Shown here in pieces: positions 1 to 64,000 of a stretch of DNA of 64,000 nt (position 1 is the stretch's first letter; each line of letters begins with the position of its first letter). Made by a program: the position numbers and the translations under genes. Under the pieces are notes generated by a model. The model was given only the letters and a program-made list of their open reading frames with translations, made no database searches and was not told the origin of the DNA. Source of the DNA: a phage; the sequence record OZ335959.1; one strand, written 5' to 3'.

Positions 1-185
1 GTTCTAACTTTATTTCCTTGCATCCAGTGCTTGACGTAAATGAAACCTTGCTCTACACATTTTTTAAAAATTCGTTCGTCTTTTTGAGCTCGGAATTCCG
101 GATTGCATCTAAAAAATTGATTTACGTGACCATAATCACGTGTAGTATTACCTTCATTTTCATAAATAGTGTGAACGACAAACAT
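1..185 (-). CDS. hypothetical protein, N-terminal 61 codons only (gene runs past window start)
   Basis: Open minus-strand frame from ATG at 183-185 (TAATG overlap with stop of upstream ORF) to window edge; absent from ORF track because truncated. Confidence 0.3.
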   Translation of the reverse strand, partial: MFVVHTIYENEGNTTRDYGHVNQFFRCNPEFRAQKDERIFKKCVEQGFIYVKHWMQGNKVR

Positions 186-1024
186 TAGAATGCTCCTTGG
201 AAAATATTATCACCGCTAGTAGGTCTATTATACAAATACTCTATGCCACCAGGTTTAATGTAGTTCCATGTCTGAAACGGATGTGTCTGATATGGATGAT
301 ATAGATGATTATAAGGATTAAATCCAGGCGTTCTCCAGGTAGTGTTCCAAGGAAAAGAATCGTTTTTAACCATCTTCTCAATTAAATCTTTTATAGCTTT
401 TTCACTATCAAAACTTTCTTTATTTTCCTTCGGCGAAAAAAGCTTATTTTCTACATCATTCCATGTATAAACTCGCTGAGCAGTTTTTGGAATATTGTCA
501 CGCTCTCCTCGAGCCATCCAATAAACCGGAACATTTAATATTTCACTCGCATGATCGCAATGGTGAGCGAGATCGTCAATATAACAAATTACGTTATATT
601 TCTCTTTTGCCTTTTTAAACAACTCTTCTTTTGAAGAATCATGACCACACATCATTACTTCTGAGAAGGCACCAGGAAAAAGAGCATTCAAATTAAATTG
701 ACGATTCAGCAGAGCGTCAATAGAATCACCCAATGCTGTAACAGCTACAAAATTATAATCTTCTTTTAATTTGTTAATTACACACAGGGCATCTTTATAC
801 GGAGACAAGTAACGAATAAAATCTGAACGATTGTATTTTTCAATTAGCTTGACACCGAGTTCTTCATCACAATTAAAGAGTTTACCCGGAGAAATAAATT
901 TCTCATCTTGGATCATTTTTAAAATATGTTCTAACGGAAGATTATATTTCTGAGCAAAATAAGGAAGACCTGATTGCCAGCTTAAACATACTCCATCAAT
1001 ATCAGTTAAAATAGTAGGCTTCAT
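185..1024 (-). CDS. hypothetical protein with HAD-like N-terminal DxDG motif (possible nucleotidase/phosphatase)
   Basis: 279-aa ORF; N-terminus ILTDIDGVCLSW resembles the HAD phosphatase motif I; lies in the T4 gene 30.x block. Confidence 0.5.
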   Translation of the reverse strand: MKPTILTDIDGVCLSWQSGLPYFAQKYNLPLEHILKMIQDEKFISPGKLFNCDEELGVKLIEKYNRSDFIRYLSPYKDALCVINKLKEDYNFVAVTALGDSIDALLNRQFNLNALFPGAFSEVMMCGHDSSKEELFKKAKEKYNVICYIDDLAHHCDHASEILNVPVYWMARGERDNIPKTAQRVYTWNDVENKLFSPKENKESFDSEKAIKDLIEKMVKNDSFPWNTTWRTPGFNPYNHLYHPYQTHPFQTWNYIKPGGIEYLYNRPTSGDNIFQGAF

Positions 1025-1479
1025 AGAGAGTCTCTTAATAGGTTTAACACATCAATAAATTCAGCTTCGGTTAGTATTGTATCATCTTTTGTTAGACCAC
1101 TAGCCATGCTGTGCTTCAAAACTTTTCCTTTCGAGGCTTGTAATGCATCACGAAAGCCCTTATTTTGGAACGCTGCTTCAAAATATGCATTTGTGTATAA
1201 TTCTTTCCACGCTGGAGAGTATCTTGAAAACGGAACTCCAAGCCAGAACAACGTGCCACGGTCCTGAGCTCTAGCATAAGCTCGTCCAGCTTGTTGGGCG
1301 GCAAGCCCGGATAACCCAAATATACGACGTTGCTGTTCAACATTTTTCACCTTACACCCTTGGAGGAATCCTTCGAGACCTCCAAATTGGATACTATCCA
1401 TAACAAAAGGCCATTGGGCGAAATTACTTAATGCGCATGATGGCCATCTAAAATTGCTTCTAATCTCTAACTCAGACAT
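1021..1479 (-). CDS. NADAR/YbiA-like (DUF1768) protein
   Basis: 152-aa ORF; SNFAQWP...E..Q..K and W.E....A.F.....R pattern matches E. coli YbiA as I recall it; 4-nt overlap with downstream ORF. Confidence 0.6.
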   Translation of the reverse strand: MSELEIRSNFRWPSCALSNFAQWPFVMDSIQFGGLEGFLQGCKVKNVEQQRRIFGLSGLAAQQAGRAYARAQDRGTLFWLGVPFSRYSPAWKELYTNAYFEAAFQNKGFRDALQASKGKVLKHSMASGLTKDDTILTEAEFIDVLNLLRDSL

Positions 1480-1687
1480 CTTTAATACTTATAATTTCAA
1501 CATCAGCCCAATGACCGTAACTTGGTAAACGGTCTTCAATAGATAATCCGCCATCATATTTAAGCATTTTAATTGTCATAATATATGGCTCTAAATGGTC
1601 TTCAGTGAGTGGAGAGACATCAGTCACGCGATAAGTAACTTCGACCATTTCCGTGCCAAGTAATTTCTGGATTAATTTCTTAAACAT
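1472..1687 (-). CDS. hypothetical protein (71 aa)
   Basis: ORF in tight minus-strand array, overlaps neighbour start. Confidence 0.45.
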   Translation of the reverse strand: MFKKLIQKLLGTEMVEVTYRVTDVSPLTEDHLEPYIMTIKMLKYDGGLSIEDRLPSYGHWADVEIISIKDV

Positions 1688-1691
1688 TTTA

Positions 1692-2030
1692 TTAAAATCT
1701 CATCTGAAAACCGTGTGATTTAACATTACCGCCGCCAATATCAGAAATGTTAATTTCACGCGCAATTGAAGGGTCAATGTCAATTTCACGATTGAGTTTA
1801 ATGATAGCTAAAGTATCGCGGCCATTTACAGTACGGAACTCTAAAGGACATACTACATTAACGTAGTTTTTAATCGATTCGCTGGTAGGTTGCAAATGAG
1901 CAGGAAGGTCTTTAGGCGCTTTAGAGAAAACTACTTCACAGAAATTTTTGCGGGTGTCAAAATAAGTAGTCATAAACATAGTATTTTCCTCAGTAAGGGG
2001 CCGAAGCCCCTGTTTTATTTTAAATATCAA
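1692..2030 (-). CDS. hypothetical protein (112 aa)
   Basis: ORF in T4 30.x-like early gene array; UUCG-type hairpin just upstream at 1990-2012. Confidence 0.5.
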   Translation of the reverse strand: MIFKIKQGLRPLTEENTMFMTTYFDTRKNFCEVVFSKAPKDLPAHLQPTSESIKNYVNVVCPLEFRTVNGRDTLAIIKLNREIDIDPSIAREINISDIGGGNVKSHGFQMRF

Positions 2031-2385
2031 ATTCGTTAAGAACTACATCAAAGATTGCTTCAAGATGCTCAGGTTTAGCTCTGTTACTTAGAATATGACG
2101 AATCCAAGTTTTAACCAGAAGCTTGCGATTAACGCCATTCCAGCAAGGATGAGTCCCTAAATCGCGTTGACGAAAATCATCATCCAAAGCGATTTTGAAG
2201 TTGGAACCTTCCATTGTGATTGAAACCGTGATGCCATTTTCAAATCGCATATAAACGTAGTTAGGAGTCATATACTGTTCAATTTCGCATACTGATCCAT
2301 TTTGATGTTTCCAAAGGCAAATAGTATCAATAGAACCTGCAATACCATTAGAAACATATTTACGTTCAAAGTTGATGTAGTTCAT
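2020..2385 (-). CDS. hypothetical protein (121 aa)
   Basis: ORF in early gene array, overlaps downstream gene. Confidence 0.5.
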   Translation of the reverse strand: MNYINFERKYVSNGIAGSIDTICLWKHQNGSVCEIEQYMTPNYVYMRFENGITVSITMEGSNFKIALDDDFRQRDLGTHPCWNGVNRKLLVKTWIRHILSNRAKPEHLEAIFDVVLNEFDI

Positions 2386-2453
2386 TTTTATTCTCCAAGA
2401 TGTTTAATTGCGGTACAGGTATATAATATCATATCCTGTACCAAAGTAAACAA

Positions 2454-2786
2454 TTATTTTACTACTTTCCAGTGCTGCATGTCAAGTTTACCAACTTTTT
2501 TCATCTTCTCAATTAAGCGTTCGGCACGTTGGCGAGCTGTAACATAATACCATTCACCCAATTCATTTTGTTCAATTTTTCCAACGATTATTGTATTCAA
2601 TTCATAAATCCAACCAGTAAAGAAATTATGAACTTGAATTGTAAAGGTGAAATCTGTTCCCATACCTTCTGTTGTTTCTACTTCAATAATATCACCTTCA
2701 ACTGCCATTAAGAACCACATAGTTTCATCATATTTACCATTGAAGCATTTAGTTTTAACTGCAGCGTTCAGATTAATCGTTTTCAT
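2454..2786 (-). CDS. hypothetical protein (110 aa)
   Basis: ORF immediately downstream of early-promoter module at 2808-2850. Confidence 0.5.
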   Translation of the reverse strand: MKTINLNAAVKTKCFNGKYDETMWFLMAVEGDIIEVETTEGMGTDFTFTIQVHNFFTGWIYELNTIIVGKIEQNELGEWYYVTARQRAERLIEKMKKVGKLDMQHWKVVK

Positions 2787-2807
2787 TTTATTCTCCTTTG
2801 TTTGTGT

Positions 2808-2850
2808 AAGATAATACTATCACAAAGGAACTATACTGTAAACAACTTTG
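2808..2850 (-). promoter_or_regulatory. early promoter module (-35 GTTTAC at 2838-2843, -10 region 2811-2820)
   Basis: Minus-strand GTTTAC plus TGTG-ATAGTAT -10 region; same architecture recurs upstream of many minus-strand genes. Confidence 0.45.
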
Positions 2851-2864
2851 TGCAATCTTTGGAA

Positions 2865-2891
2865 AATAAAAAAGGACTCCCGAAGGAGTCC
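2865..2891 (-). terminator. rho-independent terminator hairpin (GGACUCC-CGAA-GGAGUCC) with U-run
   Basis: Perfect 7-bp stem with tetraloop followed on minus strand by T-run; identical hairpin recurs at 55983-56009. Confidence 0.55.
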
Positions 2892-2896
2892 TCAAC

Positions 2897-3073
2897 TTAT
2901 GCTTTCTGCTTACCAAAACGAGAAGCATCATCTCGAAGAACCGCACGTGCTCGGCGCATGATCTTCTCAACAGTTTGATTGATACGAGAGTTCGACCCAC
3001 GCTTGTAGCCAGCGCGTTTAGAATCACCAACTTTCTTTTCAACTGCTTTCTTTGCTTTAGCTTGTTTTGCCAT
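2897..3073 (-). CDS. small basic protein (58 aa from internal ATG; track ORF extends to 3115)
   Basis: Lys/Arg-rich ORF MAKQAKAKK...; ATG at 3071-3073 preceded by AAGAG. Confidence 0.4.
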   Translation of the reverse strand: MAKQAKAKKAVEKKVGDSKRAGYKRGSNSRINQTVEKIMRRARAVLRDDASRFGKQKA

Positions 3074-3192
3074 TATAAATTCTCTTTTAAATGAAAATGC
3101 AGGACTTATTGGCATTGCCTGCGCAAGCCCTCAAGGGGAACATAGGTTTTGAATATTTACCGACAGGATAACCATAAACCTCGTCAACATAC

Positions 3193-3441
3193 TTACTTCA
3201 GTGTTACCACAAAGTGACGAACTGCTTTTCGTGCAGCAGAAGCCAGTGGCTTAGCATATTTAAGTTCATCTTTTTCCTGAAGCTCAGCAGCTAATGCAGT
3301 TTGAGCAGGATTCAGATGTTTGAAATAACGCAGGATTTCAAGAGCTTCGGCTTCAACATCAATAGATGCGCCATAGTTTTCGTGACCGTTATTCCATGCG
3401 TTTCGTTGCAGTTCAAGAGCGTGTTGTAATTGTTTAATCAT
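3193..3441 (-). CDS. rIII: rIII lysis inhibition accessory protein
   Basis: 82-aa ORF, size and position (just below gene 31) match T4 rIII. Confidence 0.7.
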   Translation of the reverse strand: MIKQLQHALELQRNAWNNGHENYGASIDVEAEALEILRYFKHLNPAQTALAAELQEKDELKYAKPLASAARKAVRHFVVTLK

Positions 3442-3588
3442 TTGAAAATTCTCGTTAGAGATTAAAACTCGGTAGTCACGTTCTTCTGAATTTCATCTTC
3501 TTTCGACAGATCTCTCAGTTGTAGACTACCACATAGAATTGTTCGGTTAACTTATTATTCCGACACCCAATTCATATTATTATTTATA

Positions 3589-3924
3589 TCACTTATAAAG
3601 ACACGGAATAGCTTTATAGTGACAGGTAACGAATTTTTGTTTAATTTCTTTTGGCTGCTTAAGGCCCAGAGCTACAAAAGGATGCGGAACGTTTCGAATT
3701 TGACCAACTGGAAGAGAAGTCAAATCACCAACTTCACAGAAACCTTCAGGAACATCAGGACCAACAGAGTGAACTACACACAGTTCAGGAACTTCACCTT
3801 GAACACGTTTACCGATAATAAGTCCTGATTCTGTAACTTCTTCATCACCAGCCTGTGCAGGTTCAGAAACTAAAATAACATATTCACCGACAGCACGAAT
3901 TGGTAGCTGTTGTACTTCAGACAT
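3589..3924 (-). CDS. 31: gp31 co-chaperonin (GroES analogue)
   Basis: 111-aa ORF, size and position between rIII and cd match T4 gp31 as I recall it. Confidence 0.85.
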
Positions 3925-3980
3925 CGTTTTTCCTTTTTGTTAGCAGATGAATTAATAATAACAAATAATTCTTAAAGCAT

Positions 3981-4280
3981 TTATTTACCAATAAATTGAA
4001 GCAAATGCTCAACTTTCATACCATTAACGGAAATCAATTTGTCAATAGAAAAACCTCGCCATGCACCAAGCTCAACATCAAATACTGGAATCATATCAGT
4101 AGATTCTTTCCGAGCAGATTCAGTCAATTTACCAGTTTGCATAAAGTCCGCATCACGAGTGCCTTTCATAGTACGAATAGTACCATCAGACTTTTCAAAA
4201 ACTACGTTTGAAACCCCCATGGACAATTTAGTTTTCAAAATTTCACGAATTGCTACTTTTTGTTCAGTCGTCAGTTTCAT
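3981..4280 (-). CDS. hypothetical protein (99 aa; 31.1 position)
   Basis: ORF between 31 and cd. Confidence 0.5.
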   Translation of the reverse strand: MKLTTEQKVAIREILKTKLSMGVSNVVFEKSDGTIRTMKGTRDADFMQTGKLTESARKESTDMIPVFDVELGAWRGFSIDKLISVNGMKVEHLLQFIGK

Positions 4281-4517
4281 TTATTTACCTATTACAGTTT
4301 TAATATGAGTTGTTCCACGTTCTTTAAGAGTGGAAAGCAATTTTTGGCATTTTTCTAAATCAGATTTCCAACTATACGGCCTATCAATACTAGTCCAATC
4401 AGTTTTATAATACTGTTTCCATTTAGAGAAAAAATATTTCTTATACTCTACAGCAAATGAAATGTTCTCGTTAGAATAAGAACTAATTGCTGTGAGCTGT
4501 ACCAAACGAAATTTCAT
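4281..4517 (-). CDS. hypothetical protein (78 aa; 31.2 position)
   Basis: ORF abutting cd stop. Confidence 0.5.
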   Translation of the reverse strand: MKFRLVQLTAISSYSNENISFAVEYKKYFFSKWKQYYKTDWTSIDRPYSWKSDLEKCQKLLSTLKERGTTHIKTVIGK

Positions 4518-5098
4518 TATTCACCACAGAATTCGTTGATATTTTCCCAATTTAACTTATTCAAGTTTTTCTTAGGAACATTAAACACTTCAATACCTGC
4601 ATTTCGCAGAATATCATCCCAGCCAGGTTTATTTTTATCGTATGTTTCGCAATAAACCAGCTTTTTAATACCAGATTGAGCTATCGCTTTTGCACAATCT
4701 GGGCAAGGAGAAAGTGTTACATACATAGTAGCACCTTCAATTGAAGAACCGTTTCGTGCAGCAAACAAAATCGCATTTAGTTCAGCATGAATTTCATTTT
4801 TAGATGACCATTCAGAGTGAGCGCTACGGTGTTCTTTCGCCAAGACAAAACGATCAGTTGAACCAAACGATACACATTCAGGCTTATGACCTTGAATGAT
4901 AGTATGTTTAGGCTTATTCAGCAACCAACCTTGCTCAGCAGCATAATCACAACAGTTCACACCCCCGGCAGGTGAACCATTATATCCGGTAGAAATAATA
5001 CGTCCATTCTTTTCAATTACTGCTCCTACCTTCCAGGAGCAACATTTTGATTCTTGCGATACTAAATATGCAATTTGAAGTACTGTACTCGCTTTCAT
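4517..5098 (-). CDS. cd: dCMP deaminase
   Basis: 193-aa ORF with HAELNA and SPCPDC zinc-binding cytidine/dCMP deaminase motifs; same length as T4 Cd. Confidence 0.9.
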   Translation of the reverse strand: MKASTVLQIAYLVSQESKCCSWKVGAVIEKNGRIISTGYNGSPAGGVNCCDYAAEQGWLLNKPKHTIIQGHKPECVSFGSTDRFVLAKEHRSAHSEWSSKNEIHAELNAILFAARNGSSIEGATMYVTLSPCPDCAKAIAQSGIKKLVYCETYDKNKPGWDDILRNAGIEVFNVPKKNLNKLNWENINEFCGE

Positions 5099-5433
5099 TT
5101 CATAATCACCAGATAAGCAGATTTAGCAGTTTCAACACGATAAATTTCGTGACGAAGTTTAGTTATACTTTTAATAACAGAACTAATTATATTCTGCCCA
5201 TCTTTAAAGCGGTTTTTCTTATCAATAAAAATTGCGCCAACCATCTTTTTGTGAAGCTCAACTGGGTACTTCGTCACAATAATAGCATCATACACAGAAG
5301 GATGAATACTATTCACTAGAGTGTCATTCATTAAAGTTATTCTAATGAACTGTGCTGTTTCAGAGTCAAGCGCTCTATGATCGCCAGTATCATTTTCAAG
5401 ACAAGTATCAATTATATCAGTTAAATTCATCAT
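5095..5433 (-). CDS. hypothetical protein (112 aa)
   Basis: ORF, 4-nt overlap with cd. Confidence 0.5.
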   Translation of the reverse strand: MMNLTDIIDTCLENDTGDHRALDSETAQFIRITLMNDTLVNSIHPSVYDAIIVTKYPVELHKKMVGAIFIDKKNRFKDGQNIISSVIKSITKLRHEIYRVETAKSAYLVIMK

Positions 5434-5666
5434 AGTACGCCATACACCCTTTGTGCTTCAACTAATCCATCAAAATCCAATTTGAGATGTGTTATTTGAT
5501 CACCATCACCTGGATTCACAATTACTAATACTGAACGAGGAGTTTCGGTAATAACACGAACCGATGTTTCTGGAAATCGTTCAGAAACCTTATTTACCAA
5601 TTCCTGGGCAAATAGTTTAACTTTTTCTTGGAATTCTTTAACAGTAATTGGTTTTTCACTTAGCAT
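5430..5666 (-). CDS. hypothetical protein (78 aa)
   Basis: ORF in overlapping early gene array. Confidence 0.5.
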   Translation of the reverse strand: MLSEKPITVKEFQEKVKLFAQELVNKVSERFPETSVRVITETPRSVLVIVNPGDGDQITHLKLDFDGLVEAQRVYGVL

Positions 5667-6187
5667 GTTGATCCCAGCTCCTTACTTTCAACGTTTTTAA
5701 CTAATTTGACAGAAACTAATTCGGCATCTTGGGTAATCATTACCGGGCCTTCTTCATACTCTTCAAGATATTCTAGAGCTTTCTTTTTAGCTTCTTCCTT
5801 CGTATCAGTTTGAGCATAGATATAAAACATACAACCAGTAATACCTACTACTTTCCACTTAATTTCTTTATCAGTTTTAATTTCAAATTTACTGACAGAA
5901 TCATCTTTTTGAACTTCTTCGAAAAAAGAATATTCTAACATATAAGCAATTGAAAATAACGGGCTAACTTTATAGGATTCTCCCATTACATCAACAGCTT
6001 TATACCAACGGTCATCAATTTCGCGTTTAATGCTAATAACATTTTTCGCAGGATCTATTTTTACTTTAAATGAATTTTCCCCAATAAATTGAGCAATTCG
6101 TTTATTAGCCCCACAGGTTTCATTAAAAATATCTTTATATCCAGCTTTAAAACGATAAACCTTATCTTCTTCAAACCATTCGCTCAT
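5660..6187 (-). CDS. hypothetical protein (175 aa)
   Basis: ORF downstream of early-promoter module at 6212-6250. Confidence 0.5.
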   Translation of the reverse strand: MSEWFEEDKVYRFKAGYKDIFNETCGANKRIAQFIGENSFKVKIDPAKNVISIKREIDDRWYKAVDVMGESYKVSPLFSIAYMLEYSFFEEVQKDDSVSKFEIKTDKEIKWKVVGITGCMFYIYAQTDTKEEAKKKALEYLEEYEEGPVMITQDAELVSVKLVKNVESKELGSTC

Positions 6188-6211
6188 TTCAATTTCCTCA
6201 TTTATTTTGGT

Positions 6212-6250
6212 AGAGCTATAATATCACAACTCTACCGTAAAGTAAACTGT
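6212..6250 (-). promoter_or_regulatory. early promoter module (-35 GTTTAC 6242-6247; -10 TATAATAT region 6217-6224)
   Basis: Conserved GTTTAC/TGTG-ATATTATA architecture on minus strand. Confidence 0.45.
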
Positions 6251-6531
6251 TAAATTGCTTTGAATTCTGATGTCTGCGATTCAAAACGAATATCGCCTTT
6301 GATGACTAGCTCAGCATCAAGACCAAATACGACAATGATATGCGCGGAACCTGGATACAGCGTAATGGCAATAGAATCCACCTGGTCTGGAAGCAAAGTG
6401 TTCAATACATGAGTCACTTGAGCATGAATTCGAAGCTCGGCTGCGTTATCAAGCTTTTCAAACATATTATTAGCGATAATTTGACTAAACACTACTTCTA
6501 CGATTTTAGAATAAGTCGGAAACATATTCAC
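6250..6531 (-). CDS. hypothetical protein (93 aa)
   Basis: ORF. Confidence 0.45.
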   Translation of the reverse strand: MNMFPTYSKIVEVVFSQIIANNMFEKLDNAAELRIHAQVTHVLNTLLPDQVDSIAITLYPGSAHIIVVFGLDAELVIKGDIRFESQTSEFKAI

Positions 6532-6728
6532 CCCACATAATTTTCTTCAAGCCAATTAATAACATCCAACGCATTATCAAAAGTTGAACCATCTACTATG
6601 TCTTCTGTTTCATAATCAAGAATATCTAAGTCTATTCTTCCATCAACAATAGGCCATAAACAAAATAGATATTTCTTTTCTTTTTCAATTTTATCGCAAA
6701 GTTGATAAATCTTTTCTATGTTATTCAT
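6528..6728 (-). CDS. hypothetical protein (66 aa)
   Basis: ORF overlapping neighbours by 4 nt. Confidence 0.45.
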   Translation of the reverse strand: MNNIEKIYQLCDKIEKEKKYLFCLWPIVDGRIDLDILDYETEDIVDGSTFDNALDVINWLEENYVG

Positions 6729-6917
6729 AAGTTTTCCATGGTAAAGGCAGTTTAGTTTTCTTTACTGTTAGTTCAACATCAGGATTCTTTTCTCTTAATT
6801 TAAGGCATTCCTCCCAAGCTCTGATTTCACTAGTGAATACACAAAATTGCCCATTACTAGTACCAACTAAACCACTATTTACAATAACAATAGACCAAGT
6901 TTCATGATGCCACGCCA

Positions 6918-6918
<1 letters not shown>
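6721..6918 (-). CDS. hypothetical protein (65 aa from ATG overlapping pseT stop; track ORF extends to 6948)
   Basis: Internal ATG at 6916-6918 gives a 1-nt overlap with the pseT stop. Confidence 0.4.
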
Positions 6919-8139
<1,221 letters not shown>

Positions 8140-8143
<4 letters not shown>

Positions 8144-8370
8144 CTATTTTTCTCAACCAATGATTGAATATAATCATGTAGGTCTTTAGATGCTTTACCC
8201 CACTTATTTTGGTATTCATTTTTAAGATTAGCACGTGATTGAGCTAATAAAACATCATTAGTTGGAGGTAAAGATTCTAATCGTTGAATCTGGCGTCCAT
8301 AAATCATTGCAGCCATCTCGGATTCATAAATCAATCCTTTGAGATGTTCAAATTGATGCCATGAAATCAT
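8140..8370 (-). CDS. hypothetical protein (76 aa)
   Basis: ORF. Confidence 0.5.
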
Positions 8371-8666
8371 TTACATTTATCCTCTTTTAACTCTTGACGA
8401 TAATAACATATCATAGTTTTCTGATCATGTACATATCGTTTTACATCATTAAGCCAAATACGAAATTCCTGGGAATCTTCGAATGGCATACCGACCCAAG
8501 CTTTACCATCAATAACTTTAACTTGCCAGGATAGTTTAGCTTCATCATATGACTTTATCTGCACAGGCCAATTAGGATGAACTGTTTCTTTCTTTACTTC
8601 TAGAGGCTTTGTCGAACAACCAACTAGAAGACCAATAGATAATATTACTGCTGATAGTTTAATCAT
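8367..8666 (-). CDS. outer-membrane lipoprotein, probable o-spanin
   Basis: 99-aa ORF with signal peptide and lipobox LLVGC|S; directly downstream of and overlapping a TM + coiled-coil ORF (spanin pair architecture). Confidence 0.6.
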   Translation of the reverse strand: MIKLSAVILSIGLLVGCSTKPLEVKKETVHPNWPVQIKSYDEAKLSWQVKVIDGKAWVGMPFEDSQEFRIWLNDVKRYVHDQKTMICYYRQELKEDKCK

Positions 8667-9016
8667 TTAGAAAGGTCCTGGATGTCTTCTGCGAACTTGT
8701 TGAAGGAGTTGTTGATTTGTTTTTCAACCAATCCTGGCTTATGAGCCACCACATCCGCCTTCTTTGCGTCTTTGCGCAGTTTTTCATTTTCACGCTCAAT
8801 AGCAGCAATTGCCTCACGATTTTTATTATTCATCGCATCAATATAATTATACTGAATTCGCAAATTATTTAATGCTAAAGCGTTTTCATTGGCCGTTTTT
8901 GTAATTTCTACAACAGACGTTTCTAATCTTTCAATTTTATTTTTTAAAATTAAAGAAGTTCCGCCCAATGCAATTACAATTAATAACAAGCCCGTTGTCG
9001 TATTACTTAATTGCAT
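8663..9016 (-). CDS. probable i-spanin (N-terminal TM, coiled-coil periplasmic domain)
   Basis: 117-aa ORF; hydrophobic N-terminus then heptad-rich charged region; paired with lipoprotein ORF. Confidence 0.55.
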   Translation of the reverse strand: MQLSNTTTGLLLIVIALGGTSLILKNKIERLETSVVEITKTANENALALNNLRIQYNYIDAMNNKNREAIAAIERENEKLRKDAKKADVVAHKPGLVEKQINNSFNKFAEDIQDLSK

Positions 9017-9513
9017 AAAGTTTTAATAACCTCTACAATATCGTCTTGAGAAAGACCGTTAATTAAAATATGATGTTCAGCCGGAGATTTAGAAATTTTA
9101 AAGCATGCCTCAACATCTTCTGCCATATCCGACGCGCTACGATTTGGATTACTAATTCCAAGACGATGTTTTCCCGTCAAAGGATTAACGATTATATAGC
9201 ATTTACAGTTGTTGATATGAACATTAGGTTGAGTCTGATTAATGAACACATCACAATCATATTTCGCAAGCTGATTTTCTAAAAAGACTTTCATCTCCTC
9301 AACCGCATCAGGAAGCATATCACGGGCTTGCTCAAGACGACGATTTCGATATTCTTTAATGGTCGTTTTCCGCTTGACTTGTTTAGCTAAATCTTTCTTA
9401 AGATCGGTGATATATCCAACTCGACGATTTCCTTTAAATACAGAAATCCCATCTGTAGTATCACCGTATGCTTCAACGACCATCTCAGTAGTAATAAGCT
9501 GCAAATCCATCAT
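9007..9513 (-). CDS. alc: Alc, inhibitor of host transcription on cytosine-containing DNA
   Basis: 168-aa ORF, size and position between spanins and rnlA match T4 alc. Confidence 0.65.
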   Translation of the reverse strand: MMDLQLITTEMVVEAYGDTTDGISVFKGNRRVGYITDLKKDLAKQVKRKTTIKEYRNRRLEQARDMLPDAVEEMKVFLENQLAKYDCDVFINQTQPNVHINNCKCYIIVNPLTGKHRLGISNPNRSASDMAEDVEACFKISKSPAEHHILINGLSQDDIVEVIKTLCN

Positions 9514-9537
9514 AAAGTCCTCATGTTATGTCAGTAA

Positions 9538-9574
9538 GACTACTATAACACAACACGAGGGACTTGTAAACAGC

Positions 9575-9575
<1 letters not shown>
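9538..9575 (-). promoter_or_regulatory. early promoter module (-35 GTTTAC 9566-9571)
   Basis: GTTTAC and TGTG-TTATAGTA on minus strand upstream of alc. Confidence 0.45.
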
Positions 9576-10720
<1,145 letters not shown>

Positions 10721-10751
10721 TTAATATAGTACCACACTCCATGTGGAAGCA

Positions 10752-11162
10752 TCATTTTTTCTTGTGTTGAATATTCCAAGGCGGGTTAAACAGTTTAATG
10801 AATAGTGGCTCCTCTAGGTCAATCGTTGCGATTGTCATTGTACCTAACTCATTTGTCATAGAAAGATTAAAACATTGGCGGGCGTAAAATTCAACTTTGC
10901 TTCCTTCCTTTAGCGCAGCATGAATTAATGCAGATTTAGTAGAATCAGACGTTTTGTCTTTACGGTTAATAGCAGTTCTATAATAGTTTATTCTTTTACG
11001 TAAATTTTTAGTTTTTCCAATATAAACAAGCTCATCATTTATAGCAATAGCATAAATTACATTATACTTGTTTGGAATAGATAATTGTTTTATACTTCCA
11101 TTGTCGTCTAATTCTAGCTCAGTATATTTAATAAATGAATATTCTGTTGCAATTTCTTTCAT
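10752..11162 (-). CDS. denA: endonuclease II (GIY-YIG type)
   Basis: 136 aa from MKEIATEYSF; GIY-YIG-like motif VIYAIA...YIGKT; adjacent to nrdB as in T4. Confidence 0.8.
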   Translation of the reverse strand: MKEIATEYSFIKYTELELDDNGSIKQLSIPNKYNVIYAIAINDELVYIGKTKNLRKRINYYRTAINRKDKTSDSTKSALIHAALKEGSKVEFYARQCFNLSMTNELGTMTIATIDLEEPLFIKLFNPPWNIQHKKK

Positions 11163-11189
11163 AATAAAATGGGCCTTGCGGCCCACTCC

Positions 11190-12359
11190 TTAAAAATATT
11201 TTTTAAAACTCATCATAACTTTATCATCAACATCATTATCAATCTGTGCTACAAGGTAAGATGACAGTTCTACTTCCTGTGGCGCGGATTGAACATTATC
11301 AGAATTAAGGTATTCACGAATCCAAGGATACGGATGTTTAACCGGAGCATCGGTAATTGGGCATGGAAGACCACACTGTTTCATACGAGATACAGTTAAG
11401 TAATCAATAAAGCTCCACATGCTATTTGTATTTAATCCAGGAACATCACCATCTTTAAATAAATGAACTGCCCAGTCTTTTTCTTGACGGTTAACTTCCA
11501 TGAAAATATCAACTGCTTCTTGTTCACACTCTTTGGCGATTTTAACCCATTCATCACCATCAGTGCCAAGTTGAAGTTGACGAATAATATATTGGGTGCC
11601 TTTAAGGTGAAGCTGCTCATCACGTGCAATGAACTTCATAATCTTGGCATTACCTTCCATGATTTCCATGTTCTTATGGAAGTTAAAGGTACATGCGAAA
11701 GATACATAAAAACGAATAGCTTCCAATGCGTTAATTACATGCAAGCAAAGATAAAGAGATTTCATTAGTGCTTGTTTAGTACATTCAACAACTTTGCCTA
11801 ACTCTTCTTTGCGAAATCCTTCTGATAAAATTCCTTCATAATCTTCAACCGCATTCTGATATTCACGAGTCTTAACTAGAACATCATCGTAATAGCGACC
11901 AATGGACTCGGCACGTTTCATAATAGCTTTATCTAATACAATCTCATCAAACACTTTTGACGGATCAGTATAAAGATTTCGCATAATATGAGTGTATGAA
12001 CGGCTGTGAATAGTTTCACTAAAAGTCCATGTAGCAACCCATGTATCAAGGCTTGGGTCTGAAATTAATGACATAAGTACAGCAGACGGTGCACGACCCT
12101 GAATGCTATCTAGAAGTGATTGATACTTCAGGTTATTAGTAAAAATATCTTGCTGATACTGAGGAAGCTTGTTAAATTGCGCAGCATCCATCATCAAGTT
12201 TACTTCTTCAGGACGCCAGAAAAATGATAATTGCTTTTCGGTTAAATCTTCAAAAACTTTATGGCGTTGAATATCATAACGCGCAATACCAAGACCTGAC
12301 CCGAAGAACATAGGTTCTTTTAAAACATCAACTGGATTTGTATTAAAAACTGTGCTCAT
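11190..12359 (-). CDS. nrdB: ribonucleotide reductase small subunit (uninterrupted)
   Basis: 389-aa continuous ORF, class Ia R2-like; no intron interruption. Confidence 0.92.
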   Translation of the reverse strand: MSTVFNTNPVDVLKEPMFFGSGLGIARYDIQRHKVFEDLTEKQLSFFWRPEEVNLMMDAAQFNKLPQYQQDIFTNNLKYQSLLDSIQGRAPSAVLMSLISDPSLDTWVATWTFSETIHSRSYTHIMRNLYTDPSKVFDEIVLDKAIMKRAESIGRYYDDVLVKTREYQNAVEDYEGILSEGFRKEELGKVVECTKQALMKSLYLCLHVINALEAIRFYVSFACTFNFHKNMEIMEGNAKIMKFIARDEQLHLKGTQYIIRQLQLGTDGDEWVKIAKECEQEAVDIFMEVNRQEKDWAVHLFKDGDVPGLNTNSMWSFIDYLTVSRMKQCGLPCPITDAPVKHPYPWIREYLNSDNVQSAPQEVELSSYLVAQIDNDVDDKVMMSFKKYF

Positions 12360-12410
12360 AAATTTTCCGCTTAGTTAATAGATAGTGACTCGTCCGTGAG
12401 TCAAATTATA

Positions 12411-14675
12411 TCATAATTTACAGGATGAACAATCTTCAGCTTTTGGAGTTTCTATTTCATAATCATCAGTACCAGAACCGTCACGGGTATTATGATAATA
12501 GAAATTTTTTCCGCCAAAATACCAAAAATACAAAAGGTCATCAATCATTATTGACATTGGAACCTTTCCTTTTGGAAAAATCTGTGGGTCATAATATGTA
12601 TTCGCTGAAGCTGATTGACACACCCATTTAAGCATAATAGCTACCTGCGTAAGATAAGGTTTATTACCTTTCTTAGCTAATTTCCACGTATAATCATATA
12701 GGTCTATGTTATGCTCAATATTGGGCACGACTTGATTAAAGGAACCCTCTTTTGATTCTTTAACAGAGACTGGTCCACGTGGAGGCTCGATACCGTTTGT
12801 ACTGTTAGAAACTTGGGAAGATGACTCACATGGCATAAGCGCTGATAATGTGCTATTACGGATGCCAAAGAGCTTAAGGTCTTCCCGCAGCGACGACCAG
12901 TCACAAACGTATTTTGGAGCTGCGATTTGGTCAATCTTTTTATTGTACCAGTCAATAGGTAATTCGCCTCGAGACCAACGAGTGTCTGAATAATATTCGC
13001 AAGGTCCTTTTTCTTTGGCGAGCTTAATGGATGCTTTAATGAGTCCATACTGTAATCTCTCGAATAGTTCATGTGTTAAATCGTTAGCATCTTCATAAGA
13101 AGCAAAATTACTTGCCAGCCAAGCTGCATAGTTAGTAACACCTACGCCAAGGTTTCGACGCTTTTTAGCTTTTTCTGCTTCAGGAACCGGATATCCTTGG
13201 TAGTCCAAAAGATTATCAAGAGCACGAACTTGGACTTCTGCCAATTCATTAATTTTATCTTGGTCTTGCCAATCAAAGTTATCTAACACAAATGCAGATA
13301 ACGTGCACAATCCAATTTCAGCATCAGGGCTATTCACATCATTTGTTGGAATAGCAATTTCACAACACAAGTTACTCTGACGAATAGGTGTCTTTTCACG
13401 AATAAATGGCGTATAGTTATTCGTATTATCAATGAACTGTACATAAATCCTTGCTGTTCCTGAGCGTTCAGTCATGAGCAATTCAAACAGTTCACGGGCT
13501 TTAATACGCTTTTTACGAATATTAGGGTCTTTTTCTGCAGCTTCGTATAATTCACGGAAACGGTCTTGGTCTTTAAAATAAGAATAGTAAAGTTCGCCGC
13601 CCATTTCATGCGGACTGAACAAAGTAATGTAATCATTCTTTCCAAATCGTTCCATCATCAAATCATTCAGCTGGACGCCATAATCCATATGACGGATACG
13701 GTTTTCTTCTACACCTTTGTTATTTTTCAAAACGAGAAGATTTTCAACTTCCAAATGCCAAATAGGATAATAAGCAGTAGCAGCGCCGCCACGAATTCCA
13801 CCCTGTGAGCATGATTTAACAGCAGTCTGAAAATGTTTCCAAAAAGGAATAACACCAGTATGGCGTACTTCGCCTGTGCCAATCTTAGAACCTTCGGCAC
13901 GAATCATACCAACGTTAATACCAATTCCAGCACGTTTGGAGATATATTCAACAATTGAAGCGGAAGCCTTATTGATAGACTTTAATGAATCACCTGCTTC
14001 AATAACAACGCATGAACTAAACTGTCGAGTCGGAGTACGGCAACCAGCCATAATAGGAGTTGGTAATGAAATCTGTCGAGTAGATACTGCTTCATAAAAA
14101 CGAATAACATGTTTTAATCTATCAACAGGTTCATCTTGATGTAATGCCATTCCAATAGTCATAAATGCAAACTGTGGAGTTTCATAAATTTGACCAGTGG
14201 TTTTATCTTTAACTAGATATTTTTCTTTTAATTGCATCGCCCCGGAATAAGTAAATTCCATATCCCGTTCGTGCTTAATTTTTGATTCTAAAAATGTAAT
14301 TTCTTCTGCTGAATATTTTGACAACAATTCAGGGTCGTATTTACCTTCATTTACACAGTAAGAAATATGGTCAATAAATGAACGTGGTTCATACTGCCCG
14401 TAAACATGCTTACGAAGAGCGAACATTAAGCAGCGTGCAGCTACATATTGATAATCAGGCTCTTCAACTGAAATAGAATTCGCAGCAGCCTTAATTACAA
14501 TGGTTTGAATGTCATCAGTTGTCATTCCATCACGGAGATATGATTTAATATTTTCATATAATTCATAAGGATCTACAGATGTTCCTTCAGCTGCCCAAGA
14601 TAAAACTTTAATAATTTTTTGCGGATCAAAGCTCTGAGAAACACCACTACTTTTGATAACATTAATTAATTGCAT
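12411..14675 (-). CDS. nrdA: ribonucleotide reductase large subunit
   Basis: 754-aa ORF with ATP-cone N-terminus and C-terminal CxxC tail; class Ia R1. Confidence 0.95.
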   Translation of the reverse strand: MQLINVIKSSGVSQSFDPQKIIKVLSWAAEGTSVDPYELYENIKSYLRDGMTTDDIQTIVIKAAANSISVEEPDYQYVAARCLMFALRKHVYGQYEPRSFIDHISYCVNEGKYDPELLSKYSAEEITFLESKIKHERDMEFTYSGAMQLKEKYLVKDKTTGQIYETPQFAFMTIGMALHQDEPVDRLKHVIRFYEAVSTRQISLPTPIMAGCRTPTRQFSSCVVIEAGDSLKSINKASASIVEYISKRAGIGINVGMIRAEGSKIGTGEVRHTGVIPFWKHFQTAVKSCSQGGIRGGAATAYYPIWHLEVENLLVLKNNKGVEENRIRHMDYGVQLNDLMMERFGKNDYITLFSPHEMGGELYYSYFKDQDRFRELYEAAEKDPNIRKKRIKARELFELLMTERSGTARIYVQFIDNTNNYTPFIREKTPIRQSNLCCEIAIPTNDVNSPDAEIGLCTLSAFVLDNFDWQDQDKINELAEVQVRALDNLLDYQGYPVPEAEKAKKRRNLGVGVTNYAAWLASNFASYEDANDLTHELFERLQYGLIKASIKLAKEKGPCEYYSDTRWSRGELPIDWYNKKIDQIAAPKYVCDWSSLREDLKLFGIRNSTLSALMPCESSSQVSNSTNGIEPPRGPVSVKESKEGSFNQVVPNIEHNIDLYDYTWKLAKKGNKPYLTQVAIMLKWVCQSASANTYYDPQIFPKGKVPMSIMIDDLLYFWYFGGKNFYYHNTRDGSGTDDYEIETPKAEDCSSCKL

Positions 14676-14992
14676 AAGTCCTCAACTTGAAAATCGTCTT
14701 TAAACAATCGGTTAACTATATGAGCTATTATATCACCATGACACGGCTTTGGTTTACATGTGCATCCTAGCCTCATTCCACGTAAAGGCTCTAAATGTGC
14801 TTTAGTTATTTCTCCGGATTTAATTCGACGTATAAAATCTTTTTTGAATAATTCAATGGCAGCCTCCCGGCTGCCAGCATCTTTACCGACGTAATTTCCC
14901 CAAAATGTACCACGGTGAATATTAACATCAAAGTCGGATTTATATTTATTCACTACCTGGCATAGACGGCCCGCGCGGTGATAATTCGTCAT
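14666..14992 (-). CDS. hypothetical protein (108 aa)
   Basis: ORF overlapping nrdA start by 10 nt. Confidence 0.5.
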
Positions 14993-15221
14993 ATTGTTTT
15001 TCCGTTAAAACAGTAATATCATAATAACAGTCAGAAGAAGTTTTAACTGTGGAAATTTTATTATCAAAATACTCACGGGTCATTTTATGAGTATAATATT
15101 TTTTGCCATAAATGATAATAGGCTGATTTGGTCCTGGAACTTCTAACTCACTCGGATTAGGAAGTGTAAAAAGAACTACGCCAGAAGTATCTTTAAATCG
15201 TAAAATCATATATCCTCGCAA
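14946..15221 (-). CDS. hypothetical protein (91 aa)
   Basis: ORF between nrdA and td. Confidence 0.45.
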
Positions 15222-15232
15222 TTAAATTAAAA

Positions 15233-16092
15233 TTATACCGCCATCTTTCCTTTAATTGGCGGGTGAGATTCGTAACCTTTAAGAACGAAATCTTTAGGTC
15301 TAAGTTTAAGAACATATTTTAATTGTTCTTTAGTAGAAAGATATCGAAATTTATAAGGTAGACCACTTATTACCAGCTCACAAAGCTCTTTAGGTTCACG
15401 ACGCAAAATTTCTTTACATTGTTCTACGTGATTCATATAGATATGAGTATTACCACCAGAAAATATCAAATCTCCCGGAATAAGATTACACATCTTAGCT
15501 ACAATATGAACTAATGCAGCATATGATGCAATATTAAATGGAAGACCGAGGAAAACATCTACCGAACGTTGATACCACTGCAAATCCAAATAGCCATTAC
15601 GCACATTAAACTGATAGAACATATGACAAGGTGGTAATGCCATATATTTAAGTTCAGCTGGATTCCATGCAGAAACAATTTGACGCCTATCATTTGGTAG
15701 TTTTTTAATACGATCAACAACTTCTATAATTTGGTCTACACCACCAAAATCGCGCCATTGTTTTCCATAAATTGGACCAAGTTCACCACTATGGTATCCT
15801 AAATCTTTTGCTTGATTTTCGTAATTTTCATCCCAGACTGTTTTGCCTTGAATTAATGAATCATGTTGAATTAATCGCAAATCATTGACATTTGTGCTTC
15901 CCGATAAAAACCATATTAGTTCAGCAATGCAAGCTTTCCAGGCGAGCTTCTTAGTCGTTACTGCAGGAAAACCTTTAGTTAAATCCCAGCGTAATTTAGT
16001 ACCGAACAAAGCAATTGTTCCTGTGCCTGTTCGGTCATCGGTTTCGTAGCCATTTTCTAGGATATCTTTAATTAAAAATTGGTATTGTTTCA

Positions 16093-16093
<1 letters not shown>
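15233..16093 (-). CDS. td: thymidylate synthase (uninterrupted, no intron)
   Basis: 286 aa from MKQYQ; continuous ORF across the site where T4 td carries its intron; conserved TS motifs incl. PPCH. Confidence 0.93.
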
Positions 16094-17125
<1,032 letters not shown>

Positions 17126-17133
17126 TTTATCTC

Positions 17134-17469
17134 CTAATATAAAGGATCGAGAACATATCCACTAGCTTTAATCATTTTAATTAATGTTAACATTCCTTTA
17201 TTAACTGCTAGTGAAATTTCATCAAAAACTTCATCACTAAAAAGTTCTAACACGCCCTTCTGAACTTTTAGTTTACAGCCAACAATTTCGTCATCGCCTA
17301 TAGTAAATTCGTTTCCGCCAATTCCACCGAAAAACTTAATTACGCCAGTTAACTGTCTTCCACGAGAATATGGGTCGTGCGATAAAGTAATATGAGTCAC
17401 CCCAGGTACAGTTTTAAATTGACAGCGAATGTTTACTTGAGAAATTCCAGTTACATGAATGTCAGACAT
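17134..17469 (-). CDS. hypothetical protein (111 aa)
   Basis: ORF. Confidence 0.5.
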   Translation of the reverse strand: MSDIHVTGISQVNIRCQFKTVPGVTHITLSHDPYSRGRQLTGVIKFFGGIGGNEFTIGDDEIVGCKLKVQKGVLELFSDEVFDEISLAVNKGMLTLIKMIKASGYVLDPLY

Positions 17470-17479
17470 AATATTTTCC

Positions 17480-17722
17480 TCAAACAGACTTTTTCACAGT
17501 TTTCCAATCAGCTTTAAACTGATCAACATCAGAATGGTAAATCCAGAATCCTGCGCTTTCTCCATCTTCATAAAGAGGACATCCATCACATTCATCTTCC
17601 CATCCCATATCACGCAAAAGATGTTCAGCTTTTTCAACAAGTTCAGAATCTTTACCGATGATATTAAAATACCATTTACCTCTAACTTCTGAATCTTTAA
17701 TACTCTGACGTTGTAATCTCAT
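17480..17722 (-). CDS. hypothetical protein (80 aa)
   Basis: ORF downstream of early promoter module. Confidence 0.5.
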   Translation of the reverse strand: MRLQRQSIKDSEVRGKWYFNIIGKDSELVEKAEHLLRDMGWEDECDGCPLYEDGESAGFWIYHSDVDQFKADWKTVKKSV

Positions 17723-17744
17723 TTTATTCTCCTTAGTTGATAGG

Positions 17745-17780
17745 GTAATAGTATCACACTACTACCCTACTGTAAACTAC
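17745..17780 (-). promoter_or_regulatory. early promoter module (-35 GTTTAC 17772-17777)
   Basis: GTTTAC plus GTGATACTATTA -10 region on minus strand. Confidence 0.45.
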
Positions 17781-18142
17781 TTTTTGAAAGTTTTTCGCAA
17801 AAGTTCAATGATTTCGTCGACGTTATTTTCGTCTACAATGCAGTGAATTTTTGTTACGCCAGAAACCTTGTCTTCGATTTCATCTTCTTCAGAAGTCGGT
17901 TCTTTATATTCACGGAAACAATGAAATTCATCTTCGCAAACGTTAAAGTAAAAATGCTTTCCATTTGCGCATTCAATGTATTTTATTACTCTAAATCCAT
18001 CGGCAAAGAAAGCTTCTTTAACTTCAAACCATCCGCCATTTTCTTGAATAATTTTAACTATTGATGAATTAGAACGTGGGCGATAATTAATAAATGTATT
18101 AATAAGTCTTGGAACAAGCTCATACTTTTTGCCGATATACAT
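17777..18142 (-). CDS. hypothetical protein (121 aa)
   Basis: ORF. Confidence 0.5.
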   Translation of the reverse strand: MYIGKKYELVPRLINTFINYRPRSNSSIVKIIQENGGWFEVKEAFFADGFRVIKYIECANGKHFYFNVCEDEFHCFREYKEPTSEEDEIEDKVSGVTKIHCIVDENNVDEIIELLRKTFKK

Positions 18143-18185
18143 TGTGTTTCCTCATTTTAATAGGGGCTATAAAGCCCCTTGATAA

Positions 18186-18437
18186 TTATTGTTCAATCAG
18201 TCCCATGTAAAATTCTGCGTCTTCAGAATCCATACCATCACAATATTCATTAGCCATAAAGCGGGTGAGGTCTTCAAGAGGACCTTCAATGACAATAGAA
18301 AAATTGCAATAATTGGGATCATCGTGAATACTTGTGATACTAAGCTCAGGATAACGATTACGAATAATTTCTTCAATATATTCAAAATCAACGATGTCAA
18401 TATCAACTTTAGCCATATTATTTTCCTCTTTAATCAT
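18186..18437 (-). CDS. hypothetical acidic protein (83 aa)
   Basis: ORF directly downstream of promoter module at 18455-18492. Confidence 0.5.
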
Positions 18438-18454
18438 CAGCAGTATTGCCGATA

Positions 18455-18492
18455 GTTGTATAGTACCACAGTCCTTGTTGTATGTAAACCGT
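18455..18492 (-). promoter_or_regulatory. early promoter module (-35 GTTTAC 18484-18489; -10 TACTAT 18460-18465) with A/T-rich UP element
   Basis: Near-identical ~70-bp module also at 35125-35198 and 38925-38990. Confidence 0.5.
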
Positions 18493-18510
18493 TTTGTGAA
18501 AAAATTTTTG

Positions 18511-18540
18511 AAATAAAAAAGGGGACCTCTAGGGTCCCCA
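18511..18540 (-). terminator. rho-independent terminator after gene 32 (hairpin GGGGACC-UCUA-GGGUCCCC plus U-run)
   Basis: GC stem-loop followed on minus strand by TTTTTTATTT. Confidence 0.6.
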
Positions 18541-18561
18541 ATTAATTAGTAATATAATCTA

Positions 18562-19470
18562 TTAAAGGTCATTCAAAAGGTCATCCAGGTCCGTGTCATC
18601 AGCACTAGATGAACTGCCAGAGCTTGAGCTCATAAAATCATCTTCAGTTTTTGTATTGAAGTCATCAACATTGAATGCATCCAAATCATCAGCAACTTTA
18701 TCAGCTTTCTTAGCGGCAGTCGCTGCGGCACCACCCATAGCAGCAGTTCCCATAACTTGACTAAACTTAGCGCTCAGTTCTTCAAACGATTTGAATTTAT
18801 CTTTAGAAGTCATTTCAGAAAGGTCAACCATTTGTTCGAACAGTTCTTTCTGGAAAGATTCATCATCAATGTTTGGAATCGCAGATTGATTCAGGAATTT
18901 AGATTCGTCGTAGTTACTAAAACCAGAAACTTGTTTAACTTTCAGTACAAAGTTAGCACCTTCCCACGGACAAGTTACATCAACCGGAGTTTCACCCATT
19001 TCAACATCAACTGCAATCATTGCATTGATTTTATCCCAGATTTTCTTGCCGAAACGGTATTTAAATACTTTACCTTCATTTTCTGGAGCAGCTGGGTCTT
19101 TTACTACAAGAATGTTAGCCCAGTAAGAAGTTTTACGTTTAACAAGACCGTACTCTTTATTGTCAGTATTGTACAAATCATTTTTACTGATGTACTGACA
19201 TACTGGACAAGAATCGTAATCACCGTGGGTAGATGAACAGTTTTCAATATACCATTTACCATTTTTCTTGAAACCGTGATTTACAAGAATTGCGAATGGT
19301 GCTTGTTCATCATTTTTAGACGGAAGAAAACGAATTACTGCTTGACCGTTACCCGCATTGTCGAGTTTCAGTTTCCACTCGCCTTTATCTTCAGAAGAAA
19401 AACCACCTTTATTTCCAGCCAGTTTAGCCATTTGTGCAGCGAGTTCAGCAGTAGATTTACGTTTAAACAT
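18562..19470 (-). CDS. 32: single-stranded DNA-binding protein gp32
   Basis: 302-aa ORF; zinc-binding Cys/His cluster and acidic Ser/Asp-rich C-terminal tail characteristic of gp32. Confidence 0.95.
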
Positions 19471-19545
19471 TTTTATTTCCTTTTTAATTTAATTAACAGT
19501 TGGTGCTATGACGATGTATGACCTCATAGCTGGTCAGTGAGATAA
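19471..19545 (-). promoter_or_regulatory. gene 32 translational operator (5' leader with H-type pseudoknot UGACC/GGUCA and GCUAUG/CAUAGC, then A/U-rich tract)
   Basis: Minus-strand leader reads ...UGACCAGCUAUGAGGUCAUACAUCGUCAUAGCACC...AAUUAAAUUAAAAAGGAAAUAAAAAUG, matching the gp32 autoregulatory site as I recall it. Confidence 0.7.
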
Positions 19546-19553
19546 TTATAATC

Positions 19554-19561
19554 TATTTATA
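19554..19561 (-). promoter_or_regulatory. late promoter TATAAATA upstream of gene 32
   Basis: Exact TATAAATA on minus strand. Confidence 0.55.
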
Positions 19562-19569
19562 ATAAGCAA

Positions 19570-20223
19570 TTAATACTTGCAAGATTTCACAGTTTCAATG
19601 AAAACACTTTTAGCTTTCTGCGAATCAATATTTAAAATTTTTCTATAAGCCTTTAACTTTATAGAATAATTATTCCAGACTAAATTATCAGTCTGTTCAT
19701 CATGTTTATCGATTATATTTAAAAACGAATCAAGCAAGATAAACGTCTCAAACGAAATTATATTCGATTGAAGTAGTTTAAAAATATAACTTGATTGAAC
19801 TTTTGGATTATACTCAAAGATTTCTTTAAAAGCAGAAACTTCAACTTTTTTACTAAAATAATAAATGTTGCGAATATCTTCTTCAAACTTAAATTTAATT
19901 TGCTTTAAGCGTCCGATATATTCACGATAAAACACAAGTGCATCAGCGTCAGAGATGTCACCAATCCAAGCATCTTGGTTAGCAACCAAATTACTTATAA
20001 AAATTAAAGCAAGTTCCTTTAATTTATATTTTTCTGATAACTTCTGGAAAAAATACTTATCCCTTCGCTTTTGATAAGCGGCATCAGACACCCGCATGCA
20101 CCAATTATACTTAATTACATCATACTTTCCATTCATATGTTGTTTTATCATTAAGTATAATTTATAAACTGATTTACCATCGATGTATCTTTCACCACCA
20201 GCAGGCATGCGGAGTTTAATCAT
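19570..20223 (-). CDS. 59: gp59 helicase-loading protein
   Basis: 217-aa ORF, size and position next to gene 32 as in T4. Confidence 0.85.
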   Translation of the reverse strand: MIKLRMPAGGERYIDGKSVYKLYLMIKQHMNGKYDVIKYNWCMRVSDAAYQKRRDKYFFQKLSEKYKLKELALIFISNLVANQDAWIGDISDADALVFYREYIGRLKQIKFKFEEDIRNIYYFSKKVEVSAFKEIFEYNPKVQSSYIFKLLQSNIISFETFILLDSFLNIIDKHDEQTDNLVWNNYSIKLKAYRKILNIDSQKAKSVFIETVKSCKY

Positions 20224-20558
20224 AGTAGAAAATCTAATGTATTAGTTTTTTCACAACGAACAACAGAAGGACGTAAAAGATTTTCGTCAATAGCTTCTGA
20301 CTGAATTTTTTCAATTATACCCGAAGGAATAAATTTAGCAAATTGAGTTTCAGGAATAGAATTTTCTTCTAAGAATGCTGTTGTAGCTTCAAGATAACTC
20401 ATTCCAAACTCTTCTACCATTTTTTCAATAATAAATCCATTTTCTTGGCGGTCAAGAAGCTTTGCTATTTCATCCTTTTCTTTCTTAATTGAAAGTTCTT
20501 TTTCTGAAAGACCGGTCTCATCGACCGGACGAATATCATTTAGAGAAAACTGTGTCAT
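20220..20558 (-). CDS. 33: gp33 late transcription co-activator
   Basis: 112 aa from MTQFS (track ORF starts 9 nt upstream); position between 59 and dsbA. Confidence 0.75.
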   Translation of the reverse strand: MTQFSLNDIRPVDETGLSEKELSIKKEKDEIAKLLDRQENGFIIEKMVEEFGMSYLEATTAFLEENSIPETQFAKFIPSGIIEKIQSEAIDENLLRPSVVRCEKTNTLDFLL

Positions 20559-20805
20559 AAAGTTCAACTACCTCTTCAGTTTCAGCTTCAAACACATCAC
20601 GGTTATCTTTATGATACAAAGCTAACAGACGATTAAACATCTTGCCATCAACACCAAGTTCATCTTTGGCACGAATTCGAATATCTTTAATCAATTCATT
20701 ATAACCAGAAATTTTCAGTTTATGATCAGATGCTTCTTTAATAAATTTAGCCAAGTCTTCGCCATGGATAGCTTCATCAAATTCAACCATTTCTTTTTTA
20801 GCCAT
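20536..20805 (-). CDS. dsbA: DsbA double-stranded DNA-binding protein
   Basis: 89-aa ORF, size and position match T4 dsbA. Confidence 0.7.
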   Translation of the reverse strand: MAKKEMVEFDEAIHGEDLAKFIKEASDHKLKISGYNELIKDIRIRAKDELGVDGKMFNRLLALYHKDNRDVFEAETEEVVELYDTVFSK

Positions 20806-20813
20806 TATTCACC

Positions 20814-21731
20814 TCAAAATTCATTAATGCTATTAGTTAATTTAGAAAGACCCGCTTTTACAAAATATGAATAAATTTTGCCACGCGGTGGTAATTTATA
20901 TGAATTATAATAATTCACAATGTTTGAAGCAATATTATCAGGAATATAATCAAAATCAATTAGAACTAAATTTTCTTTATAACGATTATATTCAGATTCT
21001 GTGAGAAGCACCTTAGCTTGATCACGGTCATTAGCAATAGCTTCGACAATAGATGTTTTCATTGAAGGAGTTCGTTCACCTTCAACTCTGGTAAACCAAA
21101 AGTCAGATCGTACTTTAACTGAAGCAACGTTATCCTTTTTGTCACCTTTAAGGATTTTAGTCATACAGTCAATTTCAGCAGAACCGCTTTTAATTTTAAC
21201 CCATTTCTTGTGCATCGGTGACCATTGCTTAACATTTGGGTATTTATGAAGTTGAGTAAAGTCACCATCCGATGAAATGATTAAAATCTTATGTCCTTCT
21301 AAAGAGAACTTTTTAACAAGAACAGCAATATGGTCATCTGCTTCATACTTATCAATATCCATAACGATGTATGGCATATAAGCTTTCAGTTCATCTATAA
21401 CTTTATGACTGGATTCAAAATAACCTTCCCAGTCCCAAGTAGATTCTTCTCGTGCTTTTCCACGGTTTTTCTTATAATAATAAGCAAAATCACGACGCCA
21501 GTATCCAGATTTCGCGTTATCAATACACAATACAATTTTAGTGTATCCAAGAGTTTTTGCTTTTTTAACATTGAACTTAATTGAGTTCAATATCAAATGA
21601 CGAACCATTGATAAATTAATTTTTTCTTTATCTGGGAAGTTTACCAGAGCAGTTGAAAGCGCAATCTGACTAAAGTCAATTAAGCAAATTCCTTCTTTGT
21701 AATCTTCATCCAGCATCATTTCTAAATCCAT
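20814..21731 (-). CDS. rnh: RNase H (5'-3' flap exonuclease)
   Basis: 305 aa from MDLEMM (track ORF starts 15 nt upstream); FEN-like acidic motifs; same length as T4 RNase H. Confidence 0.9.
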   Translation of the reverse strand: MDLEMMLDEDYKEGICLIDFSQIALSTALVNFPDKEKINLSMVRHLILNSIKFNVKKAKTLGYTKIVLCIDNAKSGYWRRDFAYYYKKNRGKAREESTWDWEGYFESSHKVIDELKAYMPYIVMDIDKYEADDHIAVLVKKFSLEGHKILIISSDGDFTQLHKYPNVKQWSPMHKKWVKIKSGSAEIDCMTKILKGDKKDNVASVKVRSDFWFTRVEGERTPSMKTSIVEAIANDRDQAKVLLTESEYNRYKENLVLIDFDYIPDNIASNIVNYYNSYKLPPRGKIYSYFVKAGLSKLTNSINEF

Positions 21732-21793
21732 ATGAACCTCGTTCAATTAGTGAGATTTCTATTATATACTATCCAAATCTTAAAGTAAACAAG

Positions 21794-21801
21794 TATAAAT
21801 A
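21794..21801 (+). promoter_or_regulatory. late promoter TATAAATA upstream of gene 34
   Basis: Exact TATAAATA 35 nt upstream of gene 34 ATG. Confidence 0.65.
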
Positions 21802-21835
21802 CTTATTATTGAAAACACAATAGGAGCCCGGGAGA

Positions 21836-24800
21836 ATGGCCGAGATTAAAAGAAAGTTCAGAGCAGAAGATGGTCTGGACGCAGGTGGCGATAAAATAAT
21901 CAACGTAGCTTTAGCTGATCGTGCCGTAGGAACTGACGGTGTTAACGTTGATTACCTAATTCAAGAAAACACAGTTCAACAATATGATCCAACTCGTGGA
22001 TATTTAAAAGATTTTGTAATCATTTATGATAACCGCTTTTGGGCTGCTATAATTGATATTCCAAAACCGGCAGGAGCTTTTAATAGCGTGCGCTGGAGAG
22101 CATTACGTACTGATGCAAACTGGACAACTGTTTCGTCAGGACCTTATCAATTAAAGTCAGGTGAATCAATTTCAGTTAATACTGCAGCAGGAAATGATAT
22201 CACATTTACTTTGCCAACTTCTCCAATTGATGGAGATACTATCGTTCTTCAAGATATTGGTGGAAAACCCGGAGTTAACCAAGTTTTAATTACAGCTCCA
22301 GTGCAAAGCATTGTAAATTTTAGAGGTCAGCAAGTACGATCAGTATTAATGACCCATCCAAAATCACAGATAGTTTTAATTTTTAGTAATCGTCTGTGGC
22401 AAATGTATGTTGCTGATTATAGCAGAGAAGCGGTAGTTGTGACGCCAGCAAGTCTCTATCAGGCACAGTCAAATGATTTTATCGTGCGCAGATTTACTTC
22501 TGCTGCTACAATTAATATTAAACTTCCGAGATTTGCTAATCATGGAGATATTATTAATTTTGTTGATTTAGATAAATTAAATCCGCTTTATCATACAATT
22601 GTCACGACATATGATGAAACAACTTCAGTACAAGAAGTTGGAACTCATTCTATTGAAGGTCGTACATCGATTGATGGTTTCTTGATGTATGATGATAATG
22701 AGAAATTATGGAGATTATTTGACGGGGATAGTAAAGCACGTTTACGCGTTATAACAACTAATTCTAATATTCGTCCAAACGAAGAAGTTATGGTATTTGG
22801 TGCGAATAATGGAACAACTCAAACAATTGAACTTCAGCTTCCGACCGATATTTCCATTGGTGATACTGTTAAAATTTCCATGAATTACATGAGAAAAGGA
22901 CAAACAGTTAAAATCAAAGCTGCCGGGGAAGATAAAATTGCTTCTTCAGTTCAATTGTTGCAATTCCCAAAGCGTTCAGAATATCCGCCTGAAGCTGAAT
23001 GGGTGACTGTCCAAGAATTAGTTTTTAACGGTGAAACTAATTATGTTCCAGTTTTACAACTTGCTTATATAGAAGATTCTGACGGAAAATACTGGGTTGT
23101 ACAGCAAAACGTTCCAACAGTTGAAAGAGTCGATTCTTTAAATAATTCTACTAGAGCAAGATTAGGCGTAATTGCTTTAGCTACACAAGCTCAAGCTAAC
23201 GTCGATTTAGAAAATTCTCCACAAAAAGAATTAGCAATTACTCCAGAAACATTAGCTAACCGTACTGCTACAGAAACTCGTAGAGGTATCGCAAGAATAG
23301 CAACTACCGCTCAAGTGAATCAGGACACTACATTCTCTTTTGCTGACGATATTATCATCACTCCTAAAAAGCTGAATGAAAGAACTGCTACAGAAACTCG
23401 TAGAGGTGTTGCTGAAATTGCTACGCAACAAGAAACTAATACAGGTACTGATGATACTACAATCATCACTCCTAAAAAGCTTCAAGCTCGACAAGGTTCT
23501 GAATCATTATCGGGTATTGTAACCTTTGTATCTACCGCAGGAGCTACTCCAGCCTCTAGTCGTGAATTAAATGGTACAAACGTTTACAATAAAAACACTA
23601 ATAATTTAGTTGTTTCGCCTAAAGCTCTAGATCAGTATAAAGCTACTCCAACACAGCAAGGCGCAGTAATTTTAGCAGTTGAAAGTGAAGTAATTGCTGG
23701 ACAGAGTCAAGAAGGATGGGCAAATGCGGTTGTAACGCCAGAAACGTTACATAAAAAGACATCAACTGATGGAAGAATCGGTTTAATTGAAATTGCTACG
23801 CAAAGCGAAGTTAATACAGGAACTGATTATACTCGTGCAGTCACTCCTAAAACTTTAAATGACCGTAAAGCAACTGAAAGTTTAAGTGGTATAGCTGAAA
23901 TTGCTACACAAGTTGAATTCGACGCAGGCGTCGACGATACTCGTATCTCTACACCATTAAAAATTAAAACTAGATTTAATAGTACTGATCGTACTTCTGT
24001 TGTTGCTCTATCTGGATTAGTTGAATCAGGAACTCTCTGGGACCATTATACCCTTAATATTCTTGAAGCAAATGAGACACAGCGTGGTACACTTCGTGTG
24101 GCTACACAAGTTGAAGCTGCTGCAGGGACATTAGATAATGTTCTAATAACTCCTAAAAAGCTTTTAGGTACTAAATCTACTGAAGCGCAAGAAGGCGTTA
24201 TTAAAGTTTCAACTCAAGTTGAAACTGTAGCTGGAACGTCAGCAAATACTGCTGTATCTCCAAAAAATTTAAAATGGATTGTACAGAGTGAACCTACTTG
24301 GGCAGCAACTACTTTGGTAAGAGGTTTTGTTAAAACTTCATCTGGTTCAATTACATTCGTCGGTAATGATACTGTTGGTTCAACACAGTCATTAGAATTA
24401 TACGAGAAAAATAGCTATGCAGTATCTCCATATGAATTAAACCGTGTATTAGCAAATTATTTGCCATTAAAGGCAAAAGCTGCTGACACGAATTTATTGG
24501 ATGGTCTAGATTCATCCCAGTTCATTCGTAGGGATATTGCGCAGACGGTTAATGGTTCACTAACCTTAACTCAACAAACGAATCTGAGTGCCCCTCTTGT
24601 ATCATCTAGTACTGCTACGTTTGGTGGATCAGTTTCGGCAAATAGTACACTAACTATTTCTAATACTGGAACAGCAACTCAATTGATTTTTGAGAAAGGA
24701 CCTCAATCTGGAACGAACCCAGCGCAGACGATGACTGTCAAAGTGTGGGGAAATCAATTTAGTGGGGAATCAGATACAACACGTTCTACTGTATTTGAAG

Positions 24801-25705
24801 TTAGTGATGAAACGTCTAGTCATTTTTATTCTCAGCGCAATAAAGCTGGAAATATAACATTTAATATCAACGGTACAGTAACTCCGATAAATGTTAATGC
24901 TTCAGGAACATTGAATGCAAATGGTGTAGCAACATTTGGTAATTCAGTCACGGCAAGTGGTGAAATTATTTCTCGAAGCGCAAATGCTTTCCGTGCTATT
25001 AACGGAAATTACGGTTTTATTGTTCGCAATGACGGGTCAGTAACGAATTTTATGCTTACTGCATCGGGCGATCAGACTGGTGGATTTAATGGATTACGTC
25101 CATTAACTATTAATAATGCATCTGGTCAAGTAACGATTGGTGAAAGCTTAATCATCGCCAAAGGTGCTACTATAAATTCAGGTGGTTTGACTGTTAACTC
25201 GAGAATTCGTTCTCAGGGTACTAAAACATCTGATTTATATACCCGTGCTCCAACATCTGATACTGTAGGATTCTGGTCAATCGATATTAATGATTCAGCC
25301 ACTTATAACCAGTTCCCGGGTTATTTTGAAATGGTTGAAAAAACTAATGAAGTGACTGGACTTCCATACTTAGAACGTGGCGAAGAGGTTAAATCTCCTG
25401 GTACGTTAACTCAGTTTGGTAACACACTCGATTCGCTTTATCAAGATTGGATTACTTATCCAACGACCCCAGAAGCGCGCACCACTCGCTGGACACGCAC
25501 ATGGCAGAAAACAAAAAACTCTTGGTCGAGTTTTGTTCAGGTATTTGATGGAGGTAACCCTCCTCAGCCGTCTGATATCGGTGCTTTACCATCTGATAAT
25601 GCTATAATGGGGAATCTTACTATTCGTGATTTCTTACGAATTGGTAATGTTCGCATTATTCCTGACCCAGTGAATAAAACGGTTAAATTTGAATGGGTTG
25701 AATAA
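21836..25705 (+). CDS. 34: long tail fibre proximal subunit gp34
   Basis: 1289-aa ORF (same length as T4 gp34); repeated ~38-aa ATQ.E...GTD....TPK.L motifs; late promoter upstream. Confidence 0.93.
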   Translation: MAEIKRKFRAEDGLDAGGDKIINVALADRAVGTDGVNVDYLIQENTVQQYDPTRGYLKDFVIIYDNRFWAAIIDIPKPAGAFNSVRWRALRTDANWTTVSSGPYQLKSGESISVNTAAGNDITFTLPTSPIDGDTIVLQDIGGKPGVNQVLITAPVQSIVNFRGQQVRSVLMTHPKSQIVLIFSNRLWQMYVADYSREAVVVTPASLYQAQSNDFIVRRFTSAATINIKLPRFANHGDIINFVDLDKLNPLYHTIVTTYDETTSVQEVGTHSIEGRTSIDGFLMYDDNEKLWRLFDGDSKARLRVITTNSNIRPNEEVMVFGANNGTTQTIELQLPTDISIGDTVKISMNYMRKGQTVKIKAAGEDKIASSVQLLQFPKRSEYPPEAEWVTVQELVFNGETNYVPVLQLAYIEDSDGKYWVVQQNVPTVERVDSLNNSTRARLGVIALATQAQANVDLENSPQKELAITPETLANRTATETRRGIARIATTAQVNQDTTFSFADDIIITPKKLNERTATETRRGVAEIATQQETNTGTDDTTIITPKKLQARQGSESLSGIVTFVSTAGATPASSRELNGTNVYNKNTNNLVVSPKALDQYKATPTQQGAVILAVESEVIAGQSQEGWANAVVTPETLHKKTSTDGRIGLIEIATQSEVNTGTDYTRAVTPKTLNDRKATESLSGIAEIATQVEFDAGVDDTRISTPLKIKTRFNSTDRTSVVALSGLVESGTLWDHYTLNILEANETQRGTLRVATQVEAAAGTLDNVLITPKKLLGTKSTEAQEGVIKVSTQVETVAGTSANTAVSPKNLKWIVQSEPTWAATTLVRGFVKTSSGSITFVGNDTVGSTQSLELYEKNSYAVSPYELNRVLANYLPLKAKAADTNLLDGLDSSQFIRRDIAQTVNGSLTLTQQTNLSAPLVSSSTATFGGSVSANSTLTISNTGTATQLIFEKGPQSGTNPAQTMTVKVWGNQFSGESDTTRSTVFEVSDETSSHFYSQRNKAGNITFNINGTVTPINVNASGTLNANGVATFGNSVTASGEIISRSANAFRAINGNYGFIVRNDGSVTNFMLTASGDQTGGFNGLRPLTINNASGQVTIGESLIIAKGATINSGGLTVNSRIRSQGTKTSDLYTRAPTSDTVGFWSIDINDSATYNQFPGYFEMVEKTNEVTGLPYLERGEEVKSPGTLTQFGNTLDSLYQDWITYPTTPEARTTRWTRTWQKTKNSWSSFVQVFDGGNPPQPSDIGALPSDNAIMGNLTIRDFLRIGNVRIIPDPVNKTVKFEWVE

Positions 25706-25713
25706 GAGGTATT

Positions 25714-26829
25714 ATGGAAAAATTTATGGCAGAGTTTGGACAAGGATATGTCCAAACGCCATTTTTATCGGAAAGTAATTCAGTAAGATATAAAATAAGT
25801 ATAGCGGGTTCTTGCCCGCTTTCTACTGCAGGACCATACGTCAAATTTCAGGATAATCTTGTTGGAAGCCAAACATTTAGTGCAGGTCTTCATTTAAGAG
25901 TTTTTGACCCTTCTACCGGAGCATTAGTTGATAGTAAGTCATATGCTTTTTCGACTTCAAATGATACTACATCAGCTGCTTTTGTTAGTTTCATGAATTC
26001 TTTTTCAAACAACAGACTTGTTGCTATATTAACTAGCGGAAAGGTTAATTTTCCTCCTGAAGTAGTATCTTGGTTAAGAGCAGCAGGAACGTCTGCTTTT
26101 CCATCTGATTCTTTATTGTCAAGATTTGACGTATCATATGCTGCTTTTTATACTTCTTCTAAAAGAGCTATTGCATTAGAACACGTTAAACTAAGTAATA
26201 GAAAAAGCACAGATGACTATCAAACTATTTTAGATGTTGTATTTGACAGTTTAGAAGACGTTGGAGCTACAGGATTTCCTAAAAGAACATACGAAAGCGT
26301 TGAGCAATTTATGTCAGCTGTTGGTGGAACTAATAACGAAATTGCACGTTTACCAACTTCATCCGCGATAAGTAAACTCTCTGATTATAATTTAATTCCT
26401 GGCGATGTTCTTTATCTTAAAGCACAGTTATATGCTGACGCAGATTTACTTGCGCTTGGAACTACAAATGTATCAATCCGTTTTTATGATGAATCGAATG
26501 GATATATTTCTTCAACACATGCCGAGTTTACTGGACAAGCTGGGTCATGGGAATTAAAGGAAGATTATGTAGTTATTCCAGAAAATGCAGTAGGATTTAC
26601 GATATATGCACAAAGAACTGCACAAGCAGGTCAAGGTGGCATGAGAAATTTGAGCTTTTCCGAAGTATCAAGAAATGGTGGAATTTCAAAACCCGCTGAA
26701 TTTGGCGTCAATGGTATTCGAGTTAATTATGTCTGTGAATCTGCTTCACCTCCGGATATAATGGTACTTCCTACACAAGCATCGTCTAAAACTGGTAAAG
26801 TGTTTGGACAAGAATTTAGAGAAGTTTAA
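25714..26829 (+). CDS. 35: long tail fibre hinge protein gp35
   Basis: 371-aa ORF between 34 and 36. Confidence 0.85.
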   Translation: MEKFMAEFGQGYVQTPFLSESNSVRYKISIAGSCPLSTAGPYVKFQDNLVGSQTFSAGLHLRVFDPSTGALVDSKSYAFSTSNDTTSAAFVSFMNSFSNNRLVAILTSGKVNFPPEVVSWLRAAGTSAFPSDSLLSRFDVSYAAFYTSSKRAIALEHVKLSNRKSTDDYQTILDVVFDSLEDVGATGFPKRTYESVEQFMSAVGGTNNEIARLPTSSAISKLSDYNLIPGDVLYLKAQLYADADLLALGTTNVSIRFYDESNGYISSTHAEFTGQAGSWELKEDYVVIPENAVGFTIYAQRTAQAGQGGMRNLSFSEVSRNGGISKPAEFGVNGIRVNYVCESASPPDIMVLPTQASSKTGKVFGQEFREV

Positions 26830-26834
26830 ATTGA

Positions 26835-26857
26835 GGGAGCCTTCGGGTTCCCTTTTT
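26835..26857 (+). terminator. rho-independent terminator after gene 35 (GGGAGCC-UUCG-GGUUCCC plus U5)
   Basis: Stem-loop with UUCG tetraloop followed by TTTTT. Confidence 0.6.
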
Positions 26858-26860
26858 CTT

Positions 26861-26868
26861 TATAAATA
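26861..26868 (+). promoter_or_regulatory. late promoter TATAAATA upstream of gene 36
   Basis: Exact TATAAATA 24 nt upstream of gene 36 ATG. Confidence 0.65.
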
Positions 26869-26891
26869 CTATTAAAATAAAGGGGCATACA

Positions 26892-27548
26892 ATGGCTGAT
26901 TTAAAAGTAGGTTCAACAACTGGAGGCTCTGTCATTTGGCATCAAGGAAATTTTCCATTGAATCCAGCCGGTGACGATGTACTCTATAAATCATTTAAAA
27001 TATATTCAGAATACAATAAACCACAAGCTGCTGATAACGATTTCGTTTCTAAAGCTAATGGTGGTACGTATTTAAATAAAGTAATTTTTAATAAAGGAAT
27101 GACTGTTCCTGGTGCAGGGTCAGGTGACAACGGTATTTTTGCTGGTCCTGGTGATAATGCCACGTATGATACTACAAATATGGATATTGTTTCGTGGTAT
27201 GGTATTGGTTTTAAATCATCACAAGGAACAGCAGGTAGAACTGTAGTAATTAACACACGAAATGGAGATATTAGCTCAAAGGGTGTAATTGAAGCATCAC
27301 AAATGCGCGCAACTTCATTATCTCCAGTAAATAATTATGACCTTACGCGGAAAGATTATGTCGATGGTGCAATAAATATTGTTACAGCAAACGCAAACTC
27401 TAGGGTATTACGCTCTGGAGACACTATGACAGGTAACTTAACCGCGCCAAACCTTTTTTCACAGAATCCTGCATCTCAACCTTCGCATGTTCCACGATTT
27501 GATCAAATTGTTATTAAGGATTCTGTTCAAGATTTCGGCTATTATTAA
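26892..27548 (+). CDS. 36: long tail fibre distal connector gp36
   Basis: 218-aa ORF. Confidence 0.85.
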   Translation: MADLKVGSTTGGSVIWHQGNFPLNPAGDDVLYKSFKIYSEYNKPQAADNDFVSKANGGTYLNKVIFNKGMTVPGAGSGDNGIFAGPGDNATYDTTNMDIVSWYGIGFKSSQGTAGRTVVINTRNGDISSKGVIEASQMRATSLSPVNNYDLTRKDYVDGAINIVTANANSRVLRSGDTMTGNLTAPNLFSQNPASQPSHVPRFDQIVIKDSVQDFGYY

Positions 27549-27556
27549 GAGGACTT

Positions 27557-31679
<4,123 letters not shown>

Positions 31680-31709
31680 TTTGAATAAATATCCTTAAAA
31701 GGAGGGTCT

Positions 31710-32366
31710 ATGGCAGCACCTAGAATATCATTTTCGCCCTCTGATATTCTGTTGGGTGTTCTAGATCGCTTGTTCAAAGATAACGCTACCGGGAAGGTTC
31801 TTGCTTCCAGAGTAGCTGTCGTAATTCTTTTATTTATGATGGCGATTGTTTGGTATAGGGGAGATAGTTTCTTTGAGTACTATAAGCAATCAAAGTATGA
31901 AACATACAGTGAAATTATTGAAAAGGAAAGAAATGCACGCTTTGAATCTGTCGCCCTGGAACAACTCCAGATAGTTCATATATCATCTGAGGCAGACTTT
32001 AGTGCGGTGTATTCTTTCCGCCCTAAAAACTTAAACTATTTTGTTGATATTATAGCATATGAAGGAAAATTACCTTCAACAATAAGTGAAAAATCACTTG
32101 GAGGATATCCTGTTGATAAAACTATGGATGAATATGCAGTTCATTTAAATGGACGTCATTATTATTCCAACTCAAAATTTGCTTTTTTACCGACTAAAAA
32201 GCCTACTCCCGAAATAAATTACATGTACAGTTGTCCATATTTCAATTTGGATAATATCTATGCTGGAACAATAACCATGTACTGGTATAGAAATGATCAT
32301 ATAAGTAATGACCGCCTTGAATCAATATGTGCTCAGGCGGCCAGAATATTAGGAAGGGCTAAATAA
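31710..32366 (+). CDS. t: holin T
   Basis: 218-aa ORF (same length as T4 T) with one N-terminal TM and a large periplasmic domain. Confidence 0.9.
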   Translation: MAAPRISFSPSDILLGVLDRLFKDNATGKVLASRVAVVILLFMMAIVWYRGDSFFEYYKQSKYETYSEIIEKERNARFESVALEQLQIVHISSEADFSAVYSFRPKNLNYFVDIIAYEGKLPSTISEKSLGGYPVDKTMDEYAVHLNGRHYYSNSKFAFLPTKKPTPEINYMYSCPYFNLDNIYAGTITMYWYRNDHISNDRLESICAQAARILGRAK

Positions 32367-32639
32367 TTATTTGTTTGTATACATCTCTAGATATCGATAT
32401 ACACCCTCAAAACCCTCGTTGAATTCGTCGATGAGGGTTTTCTTATCTTCTTGAGTTAATTCAGAAACAATTTTACGGAATGAATTCTGATTTAACTTTC
32501 TACCTTCATGCGTTACTCCAATCTCATTCAGAAATGCAATAAAATTAGCGCGATTCTCAACAATATCTTCTCTGGAAAATTTAATCAAAATAGACGCAAC
32601 AGTAATAATTTCACGAACTGTATCAATATTTTTATTCAT
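32367..32639 (-). CDS. asiA: AsiA anti-sigma70 factor
   Basis: 90-aa ORF, size and position convergent with t as in T4. Confidence 0.85.
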   Translation of the reverse strand: MNKNIDTVREIITVASILIKFSREDIVENRANFIAFLNEIGVTHEGRKLNQNSFRKIVSELTQEDKKTLIDEFNEGFEGVYRYLEMYTNK

Positions 32640-32800
32640 TAACTATACCACTCAATTAGTTGACTTTGCTATAATATCATCAGACGCTTGATTTGTAAAC
32701 TGGTCTGTGTTATTTTCTTCAAAAATTTTTTCTACGAATTCCTTGAACGACTTACGTTCCTGAGCTACATTATGCTCGATTACTTTTTCAAGATTATGAC

Positions 32801-33079
32801 TCATTCGAAATAATCTTCAATTTCATAATCAAGAACATAAATCATTATAGTTTTTAATACATCATCAATACTTTTTCCTGGAGCTGGAATTACGTAAAAA
32901 TATCCTGCTTTTGAGAGGTCTTTATAAGTTCCAACCAAGAAATCATTATTCTCGAGATGCAGTTCTTCAACTAATTCATTAACAATTGAGTGGTATAAAT
33001 TTGGTAGTAACTTGTATAGCTTTTCTAGAATATCAATTTTGATTGTGTATTGAACCACAGACTGAGAATCAATAATCAT
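32801..33079 (-). CDS. arn: Arn anti-restriction (McrBC inhibitor), acidic DNA-mimic-like
   Basis: 92-aa acidic ORF, size and position match T4 arn. Confidence 0.6.
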   Translation of the reverse strand: MIIDSQSVVQYTIKIDILEKLYKLLPNLYHSIVNELVEELHLENNDFLVGTYKDLSKAGYFYVIPAPGKSIDDVLKTIMIYVLDYEIEDYFE

Positions 33080-33162
33080 AGACCTTCCCCTTATGTTTCT
33101 GTTTGCGATTAGATTCTTTAAACGCTTTCTTCTTATCTTTATGGACAGAAGCTTTATTAAAA

Positions 33163-33381
33163 TTATGTTTTGCGACTAAATTGTTCATAGTGCTGAATTA
33201 CCTCTCTCAAACATTTGCATGTGAATGAAAACTTTTTAGCTACACCACATTCAAATATATGTTCTCTTAAATCACGTGTGTCAGTATATCCCATCTCAAC
33301 AATAAAATGCCGTATTAGATTTTTATCTTTATCATTGAGAGAATTAAAATAATCGGATTTTGAATTAATTTCCCTGGCCAA
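33163..33381 (-). CDS. hypothetical protein (72 aa)
   Basis: ORF. Confidence 0.45.
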   Translation of the reverse strand: MAREINSKSDYFNSLNDKDKNLIRHFIVEMGYTDTRDLREHIFECGVAKKFSFTCKCLREVIQHYEQFSRKT

Positions 33382-33661
33382 ATTGAATCACCTTCAGTTG
33401 ACGTTTTAGTTCTTTTATCATTTCTTCGTTCATCGCAATATAAAGATCTCGTAAAGCAGGTTTTAACATTCCATTTACTGGAGAACTAAATGGACATACA
33501 TAATCTTTTCCTACGAGCTTTTTGGTGAATTCCATATTACAGAACTGAAATGCCGGTTCATTGGCATAAATTCCCCAATTAGTTGACATCATTTTATTGG
33601 CATATTCCAGTGCCTGGATTTGATTCATAATTCCATCAATTTGAAACTTTTTAATATTCAT
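33365..33661 (-). CDS. hypothetical protein (98 aa)
   Basis: ORF. Confidence 0.5.
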   Translation of the reverse strand: MNIKKFQIDGIMNQIQALEYANKMMSTNWGIYANEPAFQFCNMEFTKKLVGKDYVCPFSSPVNGMLKPALRDLYIAMNEEMIKELKRQLKVIQFGQGN

Positions 33662-34122
33662 TAGTAAAGGTCCTCAGAGTAAAGTTCTTTTTCACTACCA
33701 CCACGTTCAATACGTACTTGTCCGGCGTAAGTTGCAATAATCATTGCTTCTTCACGTGTCCAATAATTACTATATTGGTCAATAAATCCTTGGTCATCAT
33801 CACAAACTTGTTGAGTAACTAATTGGGGTTTAACTACATCTAAAACTTCTGCCATATCTTTAGAATAATGACGAGCACCTGGAATAACAAGAGTTCGTCC
33901 ATCTTTTAATTTAAAACGATTGGCGGCACAAACAATTCGTCGTTGATACTTTTGGTTTTCGTCCCAATATGCGGTTTGCCAACAGATTTCAGGAACTTCA
34001 TCTAAAACATTTTGTTCGGTGTATTCACCACTGTAAGAAGCTAATTTAGCAGCCAAACTTTCTGGAGTCTCACGTGACAAAGCTTTATCTAACAGAGTTA
34101 AACGTTCTTTAAAAGTTTTCAT
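33661..34122 (-). CDS. hypothetical protein (153 aa)
   Basis: ORF. Confidence 0.5.
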
Positions 34123-34448
34123 TTAAACCATCCTTTAATACGCTGCCACAAAGTTTTCTGTTGTGCTTTGTTAACACCAATTGAGCGAATAACTGGTTGA
34201 GATTCCTGGAATTCTTTATAATCAGCAAGGTAAATTTCATAAGCTGAATCTGTAAAGGAACTTATCGCTGCCATAAAATTATTGCGAATACCTACTGGAG
34301 CATCTTTACTTTCACGAATAATCATGTATTTACCAGTCTTAATCTTTACAATAGTTCCAAGATAAGCTCCGTGGTACCAGATGTCCCACCCCTCTTGAGT
34401 GGGTTCTGCACAACGACGAAGTTCATTAACAATTTCTAACTTGTTCAT
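34119..34448 (-). CDS. hypothetical protein (109 aa)
   Basis: ORF. Confidence 0.5.
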
Positions 34449-34458
34449 TATTTATTCC

Positions 34459-35094
34459 TCACAGTTCAGATGCTACGGTGATTACTGCTTCAATGTTTTC
34501 TGCCGAGCGTTTAATGTCAAGATACACATTACCATTTTTAGCGATTTTACATGACATTCCGATATCAGTAAATTTCTGAATATGATGTTCCATCATTTTG
34601 TATCCAAAAATTCGCATATTTCCATTGTTGTTAATTTCAAAATTACGAATTCCGTGAGTGCGTTTTTCTAAAATAGCAAGATAGTTACTGCGGTAAGTTT
34701 CAACCTTTTTAAGAACAAATCCATTTTCATCTAAAAGTTTTAACATGAAGTCTTTATCTTCTTCCATATCGGAAGTAATCTCACGAGCTTTACGAGTTGC
34801 TCGTTTTTTCAGCAGTTCAGGAGCATTTTCCTGTGCGTATAAAGTTGCTGCATTTGAAATAATATCCTGAGCTTCGCCTGTGATGATTAATCCATCACCA
34901 GATTTCTCCACCAGGCCTTTTTTAATCAATACCCCAATATTACTATTAACTACTGCGTTACCTAAATCTGGATGCACCTCACGAACTTCTGCAGCTGTAA
35001 TGAAATCTTTCTTAGCAATGGTAATTAAAATCGCAGCAGTTTTTTCATTCAGAACATCGTTAGAAGCTTTGATGATGTAAGTTACTTTAGACAT
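34459..35094 (-). CDS. motA: MotA middle-transcription activator
   Basis: 211-aa ORF, same length and position as T4 MotA. Confidence 0.88.
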   Translation of the reverse strand: MSKVTYIIKASNDVLNEKTAAILITIAKKDFITAAEVREVHPDLGNAVVNSNIGVLIKKGLVEKSGDGLIITGEAQDIISNAATLYAQENAPELLKKRATRKAREITSDMEEDKDFMLKLLDENGFVLKKVETYRSNYLAILEKRTHGIRNFEINNNGNMRIFGYKMMEHHIQKFTDIGMSCKIAKNGNVYLDIKRSAENIEAVITVASEL

Positions 35095-35129
35095 TTTCTA
35101 ATCTCCGTAATTCTGTATCAGTAGTTGAT

Positions 35130-35168
35130 AGTTGTATAGTACCACAGTATGCTTTGGTTGTAAACCGT
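35130..35168 (-). promoter_or_regulatory. early promoter module upstream of motA (-35 GTTTAC 35160-35165)
   Basis: Same conserved module as at 18455-18492. Confidence 0.5.
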
Positions 35169-35190
35169 TTTGTGAAAAAATTTTTGAAAT

Positions 35191-35217
35191 AAAAAAGGGA
35201 GAGCCTCGGCTCTCCCT
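35191..35217 (-). terminator. rho-independent terminator (GGGAGAGCC-UCGG-CUCUCCC plus U-run)
   Basis: GC-rich hairpin followed by T-run on minus strand. Confidence 0.6.
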
Positions 35218-35221
35218 AAAA

Positions 35222-35371
35222 TTACTGCATGACTGTGATAACTGTCATGATAACACGTTGAATTCCGAATGCAAGAAGACCTCCTGCTACGGCTGGAACA
35301 ACACCTAAACCCGCTAGTAAAATGCTACCAGATACTAATGCCGCGCTTGTAATACCAATGAATGGACTCAT
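35222..35371 (-). CDS. small hydrophobic membrane protein (49 aa)
   Basis: ORF below track cut-off; ATG overlaps gene 52 stop; Gly/Ala-rich TM sequence. Confidence 0.4.
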   Translation of the reverse strand: MSPFIGITSAALVSGSILLAGLGVVPAVAGGLLAFGIQRVIMTVITVMQ

Positions 35372-36696
35372 TTGATTTCCTCTAAATCTTTAGTGTATTC
35401 GGTAACTACATCAGTAGTTTTCCAATATTCGTTTTCTTCTTTCTTAGCTTTAGCTTCTTCAGCAAGTTTCTTTGCTTCGTCGGAAGTCATATGAAAAATA
35501 TTCATTCCAACTAGTTTATCAACATAAGAAGAATACATATCAATTTTAGAAAGTTCTTCGGTCAGTTCTTTGCGAGTTTTACCTTGTACAACAATTTCAC
35601 CTGAAATCACTTTCTTAATGAAATGCGCCTTGGCAAAGGCTAAACGAAATGCTGATTCAGTTTCTTTGATTTTGTTATCAATTCGTTTTTGGACATAAGT
35701 TTTACGAACTTCAACGAAGTCTTTGATTAAATCAACTACGTTATCGTAAACTTGTAGCTTTCCTTTCTCATTAATAACGGTAATATTCTGGGAACGACGC
35801 TCAATCAACCCGAAGTCTTTCATAATTTTTGCATGGCGTTCTTCTTCGTTATCACTCAAAGAGTATTCTTTGCGGAATTTAACTTTGAAGCCAAAGCCAT
35901 GCTCACCACAAGCATCATCCCACGTAATGAAGCCTTTATCTTCAAGCGGGTCTAAGATTTTACTCACATAAGTTTCACGATCATACTTATACGGAATCTC
36001 AGTGATATGCATTTGAGTTCGTGAAGTAAACTTGTACGTTCCACGAATTTCATATTGACCGTCAATTTCAACGACTTCACCACGAAATTCTGGGAATTCT
36101 ACCTTAGGTTTAGTTACTTTCTTTCCTTGAAGAGCTTGCAATACAGCTTTCTTGACAGAAGAAACACTATGAGGAAGAATGTAAGTTGCATAACCAGTTG
36201 CAATACCGGAAACACCATTAAGAAGAACAGTAGGAATAATAGGCAAATAGAAAGCAGGCGGAATGTGTTCTTTATCTTGATGTACCGGAGCATATTCAGT
36301 ATCTTTATATACATTATAGAAATTTTTACTTACACGAGCAAAAATATAACGACTTGCCGCTGCTTTTTGAACGGTACGAGAACCAAAGTTTCCTTGACCA
36401 TCTAACAAAGGAAAGTTATTATTCCAAGTGTTAGCCATCAAAGCACCTGCGTCTTGCGCAGAGTTTTCACCATGATGATATCCAAGGTCTGCTACACCGC
36501 CTGCAATAGAAGCGAGTTTGTGAAACTTATCTTTATTTCCTCGTGCCAAATCAAGAGCTCGAGCAATAACAAATCGTTGAACTGGCTTAAATCCATCAAT
36601 CATATTTGGGATAGCACGATTTTCAACCGTGTACATAGCATAAGCCAATGCTTCATTATCAATGATACTTTTTAAATCGCGATTATTCAGTTGCAT
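35368..36696 (-). CDS. 52: DNA topoisomerase II medium subunit gp52
   Basis: 442-aa ORF, GyrA-like breakage-reunion domain (same length as T4 gp52). Confidence 0.92.
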   Translation of the reverse strand: MQLNNRDLKSIIDNEALAYAMYTVENRAIPNMIDGFKPVQRFVIARALDLARGNKDKFHKLASIAGGVADLGYHHGENSAQDAGALMANTWNNNFPLLDGQGNFGSRTVQKAAASRYIFARVSKNFYNVYKDTEYAPVHQDKEHIPPAFYLPIIPTVLLNGVSGIATGYATYILPHSVSSVKKAVLQALQGKKVTKPKVEFPEFRGEVVEIDGQYEIRGTYKFTSRTQMHITEIPYKYDRETYVSKILDPLEDKGFITWDDACGEHGFGFKVKFRKEYSLSDNEEERHAKIMKDFGLIERRSQNITVINEKGKLQVYDNVVDLIKDFVEVRKTYVQKRIDNKIKETESAFRLAFAKAHFIKKVISGEIVVQGKTRKELTEELSKIDMYSSYVDKLVGMNIFHMTSDEAKKLAEEAKAKKEENEYWKTTDVVTEYTKDLEEIK

Positions 36697-36700
36697 AAAT

Positions 36701-36841
36701 TTACCATACTAGTGAATGTAGTGCCATAATAACATCAGAAATGAAAAGCACGACTTGAATTAATCCGAACATTACTCCATAATATAGTGCTACCAATAAA
36801 GTAGCAAGGGCTAATGAATAGCCCAAGATTTTCTTAATCAT
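36701..36841 (-). CDS. small membrane protein (46 aa)
   Basis: Hand-translated: MIKKILGYSLALATLLVALYYGVMFGLIQVVLFISDVIMALHSLVW; below track cut-off. Confidence 0.4.
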   Translation of the reverse strand: MIKKILGYSLALATLLVALYYGVMFGLIQVVLFISDVIMALHSLVW

Positions 36842-36992
36842 TAGTAGATAACAACACAAATGTTAAATATGCACACATACCCTGGGCTAAAGCTTGTGAA
36901 AACACACTGCTAGCATCGATACAGATAGTTAAAACACATGCTACTATCCAACAAATAAATGAAATAACTCCTAATAATTTTGCGATATTCAT
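36834..36992 (-). CDS. small membrane protein (52 aa)
   Basis: Hand-translated: MNIAKLLGVISFICWIVACVLTICIDASSVFSQALAQGMCAYLTFVLLSTND. Confidence 0.4.
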   Translation of the reverse strand: MNIAKLLGVISFICWIVACVLTICIDASSVFSQALAQGMCAYLTFVLLSTND

Positions 36993-36999
36993 ATTTTCC

Positions 37000-37080
37000 T
37001 CACTGGCGTCCGAAGACGCCTTTGGTTTTAAGATTGTTACGATAGAACTGCATCACATGTTCGTTATGGAAATTACTCAT
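37000..37080 (-). CDS. stp: Stp peptide (26 aa), activator of host PrrC anticodon nuclease
   Basis: Hand-translated [26 protein letters not shown], matching T4 Stp as I recall it. Confidence 0.8.
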
Positions 37081-37246
37081 ACACACCACACATTTTGCAT
37101 AAACGTTCAAAACAGATAAATCCGCCACCTACACACATCACGACAGCCACATTATCATTAAGAGGTAGACCTAAAGCCATAAAGATTCCGGTCACTGTGA
37201 ATAAGGCTAAAACTAATAGGTAACCCATTACAAATAGAGCTTTCAT
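37073..37246 (-). CDS. small membrane protein (57 aa)
   Basis: Hand-translated [57 protein letters not shown]; start overlaps ndd stop, stop overlaps stp start. Confidence 0.4.
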
Positions 37247-37701
37247 TAGTATGCCTGTAAAACAAATTTAAAGTTATCAGCCAACATACGATTCATTTCT
37301 TCAAGTGTTTGATACTCAGAATGATGATTACGAGTAAACGCTAAAGCTAACTGACCTTTTCCAAATCCTGTCGTCAAAGGTTTCATCTTAGAAGCAGGAA
37401 GATAAAATACTGTATATGGAACATTATTATTTGCAATAGTACGCGCAAGCTGAGACCGACGCTGACGAATATGACTTAGAACTGCACTGAATCCTTGCTT
37501 AGAACGCTGATTACCTACATAAAATCGTGCAGATACACACGGACTATCAAATGGACCACCAAATTTACTCACTAAAAAGTAAAATCCAGGTGTAGATAAA
37601 ATGTCTTTATGTGGAGTTCCAAAAACCCATTCACCGCCCTTGATTGTACCAATAACAGTAGCACCTGCATTATTCAAATCAGTAACAGTCATGTATTTCA
37701 T
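37246..37701 (-). CDS. ndd: Ndd nucleoid disruption protein
   Basis: 151-aa ORF, same length and position as T4 ndd. Confidence 0.75.
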
Positions 37702-37760
37702 ATTAATTTCCTCTAATTATTTTCTACTCCAAGGCCGCATGAATACACACGGCCGATAAA

Positions 37761-37976
37761 TTAATCGTCGCAGTCGACGCTCAATTCCCAGAACTCTTCT
37801 ACAGTATAAGTTTCAGTATCGTTTTCAATACAGAAACGTTCATTACTGTTATTTGCTAAAGTAGCATTAACTGTCATTTTCTCGCTAGTGCTCTTAAGAG
37901 GTGAAATACGAATTAACTGATCACCACTATCCAAGCAAAAAATTTCGCCAACTTTTACATCTTTAAAAATTTTCAT
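37761..37976 (-). CDS. hypothetical protein (71 aa)
   Basis: ORF. Confidence 0.45.
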   Translation of the reverse strand: MKIFKDVKVGEIFCLDSGDQLIRISPLKSTSEKMTVNATLANNSNERFCIENDTETYTVEEFWELSVDCDD

Positions 37977-38091
37977 AATTCACCTCAGGGAGTATAAAAT
38001 CCAAATGCAGTTGTTGACCATCCCATCCAATACGGAAAATTTGCACCAACGTAAAACATGAGAATATAAAACCAACCACTCAGCAAATTCA

Positions 38092-38310
38092 TCATTTTAC
38101 ACCATTCCAAATTGTTTCAACCACAGATTTTAAGCCATTTTGATGAATGTCCATTCCGACAACTGCCATCAAATAAATTCCAACTACAACTGAACCTAAG
38201 GCAAAAATCAGCATGAAAATGAATAAAGCTGGAAAAATATTATCGAAAAACCATTCAATAAATGTAAAAGCACTGCGTTTACGCTTCATATTTTCCTCAC
38301 ATAAATCCAA
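38092..38310 (-). CDS. small membrane protein (72 aa)
   Basis: ORF with two hydrophobic segments. Confidence 0.45.
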   Translation of the reverse strand: MDLCEENMKRKRSAFTFIEWFFDNIFPALFIFMLIFALGSVVVGIYLMAVVGMDIHQNGLKSVVETIWNGVK

Positions 38311-38410
38311 AGTAAGCGTTTAATACATCAATCATTAAAACGATTGGGAATATACTCAAAACTACTAGTATTATAACTACATTCCATATAGCTTTAACAA
38401 TCTTTTTCAT
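38297..38410 (-). CDS. small membrane protein (37 aa from MKKIVKAIW; track ORF runs further upstream through the promoter)
   Basis: Internal ATG at 38408-38410 lies just downstream of promoter module 38435-38470. Confidence 0.35.
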   Translation of the reverse strand: MKKIVKAIWNVVIILVVLSIFPIVLMIDVLNAYFGFM

Positions 38411-38434
38411 TTTCTGTTCCTCCGTAGTTGATAG

Positions 38435-38470
38435 GGTAATAATACCACAGAGGAACAGTCTTGTAAACAA
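38435..38470 (-). promoter_or_regulatory. early promoter module (-35 GTTTAC 38463-38468)
   Basis: Conserved module. Confidence 0.45.
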
Positions 38471-38653
38471 CTTTTTTAAAAATATTCGTAATAAATGTGA
38501 ATACCAATCACCACTGCCGAAACTTGCGCAACCCACCACGCACAAGCAATAAGCACAGAATTCAAAATTTTCATAATAACCTCATTACAAAAGTAAATGT
38601 TAAACAAATTAATGGAATACTAATTAACCAAACAAAACACCACCACAATGAAC

Positions 38654-38917
38654 TCATAGTTCAATCTCAGCGATTTTCATTTCATTACTATTAATAGCCG
38701 CTTTAAGACTATCTGAAAGAATTACATTCCAGTGGTCATTCATATGACCATTAACTAAGCGTGTAATTTCTTCGGGAGTTGAAAAATAAGGCGTATCAGA
38801 CTCCCAATGCGATAATCCCAAGCGAGTATAAATCATACCTTCATCATCGCTAGAATATTCAACTGACACAAACTCATCAGTTATTTTATGTTTAGCGTAA
38901 TAAAATTTAAATTTCAT
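38654..38917 (-). CDS. hypothetical protein (87 aa)
   Basis: ORF downstream of promoter module 38940-38976. Confidence 0.5.
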   Translation of the reverse strand: MKFKFYYAKHKITDEFVSVEYSSDDEGMIYTRLGLSHWESDTPYFSTPEEITRLVNGHMNDHWNVILSDSLKAAINSNEMKIAEIEL

Positions 38918-38939
38918 TTTTACTCCTCCGTAGCTGATA

Positions 38940-38976
38940 GTTGTATAGTACCACAGTCCTTGTGGTATGTAAACCG
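38940..38976 (-). promoter_or_regulatory. early promoter module (-35 GTTTAC 38969-38974)
   Basis: Near-identical to modules at 18455 and 35130. Confidence 0.5.
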
Positions 38977-38990
38977 TTTTGTGAAAATTT

Positions 38991-39548
38991 TTAAATGGAA
39001 AGATACCATCCGTTGTAGTTGCTTTTTCTTACAACCTTACGAAGGTCTTCTCTATCACCAATGAACTTCGGAGTGTACTGGATGACACCTGGATGAATTT
39101 CTTTAGTGTTGAATATAATTATACAGTCAGCGACCTGATGATTCAGAATGGGCCCTAGATTTATTCCAGAACCATATGGATACTCTCCGCTGCATCCTGT
39201 TGTTACAGAAATCCAACGTGAGTCAGTTTGATGTGTCTTAACTTCTACACGAAGCCCGCAGTATCTTGGATGCGCCAATACATCCCATGCATATGTATAC
39301 GGGTCATTAACATCTTCTTGGCCTTTGTTAACATACCCGCTTAGCCAATCTGCTACAAAAAACTCTGCGTACACCGCGATACGGCATCTTTCGATAACTT
39401 CTGCTTTATCCTGATTTGGATTTTGTTTTAAAGAGTATCTTGCTGTATCAGCAATTTTGACCTTCATTTCACTAGTCAAGTCACTGTTCGATAGGGTAAA
39501 TGTCGGAATCTGAAATAGTCTCTGTAAACCCGGATTCGTTTTCTGCAT
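38991..39548 (-). CDS. denB: endonuclease IV
   Basis: 185-aa ORF, same length and position (below rIIB) as T4 denB. Confidence 0.7.
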   Translation of the reverse strand: MQKTNPGLQRLFQIPTFTLSNSDLTSEMKVKIADTARYSLKQNPNQDKAEVIERCRIAVYAEFFVADWLSGYVNKGQEDVNDPYTYAWDVLAHPRYCGLRVEVKTHQTDSRWISVTTGCSGEYPYGSGINLGPILNHQVADCIIIFNTKEIHPGVIQYTPKFIGDREDLRKVVRKSNYNGWYLSI

Positions 39549-39810
39549 TTAGACTTTCCTTTTTACCGCTGAGATAAGCGTTATATACTTTAAGAGTGCC
39601 GTAATAAATTCGGTCATTTTCATCTAAAGACTCATGGTCAAGTTCATCGAGTTCCTTTTTATCCATGACTATAATATCATTGCAGTAAAGAAACCCAAGT
39701 TTTTCGTGACCAAACTCAAATTTATTGCAGTACACAATATTAGCATGATGATTTCCGTGCAGTTTAATCTCTTTTATGTCGGAATCACCGATATTCATAC
39801 AATAAATCAT
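39481..39810 (-). CDS. hypothetical acidic protein (109 aa)
   Basis: ORF. Confidence 0.5.
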   Translation of the reverse strand: MIYCMNIGDSDIKEIKLHGNHHANIVYCNKFEFGHEKLGFLYCNDIIVMDKKELDELDHESLDENDRIYYGTLKVYNAYLSGKKESLNAENESGFTETISDSDIYPIEQ

Positions 39811-39825
39811 AATTTTTCCTTAAAA

Positions 39826-39850
39826 CAAAAGGGCCGAAGCCCCTTATTTT
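39826..39850 (-). terminator. GC hairpin (GGGCCGAAGCCCC) flanked by U-runs; terminator or RNA-stability element
   Basis: Stem-loop with GNRA-type loop; a similar hairpin at 40060-40075 follows the rIIB stop. Confidence 0.4.
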
Positions 39851-40043
39851 ATTTGAATTGTGCAATTCTTTTTTCTAAACAATCTGCGTAAGATTTCATT
39901 GAGATGAACTGTGAAAGCAGTAATTCTTGCTCAACTTCATTAATCGTTAGAAACTTTGTGCTTTCTAAAAATTTGCTCAGTGCATTAATTTTGAGCATTA
40001 ATTGATCGTATTCTTCTTTTACTCGTGCTTGATAACCTAACAT
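39849..40043 (-). CDS. hypothetical protein (64 aa)
   Basis: ORF bracketed by two GC hairpins. Confidence 0.45.
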   Translation of the reverse strand: MLGYQARVKEEYDQLMLKINALSKFLESTKFLTINEVEQELLLSQFISMKSYADCLEKRIAQFK

Positions 40044-40071
40044 AATTTTCCTTAGTTAAGGGCCGAAGCCC

Positions 40072-41010
40072 TTATTTAAATTGTTCAGTAACGTCTTCAA
40101 CTACTTCGTATTGGCAGGTACGCATTTTAGCATCATTGTAATCAATCGGAATTGATACTACATCGCGAGGATGTACTTTAACTTTTACAACTCGACTGGT
40201 TGAACTGCCAAAGTGACGAATATAAGATTTAGAACACACATGCAGACCACGAGAACAAGTTTGTGTATCATCGTCATTCACACGAGTGCGTGGCATTTTA
40301 ACTACTTTACCAGGACTGTTATCAAAAGTATTTGAATGGCAGTCAAAGTAATTACTGCGAACTACTTTCCAAGCATAGAAGTAACCATCTTCTGTGATTT
40401 CAATATCGTTTGCTACCAAGAAATCAAAGAGTCGAGATACCGCTTTTTGGCTCGGGTTTTCCAACAGATTTTCCAAGAACGGAAAATAAAATTCAAAGTT
40501 TTCGCCTTTTTCCATCGAATCGAGAATACGATCAACTAAACCAGATCGCAATTCAATATTTTGATAGAACAAGCTTCCACCTTCAATTCGAACATCACCG
40601 GAAATATATTTTTCAACAGCGCGACGAACATTAATTTTTTGTGCCGCTTCTTCCAATTTATCTGCAACAAGCAGATTAAGAATTTCCTGGAAGTTTGAAT
40701 GAGTATTAGGAGTTGCGTTATAAGTTACACCGTCAACAGTAATTGAAATGAATTTTTTAGATGCATTCCAAATAATGTCAGATTTAGCAACTGGAGCGAT
40801 AGCTGTATCGCTATTAACTTTAACTGTAATATCACCACTAATAGTAACTTTAGAGCGCTCAGCTTCTTCAGCATTTTTCAAAACACGACGGATTGTGTCC
40901 ACCGATACACCTTGCCAATCAGCCAATTCCTGTTGGGTGTAATTACCACTTGAATACAGTTTGACAATTTCAGATTGTTCGTTTTTGGTCAGGCATTTAA
41001 TATTGTACAT
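40072..41010 (-). CDS. rIIB: rIIB lysis-inhibition/membrane integrity protein
   Basis: 312-aa ORF (same length as T4 rIIB), directly downstream of rIIA. Confidence 0.9.
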   Translation of the reverse strand: MYNIKCLTKNEQSEIVKLYSSGNYTQQELADWQGVSVDTIRRVLKNAEEAERSKVTISGDITVKVNSDTAIAPVAKSDIIWNASKKFISITVDGVTYNATPNTHSNFQEILNLLVADKLEEAAQKINVRRAVEKYISGDVRIEGGSLFYQNIELRSGLVDRILDSMEKGENFEFYFPFLENLLENPSQKAVSRLFDFLVANDIEITEDGYFYAWKVVRSNYFDCHSNTFDNSPGKVVKMPRTRVNDDDTQTCSRGLHVCSKSYIRHFGSSTSRVVKVKVHPRDVVSIPIDYNDAKMRTCQYEVVEDVTEQFK

Positions 41011-41021
41011 AATTTTCCTTA

Positions 41022-43199
41022 TTAGGCCGCAAGGGCCTTCATAGTTTTAGCGATTTGGGAAACTTCATCATCACTTAAAGAGTTACGATAACCGATGAAG
41101 TCGGAAACGATACGGAATTTCTTGGTAAACTCAGCAACCATTTTATCACTATTTTTTGAAGCATTATTTGATAGTACATCAAAAAGATTAGTTACTGTCC
41201 AGATGTCATGACCGATGGTACCTTTTCCACCGTTGAAATATATACCCTGCAATGAACTAACCATATTACCAAGGCGAGTATATTCTTCAGAAACTTCATC
41301 TACACTGAAGTACTTCATCATAAAATCGAGTTCAGGATACTTAATAATTTTATCAATATATCGTTTAGCTGAACTTGAATAACCTACATACTTATCATAA
41401 TCTACAGCATCAAAAGCATCTACATATAAATCACGCAGAGTTTCAAAAATACATTGGCACTGACCAAGTTCTTTTACCTTTTTCTGCAAAAGCGGACGAA
41501 TAACATAAAATTCATTAATGCCAATAAGATTAGCCATACGAGTCAAAATACTCGTAGATGGATTACAAAGCGATGTAGTGCCATCCATAGAGAAAATATC
41601 AGAACGATGCATGTATGCTACGTAACCAGTAATTTCATCTGCTTCTGATGTGAGCGTAAACAGTTCCTCTTTTTCCCAGCGCCCGTCTTTAATTTCAAAC
41701 TTAAATGCAGTAGCAGCTTTAGGACGAGGAGCTTTACTTTTAACTGCCTTCGGAATATAACTTTTAACTAAAGCTTCAATTTCTGACAAATAATGAATGT
41801 TAACTTCATCACTTTCAAACATTGCCATAATATCAGGAAGTAAATCAATCTGCGATTCTACTTCCGGATTAATAAACAGAAGACGCTCATTATGATGAAT
41901 ATTTAAGGCGTTATTAAATTCACTATCATCTAATGCATGTGCTAATCCACGGACAATATTAACACGATTTTTAATATTATCAATAACGATATTGATTTTT
42001 GTTGTATTAATACCAAACAGACGATAACTTGATGCAACGGCTGAAGTTTCATGACTTTGCTTAATGCGTTTCAGTCGAGGGTCAAGATTTACTTCATACA
42101 CAACTCCTGCATTGCATAGTTTACTATCAGGTTCAAACATGCTTTGCATCTTCTTATATGACAGATTTTTAGTCGTAAATTTGACTGAATTACTAATCAT
42201 ATAATCTCGAGCAGAATATCCCATCTTCATCAATTCACGGTATGTATGACGAGGAGATGTAGATTCTTTAAATCGTTTTACATCTTCATTGAATGCCTTC
42301 TCACTAAGCTCTTTAACACGCTCAATAATATTTTTACGAGTACGATCATCTAATGAAAGAGCTTCGCGTGATGGAGCAATATCAAGTGAACCCATTGGAA
42401 ACTTAATGTAATTCACTTCATTGCGGATGCTTAACCAGTTACGGTCTCTAATAACACCATCGATAGGATAAACAATACCACCATAGATAGCATATAATCC
42501 ACCACGATCTGGCCAGTATCTTTCTGGATTTACGCCGTAATAATCATCAAAATCCGGAAAATAATCAATTTCGCGGTCAAGACCATTAATGATAGCTAAA
42601 TCTTTGAATGGTCGCATGATATAAGAAACTTCATAAGCAAAGTTTCTAAAGTCTTTTTCTTCAACTGGAACTACAATTTCAATACCAGTTTTATCATCTG
42701 GATCCATTTCTTTTACGAATGTAGGTTTAATTTGCGGACCATCGCCATCCATGTAAGCTACATAACCACGAATTTCACCTTTATGATACGAAGTAATACT
42801 AAATGTATCAGTATAACTAAACGGAGATTTAGAACCTAAACCAAATCCACCAATGAAATCGTTAGATTCAGCCTTAGATGAACTAAAGTATGAATTATAC
42901 AACCCAGGAGAATTATCATCACCCTGAATATCAAAATCGCTCATACCCGGACCAAAATCTCGACAAACAAATCGCGGATCTAATCGTCCTGGAACTTGAA
43001 TGATAAATTTTTCAGGATTTCCATTGAGAGCATGGGCATCAATCATGTTGGTAATCAATTCACGGACTACTGCGCGAATCTTGTTTGTATACAAATCAGA
43101 TGACAGAATTTTAAATACTTTAGGAGATGCTGTGATGCTAAATGCTTTTGACTTAGAACCATTACCAAGAATTGTTTCTTTTTCAGTGGTGATAATCAT
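41022..43199 (-). CDS. rIIA: rIIA
   Basis: 725-aa ORF (same length as T4 rIIA) with GHKL-type ATPase-like N-terminal region. Confidence 0.92.
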
Positions 43200-43209
43200 A
43201 ATTTCCTCA

Positions 43210-43413
43210 TTAATTCATATTGCGTTTAATAACTTCAGCAACTTCTAGTAGTTCATCTTTAGTTGCGGTGTCGGATTGAATTTTATCTCTAATATCCTTA
43301 AAGCGGTTTTTAAACTCTTCGGCTTCTCCCATATCGAAAAAGCGTTGAATGATTCTATATTCTCGATGAACTGCTTTATCAAAAAGTTCTAAATTTACTT
43401 TATATGATTTCAT
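43210..43413 (-). CDS. hypothetical protein (67 aa; rIIA.1 position)
   Basis: ORF between gene 39 and rIIA. Confidence 0.55.
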
Positions 43414-43434
43414 TTCAATATCCTCATTTGCCCA

Positions 43435-43470
43435 ATTAATTATACCACATCCTTGTGGTAAAGTAAACTA
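43435..43470 (-). promoter_or_regulatory. early promoter module (-35 GTTTAC 43463-43468)
   Basis: Conserved module overlapping 3' end of gene 39. Confidence 0.45.
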
Positions 43471-45288
43471 TTGGCTCATCCATTCTTTACGAAGGTCAGC
43501 ATTATCTCCCATGAGCATTTCAAAAAGCTCTTTCCAGTTCTCAGGAAGTTTAACAACATCATATACTGGGTTTTGAATCATCTCACGATATTCAGATTTT
43601 TCCAAAGAGCCAAGTCCCTTAATATAACGGATGCTATGTTTAGGTAGAGCATCTTTGGCACTCTCATATTCAGCGACTGTATAAAACCATTCTTGTTTTT
43701 TACCGACCTGAGCGATGATTACAGGAGTTTTGACGAAGCGAATTCTTCCTTGTTCAAACAGTTCTGGCCAATTGCTAAAAAATCCGAGCAGAGAAGGATA
43801 AATGCTTCCTAGACCATCATGGTCAGCATCGGTCATAATAGCAATATTATGATAATTCAAGTTTTCAGCTTTTTCACCAAGAACTAATCCAGTGATTGCG
43901 CAAATATCAAACAGTTCTTTGTTTTTAAGCATATCGGCATAAGACATACCCCAGCTATTAAGAACTTTACCACGCAATGGATAACCACCATGAAGTTCTT
44001 TATCACGAACATCAATAAGATATCCGATAGCAGAATCACCCTCAGTCAAGAAAAGAGTAGTGTCAGCGTCTTTACCGCAAAGATTCGCTTTAATATGTTT
44101 ATGAACCTTAGCTTTAGAAGCCTTTTTAGCTGCTTTAGTTTCAGCTGCTTTTTCTGCAGCCAATTTACGAGCCAAAGCAGCTTCAATAATTGGCATTAAA
44201 ATTGCTTCATTATTTAAAATAGCACGTGAAATCTTTTTAGCATCAAGCTGAATATGACTACGAATTTCACCAAATGGAGAAGTCAAACGCTCTTTAGTCT
44301 GAGAATCAAATCGCATGTTTTTCATATCACGAACAAACATAACGATAGTCAAACATTCTTTAACACGTGCTTTAGTTACATCAATTTTGAACTTGCGTTT
44401 GATTTGTGGAATAAGGTCTTCACAAATATCATCCATAACGCAGTCAATGTGATGGCCACCATTCTTAGTATGAATGTTATTAACGTATGTTAATTGACGA
44501 AAACCATCAGGTGAACGACCAACCGCAATAGAACAATTTTCTTGTTCTTGAACAATAGCATGCTCATCATATTGGCGTGCATATTTCTTAAAATTACCCT
44601 GAACCTTTTTACCATTAAAGGTAAATTGAATATCAGGATAAACTACTGCAAGTGTCTGGAGACGATCCAGTGTAATGTCAAGATAAACTTGAGACAGCTC
44701 ATTAGTTTCAAATGACATAAAATCAGGAATGAAAGTAACACGAGTTCCTTTCCATTTTCCGGGAATATCTTCCCATGATTTATTTTCCATGCCATTTGAA
44801 CAACGAACTACAATATTATTTTGACCGTCGCCAGTTTCACCGACAAACATCACAGAAAAAATGTTAGTTAAACTAGAACCAACACCGTTCATACCGCCAG
44901 TGACGCGTTCTTTATCATCGCCGAAGTTACCACCTGCTTTTGGAATAGTCCAAGCAGCAACAGGACCAGGAATTTCTTCACCAGTAGGTGTTTTAACCAT
45001 CGCTTGTGGAATACCGCGACCGTTATCTTCAACTGTTACCTGATTATTTTTAATGGTAACATTAATTTTATTTGCGAATTTAAACTTAGTACGAATACCT
45101 TCATCTACTGAGTTATCGATAATTTCATCAATAAGCTTAACAAGACCAGGTACATACTGAACACTTTCCCATTTACCAAACAGAAAGCGCTCATGCATTT
45201 CATTAGCGGAAGAGCCAATGTACATGCCGCTACGCTTTTTGATATGTTCAATATCGCTCAGAATTTTAATTTCATTCTTAATCATCAC
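43468..45288 (-). CDS. 39: DNA topoisomerase II large (ATPase) subunit, single unsplit polypeptide (T4 gp39 + gp60 equivalent)
   Basis: 606-aa continuous ORF with GyrB-like ATPase and TOPRIM regions; no internal stop or bypass gap. Confidence 0.92.
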   Translation of the reverse strand: MMIKNEIKILSDIEHIKKRSGMYIGSSANEMHERFLFGKWESVQYVPGLVKLIDEIIDNSVDEGIRTKFKFANKINVTIKNNQVTVEDNGRGIPQAMVKTPTGEEIPGPVAAWTIPKAGGNFGDDKERVTGGMNGVGSSLTNIFSVMFVGETGDGQNNIVVRCSNGMENKSWEDIPGKWKGTRVTFIPDFMSFETNELSQVYLDITLDRLQTLAVVYPDIQFTFNGKKVQGNFKKYARQYDEHAIVQEQENCSIAVGRSPDGFRQLTYVNNIHTKNGGHHIDCVMDDICEDLIPQIKRKFKIDVTKARVKECLTIVMFVRDMKNMRFDSQTKERLTSPFGEIRSHIQLDAKKISRAILNNEAILMPIIEAALARKLAAEKAAETKAAKKASKAKVHKHIKANLCGKDADTTLFLTEGDSAIGYLIDVRDKELHGGYPLRGKVLNSWGMSYADMLKNKELFDICAITGLVLGEKAENLNYHNIAIMTDADHDGLGSIYPSLLGFFSNWPELFEQGRIRFVKTPVIIAQVGKKQEWFYTVAEYESAKDALPKHSIRYIKGLGSLEKSEYREMIQNPVYDVVKLPENWKELFEMLMGDNADLRKEWMSQ

Positions 45289-45354
45289 TTATCCTCGTTT
45301 GGTTTCGGGAATATTATACTCCGGTAATCATAAAGCTAAAGGCCCGAAGGCCTT

Positions 45355-45627
45355 TTATTTAAAACGGATAGTCGAATCCTTGAAGAATAGACCAGAACAT
45401 ACGGTTCCTTCTACTTTCTGCCCGGTAGGTCCAATAGCACGAAATCCAGTATGTTGGAAATCATTTTCAGAGCAACCGAACCAGTTATATCCAGTGATTT
45501 CAATATTAGTAAAACCACTTGAAGACAAAACTTTGGTTGCATTATCAGCATCAGTACATCCTGCTAAAGACACTGCTAATACTAATGCTGCGATAGAACG
45601 ATTAATATATTTCATAATTTCACTCAA
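45355..45627 (-). CDS. lipoprotein (90 aa)
   Basis: Signal peptide with lipobox LAGC. Confidence 0.55.
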   Translation of the reverse strand: MSEIMKYINRSIAALVLAVSLAGCTDADNATKVLSSSGFTNIEITGYNWFGCSENDFQHTGFRAIGPTGQKVEGTVCSGLFFKDSTIRFK

Positions 45628-45991
45628 ATTTAATGGCTTGAAGAAGACTAATAATTCTCAAGCGACTTCTTTCATCTTTAACCGTAAATGAAAGAGGGTC
45701 ACCAGATTTCATAGTGATAGTGCATTCAAAATCAAAATCTTCGGGAACTTCTTCGAAGAAGTCAAATTCTTCATCATATATTAGAACATTACTCTGAAAA
45801 CTGTGAAGAATTTTTCCATCATTTCCAGATGCTGTACTAATCATTGTAACGTTATTACCTTTCATATCTTCAACGATAAATTCGCTTGTAGATATTACGG
45901 CATTAATAGAACCATTCCTATAAATAGCAGAAAATAGATATTTCTTTTCTTCACCTTCACGAACACGATATTTCTTACCGATTTTAAACAT
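45620..45991 (-). CDS. hypothetical protein (123 aa from ATG; track used GTG at 45997)
   Basis: ORF. Confidence 0.5.
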   Translation of the reverse strand: MFKIGKKYRVREGEEKKYLFSAIYRNGSINAVISTSEFIVEDMKGNNVTMISTASGNDGKILHSFQSNVLIYDEEFDFFEEVPEDFDFECTITMKSGDPLSFTVKDERSRLRIISLLQAIKFE

Positions 45992-45993
45992 AA

Positions 45994-46170
45994 TCACCCT
46001 TTAAGTAAGTCGTAAAATCCACCATTCACATGCTTAGGAGCAGAAGGCCGACGAGTAGACAGACGATGACATTTAGGACAAACATCATTTTCTCGTTCAG
46101 AAATCTTTTTAATTTTTTCATATTCATGCCCGCAATCTTCGGATTGGCATTTATAATCATACATTGGCAT
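45994..46170 (-). CDS. FmdB-like zinc-ribbon protein (58 aa)
   Basis: Hand-translated MPMYDYKCQSEDCGHEYEKIKKISERENDVCPKCHRLSTRRPSAPKHVNGGFYDLLKG; two CxxC pairs; below track cut-off. Confidence 0.45.
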   Translation of the reverse strand: MPMYDYKCQSEDCGHEYEKIKKISERENDVCPKCHRLSTRRPSAPKHVNGGFYDLLKG

Positions 46171-46172
46171 AA

Positions 46173-46592
46173 TTATTCCTTAAAGTGTGCTTTCAACATC
46201 TGATACAAGGACCATGCCTGTTCATTATTTTCAATAGTAACTTTCATGATAGGAAATTCTGTGAAATCTTCTATTTGTTCTTGCTCTTCCTGCTCTTGCT
46301 CTTCAGATGCCTGATATGGATTTTCAACTTCATCAAAGAACCCAGCTTCGTTAGTAGAGAGCCAGATAAAGTTTTCGTCAAGGATATCACCATGTGTTGC
46401 ATATCCAACTGTGCCAGTAGATGTCACAATTTTAGTAGGACGACCAAGATGGTCAACATCTAAAATTTTAAAAGGATGCATACCTAAACGACGTGCATAG
46501 ATTCCGTTATCAGTATGGTCTTTAATAAAATTTTCTTGAGCTTGTTTATTTTTAAATTGATACCATTTATTAACTTCAAATTTAATAGCCAT
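46173..46592 (-). CDS. hypothetical protein (139 aa; position of T4 goF)
   Basis: ORF with acidic EQEQEEQEQ tract. Confidence 0.5.
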
Positions 46593-46807
46593 TAATAAAT
46601 TTCCTTCCAGTAAGTTGTACCGTCTTCAGTGATTTCACGGAATACACCGTAAATTGGCTGTTTATCACCAACATTTTCATACACATAAACCGAAGTCAAG
46701 TGAGTAAACTTAACGGTATGTTCCTTTTGAACTACTACCAAATCTGGATCGAATAATACATCTTCAAATTCGTCATTAGTGCATTTCTGAACAGTTTTAC
46801 GTTTCAT
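46592..46807 (-). CDS. hypothetical protein (71 aa; position of T4 cef)
   Basis: ORF, 1-nt overlap with downstream gene. Confidence 0.5.
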
Positions 46808-46983
46808 TACAATTTCCTCATTAATTGAACATTGGAGCGATGCGTTTCAGAAGAGTGGCAGCACCTTTGGCAAATTTTCCATTTCATTCTCCAAGTTATT
46901 TTCTGTATCAGTAGTTGATATTGATATAGTACCATAATCAACTACTGATGTATATAGTTTTATGAAAAAAAAAAATTTAAACT

Positions 46984-47481
46984 TTATGCACAGCGGGCTT
47001 TGCTATAGTGTTTAATCCAACTTTCGGGAATGACTTTGTATGTTCCTAAAAATACAGCATTGTACAACTTAACACCATCTTCTACCCACTGATCAGTAAT
47101 GTATGCACACATAGCGCGAGTACGGTGTTTTTGAACAACCCCTTCCTCATCTTCAGTAAATTCGAATTCATAAGGAGCAACGAACTTAATAGCTTGACCG
47201 AGTTTCCACTTAAAGTCTACACCTACGTGCGAAGTATCAATCGTTTCAATTCCTTTAGCAGGAACAGCTTTCAAAAACGCAGACTCAAGAAATTTCGCAC
47301 GAACATAGCCAAACTGAGGTTTAGACTTTCCATCTTTAGGAATGATACGCACTTTTACTTCAGAATCTTCATCTTTAACGCCGTGTTTAAGCTGAATGCT
47401 TACAATTTCAACCAATTTTCCTGCTGCTTTAGAACGGGATTTATCAGATACACGAGCAATTTCACCAATATTAATAATCAT
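46984..47481 (-). CDS. hypothetical protein (165 aa; MotB-like by position), paralog of the next ORF
   Basis: C-terminal motif ITDQWVEDGVKLYNAV shared with ORF 47558-48100. Confidence 0.5.
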   Translation of the reverse strand: MIINIGEIARVSDKSRSKAAGKLVEIVSIQLKHGVKDEDSEVKVRIIPKDGKSKPQFGYVRAKFLESAFLKAVPAKGIETIDTSHVGVDFKWKLGQAIKFVAPYEFEFTEDEEGVVQKHRTRAMCAYITDQWVEDGVKLYNAVFLGTYKVIPESWIKHYSKARCA

Positions 47482-47523
47482 AGTTATCTCTCACTTGTTA
47501 AAAAGATTTTATACTCCACGGGA

Positions 47524-47558
47524 CCATTATACTCTGGTCCCAAGAGTTTGTAAACTAT
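47524..47558 (-). promoter_or_regulatory. early promoter module (-35 GTTTAC 47550-47555)
   Basis: Conserved module. Confidence 0.45.
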
Positions 47559-48100
47559 TAATTCAAAATAGCTACCACCGCACTACGGGGTACTACACTA
47601 AAATCACCTGCATGAACAACGTTCAGAAGTTCAACACCATCTTCAATCCATTGGTCTGTTACCCAACCACAGACCGAAATAAATGGGGTCTTAATAGCTA
47701 CAGCACGAGTTAGAAGGTCAGTAGGATCGCATTCTTGGAAGAGGATAAGCTCTGCTTCAAAGACTATAGTTTTAATTACTTCATCATTATCTAAGCGTTG
47801 TGCTCGAATCACATAAGCTTTATTCTTATCATACCAATTACTTTTTGAAAAACTTTTAACCACAAACTCGCCTTCACCAAAAACACTAGTCAATGCTTTA
47901 TAACCCAAACTTAGTTCAGTAGTTTTAATTTCAGTTTCAACCAGTTTGTAGATTTTGCCAATTTCAATGGTCCGAGCAGTCATAAAGGTTTCCTTAATTT
48001 CCAGTGGTTTAACAGGGCATACATAAGTGCTTACAACATCAAAATCAATCAGTTTAGCTACCGGATTTGGAGTGTATTCAGGATTATAATTAAATTTCAT
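47558..48100 (-). CDS. hypothetical protein (180 aa), paralog of the previous ORF
   Basis: C-terminal motif VTDQWIEDGVELLNVV. Confidence 0.5.
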   Translation of the reverse strand: MKFNYNPEYTPNPVAKLIDFDVVSTYVCPVKPLEIKETFMTARTIEIGKIYKLVETEIKTTELSLGYKALTSVFGEGEFVVKSFSKSNWYDKNKAYVIRAQRLDNDEVIKTIVFEAELILFQECDPTDLLTRAVAIKTPFISVCGWVTDQWIEDGVELLNVVHAGDFSVVPRSAVVAILN

Positions 48101-48654
48101 AATTGTCTCATTTCAATAAAATCTACAAGTTCAGCATGGGATTTACGGAACATTACTTGGTGTCCGCCAATGATAACTTCATCTTCAGGAACTTCATAAA
48201 TCGCAATGTACATTCCACGATCTTTTAAGTCTTCACGCTCTTCTCGGGTGAACCATCTCATCATATCATATTCACTAGCGAAAGCAAAATGGTATAATGC
48301 AATAAACCGCGATGGAATATACTTTTCAGACGGTGAATAATTTTTATCCCATTTAGTTTTAATAGCATTATTAGCATTTTCAACTAATAACTTATCATCG
48401 TGTGGAATAGGAATACTTTCATGGCTTTCATAATTATCGCTATGATGATGAAATGACGATGAATTAATACCACAAAATTTTAGCCAAGTTCGAGTTTTCA
48501 TAGAATCAAATCCACGATAAGGAGTTGATTGCACGCATAACTCTTGCCTAATTTTCACTATACCACTATCATCATTTAATGCGCTAAACGATGATTCAAC
48601 ACGATAAATTTTCATTTTATTATCCTCAGTAGCTATGGTGTTATAATACCACAA
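48097..48654 (-). CDS. hypothetical protein (185 aa; possibly shorter from MKIYRVE)
   Basis: ORF. Confidence 0.5.
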   Translation of the reverse strand: MWYYNTIATEDNKMKIYRVESSFSALNDDSGIVKIRQELCVQSTPYRGFDSMKTRTWLKFCGINSSSFHHHSDNYESHESIPIPHDDKLLVENANNAIKTKWDKNYSPSEKYIPSRFIALYHFAFASEYDMMRWFTREEREDLKDRGMYIAIYEVPEDEVIIGGHQVMFRKSHAELVDFIEMRQL

Positions 48655-48675
48655 CTAACCGAGGAAGTAAACAAC
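48638..48675 (-). promoter_or_regulatory. early promoter module (-35 GTTTAC 48667-48672)
   Basis: Conserved module. Confidence 0.45.
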
Positions 48676-48678
48676 TTT

Positions 48679-49362
48679 TTATCGTTTTGTTGGAAGAGAT
48701 AGAGGATCGCACTCTTCCTCTGACGGAGCATCTTCAAGACCCATAGCATACCGCAAAGCATACTTCATCATCAGGATGTCTTTCGCACAGTCATGAATAG
48801 AATCATGCGCAACGAACCCGTCTAAAGTTCCCTTTGGAAGAGGACATGTGGTCATATCACGAACAAGCAGAAGTGCTTCAATTCTGGTGCGAATATCGCG
48901 TTGATTCCAGAATTTACAAGGTTCTAACTTAAACGTATCAAGCTCATTCTCGGAAACGCCATTAAGACGTTGAATATCACGAATGAGATCAACTAAAATA
49001 GGAAAATCAAACGACATTCCACGGCACCAGCCTTGAGATTTCCAAGGATCGATATTATGCGCATTGATGTAATCATTAAATTTTGCAATACCATCGATAG
49101 TGCTTACATCTTCATCTGATGGCGCAATATTTTTTCGAGCTTCAGGAGATTGATTTTTCCACCATTCGATAGTGCTTTTAGTAAAAAGACGATGTCCTTT
49201 TTGGCTTTTTAAATCAAACTTGATTTTAATGCCGCGTGAAACTAATTCATCAAACGTTTCAACTACTTCTGGATTAGGGTCAAAGGCAATAACAGCCAAA
49301 TCAATAACAGCTGCCTTTTCACCGCTTCCCATTGTTTCAAAATCTATAATAAAATCAAACAT
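48679..49362 (-). CDS. dexA: exonuclease A (DEDD-type 3'-5' exonuclease)
   Basis: 227-aa ORF (same length as T4 DexA); N-terminal DFETMG exonuclease motif. Confidence 0.85.
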   Translation of the reverse strand: MFDFIIDFETMGSGEKAAVIDLAVIAFDPNPEVVETFDELVSRGIKIKFDLKSQKGHRLFTKSTIEWWKNQSPEARKNIAPSDEDVSTIDGIAKFNDYINAHNIDPWKSQGWCRGMSFDFPILVDLIRDIQRLNGVSENELDTFKLEPCKFWNQRDIRTRIEALLLVRDMTTCPLPKGTLDGFVAHDSIHDCAKDILMMKYALRYAMGLEDAPSEEECDPLSLPTKR

Positions 49363-49637
49363 TAAATTTTCCTCGCTAAATCGCGAATTTGACCTACAGT
49401 ATAATCTTGGATATAAACTTTATTGATGGGCTCATCAATAAATTTTGTCATAGATTCAATATCTTTTTGTATCTCTTCAAGACTGTATACTATCTTTAAA
49501 GCTTTTTCGCGAATAGTAACATTATCAGGTCCTGGATTTTCTTGAATGACAGCTTTAACATTTGCCATAAGAGATTTAAACTGATGCAAACTTAATTCAA
49601 TCATTAATAACCGCCTTATAAAGATGGCTAATTTCAC
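49362..49637 (-). CDS. hypothetical protein (91 aa)
   Basis: ORF. Confidence 0.45.
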   Translation of the reverse strand: MKLAIFIRRLLMIELSLHQFKSLMANVKAVIQENPGPDNVTIREKALKIVYSLEEIQKDIESMTKFIDEPINKVYIQDYTVGQIRDLARKI

Positions 49638-49857
49638 CTAAAATATAATCACTGATTGTAACAGTTTTCACTTCACCACAAAAGAATTCTAACGCGATCA
49701 AATCTCGTTCAATTTCTTCCAATTGAAGCATTAACTTGCCTGATTTAATTTTTACATTTGTACGATTTTTACTATAAGCTATTTCATAAATTTCGCTCAC
49801 TTTATCTTGAAGCAGATAAAACTGATCTTTAGTTATTTCCACGAATAGCTTCCTCAA
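49597..49857 (-). CDS. hypothetical protein (86 aa)
   Basis: ORF. Confidence 0.45.
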   Translation of the reverse strand: MRKLFVEITKDQFYLLQDKVSEIYEIAYSKNRTNVKIKSGKLMLQLEEIERDLIALEFFCGEVKTVTISDYILGEISHLYKAVIND

Positions 49858-50089
49858 ATTTAATCAGCAGCTTACAGACACTTTCATCTAGCGTAATTAC
49901 AGTGTCTATATTACTGTGATATGATTGTTTTTCAATTCGTTTAATTGCTAGTATAGTATCACTTATAAGATTAAGCTTATAAAGGAGCTCAGCTCCTGTT
50001 ACCATAACACTGAGGTTATCTTGCTTATCAGTATGCTTCTTTATACCATCTATTAGACGATTTAAATATTTTGAATTGATGTTAATCAT
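49829..50089 (-). CDS. hypothetical protein (86 aa)
   Basis: ORF. Confidence 0.45.
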   Translation of the reverse strand: MININSKYLNRLIDGIKKHTDKQDNLSVMVTGAELLYKLNLISDTILAIKRIEKQSYHSNIDTVITLDESVCKLLIKFEEAIRGNN

Positions 50090-50095
50090 ATATCC

Positions 50096-51415
50096 TCACA
50101 CATAAAACACATCATAACGACCACGAGTGACACCAACATAAAGAAGCTGCTGAGCCAATTCAGCATCTGCATAATGAATACAAGGCGTATAGATGAAAGC
50201 ACGGTCTACAGACATGCCCTGAGCTTTATGGAATGTTGATGCAGGAAGTGCTTTCACTTTACTAAACTGTGATTTAGCATCCCAAAAATCACTCCACGGA
50301 GCTTTTCCACCTTTATTCCAATTTTTATACGTTTCTGCCGTTTTACCTAAAAATAAGTTAAACTTATACAGCTCTTCATCAGATGAAATTATTTTAATCT
50401 TTTCACGATAATATTCATCATCGCCGTAAGTTTCTACTGTTAAATCCCAATGACGAATTAGATATTCTCCAGAAACACCACGAGCTTTAACAAATGTTGA
50501 TGTATACTCTGCTTCTATAATACGAACTAATTGTCCGTTATTAAAAATAATTTCTGACACAGGCTTTCCATCAATTTTATATGTTTTAATTAATGGTTCC
50601 TGCATTACAATAATTTCACCAACGATAAAATCTTTATCAGTTTCAAAAATCTTTTTGCGAATAATGCTATTTAACTTGTCGACAGATTTATTCGTAAATG
50701 CCATTACGCGATTTTCAAACAAATCATCTAATGATTTTACGATTGAAAAATAATTTACCATAAAATCGCGTAAAGCGGTATCACCAGTAAATCCACGTAC
50801 TCCATGCCCGTCAACAACTTTATCATAAATCCACTTACCGTTGCGAACATCAGTAGCTACATCAATAATAGGAGCATTACTGCGTTTAACTTCAGTGAGT
50901 TCACACTGATAAAAATCTTTATGCGTAAAGAATGGACTGATATAAGCAGTGTTTTCTCCTGGGTCAACAGGTCTAATTTGCTTATTATCGCCTATTCCAA
51001 TTATAGTACACCACGGCGGGATAGTTGAAAGCAGAATTTTAAATAGCTTTCTATCATACATTGACACTTCGTCGCAGATTAATACTCTGCATTTAGCTAA
51101 ATCCGGTACTTCTTTTTGTTCAAAAAGAACGTTTTCTTCATATGTTACCGGGTTAATTTTGAGAATACTGTGAATAGTACTCGCTTCTTTCCCTGACAGT
51201 TTAGAAAGAATCTTTTTAGCTGCATGAGTAGGAGCTGCTAAAATAATGCCAGTTTCGCCCGTAGATATTAAGGCTTCAATGATGAACTTAGTAAGAGTAG
51301 TCTTACCAGTACCAGCAGGTCCATTAATAGTTACATGATGTTTCTTTTCTTTAATAGCCCTCATAACGATGTTAAAGGCATTTTTCTGGCCTTCGGTCAA
51401 ATCATCAAATGTCAT
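50096..51415 (-). CDS. dda: Dda DNA helicase (SF1B)
   Basis: 439-aa ORF with Walker A GPAGTGKT and SF1 helicase motifs; same length as T4 Dda. Confidence 0.93.
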   Translation of the reverse strand: MTFDDLTEGQKNAFNIVMRAIKEKKHHVTINGPAGTGKTTLTKFIIEALISTGETGIILAAPTHAAKKILSKLSGKEASTIHSILKINPVTYEENVLFEQKEVPDLAKCRVLICDEVSMYDRKLFKILLSTIPPWCTIIGIGDNKQIRPVDPGENTAYISPFFTHKDFYQCELTEVKRSNAPIIDVATDVRNGKWIYDKVVDGHGVRGFTGDTALRDFMVNYFSIVKSLDDLFENRVMAFTNKSVDKLNSIIRKKIFETDKDFIVGEIIVMQEPLIKTYKIDGKPVSEIIFNNGQLVRIIEAEYTSTFVKARGVSGEYLIRHWDLTVETYGDDEYYREKIKIISSDEELYKFNLFLGKTAETYKNWNKGGKAPWSDFWDAKSQFSKVKALPASTFHKAQGMSVDRAFIYTPCIHYADAELAQQLLYVGVTRGRYDVFYV

Positions 51416-51723
51416 CGTAAATTCCCTGCAATTGGTATACTAACAATACGCCCAGTATCTAAAATTCGCCGATATAATCTTTGTGTGTCTACATCAGGCT
51501 TAACATGTTTAACTTCTATTTTATTAAACCAAAACTTGCGTGGAGTTTCAACTAATCTCGGAATTCCCATACCTAAAGCTAGTCGATACTGATCTTTAAG
51601 AGTTGTAAATACTTTATCAGCAATCTCCCTTTCAAAAAATACAGCAGGGCGATGTTCATCGAGCGGAACTGGCACTGCAAATCCATCTTTATCTCTATAC
51701 ACTATCGCATATACATAAAACAT
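51412..51723 (-). CDS. hypothetical protein (103 aa)
   Basis: ORF. Confidence 0.5.
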   Translation of the reverse strand: MFYVYAIVYRDKDGFAVPVPLDEHRPAVFFEREIADKVFTTLKDQYRLALGMGIPRLVETPRKFWFNKIEVKHVKPDVDTQRLYRRILDTGRIVSIPIAGNLR

Positions 51724-51724
51724 A

Positions 51725-52471
51725 TTATCCTCGGATAAGTTTAAAAATTGAACAATTTAGCGGGTATCCTCTTTTTAGTTTAAGTTTATCAATAAAAGAC
51801 AAGTTTTGATACCGCTCTACACCTTGAATAATTTTATCACACATATCATATTGCATTTCTGCTTCTGACAGCTTTTTCACAGTTTTCCAATCAGAGCCTT
51901 TAAGAAGAACGTTCAATTTAACAACTTCAGTGCCTTCTGCTATACGAGAACCATCAATACGAGCTTTGAGTGCTACAATCGTTAGCTTAATGTCAGAGGT
52001 TTGTTTTGATTTAGAAAGCTGAGAAATGTGTTCAATTCGGTTTTCACGTTTTTTCTGTATAGCTTTAATTTGATTATAAGTCTTTTTGATTTTAGCCCAT
52101 TTCTTTTCATCTAAATTTAGTTTATGAACTTTTTTCGCAGATGAACGACCAATTCGCAAAGCAAATAAATCACGCTTTTCAATCAACTCTTCTAAAGTAT
52201 AATCAGAACGAAATGTATTGTACTTTTTCTTTACTGCAATAACATTCCCTTTAATGTATCCAACGTTATTATCAAAACGTTCTAATGATAATTTCTCTCC
52301 TTCAATACGATTATCAAAAGGTTCTCCCGAGTAAGCGCAAACTTTCTGATCTAAAATGTTCTTAATGTAATTGAAGTCTAAGTTAAAATCTTTAGAACGT
52401 CTTTTAGCAGATGCCTGAGTATGCTCTAGACGACGTGTAATTTTACGAATTTGATTTTTAGACAGTTTCAT
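51725..52471 (-). CDS. srd: Srd-like protein (248 aa)
   Basis: Position between dda and modA; Lys-rich ORF. Confidence 0.5.
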   Translation of the reverse strand: MKLSKNQIRKITRRLEHTQASAKRRSKDFNLDFNYIKNILDQKVCAYSGEPFDNRIEGEKLSLERFDNNVGYIKGNVIAVKKKYNTFRSDYTLEELIEKRDLFALRIGRSSAKKVHKLNLDEKKWAKIKKTYNQIKAIQKKRENRIEHISQLSKSKQTSDIKLTIVALKARIDGSRIAEGTEVVKLNVLLKGSDWKTVKKLSEAEMQYDMCDKIIQGVERYQNLSFIDKLKLKRGYPLNCSIFKLIRG

Positions 52472-52494
52472 ATTTTTCTCACGGACGGGTTAAC

Positions 52495-52534
52495 TACTTA
52501 TACTATAACATTTTTACTTCAGCTTGTAAACAAC
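52495..52534 (-). promoter_or_regulatory. early promoter module (-35 GTTTAC 52526-52531)
   Basis: Conserved module. Confidence 0.45.
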
Positions 52535-52587
52535 TTTATGAAAAATGCTTTAAAACTTTCATGGTATAATGAATCTAAGTCCTTCCA

Positions 52588-53190
52588 TTATAGATTAAAT
52601 CCTTCAAAATCAAGAGTATAAATAGTGTATGTTGAATACTTTTTATACTCGTATCTATCCGCAATTCTAAATACACTTCCAGCTGGTATCATTACTTCTT
52701 GTTCATCTGAAACTAATTCCATATTACGATAACGATGGCTATCCGGAAATTTAAAACTTGGACTATATTCTTTACAGCGTAGAGCTTTTATAGCATACTC
52801 CTGGAAATTAAACACCATAGGAGCTTTGAATTCAAAAATAACTTGTGTGTTGTATTCTAATCCAGAAGCAAAATGTAGAGCTATATTTTTATCATATGAA
52901 GCTGATGCTACTTTATCAAATGTAATAATATCAATTCCTTGATTTAACACCTGCTTAGTCTCAACTGGAACACCTCTCCAAAGAGGTTTATCGTTTGGAA
53001 CCAAACGAGATTTGATTATTTCATTTAACCAAGAATGATCGTCTGGCTTATTAGTAATACAATGAATTAAAAGTTCAATTTCGGATAAATTAAATCCTTC
53101 AGAAAGTAATTCTTCACGAATAGAAGCACGCACCGATGCATCCATTGATTTGATTTTAAAATCTTTTAATTGCATTGCTGAATATTTCAT
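52588..53190 (-). CDS. modA: ModA mono-ADP-ribosyltransferase
   Basis: 200-aa ORF with R (LWRG), S-x-S and EQEVMIP (E-x-E) ART motifs. Confidence 0.8.
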   Translation of the reverse strand: MKYSAMQLKDFKIKSMDASVRASIREELLSEGFNLSEIELLIHCITNKPDDHSWLNEIIKSRLVPNDKPLWRGVPVETKQVLNQGIDIITFDKVASASYDKNIALHFASGLEYNTQVIFEFKAPMVFNFQEYAIKALRCKEYSPSFKFPDSHRYRNMELVSDEQEVMIPAGSVFRIADRYEYKKYSTYTIYTLDFEGFNL

Positions 53191-53810
53191 TCAACTACCT
53201 CAATATCATACACTTTAAATGTTCCAAATGAATCATGTAATTTTTCTTTTGAAATAGAAGTTATTTTATACTTTCCAATTGGAATCATCCATTCTTGTTC
53301 ACGTACAATCATCATTAAGTTATCAGTACGTTCTGAATCTAATCCATCAGTATCTTCATATGTATACTTAAACTCAGTATTAGGAGAAGAAAGTATAATA
53401 TCACTGATATGGTCAGAATAATTAAAAGCTTTATCAGTTTTTAAGCGAAATATTATTTCAGTGGAATATTCAACATAAGAAAAACCACATGCTGTGTGCA
53501 AACTAGTAGTAAATGAATCTACTCTGTTCGTTGAAAACACTTCTCCAACTTGTAAATCTTTAATGAGTTCTTTTGTCGATTTTGATATACCACGATATAG
53601 CTGATAAGGCGATTTAGTTAAATGCTTTTTAATGATTTTATTCAACTGCCGATGAAGAGCTTCATTCTTTTTGGCTTCCATACATTGCCAAAGAACTGAC
53701 TGTTCAAAGTCAGTAAATTTTTCACAGACCTTTTTATACATATCATATTGAAAATCGACACTTTCAGCTTTTATAGATAACTGTTCAACATCTGCAAGAT
53801 TAATAATCAT
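53187..53810 (-). CDS. modB: ModB mono-ADP-ribosyltransferase
   Basis: 207-aa ORF with LYRG, STS-like and REQEWMIP motifs; paralog of modA. Confidence 0.8.
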   Translation of the reverse strand: MIINLADVEQLSIKAESVDFQYDMYKKVCEKFTDFEQSVLWQCMEAKKNEALHRQLNKIIKKHLTKSPYQLYRGISKSTKELIKDLQVGEVFSTNRVDSFTTSLHTACGFSYVEYSTEIIFRLKTDKAFNYSDHISDIILSSPNTEFKYTYEDTDGLDSERTDNLMMIVREQEWMIPIGKYKITSISKEKLHDSFGTFKVYDIEVVE

Positions 53811-53831
53811 GATAGCCTCCGTATACTTCAG

Positions 53832-53870
53832 AAGCTATCATATCATTGTTAGGAAGGAAAGTAAACAACT
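53832..53870 (-). promoter_or_regulatory. early promoter module (-35 GTTTAC 53861-53866)
   Basis: Conserved module. Confidence 0.45.
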
Positions 53871-53878
53871 TTTTTGAA

Positions 53879-54061
53879 TTATTTTGCCCAGGGAGCCCAG
53901 GGCGGAGGGTCAAGATGGTATGAAGCTAGTTCTTCTAGAAGAGCATCTGAGGCTTCAATTCCATAATTCTGTAATACTATACGGTACTCTTTCTTATAAT
54001 CACTAGAATCATTCTGGATATTCGTAGAATGATTATCTTCTAACATCTCAAATAAATCCAT
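53879..54061 (-). CDS. hypothetical protein (60 aa)
   Basis: ORF; GC-rich 3' end encoding PPPWAPWAK. Confidence 0.4.
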   Translation of the reverse strand: MDLFEMLEDNHSTNIQNDSSDYKKEYRIVLQNYGIEASDALLEELASYHLDPPPWAPWAK

Positions 54062-54069
54062 ATTAATTC

Positions 54070-54540
54070 CTAGCGATAAAAACCAAAATGACGATTAGCT
54101 TCAATAATCTTTCTTTCTTCTTCGGACATTCTCCAGCGTAGTCCAACATCAAAATGAGCCCAGACCATCTTAACAAATGCATTTATATCTTTAATATCTT
54201 CAATAATGAATGTTTTACTTTTATAAGGTTGACTAGCTAATTTAACTTTATCGTCTTCAAACAGGTCAAAAAGACCATATTCATGAGCTCTTTTATAGCC
54301 TTTAATAGTTAAAGCTTCAGAAGAAGAAAACGGTGAATCGGTATTCTGTAAAATATCTTCAGTATGCTTTATAATTAGAATAACATTTTCTGGATATTTT
54401 CTTTCTTTTATATCTTTAATTAAAAAATCCGGATTTTCTGCTAAAGGAATAATTAATGAGCAATTTTTATTAAGTGTATTTACTGATTTACCTTCTTTAG
54501 ACATAAATTCTATTGAATATCGTTTTGCTACTTCAATCAT
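54070..54540 (-). CDS. hypothetical protein (156 aa)
   Basis: ORF. Confidence 0.5.
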
Positions 54541-54693
54541 GTGATTTCCTTTTGCCTACTAATGGACCGTCAGGAATTTTGTTTTCCTGGATATATTTCT
54601 CATTTTCTTCCATCATTTTACTGCCAATTTTAAGAAGCAAATCCATTGCTTCATTTGCTTTAGCTTTAGCCTCTTCTAACGTCATATCTCTGT

Positions 54694-54897
54694 TCACGAT
54701 TTATCCCCATAGATGTCTCTCATCAATTTAAGCGCTGAGCGTTCTAATTTCTTTTCTTTCTCGGCACTAATCATTGATTTCATCCATTCTTCTGATTCAT
54801 TCTGCATTTCTTTATTTGCTTGTTCAACCCAACCATCATCAATATACATTGAGTTTGGTCTATTGAACCATTCAAGCATTTTCTTCAGAACTTTCAT
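54694..54897 (-). CDS. hypothetical protein (67 aa)
   Basis: ORF. Confidence 0.45.
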
Positions 54898-55369
54898 TTG
54901 TTTTACCTAAAATAACAGTAGGAGCATCATCAAATTCATGAATTTTTAGCAAATTTGGATGTAAACTATTCCATACAGAAGAAATAAAGTATGATAAAGC
55001 ATCTTCACTTGCAATTATAAATTTATTTCCTTTATCTATTTTCCAACTATATACTGAATCATACGAATAAAAAGATAAAGGTTTATCATTATATTGTTCT
55101 GCGCTAACATTAATGTATTCTGATTTAGTAAATGCTTCAATTGCTCTAAATGGAATATTTGGTACAGTTTCAATAATACCAATCTTTTTAAGTTTTATTT
55201 CAGCATCTTCTGGAACTGGCATTGAAACGAAATTTTCTACGAGATACATTGGGTCACAATAACCCTTATCAATCATTACTGCTACGGTAATTGGAACGTC
55301 TTTAGCAAACGACAAACTATTACTGCTAATATACATTTCAAACAAAATCGCTTCCATAATTTTCCTCAA
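54872..55369 (-). CDS. hypothetical protein (165 aa, or 161 aa from second ATG; position of T4 mrh)
   Basis: ORF. Confidence 0.5.
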
Positions 55370-55704
55370 TCACAAGATGTAGATGAACAACTAGAATCAC
55401 AAGAACTTCCACATGAATCGCCCGTCCATACATGAACAGGAACATTAGTGTCATATGAATCAGAACTAGACTGTGTATTCTGCGTATTAGATGATGTAGG
55501 TATTGACCAGCGCCAAGGATTTTTATAATATTCCTGGGCTTCTTCATAAGTCATAGTAACTGCTTCTACTGTTCCATCTCCCATATAAACATATTCAACT
55601 ACAGTTAAAGGAAGGTAGTCATTTGAAATAGGAACTACACCTTCTCCGGGAGTTGTAGAGAAAAAATCCGTAAAGAAACTTTTAAACCAATTAAAGATAA
55701 ACAT
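55366..55704 (-). CDS. hypothetical protein with Ser/Cys-rich C-terminal tail (112 aa)
   Basis: C-terminus [18 protein letters not shown]. Confidence 0.5.
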
Positions 55705-55916
55705 TACAAAAAGCCTCTTTGAAATTCGACTCTTTGAAATCCACCCCAGTCAGTGTATCGCATTTCAGCATTGAACTCGACTGAACCATCTGCATGCATC
55801 ATGAATGAATGCGTGACGATATCACAATCCCAGCTTTTCATACCCCATTTATCAGAGATAGCTTTATCAAGAACCTTCTGGAGGTCTTCATTTGGTTTAA
55901 TCCAACGATTTAACAT
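55704..55916 (-). CDS. hypothetical protein (70 aa)
   Basis: ORF downstream of promoter module. Confidence 0.5.
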   Translation of the reverse strand: MLNRWIKPNEDLQKVLDKAISDKWGMKSWDCDIVTHSFMMHADGSVEFNAEMRYTDWGGFQRVEFQRGFL

Positions 55917-55938
55917 AGTGCTCTCCTCTATAAGATAA

Positions 55939-55975
55939 TTCTATTATACCATACTTGTTTTGGAAAGTAAACCGG
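55939..55975 (-). promoter_or_regulatory. early promoter module (-35 GTTTAC 55967-55972)
   Basis: Conserved module. Confidence 0.45.
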
Positions 55976-55982
55976 TAAAATG

Positions 55983-56009
55983 AAAAAAGGACTCCCGAAG
56001 GAGTCCTTG
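55983..56009 (-). terminator. rho-independent terminator after soc (GGACUCC-CGAA-GGAGUCC plus U-run)
   Basis: Identical hairpin to 2874-2891. Confidence 0.55.
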
Positions 56010-56014
56010 AATTA

Positions 56015-56260
56015 TTAACCACCAGTTACTTTCCACAAATCTTCGTTTGCAGTAATCCATGCATCACGTTGATTTTCTTCGTATACAGTAGTATATGCTG
56101 CTTTTTCTGAAGGGAATGTCTGGTAATGAGCGCCAGAAATTTTGTGAACGTCAGAATAAAGAGGGAAAGCTACAGAAATTTCCTTTCCTTCAATTTTCTT
56201 ATTTCCATCTAATTTCTGCTCAAATGTTTTAATATTAACATAACCGCGAGTACTAGCCAT
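56015..56260 (-). CDS. soc: Soc small outer capsid protein
   Basis: 81-aa ORF MASTRGYVNIKTF..., matching T4 Soc; late promoter upstream. Confidence 0.9.
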   Translation of the reverse strand: MASTRGYVNIKTFEQKLDGNKKIEGKEISVAFPLYSDVHKISGAHYQTFPSEKAAYTTVYEENQRDAWITANEDLWKVTGG

Positions 56261-56290
56261 GTAATTCTCCTTTTATTTAAATTACATGAC

Positions 56291-56298
56291 TATTTATA
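56291..56298 (-). promoter_or_regulatory. late promoter TATAAATA upstream of soc
   Basis: Exact TATAAATA on minus strand 30 nt upstream of soc ATG. Confidence 0.6.
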
Positions 56299-56332
56299 AT
56301 AAATTCTCACAGCTTTTAAGCCGTCGTTTATA

Positions 56333-56851
56333 TTAATAACCTCGGTCTTGACGAGCGAAGTTTTCAGCATTTTTCAGATAATAAAGTTTAAAGATTTCTT
56401 CAGCCGTAAGACCGAGACCTTGGAACATGTTCAGAACGAAATGAAGAATATCAATCATTTCGAATTTAATTTCCAACTGGTCTTGTGGAGATAAGTCAGT
56501 AATCAGAGTTTCACGACGTTCACCGTGTTGCGACTTCCAAGGCTTCCATACAGCAGATGCATCTTTTTCGCCATTGCTCATACCACCAAGAGAAGTCAGA
56601 AGTTCGCGGAATTCATCATCAATATAATCTTTCTGATTACGCAGCCAATCAACAACTTCACCTGCAGTAGCCAAATCATCAGGATGACGGTTATATTCAG
56701 GTTTATCTTTAGCTAAACGAACTTGCAGAGATTTCTGCATATCAAGCATAACCTGCAGCGGGTCTTTTTCATCACCGAGAATATCCCAGTATTCATTTTG
56801 AGCTTTATCAGCGCCTTCAATTAGTTGACTACATTCGTTAAAGTATGCCAT
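56333..56851 (-). CDS. 56: dCTP pyrophosphatase (dCTPase/dUTPase) gp56
   Basis: 172 aa from MAYFNE (track ORF runs 93 nt further upstream); AAGGA RBS; MazG-like. Confidence 0.85.
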   Translation of the reverse strand: MAYFNECSQLIEGADKAQNEYWDILGDEKDPLQVMLDMQKSLQVRLAKDKPEYNRHPDDLATAGEVVDWLRNQKDYIDDEFRELLTSLGGMSNGEKDASAVWKPWKSQHGERRETLITDLSPQDQLEIKFEMIDILHFVLNMFQGLGLTAEEIFKLYYLKNAENFARQDRGY

Positions 56852-56922
56852 TATTTTTCCTTTCAATTCATGGGTTAGTAGATTAATTATACAATAAATA
56901 TATAAAGCAATAAGGAGGACAT

Positions 56923-57123
56923 ATGGTACAAAAATTAATGGCACTTGTTAATGCCATAAAAGGTAATAAAAAACGTATAGCTTTTACTATTTCTGCTATG
57001 GTAGGAATTTTACTCTGGAATTTTGTTTTATCACCAATTGCTATTGCTCATGGTGTTAATATTCCGGTAATTACTCTTGATACATTCGTAGATTTAGCAT
57101 TTGCTTTGGTTGGGTTAATTTAA
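56923..57123 (+). CDS. small double-TM membrane protein (66 aa), convergent with flanking genes
   Basis: Plus-strand ORF with AAGGAGGA SD 4 nt upstream of ATG; two hydrophobic helices; stop overlaps gene 61 stop. Confidence 0.5.
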   Translation: MVQKLMALVNAIKGNKKRIAFTISAMVGILLWNFVLSPIAIAHGVNIPVITLDTFVDLAFALVGLI

Positions 57124-58148
57124 ATCTTAGCATATTTAGATAGCCGCATTTTAGCCATCAACCCTTGAGCAATATTATTTTTCATATATTCCATAATTTG
57201 TTCAGGGGTTGCACCTTCCTTTCTAATCATATCATTAACATCTTTTGATTTCCAGGGAGATTTGTCCCAAAACATAACCCTTTCTCCTGCATCAACTAAT
57301 TTAGTCATTCGTTTAATAGTGTCAGGGTGACGAGGTTCATTATCTAAAACCCATACACGTCTATCTTTAAATGGAACAATTTCTAGGTCTAATTGACCAC
57401 CCGTAATAGCTATACCATTTTCAATAAAAAGTGAATCTATAGGTCCTTCTAGAACATATACATCACCATCTTTGACTCGTTCAACTCCATAGATTTTTGT
57501 TGCCTCAGGATAAGCTTTGATGGTGATATATTTTTGGGGAGCATCTTTCTTTAATGCACGTCCTTGAAAAGACTCAGCTTTTCCGTTAGCATTATAAATT
57601 GGAATAACAAGACGAGGCTCGGGCATTTCCTTTTTATATGTTCCTGGCGCTATACTATTAACTAATTTAGGCCATTCGGTTGTAAACCAAAGATATTTCC
57701 ATTTATTCTTTGGAATACAACGAGCTTTTACATATTTTATAATTGGATGGTCTTCCGCCAGTTTATCTAATCTAATGCATGACGGAAGAGATTTAATTAT
57801 TTTCTTCTCAGGTTGTTTAGGAAGTTCTTTAGGTTTTTCTACTGGACGACTTTTACCTTTTTCTTTTCTTATTTCAAAGATATACTCACGATATAAATCA
57901 GGTTCAAACTCCTTTAAATATATTCCAATTGGTGCATGATAGTTACAGTTATAACAATGAATATTTCCTTCATTATTATCGCCATAATACCATCCACGGG
58001 CTTTATTTTGATCGGTTTTTGAATCTCCACAAACAGGACATCTAAACCGTAATTTAAAAGTTGAACTATTATTTACTTGTGCGAATTTAGGTAAATGAGC
58101 TAATGCACGGTATGCAAACTCATTATCAATCCAAGGTATTGATGACAT
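57120..58148 (-). CDS. 61: DNA primase gp61
   Basis: 342-aa ORF with N-terminal zinc ribbon CPVC...CYNC and TOPRIM region; same length as T4 gp61. Confidence 0.92.
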   Translation of the reverse strand: MSSIPWIDNEFAYRALAHLPKFAQVNNSSTFKLRFRCPVCGDSKTDQNKARGWYYGDNNEGNIHCYNCNYHAPIGIYLKEFEPDLYREYIFEIRKEKGKSRPVEKPKELPKQPEKKIIKSLPSCIRLDKLAEDHPIIKYVKARCIPKNKWKYLWFTTEWPKLVNSIAPGTYKKEMPEPRLVIPIYNANGKAESFQGRALKKDAPQKYITIKAYPEATKIYGVERVKDGDVYVLEGPIDSLFIENGIAITGGQLDLEIVPFKDRRVWVLDNEPRHPDTIKRMTKLVDAGERVMFWDKSPWKSKDVNDMIRKEGATPEQIMEYMKNNIAQGLMAKMRLSKYAKI

Positions 58149-58150
58149 TT

Positions 58151-58315
58151 TTACTCTTCTTTTTCTTTAGATTCCTCTTTTTTCTTTTTAGGAATCTGTT
58201 CAGGACCTTTATTTACTACAGCGCCTGACGTTGTTCCAGTGGAGATATTTTCAGGATTACCACCTGAATCTCCAGCTACCATATCTTCTTTGATAAATTC
58301 TTTATATGTTTTCAT
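58151..58315 (-). CDS. small charged protein (54 aa)
   Basis: Hand-translated MKTYKEFIKEDMVAGDSGG...KKKKEESKEKEE; below track cut-off. Confidence 0.4.
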   Translation of the reverse strand: MKTYKEFIKEDMVAGDSGGNPENISTGTTSGAVVNKGPEQIPKKKKEESKEKEE

Positions 58316-58316
58316 A

Positions 58317-58943
58317 TTAACCTCTATTCATAAAAGCATTAAAAATTTGGTCATCAATAGAAACATTTACTTTAGACTGTTTTTCTGATGGTAATTCATA
58401 TCCACATATTACAATTTTGTGATCAATATCAAAATACACAGAAGCAATATGATTAATGATGTTTTCAGTAAAGTCTAAATCAACATCAATATCTTTTTGA
58501 CCACAGCCCAAAGGATAAATAATGCGAGTAATTCGATTATCTTTAACAAAGATTCCACCGATATACTCTGTGCTGCGTTTAAAGTCTACACGCCGACGAA
58601 ATGAAAAATATTCAGGCTCTTTATGAGCTCGGCTCATAGGACACAACGAGTAACTAGAATAAGAGATGTCAAATCCTACGCCTTCAATATGAGCCAAAGT
58701 ATTACGATTAAACCAATTATAATCGTACGCCAAATCCATTAGATTATAATATGTAAAAGGCACCGGATTAACATCATTAGTCACAAGCACGTAATTAGCA
58801 ATTGCTATAATTTCATTGTTTTTAACGAATACAAACCGTGATTGATGGGAATGACCTGGACCCGCGTTTTCACGATTAATGATATAACACTGGGCACCTT
58901 TATATTTGTATGTATCTTTGCACTTGTGCATTTGATAGAGCAT
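58317..58943 (-). CDS. hypothetical protein (208 aa)
   Basis: ORF between primase and sp. Confidence 0.55.
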   Translation of the reverse strand: MLYQMHKCKDTYKYKGAQCYIINRENAGPGHSHQSRFVFVKNNEIIAIANYVLVTNDVNPVPFTYYNLMDLAYDYNWFNRNTLAHIEGVGFDISYSSYSLCPMSRAHKEPEYFSFRRRVDFKRSTEYIGGIFVKDNRITRIIYPLGCGQKDIDVDLDFTENIINHIASVYFDIDHKIVICGYELPSEKQSKVNVSIDDQIFNAFMNRG

Positions 58944-59236
58944 TATTCACCTACCACTTCAGCGATGATATTTTTATTATTAAAGTTTTTATCGCAATAC
59001 AGAACATAATTATACTGCATTACACCACCAGACTTAAGCTGTTTTTGTACTTCAGCTTTCATTTCAGGACGGTCACGCTCAACAATATTCATAATATCTG
59101 CTTCAATTTGAGTTTCAACTTCAGTCTGATCTGCAGTCATAGACCATTCACACAAATCTTTGTCATAACCCGCCATAGCAGGCTGAGCAGCACAAGAAGA
59201 TAAAGCAAAAATTGTAGCAAAGATAAATTTTTTCAT
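58943..59236 (-). CDS. sp: Spackle periplasmic protein (lysozyme inhibitor / superinfection exclusion)
   Basis: 97-aa ORF with signal peptide MKKFIFATIFALSSCAAQPAMA; same length and position as T4 Sp. Confidence 0.8.
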   Translation of the reverse strand: MKKFIFATIFALSSCAAQPAMAGYDKDLCEWSMTADQTEVETQIEADIMNIVERDRPEMKAEVQKQLKSGGVMQYNYVLYCDKNFNNKNIIAEVVGE

Positions 59237-59294
59237 GATAATCTCCTCAGTAGTTTATGTTTATAGTATCTCAATTTCTAATAAAAGTAAACAG

Positions 59295-59594
59295 CTATTT
59301 TAAAACTTCTGCATAATCACATGTTACAAACTGTTTCTCTAACTTGACGATTTTACGAAAGTATCTTTTGCATTGACGAATCTGTCGCTTCGTAGGGCGC
59401 ACAGCAAACTTAATAAATTCCACTCGACCAAATGGAGGGCTTTCTTCTGCCGGAATATCTAATACTAATTCCCACGTATCTGCAATAAGTGCTTTGAATT
59501 GAGTATTTTTCCTGACATTATACGAAGTAGGTTTAAATAAAACAATATGCATATTATCCTCGGCAATCCACTTCACATACTTTCTTGTCATCAA
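59295..59594 (-). CDS. hypothetical basic protein (99 aa)
   Basis: ORF. Confidence 0.5.
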   Translation of the reverse strand: MMTRKYVKWIAEDNMHIVLFKPTSYNVRKNTQFKALIADTWELVLDIPAEESPPFGRVEFIKFAVRPTKRQIRQCKRYFRKIVKLEKQFVTCDYAEVLK

Positions 59595-59736
59595 TGAAAG
59601 CTTTAACTAGCGCTTTATTAACTTCAGCATATTGAGTAGTAGCCCATTGAACGTCATCTTTCATCATTGTGATTTCTTTAGCAAACATGCTTTCGTTCTT
59701 AAACCACCCCATAAAAACTACCTTTACCAATTCCAT
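59554..59736 (-). CDS. dmd: Dmd antitoxin (inhibitor of RnlA/LsoA RNase toxins)
   Basis: 60-aa ORF MELVKVVFMGWFKNE..., matching T4 Dmd as I recall it; GAGGAG RBS. Confidence 0.8.
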   Translation of the reverse strand: MELVKVVFMGWFKNESMFAKEITMMKDDVQWATTQYAEVNKALVKAFIDDKKVCEVDCRG

Positions 59737-59769
59737 AACAATCTCCTCATTTAACCAACAAGACTACTA

Positions 59770-59808
59770 TACCATAGTCTTGTCAGCTTGTAAACTAAAA
59801 TTTTAATT
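59770..59808 (-). promoter_or_regulatory. early promoter module (-35 GTTTAC 59800-59805) inside the 3' end of gene 41
   Basis: Conserved module driving dmd. Confidence 0.45.
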
Positions 59809-61222
59809 CATTTGCCAAAGCATCTAACTGAGCCCGAGCGGATTCGTTTCTTTGATAGCGATTCTGTTCAGCCTGAATCTGCTGTGAACCTGCTACTTCG
59901 TTCACTTCGGTTGGAGTAGAATCTTGTTCAATTTCTACCCATTTCTGATTTCCTTTTTGAACACCCATCAAAAACTTATTCCATTTATTCTTATCACCAT
60001 ATCGTGATTTGATTTGCTTAATGAGTTGTTGTTCAGCAGCTGCTAACTCCTCGGTTTCAATGACCGCAAGCATAAAATCAGCTGTTGCTGGAAGACCGGC
60101 AGATTCTGCAATATCGCTCATGTTAACATCAGAAGAATCCCAAGCTTGCTTACCAACCTGTGCTGCGGTCCAAAGAACAGTTTCAGTTTCAACAGCCAGA
60201 GCACGCAATTCTTCTGCGATGGCTTTAACAGTTGTGTAACTATTTTCTGAATAAACTCTGATGCGGCAAGATTTACAAATACCTAGATAGTCAACAATAA
60301 TGATTGTTGGAACAAAATTCTTCTTGAGCTTCAATTCATTCAAGAGAGACCTGAATGTATTAGCGTCTGCTCCACCAGTAGGATACTGTTTAACGATTAA
60401 ACGACCGAGAGTAGATTTCTCACGCCATTTTTCCATTTTTCCTTTATATTCAGCGTAAGAAATATGCCCATCATCAATGTCATCAAGAGAAACATCAAGC
60501 ATATTAGCATCAATACGCTTAGCACAGACTTCTTCTGCCATTTCCATGGAAATGTAAAGAACATTATGTCCGAGCTGCAAATAATCTGCTGCCAATGAAC
60601 ACAATCCTAATGACTTACCGACGTTAACACCAGCCATTAAAACGTTCAGTGTTCCAGTTTCAGCTCCGCCTTTAGTAATTTTATTTAGAATTTTGAGTTT
60701 AAATGGAACCTTACGAGCTTTATTCATATAAGATAGCCAACGTGCTTCGTAGTCATCCATCCAATCATGACCAACGTAACTATCAAATGAAATTGATAAT
60801 GCTTGACGCATGATGTCAGGAATAGCACCTACATCTGGCATTTTCTTATTTCGTTTTTCCGGAGGAAGCTCAGCATTAGTTTGAATTTCAATTATTTTAG
60901 ACGTAGCATTAAACATCGCCCTTTGCTGAACATATTTTTCTGTTTCTTTTACTAACCAGCTGTGGTCTTCTGGAGAATCGGCTAGTTTCGAAATAAGTGT
61001 TTTTACACCAGAATATTCTGTTTCAGTAAATGAACTATTTTCTAATGCAACATTTAACGCATTAATAGATGGAACGCTATGGTACTCATTAACATGAGAT
61101 TTAATTAATTTGAATGTATTTTTAGCTGGACCACTTTCAAAATATTCTGAATCCATATATGGCCAAACTTTTGAAAAATAAGCTTGATCAAATATGAGAT
61201 GAGAAAGAATAATTTCTACCAC
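59795..61222 (-). CDS. 41: replicative DNA helicase gp41 (DnaB-like)
   Basis: 475-aa ORF with Walker A GVNVGKS and DnaB-family motifs; same length as T4 gp41. Confidence 0.95.
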   Translation of the reverse strand: MVEIILSHLIFDQAYFSKVWPYMDSEYFESGPAKNTFKLIKSHVNEYHSVPSINALNVALENSSFTETEYSGVKTLISKLADSPEDHSWLVKETEKYVQQRAMFNATSKIIEIQTNAELPPEKRNKKMPDVGAIPDIMRQALSISFDSYVGHDWMDDYEARWLSYMNKARKVPFKLKILNKITKGGAETGTLNVLMAGVNVGKSLGLCSLAADYLQLGHNVLYISMEMAEEVCAKRIDANMLDVSLDDIDDGHISYAEYKGKMEKWREKSTLGRLIVKQYPTGGADANTFRSLLNELKLKKNFVPTIIIVDYLGICKSCRIRVYSENSYTTVKAIAEELRALAVETETVLWTAAQVGKQAWDSSDVNMSDIAESAGLPATADFMLAVIETEELAAAEQQLIKQIKSRYGDKNKWNKFLMGVQKGNQKWVEIEQDSTPTEVNEVAGSQQIQAEQNRYQRNESARAQLDALANELKF

Positions 61223-61231
61223 ACTTACTCC

Positions 61232-61594
61232 TTAAAAGAATTTAAATTTTTTCTTTGACCTTTTATTAAATGCATCTTGTAGTTGCATTGTAATACATTT
61301 TTCTACATGAGGAGCTAACTCAGCTTTTCTTTCTTGGTCAAGAACAGCAAAGTCCATTACGACTTTTCCATCAACCCAATCTAATTTTGTCACATACACA
61401 ATGTGTGTAGAACCGTCTTCTAGTTTAATGACAATCTCCTGGATAACATTTTCCATGGCAGATTTAATTATCTTAAGAGATTCATTAAAAAGACGTTCTT
61501 TTCTTTCTTCTTCCCCCTCCGAAGAGGGGGATTCATCGATAATTTCTAGATCTAAATCTAAATCATCTTTATTCATTAAATTCTTCCATATCAC
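61232..61594 (-). CDS. 40: gp40 head assembly protein
   Basis: 120-aa ORF between 41 and uvsX. Confidence 0.65.
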   Translation of the reverse strand: MIWKNLMNKDDLDLDLEIIDESPSSEGEEERKERLFNESLKIIKSAMENVIQEIVIKLEDGSTHIVYVTKLDWVDGKVVMDFAVLDQERKAELAPHVEKCITMQLQDAFNKRSKKKFKFF

Positions 61595-62750
61595 TTAACT
61601 GATCTAGGTCAGTTTCTAAATCAGCTGCTGATTTACTTTTACTTTCTGGAGATTTAAATTTTTCAACCTTTGAGTTAATCAATTCATCAACTTCAGCTTC
61701 AACAATTTCATTACTATCAATAGCACCTAACTGATAAGCGCGTTTAATAGCATCTCGGAATGGCTGATGCTTAAATAAAGGACCCCAGAATGTAGTGCAA
61801 TTGGTATCTTTTGCACGCCAAGATTTTTCTTCGCGAATCATCTCGCCGGTTTCTTCGTCAAGAAATTCACGAGCATACCAGCCATTTTTAGGTTTTACCA
61901 CAAATCCTAATTCAAGAGCCATATCTAACAATCCAGAATAAGGATCGATGCCACCGTCAAATTTAACATCAATAAAGAATTTACTTTTTTCTTTAACGGT
62001 ACGAGATTTTTCTACATTTAGAACAAATTGATACCCCTGAAGATCAGAACCATCTTTAATCTGGCGCTTACCGATAATGAATACAGTATCAGCCGAATAC
62101 ATTACGCCTGTACCACCTGTCATCACGGTTTTACTAAACATTTCAATTGTTTCAATTGTATGGTTAACCGCAACACACGGAATGTTTTTAATACTAAAAT
62201 AAGGAGTAACAATACGAAATAATGACTTCAGCGATTTAGCACGAGTCATATCTGCCACAGATTTTTCATTCAAGGCATCTTCCGTTTCTTTCTTAGAAGC
62301 CATATTACCGATTGAGTCGATGAATACAATAACTTTTTCACCACGCTCAATAGCTTCAAGCTGATTCACCATATCAATTTTCAGTTGTTCAACTGACTGG
62401 ATTGGGGTATGAATTACTCGTTCCGGGTCAACTCCCATGGATCGCAAATAAGCGGGAGTAATACCAAATTCGCTATCATAGAATAGACATACCGCGTCAG
62501 GATATTTGTTCAAATACGCCGCAACCATAGTCAAAGACATATTTGATTTAAAGTGTTTAGAAGGACCTGCAAAAATGGTTAAACCAGACTGCATACCACC
62601 GTCAATCGCACCTGAAATAGCGATATTAAGCATTGGGATTTTTGTACGGATTACATCCTTTTCATTAAAGAATTTAGATGTAGTCAGTTCAGCAGTCATT
62701 TTAGAAGTGGAAGCTTTAATCAAACGGGATTTTAAATCTGCAATAGACAT
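61569..62750 (-). CDS. uvsX: UvsX recombinase (RecA-like)
   Basis: 393-aa ORF with Walker A GPSKHFKS and RecA-fold motifs. Confidence 0.92.
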   Translation of the reverse strand: MSIADLKSRLIKASTSKMTAELTTSKFFNEKDVIRTKIPMLNIAISGAIDGGMQSGLTIFAGPSKHFKSNMSLTMVAAYLNKYPDAVCLFYDSEFGITPAYLRSMGVDPERVIHTPIQSVEQLKIDMVNQLEAIERGEKVIVFIDSIGNMASKKETEDALNEKSVADMTRAKSLKSLFRIVTPYFSIKNIPCVAVNHTIETIEMFSKTVMTGGTGVMYSADTVFIIGKRQIKDGSDLQGYQFVLNVEKSRTVKEKSKFFIDVKFDGGIDPYSGLLDMALELGFVVKPKNGWYAREFLDEETGEMIREEKSWRAKDTNCTTFWGPLFKHQPFRDAIKRAYQLGAIDSNEIVEAEVDELINSKVEKFKSPESKSKSAADLETDLDQLSDMEEFNE

Positions 62751-62827
62751 TCATTTTTTCCATAGGCATCATTATATTTTCCTCACTGGTTAAAGATAGA
62801 GTAATTATAACACAATAAATTTAGGCA

Positions 62828-63676
62828 TTAATCAACTGCTATTGGATGAATAGCATTAAACTTATGAAACGCTTCTGATTTTTCTTTGCGCGAAACACAC
62901 ATGCGAAGAACCTTTAATGGCTCGTCTTCTTCACCCAACGATTTTCTCTTTTCAATATTTGATGTTTTCCAACGAGCTTGCTCTGGAAACTCTCTATTGA
63001 TTTGCTCAAGAGCTCTATTATGTTTTGAATTACTACGAATTGAACTACATCCGCCAGGAGCTTGCGCTTTTCCAGATACAACCAGATATTTGAACAAGGC
63101 CAAATGCGGATAACCTTGATTAATTAAATTGAGAAATGCATACATATCTTCGCATAAATCAATTTTTCCATACCCAATTTGTTCTGTTGTAAGTTTTCCA
63201 AGGTCATACCAAGTATTCGTGAATCCATATGAATTTTCACGATAATTACCCCAAGATGAAGTAATTTTAAAAATTGGTAAACGAGCATGACCATGATAAT
63301 ACCCGCAATCCATGGCATCTTCAACGTATTGAATCAATTCATAGAACTGTTCACGGGTTAATTGATTAATTTTATCTACGCAGCGACGATCATCTTTCTT
63401 TCGCATTGAACTCATACGAATAGTAGTATCATCATCAATCATCCAAATTCGTTGACCTGCATACATTTCAGTAATTGCTTTGCGAGTGCCAGCAATTCCA
63501 TTAACATCATCGGGAATAGTTATAATTTTGGCTCTAGACCCGTAAGCGTCATAATAAGCTTTTTCTTCGTGTTCACGTACTACAATATGAGGTTCATAAT
63601 CAGTCGGAAACATATCAAGGGCAGAAACTGCCCCTACGCGTTGATAGCTTGGAATTACGAATTGAATCATTTCCAC
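62828..63676 (-). CDS. DxD-motif glycosyltransferase (GT-A-like); probable DNA hydroxymethylcytosine glucosyltransferase at the beta-gt locus
   Basis: 282-aa ORF with IWMIDDD motif; sits between uvsX and 42 where T4 encodes the 351-aa beta-gt. Confidence 0.55.
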   Translation of the reverse strand: MEMIQFVIPSYQRVGAVSALDMFPTDYEPHIVVREHEEKAYYDAYGSRAKIITIPDDVNGIAGTRKAITEMYAGQRIWMIDDDTTIRMSSMRKKDDRRCVDKINQLTREQFYELIQYVEDAMDCGYYHGHARLPIFKITSSWGNYRENSYGFTNTWYDLGKLTTEQIGYGKIDLCEDMYAFLNLINQGYPHLALFKYLVVSGKAQAPGGCSSIRSNSKHNRALEQINREFPEQARWKTSNIEKRKSLGEEDEPLKVLRMCVSRKEKSEAFHKFNAIHPIAVD

Positions 63677-64000
63677 TCACCATTATAATCTTTTTTCGCA
63701 ATATGAGTTTCGCCAGTTTTCCACCAATGGTCAACCAAATAAAAATGACGGGAATACACATGAAGGCTTCCGACATTCCATATAATGGAACCTGCTTTAT
63801 ACTGACGAGTTGAATCACCTGCATTCAAATCAGATACTAATTTATCTAGTACGTATTTTTGCCATGCATAATCATTACGGAATCCGAAGACTACGTCATT
63901 TGAACGCATGCTTACTACTGCATTGACTTTCTTATCACGAATCAGGTACTGTACTGTATTCGTACACATGAAATCTGACATACCGTCTTTATTGTAGTCA
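63667..64000 (-). CDS. 42: dCMP hydroxymethylase gp42, C-terminal part (gene continues beyond window end)
   Basis: Translation ...DFMCTNTVQYLIRDKK...HVYSRHFYLVDHWWKTGETH matches the C-terminal half of T4 gp42; no true start in window. Confidence 0.85.
   Translation of the reverse strand, partial: DYNKDGMSDFMCTNTVQYLIRDKKVNAVVSMRSNDVVFGFRNDYAWQKYVLDKLVSDLNAGDSTRQYKAGSIIWNVGSLHVYSRHFYLVDHWWKTGETHIAKKDYNGEWK

Follow-up and report, generated by a model that had tools for sequence, protein, structure and literature searches.

A probable T2/T6-type beta-glucosyl-HMC-alpha-glucosyltransferase gene at its customary uvsX–gene 42 position in a Tequatrovirus

Gene order and start codon at the uvsX–gene 42 locus

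The locus between uvsX and gene 42 was evaluated in the window, i.e., the whole 64,000-nucleotide stretch of phage DNA (OZ335959.1) that was analysed. The genes and features assigned at the locus were as follows:

61569..62750, minus strand: uvsX (RecA-like recombinase), the downstream neighbour and a synteny landmark; from the ORF list and annotation in relatives
62751..62827: 77-nt spacer between uvsX and ba-gt
62828..63670, minus strand: coding sequence of ba-gt (ggt, TAGT), 280 aa and stop, probable beta-glucosyl-HMC-alpha-glucosyltransferase; from the ORF list, phrog_842 and PF20691
63671..63676, minus strand: GTG GAA, the two codons by which the listed 282-aa ORF exceeds the 280-aa product, set apart by the ATGA overlap and the start annotated in relatives
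63667..64000, minus strand: 3' part of gene 42 (dCMP hydroxymethylase); from the ORF list and annotation in relatives

In the mechanical ORF list, a minus-strand ORF of 282 aa with a GTG start had exactly the coordinates 62828..63676. A first-pass annotation had placed such an ORF between uvsX and gene 42 without naming its strand, and both the frame and its neighbours were found as claimed, except that the likely start trimmed the product to 280 aa. The third codon of the ORF was an ATG (63670..63668), and with the overlapping TGA at which gene 42 ends (63669..63667) it formed ATGA. Such an overlap is the usual arrangement of translationally coupled T-even genes. Because of this overlap, and because the genes of relatives were annotated from the same ATG (280 aa in Sfk20, with 843 nt, and in T2 and NR1), the start was taken at 63670. 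The protein is thus likely to comprise 280 aa rather than 282 aa, and the GTG GAA codons are probably not translated as part of it. Residue numbering throughout refers to the 280-aa protein. Gene 42 was located upstream of ba-gt and ran past the end of the window. The G+C content of ba-gt was 36.7%, compared with 35.7% for the window, and this comparison gave no compositional sign of a recent acquisition of the gene.

Two small sequence elements were observed beside these genes. A G+C-rich hairpin, TAGGGGCAGTTTCTGCCCTTG, was located at 63616..63636 (minus strand) inside ba-gt codons 11–18, approximately 35 nt downstream of the ba-gt start. The hairpin had a 9-pair stem and a 3-nt loop, and its sequence was also present in T6. 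It is probably not a terminator, because no clear T-run was seen; an effect on translation or on the stability of the mRNA is conceivable. The second element, TGCCTAA with TATAAT 11 nt further on (62804..62827, minus strand), lay directly after the ba-gt stop and upstream of uvsX. The TGCCTAA was MotA-box-like, and the pair resembled a T4 MotA-dependent middle promoter, which makes it a putative promoter only. When the locus was scanned for promoter and terminator consensus sequences, the counts were no higher than those of shuffled controls.

Family assignment, conserved residues and predicted fold

The window protein was matched over its full length by phrog_842, "beta-glucosyl-HMC-alpha-glucosyltransferase", with an E value of 3e-89. 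Moreover, the Pfam profile PF20691 (TAGT, TET-associated glycosyltransferase) scored 39.5 bits, above its gathering score of 27.5, and covered profile positions 2–205 of 205, and it was also found in all 120 aligned family members scanned. No NCBIfam model matched the window protein. The protein was present in 690 phage records (tblastn, phage collection). Since homologues were found at an E value of 1.5e-188 and matches occurred in these 690 records, the ba-gt ORF is judged from its sequence to be real and not a chance frame. The amino acid identity of the window protein was 100% for ESh16, 99.6% for Sfk20, 98.6% for vB_Eco_NR1, 98.2% over 280 aa for T2 and approximately 97.5% for T6. In direct comparison, the numbers of differing residues were 5 for T2, 7 for T6, 4 for NR1 and 1 for Sfk20. 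A second tier of homologues with approximately 64–66% identity occurred in T4-like phages of Klebsiella, Enterobacter and Citrobacter (tblastn), and an exhaustive HMMER search yielded 349 cluster representatives at E <= 1e-3.

The surroundings of the gene were equally familiar. The last 25 kb of the window shared 97–98% identity with ESh26 and ESh16, two phages of Shigella, and with numerous further T-even-like phages, and the source of the window is a Tequatrovirus. The 1.4-kb region around ba-gt was found in 613 phage records, and the order of uvsX, ba-gt and gene 42 was common to Sfk20, T2, T6 and NR1. The identity of the gene and its synteny were observed in these comparisons. The ORF is assigned with high confidence to the T2/T6-type beta-glucosyl-HMC-alpha-glucosyltransferase (ba-gt, also ggt or g-gt; TAGT) that makes gentiobiosyl-hmC, and no evidence contradicting this assignment was met in the analysis. 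The addition of a second glucose of the T2/T6 type had been suggested in the first-pass annotation, and the close identity with the T2 and T6 proteins, together with the phrog_842 match, bore the suggestion out.

Conservation was evaluated by aligning 119 near-full-length family representatives, which had identities of 19–64%, with the window protein. The conserved elements were positioned in the window as follows:

63638..63640, minus strand: codon of R11, in the loop after strand 1 (IPSYQR); R in 119 of 119 aligned representatives
63428..63436, minus strand: DxD motif D79-D80-D81 (GAT GAT GAT), conserved, after strand 74–78 in the model
63146..63151, minus strand: "ED" motif E174-D175, at the start of helix 174–184 in the model
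63035..63055, minus strand: motif G206-G207-C-S-x-x-R212, from family conservation

The DDD at residues 79–81 (81–83 in the 282-aa numbering) was the single D-x-D match in the protein. D80 was present in all 120 family members, D79 in 118 and D81 in 117. In the ED motif, D175 was found in 120 of the 120 members and E174 in 99, whereas in the GGCSxxR motif the counts were 118 for G206, 120 for G207, 104 for C208 and 117 for R212. Hence, D80, D175 and G207 were invariant in the 120-sequence alignment, and I6, P7, R11, R63, D79, D81, G186, G206 and R212 were at least 90% conserved.

An AlphaFold2 model built on the family alignment had a mean pLDDT of 94.5 and a pTM of 0.92. The DDD was positioned directly after strand 74–78, which is the DxD position after the fourth strand, and E174-D175 opened helix 174–184. 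The fold test returned a single Rossmann-like GT-A domain. The GT-A type with a DDD motif that the first-pass annotation had put forward was thereby upheld, and within the predicted model the window protein was confirmed as a single-domain GT-A (GT2-like) DxD enzyme. For the T6 TAGT, a GT-A fold and a sister-group relationship to GT2 have been predicted (PMC13216743). Neither a phmmer search of the PDB with the window protein nor an hmmsearch with the profile of 120 sequences gave a meaningful match. Because both sequence searches of the PDB were negative, the family is taken to be without a solved structure, and the proposed link of the window protein to GT-A enzymes is one of fold comparison only.

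Proposed glucosylation pathway and competing readings

The pathway in the window phage would begin with gp42, which would make 5-hydroxymethyl-dCMP, and hmC would then be incorporated into phage DNA. A phage alpha-glucosyltransferase would put glucose on hmC in alpha linkage. The ba-gt enzyme would then transfer a second glucose from UDP-glucose to the 6-OH of the alpha-glucose in beta linkage, giving gentiobiosyl-hmC. In this scheme, DDD79–81, which is predicted to bind a divalent metal and the diphosphate of the UDP-sugar, would hold the metal and the UDP diphosphate during transfer. The catalytic base of such a GT2-like enzyme would likely be D175 of the ED motif, the candidate for the general base in an inverting, SN2-like transfer. 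The mechanism would be inverting because the UDP-Glc donor is alpha-linked and the product is beta-linked. We infer these residue roles, the dependence of catalysis on a divalent metal and the modification level of the window phage given below. In the literature searched, no modern study was found in which the purified enzyme had been characterised in vitro.

The level of diglucosylation varies despite nearly identical enzymes, from 5% in T2 through approximately 40% in EL, BGP and Geo to approximately 66–72% in T6 and NR1. Because of this variation, the level in the window phage is not certain. A T6/NR1-like outcome is expected, because all family-conserved residues are intact, including the R11 that is lost in T2. 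Roughly two-thirds of the cytosines would thus be gentiobiosylated and the rest would be bare 5hmC, without beta-monoglucosyl-hmC. NR1 and six related phages have the alpha-GT and TAGT but not beta-GT, and HPLC/MS of their DNA gave approximately two-thirds gentiobiosyl-hmC, approximately one-third 5hmC and no beta-glucosyl-hmC (PMC13390438). Deletion of ba-gt from T6 left only alpha-glucosyl-hmC in the DNA, which became a substrate of the Brig1 glycosylase (PMC11078745). Similarly, the BapA deglucosylase accepted the DNA of T6 lacking g-gt as a substrate, but not that of wild-type T6 (PMC13160076).

A TAGT-family transferase of some other specificity, acting directly on bare 5hmC or using a donor other than UDP-glucose, was weighed against the ba-gt assignment. 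The family is broad, as the 349 cluster representatives indicate, and it is not bound to one acceptor, given that 288 of 753 phage genomes have a TAGT without alpha- or beta-GT (PMC13216743). Such solitary homologues, in phages that lack both enzymes, must differ in acceptor or donor. However, the window protein lies within 0–7 residues of the T2, T6, NR1 and ESh16 proteins, the product and deletion phenotype of near-identical enzymes are established, and the locus is syntenic, so that another specificity is highly improbable here.

A functional analogue of T4 beta-gt, which would place a single beta-glucose on hmC left bare by alpha-GT, would suit the genomic position shared with T4 beta-gt, and a GT2-like inverting enzyme would indeed give a beta linkage. 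This reading retains almost no probability, because phages with ba-gt but without beta-gt have no beta-glucosyl-hmC and keep approximately 25–33% bare 5hmC (PMC13390438; PMC13160076), and no sequence or fold relationship to beta-gt was found. An inactive or hypomorphic ba-gt in the window, leaving the DNA essentially alpha-monoglucosylated as in T2, has a precedent in the ba-gt lesions of laboratory reference phages (R11H in T2, the amber codon in T6 MH550421 and the GAT deletion in T6 AP018814), but its chance is tiny, as the window ORF is full length, carries R11, R63, D79–81, D175, G186, G206–207 and R212, and encodes a protein identical or near-identical to those of hundreds of natural isolates.

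Some side observations concerned the reference phages themselves. All the T2 records examined (AP018813.1, MH751506.1 and LC348380.1) encoded R11H in ba-gt, whereas the window encoded R11. The 39-residue N-terminal peptide with H11 was found exactly in only 8 of approximately 680 phage records, namely seven of T2 and SV76, whereas the version with R11 was exact in 332 phage records (both tblastn). An IMG/VR scan returned only 5 loci, from environmental relatives, all of which had R11 and the DDD. In the T6 record MH550421.1 (ba-gt at 2138–2980 of the fetched locus), codon 10 was TAG and the coding sequence was annotated from M20, with 261 aa. In the T6 record AP018814.1 (ba-gt at 2135–2974 of the fetched locus), one GAT was lost in frame from the slippage-prone, DDD-encoding GATGATGAT, giving 279 aa. 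These two different, apparent lesions of T6 may have arisen by mutation in laboratory stocks or by slippage at a trinucleotide repeat.

It was observed 60 years ago that gentiobiosyl-hmC amounts to approximately 5% in T2 DNA and approximately 72% in T6 DNA, although the enzymes are approximately 97% identical. Because R11 is family-invariant and T2 has only this low content, the R11H substitution may be a plausible cause of the low diglucosylation in T2. That the window carries the fully functional ancestral ba-gt allele, and that laboratory T2 is a natural hypomorph through R11H, can be put forward only tentatively. If true, R11H would explain the gap between T2 and T6, and the window phage should show heavy, T6-like diglucosylation. 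No mention of R11H as a cause of the low diglucosylation in T2 was found in the literature searched. The hypothesis concerns T2 and not the novelty of the window, and it is the only, mildly novel thread of the analysis.

The host defences to which phage DNA is open depend on the second glucose. DNA with gentiobiosyl-hmC withstands BapA, a deglucosylase, and in vitro also the glycosylase Brig1, whereas GmrSD-type enzymes still target it (PMC11078745; PMC13160076; PMC13216743). The intact ba-gt of the window predicts a T6-like modification, with no beta-glucosyl-hmC and approximately one-quarter to one-third bare 5hmC, and with it a predicted sensitivity profile. The gene, its product, predicted fold, distribution and host-defence consequences are all already published. 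Hence, ba-gt in the window is a known, intact gene in its usual place and is ordinary for this phage group; its value for the window phage is routine annotation and not discovery.

Comparison with T4 and other glucosyltransferases

The glucosyltransferase genes of T4 were compared with the window protein and with the window as a whole. T4 beta-gt gave a BLASTP E value of 3.4 against the window protein and T4 alpha-gt gave 0.6, both at chance level. The claim of the first-pass annotation that the ORF is not T4 beta-gt therefore held, and the strong homology that would speak against it was absent. In tblastn searches of the whole window, T4 beta-gt, alpha-gt and segA gave nothing significant, with a best E value of 0.011. 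This value belonged to a match of T4 alpha-gt at 386–814 with 23% identity, which was dismissed as noise. It lay inside an ORF at 185..1024 (minus strand, 279 aa) with an N-terminal DxDGV, which was read as HAD-phosphatase-like and is unrelated to ba-gt. In Sfk20 and T6, alpha-gt is found approximately 11–12 kb further on, past gene 47, and beta-gt is not annotated in the uvsX-to-nrdD stretch. By analogy with these two phages, alpha-gt of the window phage would be expected approximately 11 kb past the window end.

The first-pass annotation had presented the locus as a departure from T4. The locus does differ from that of T4 b-gt, but it is not unusual, since alpha-GT with TAGT is the majority arrangement and the T4 pair of alpha- and beta-GT is rare, occurring in 6 of 753 genomes (PMC13216743). 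T4 with its beta-gt is the exception in Tequatrovirus, and the arrangement in the window is no departure from the norm. The T4 beta-gt (GT-B, CAZy GT63, PF09198) resembles the window enzyme in its equivalent locus adjoining gene 42, in its substrate of hydroxymethylcytosine-containing phage DNA, in its UDP-glucose donor and in its beta linkage. The two proteins differ in that they have no sequence similarity, and the window protein is predicted to be GT-A and not GT-B; no GT-B structure was among its best fold matches. Moreover, the acceptor of T4 beta-gt is the hydroxymethyl group, whereas that of ba-gt is the 6-OH of an existing alpha-glucose. In T4, uvsX and b-gt are also separated by segA, which encodes a GIY-YIG homing endonuclease, whereas only the 77-nt spacer is present in the window, and no segA homologue was found anywhere in it.

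The cellular inverting GT-A enzymes of GT2 (S. aureus TarS and TarP, B. subtilis SpsA and E. coli K4CP), together with WrtF and AvpGT, had identities of only 8–15% to the window protein. The acceptor of ba-gt is a sugar on duplex DNA and not a polysaccharide, teichoic acid or lipid-linked glycan. Furthermore, the window protein has a distinct C-terminal region (approximately 213–280) and the family-specific GGCSxxR motif.

The closest known system is ba-gt of T2 and T6, which agrees with the window protein in its length of 280 aa, its uvsX–gene 42 location and its conserved motifs; the ATGA overlap with gene 42 is shared with T2, Sfk20 and NR1. The differences were a few conservative substitutions, e.g., E68 in the window protein and D in most relatives. 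Furthermore, the window protein keeps the family-invariant R11, unlike that of T2, and its gene is free of the lesions of the two T6 records examined, the amber at codon 10 and the deletion in the DDD codons.
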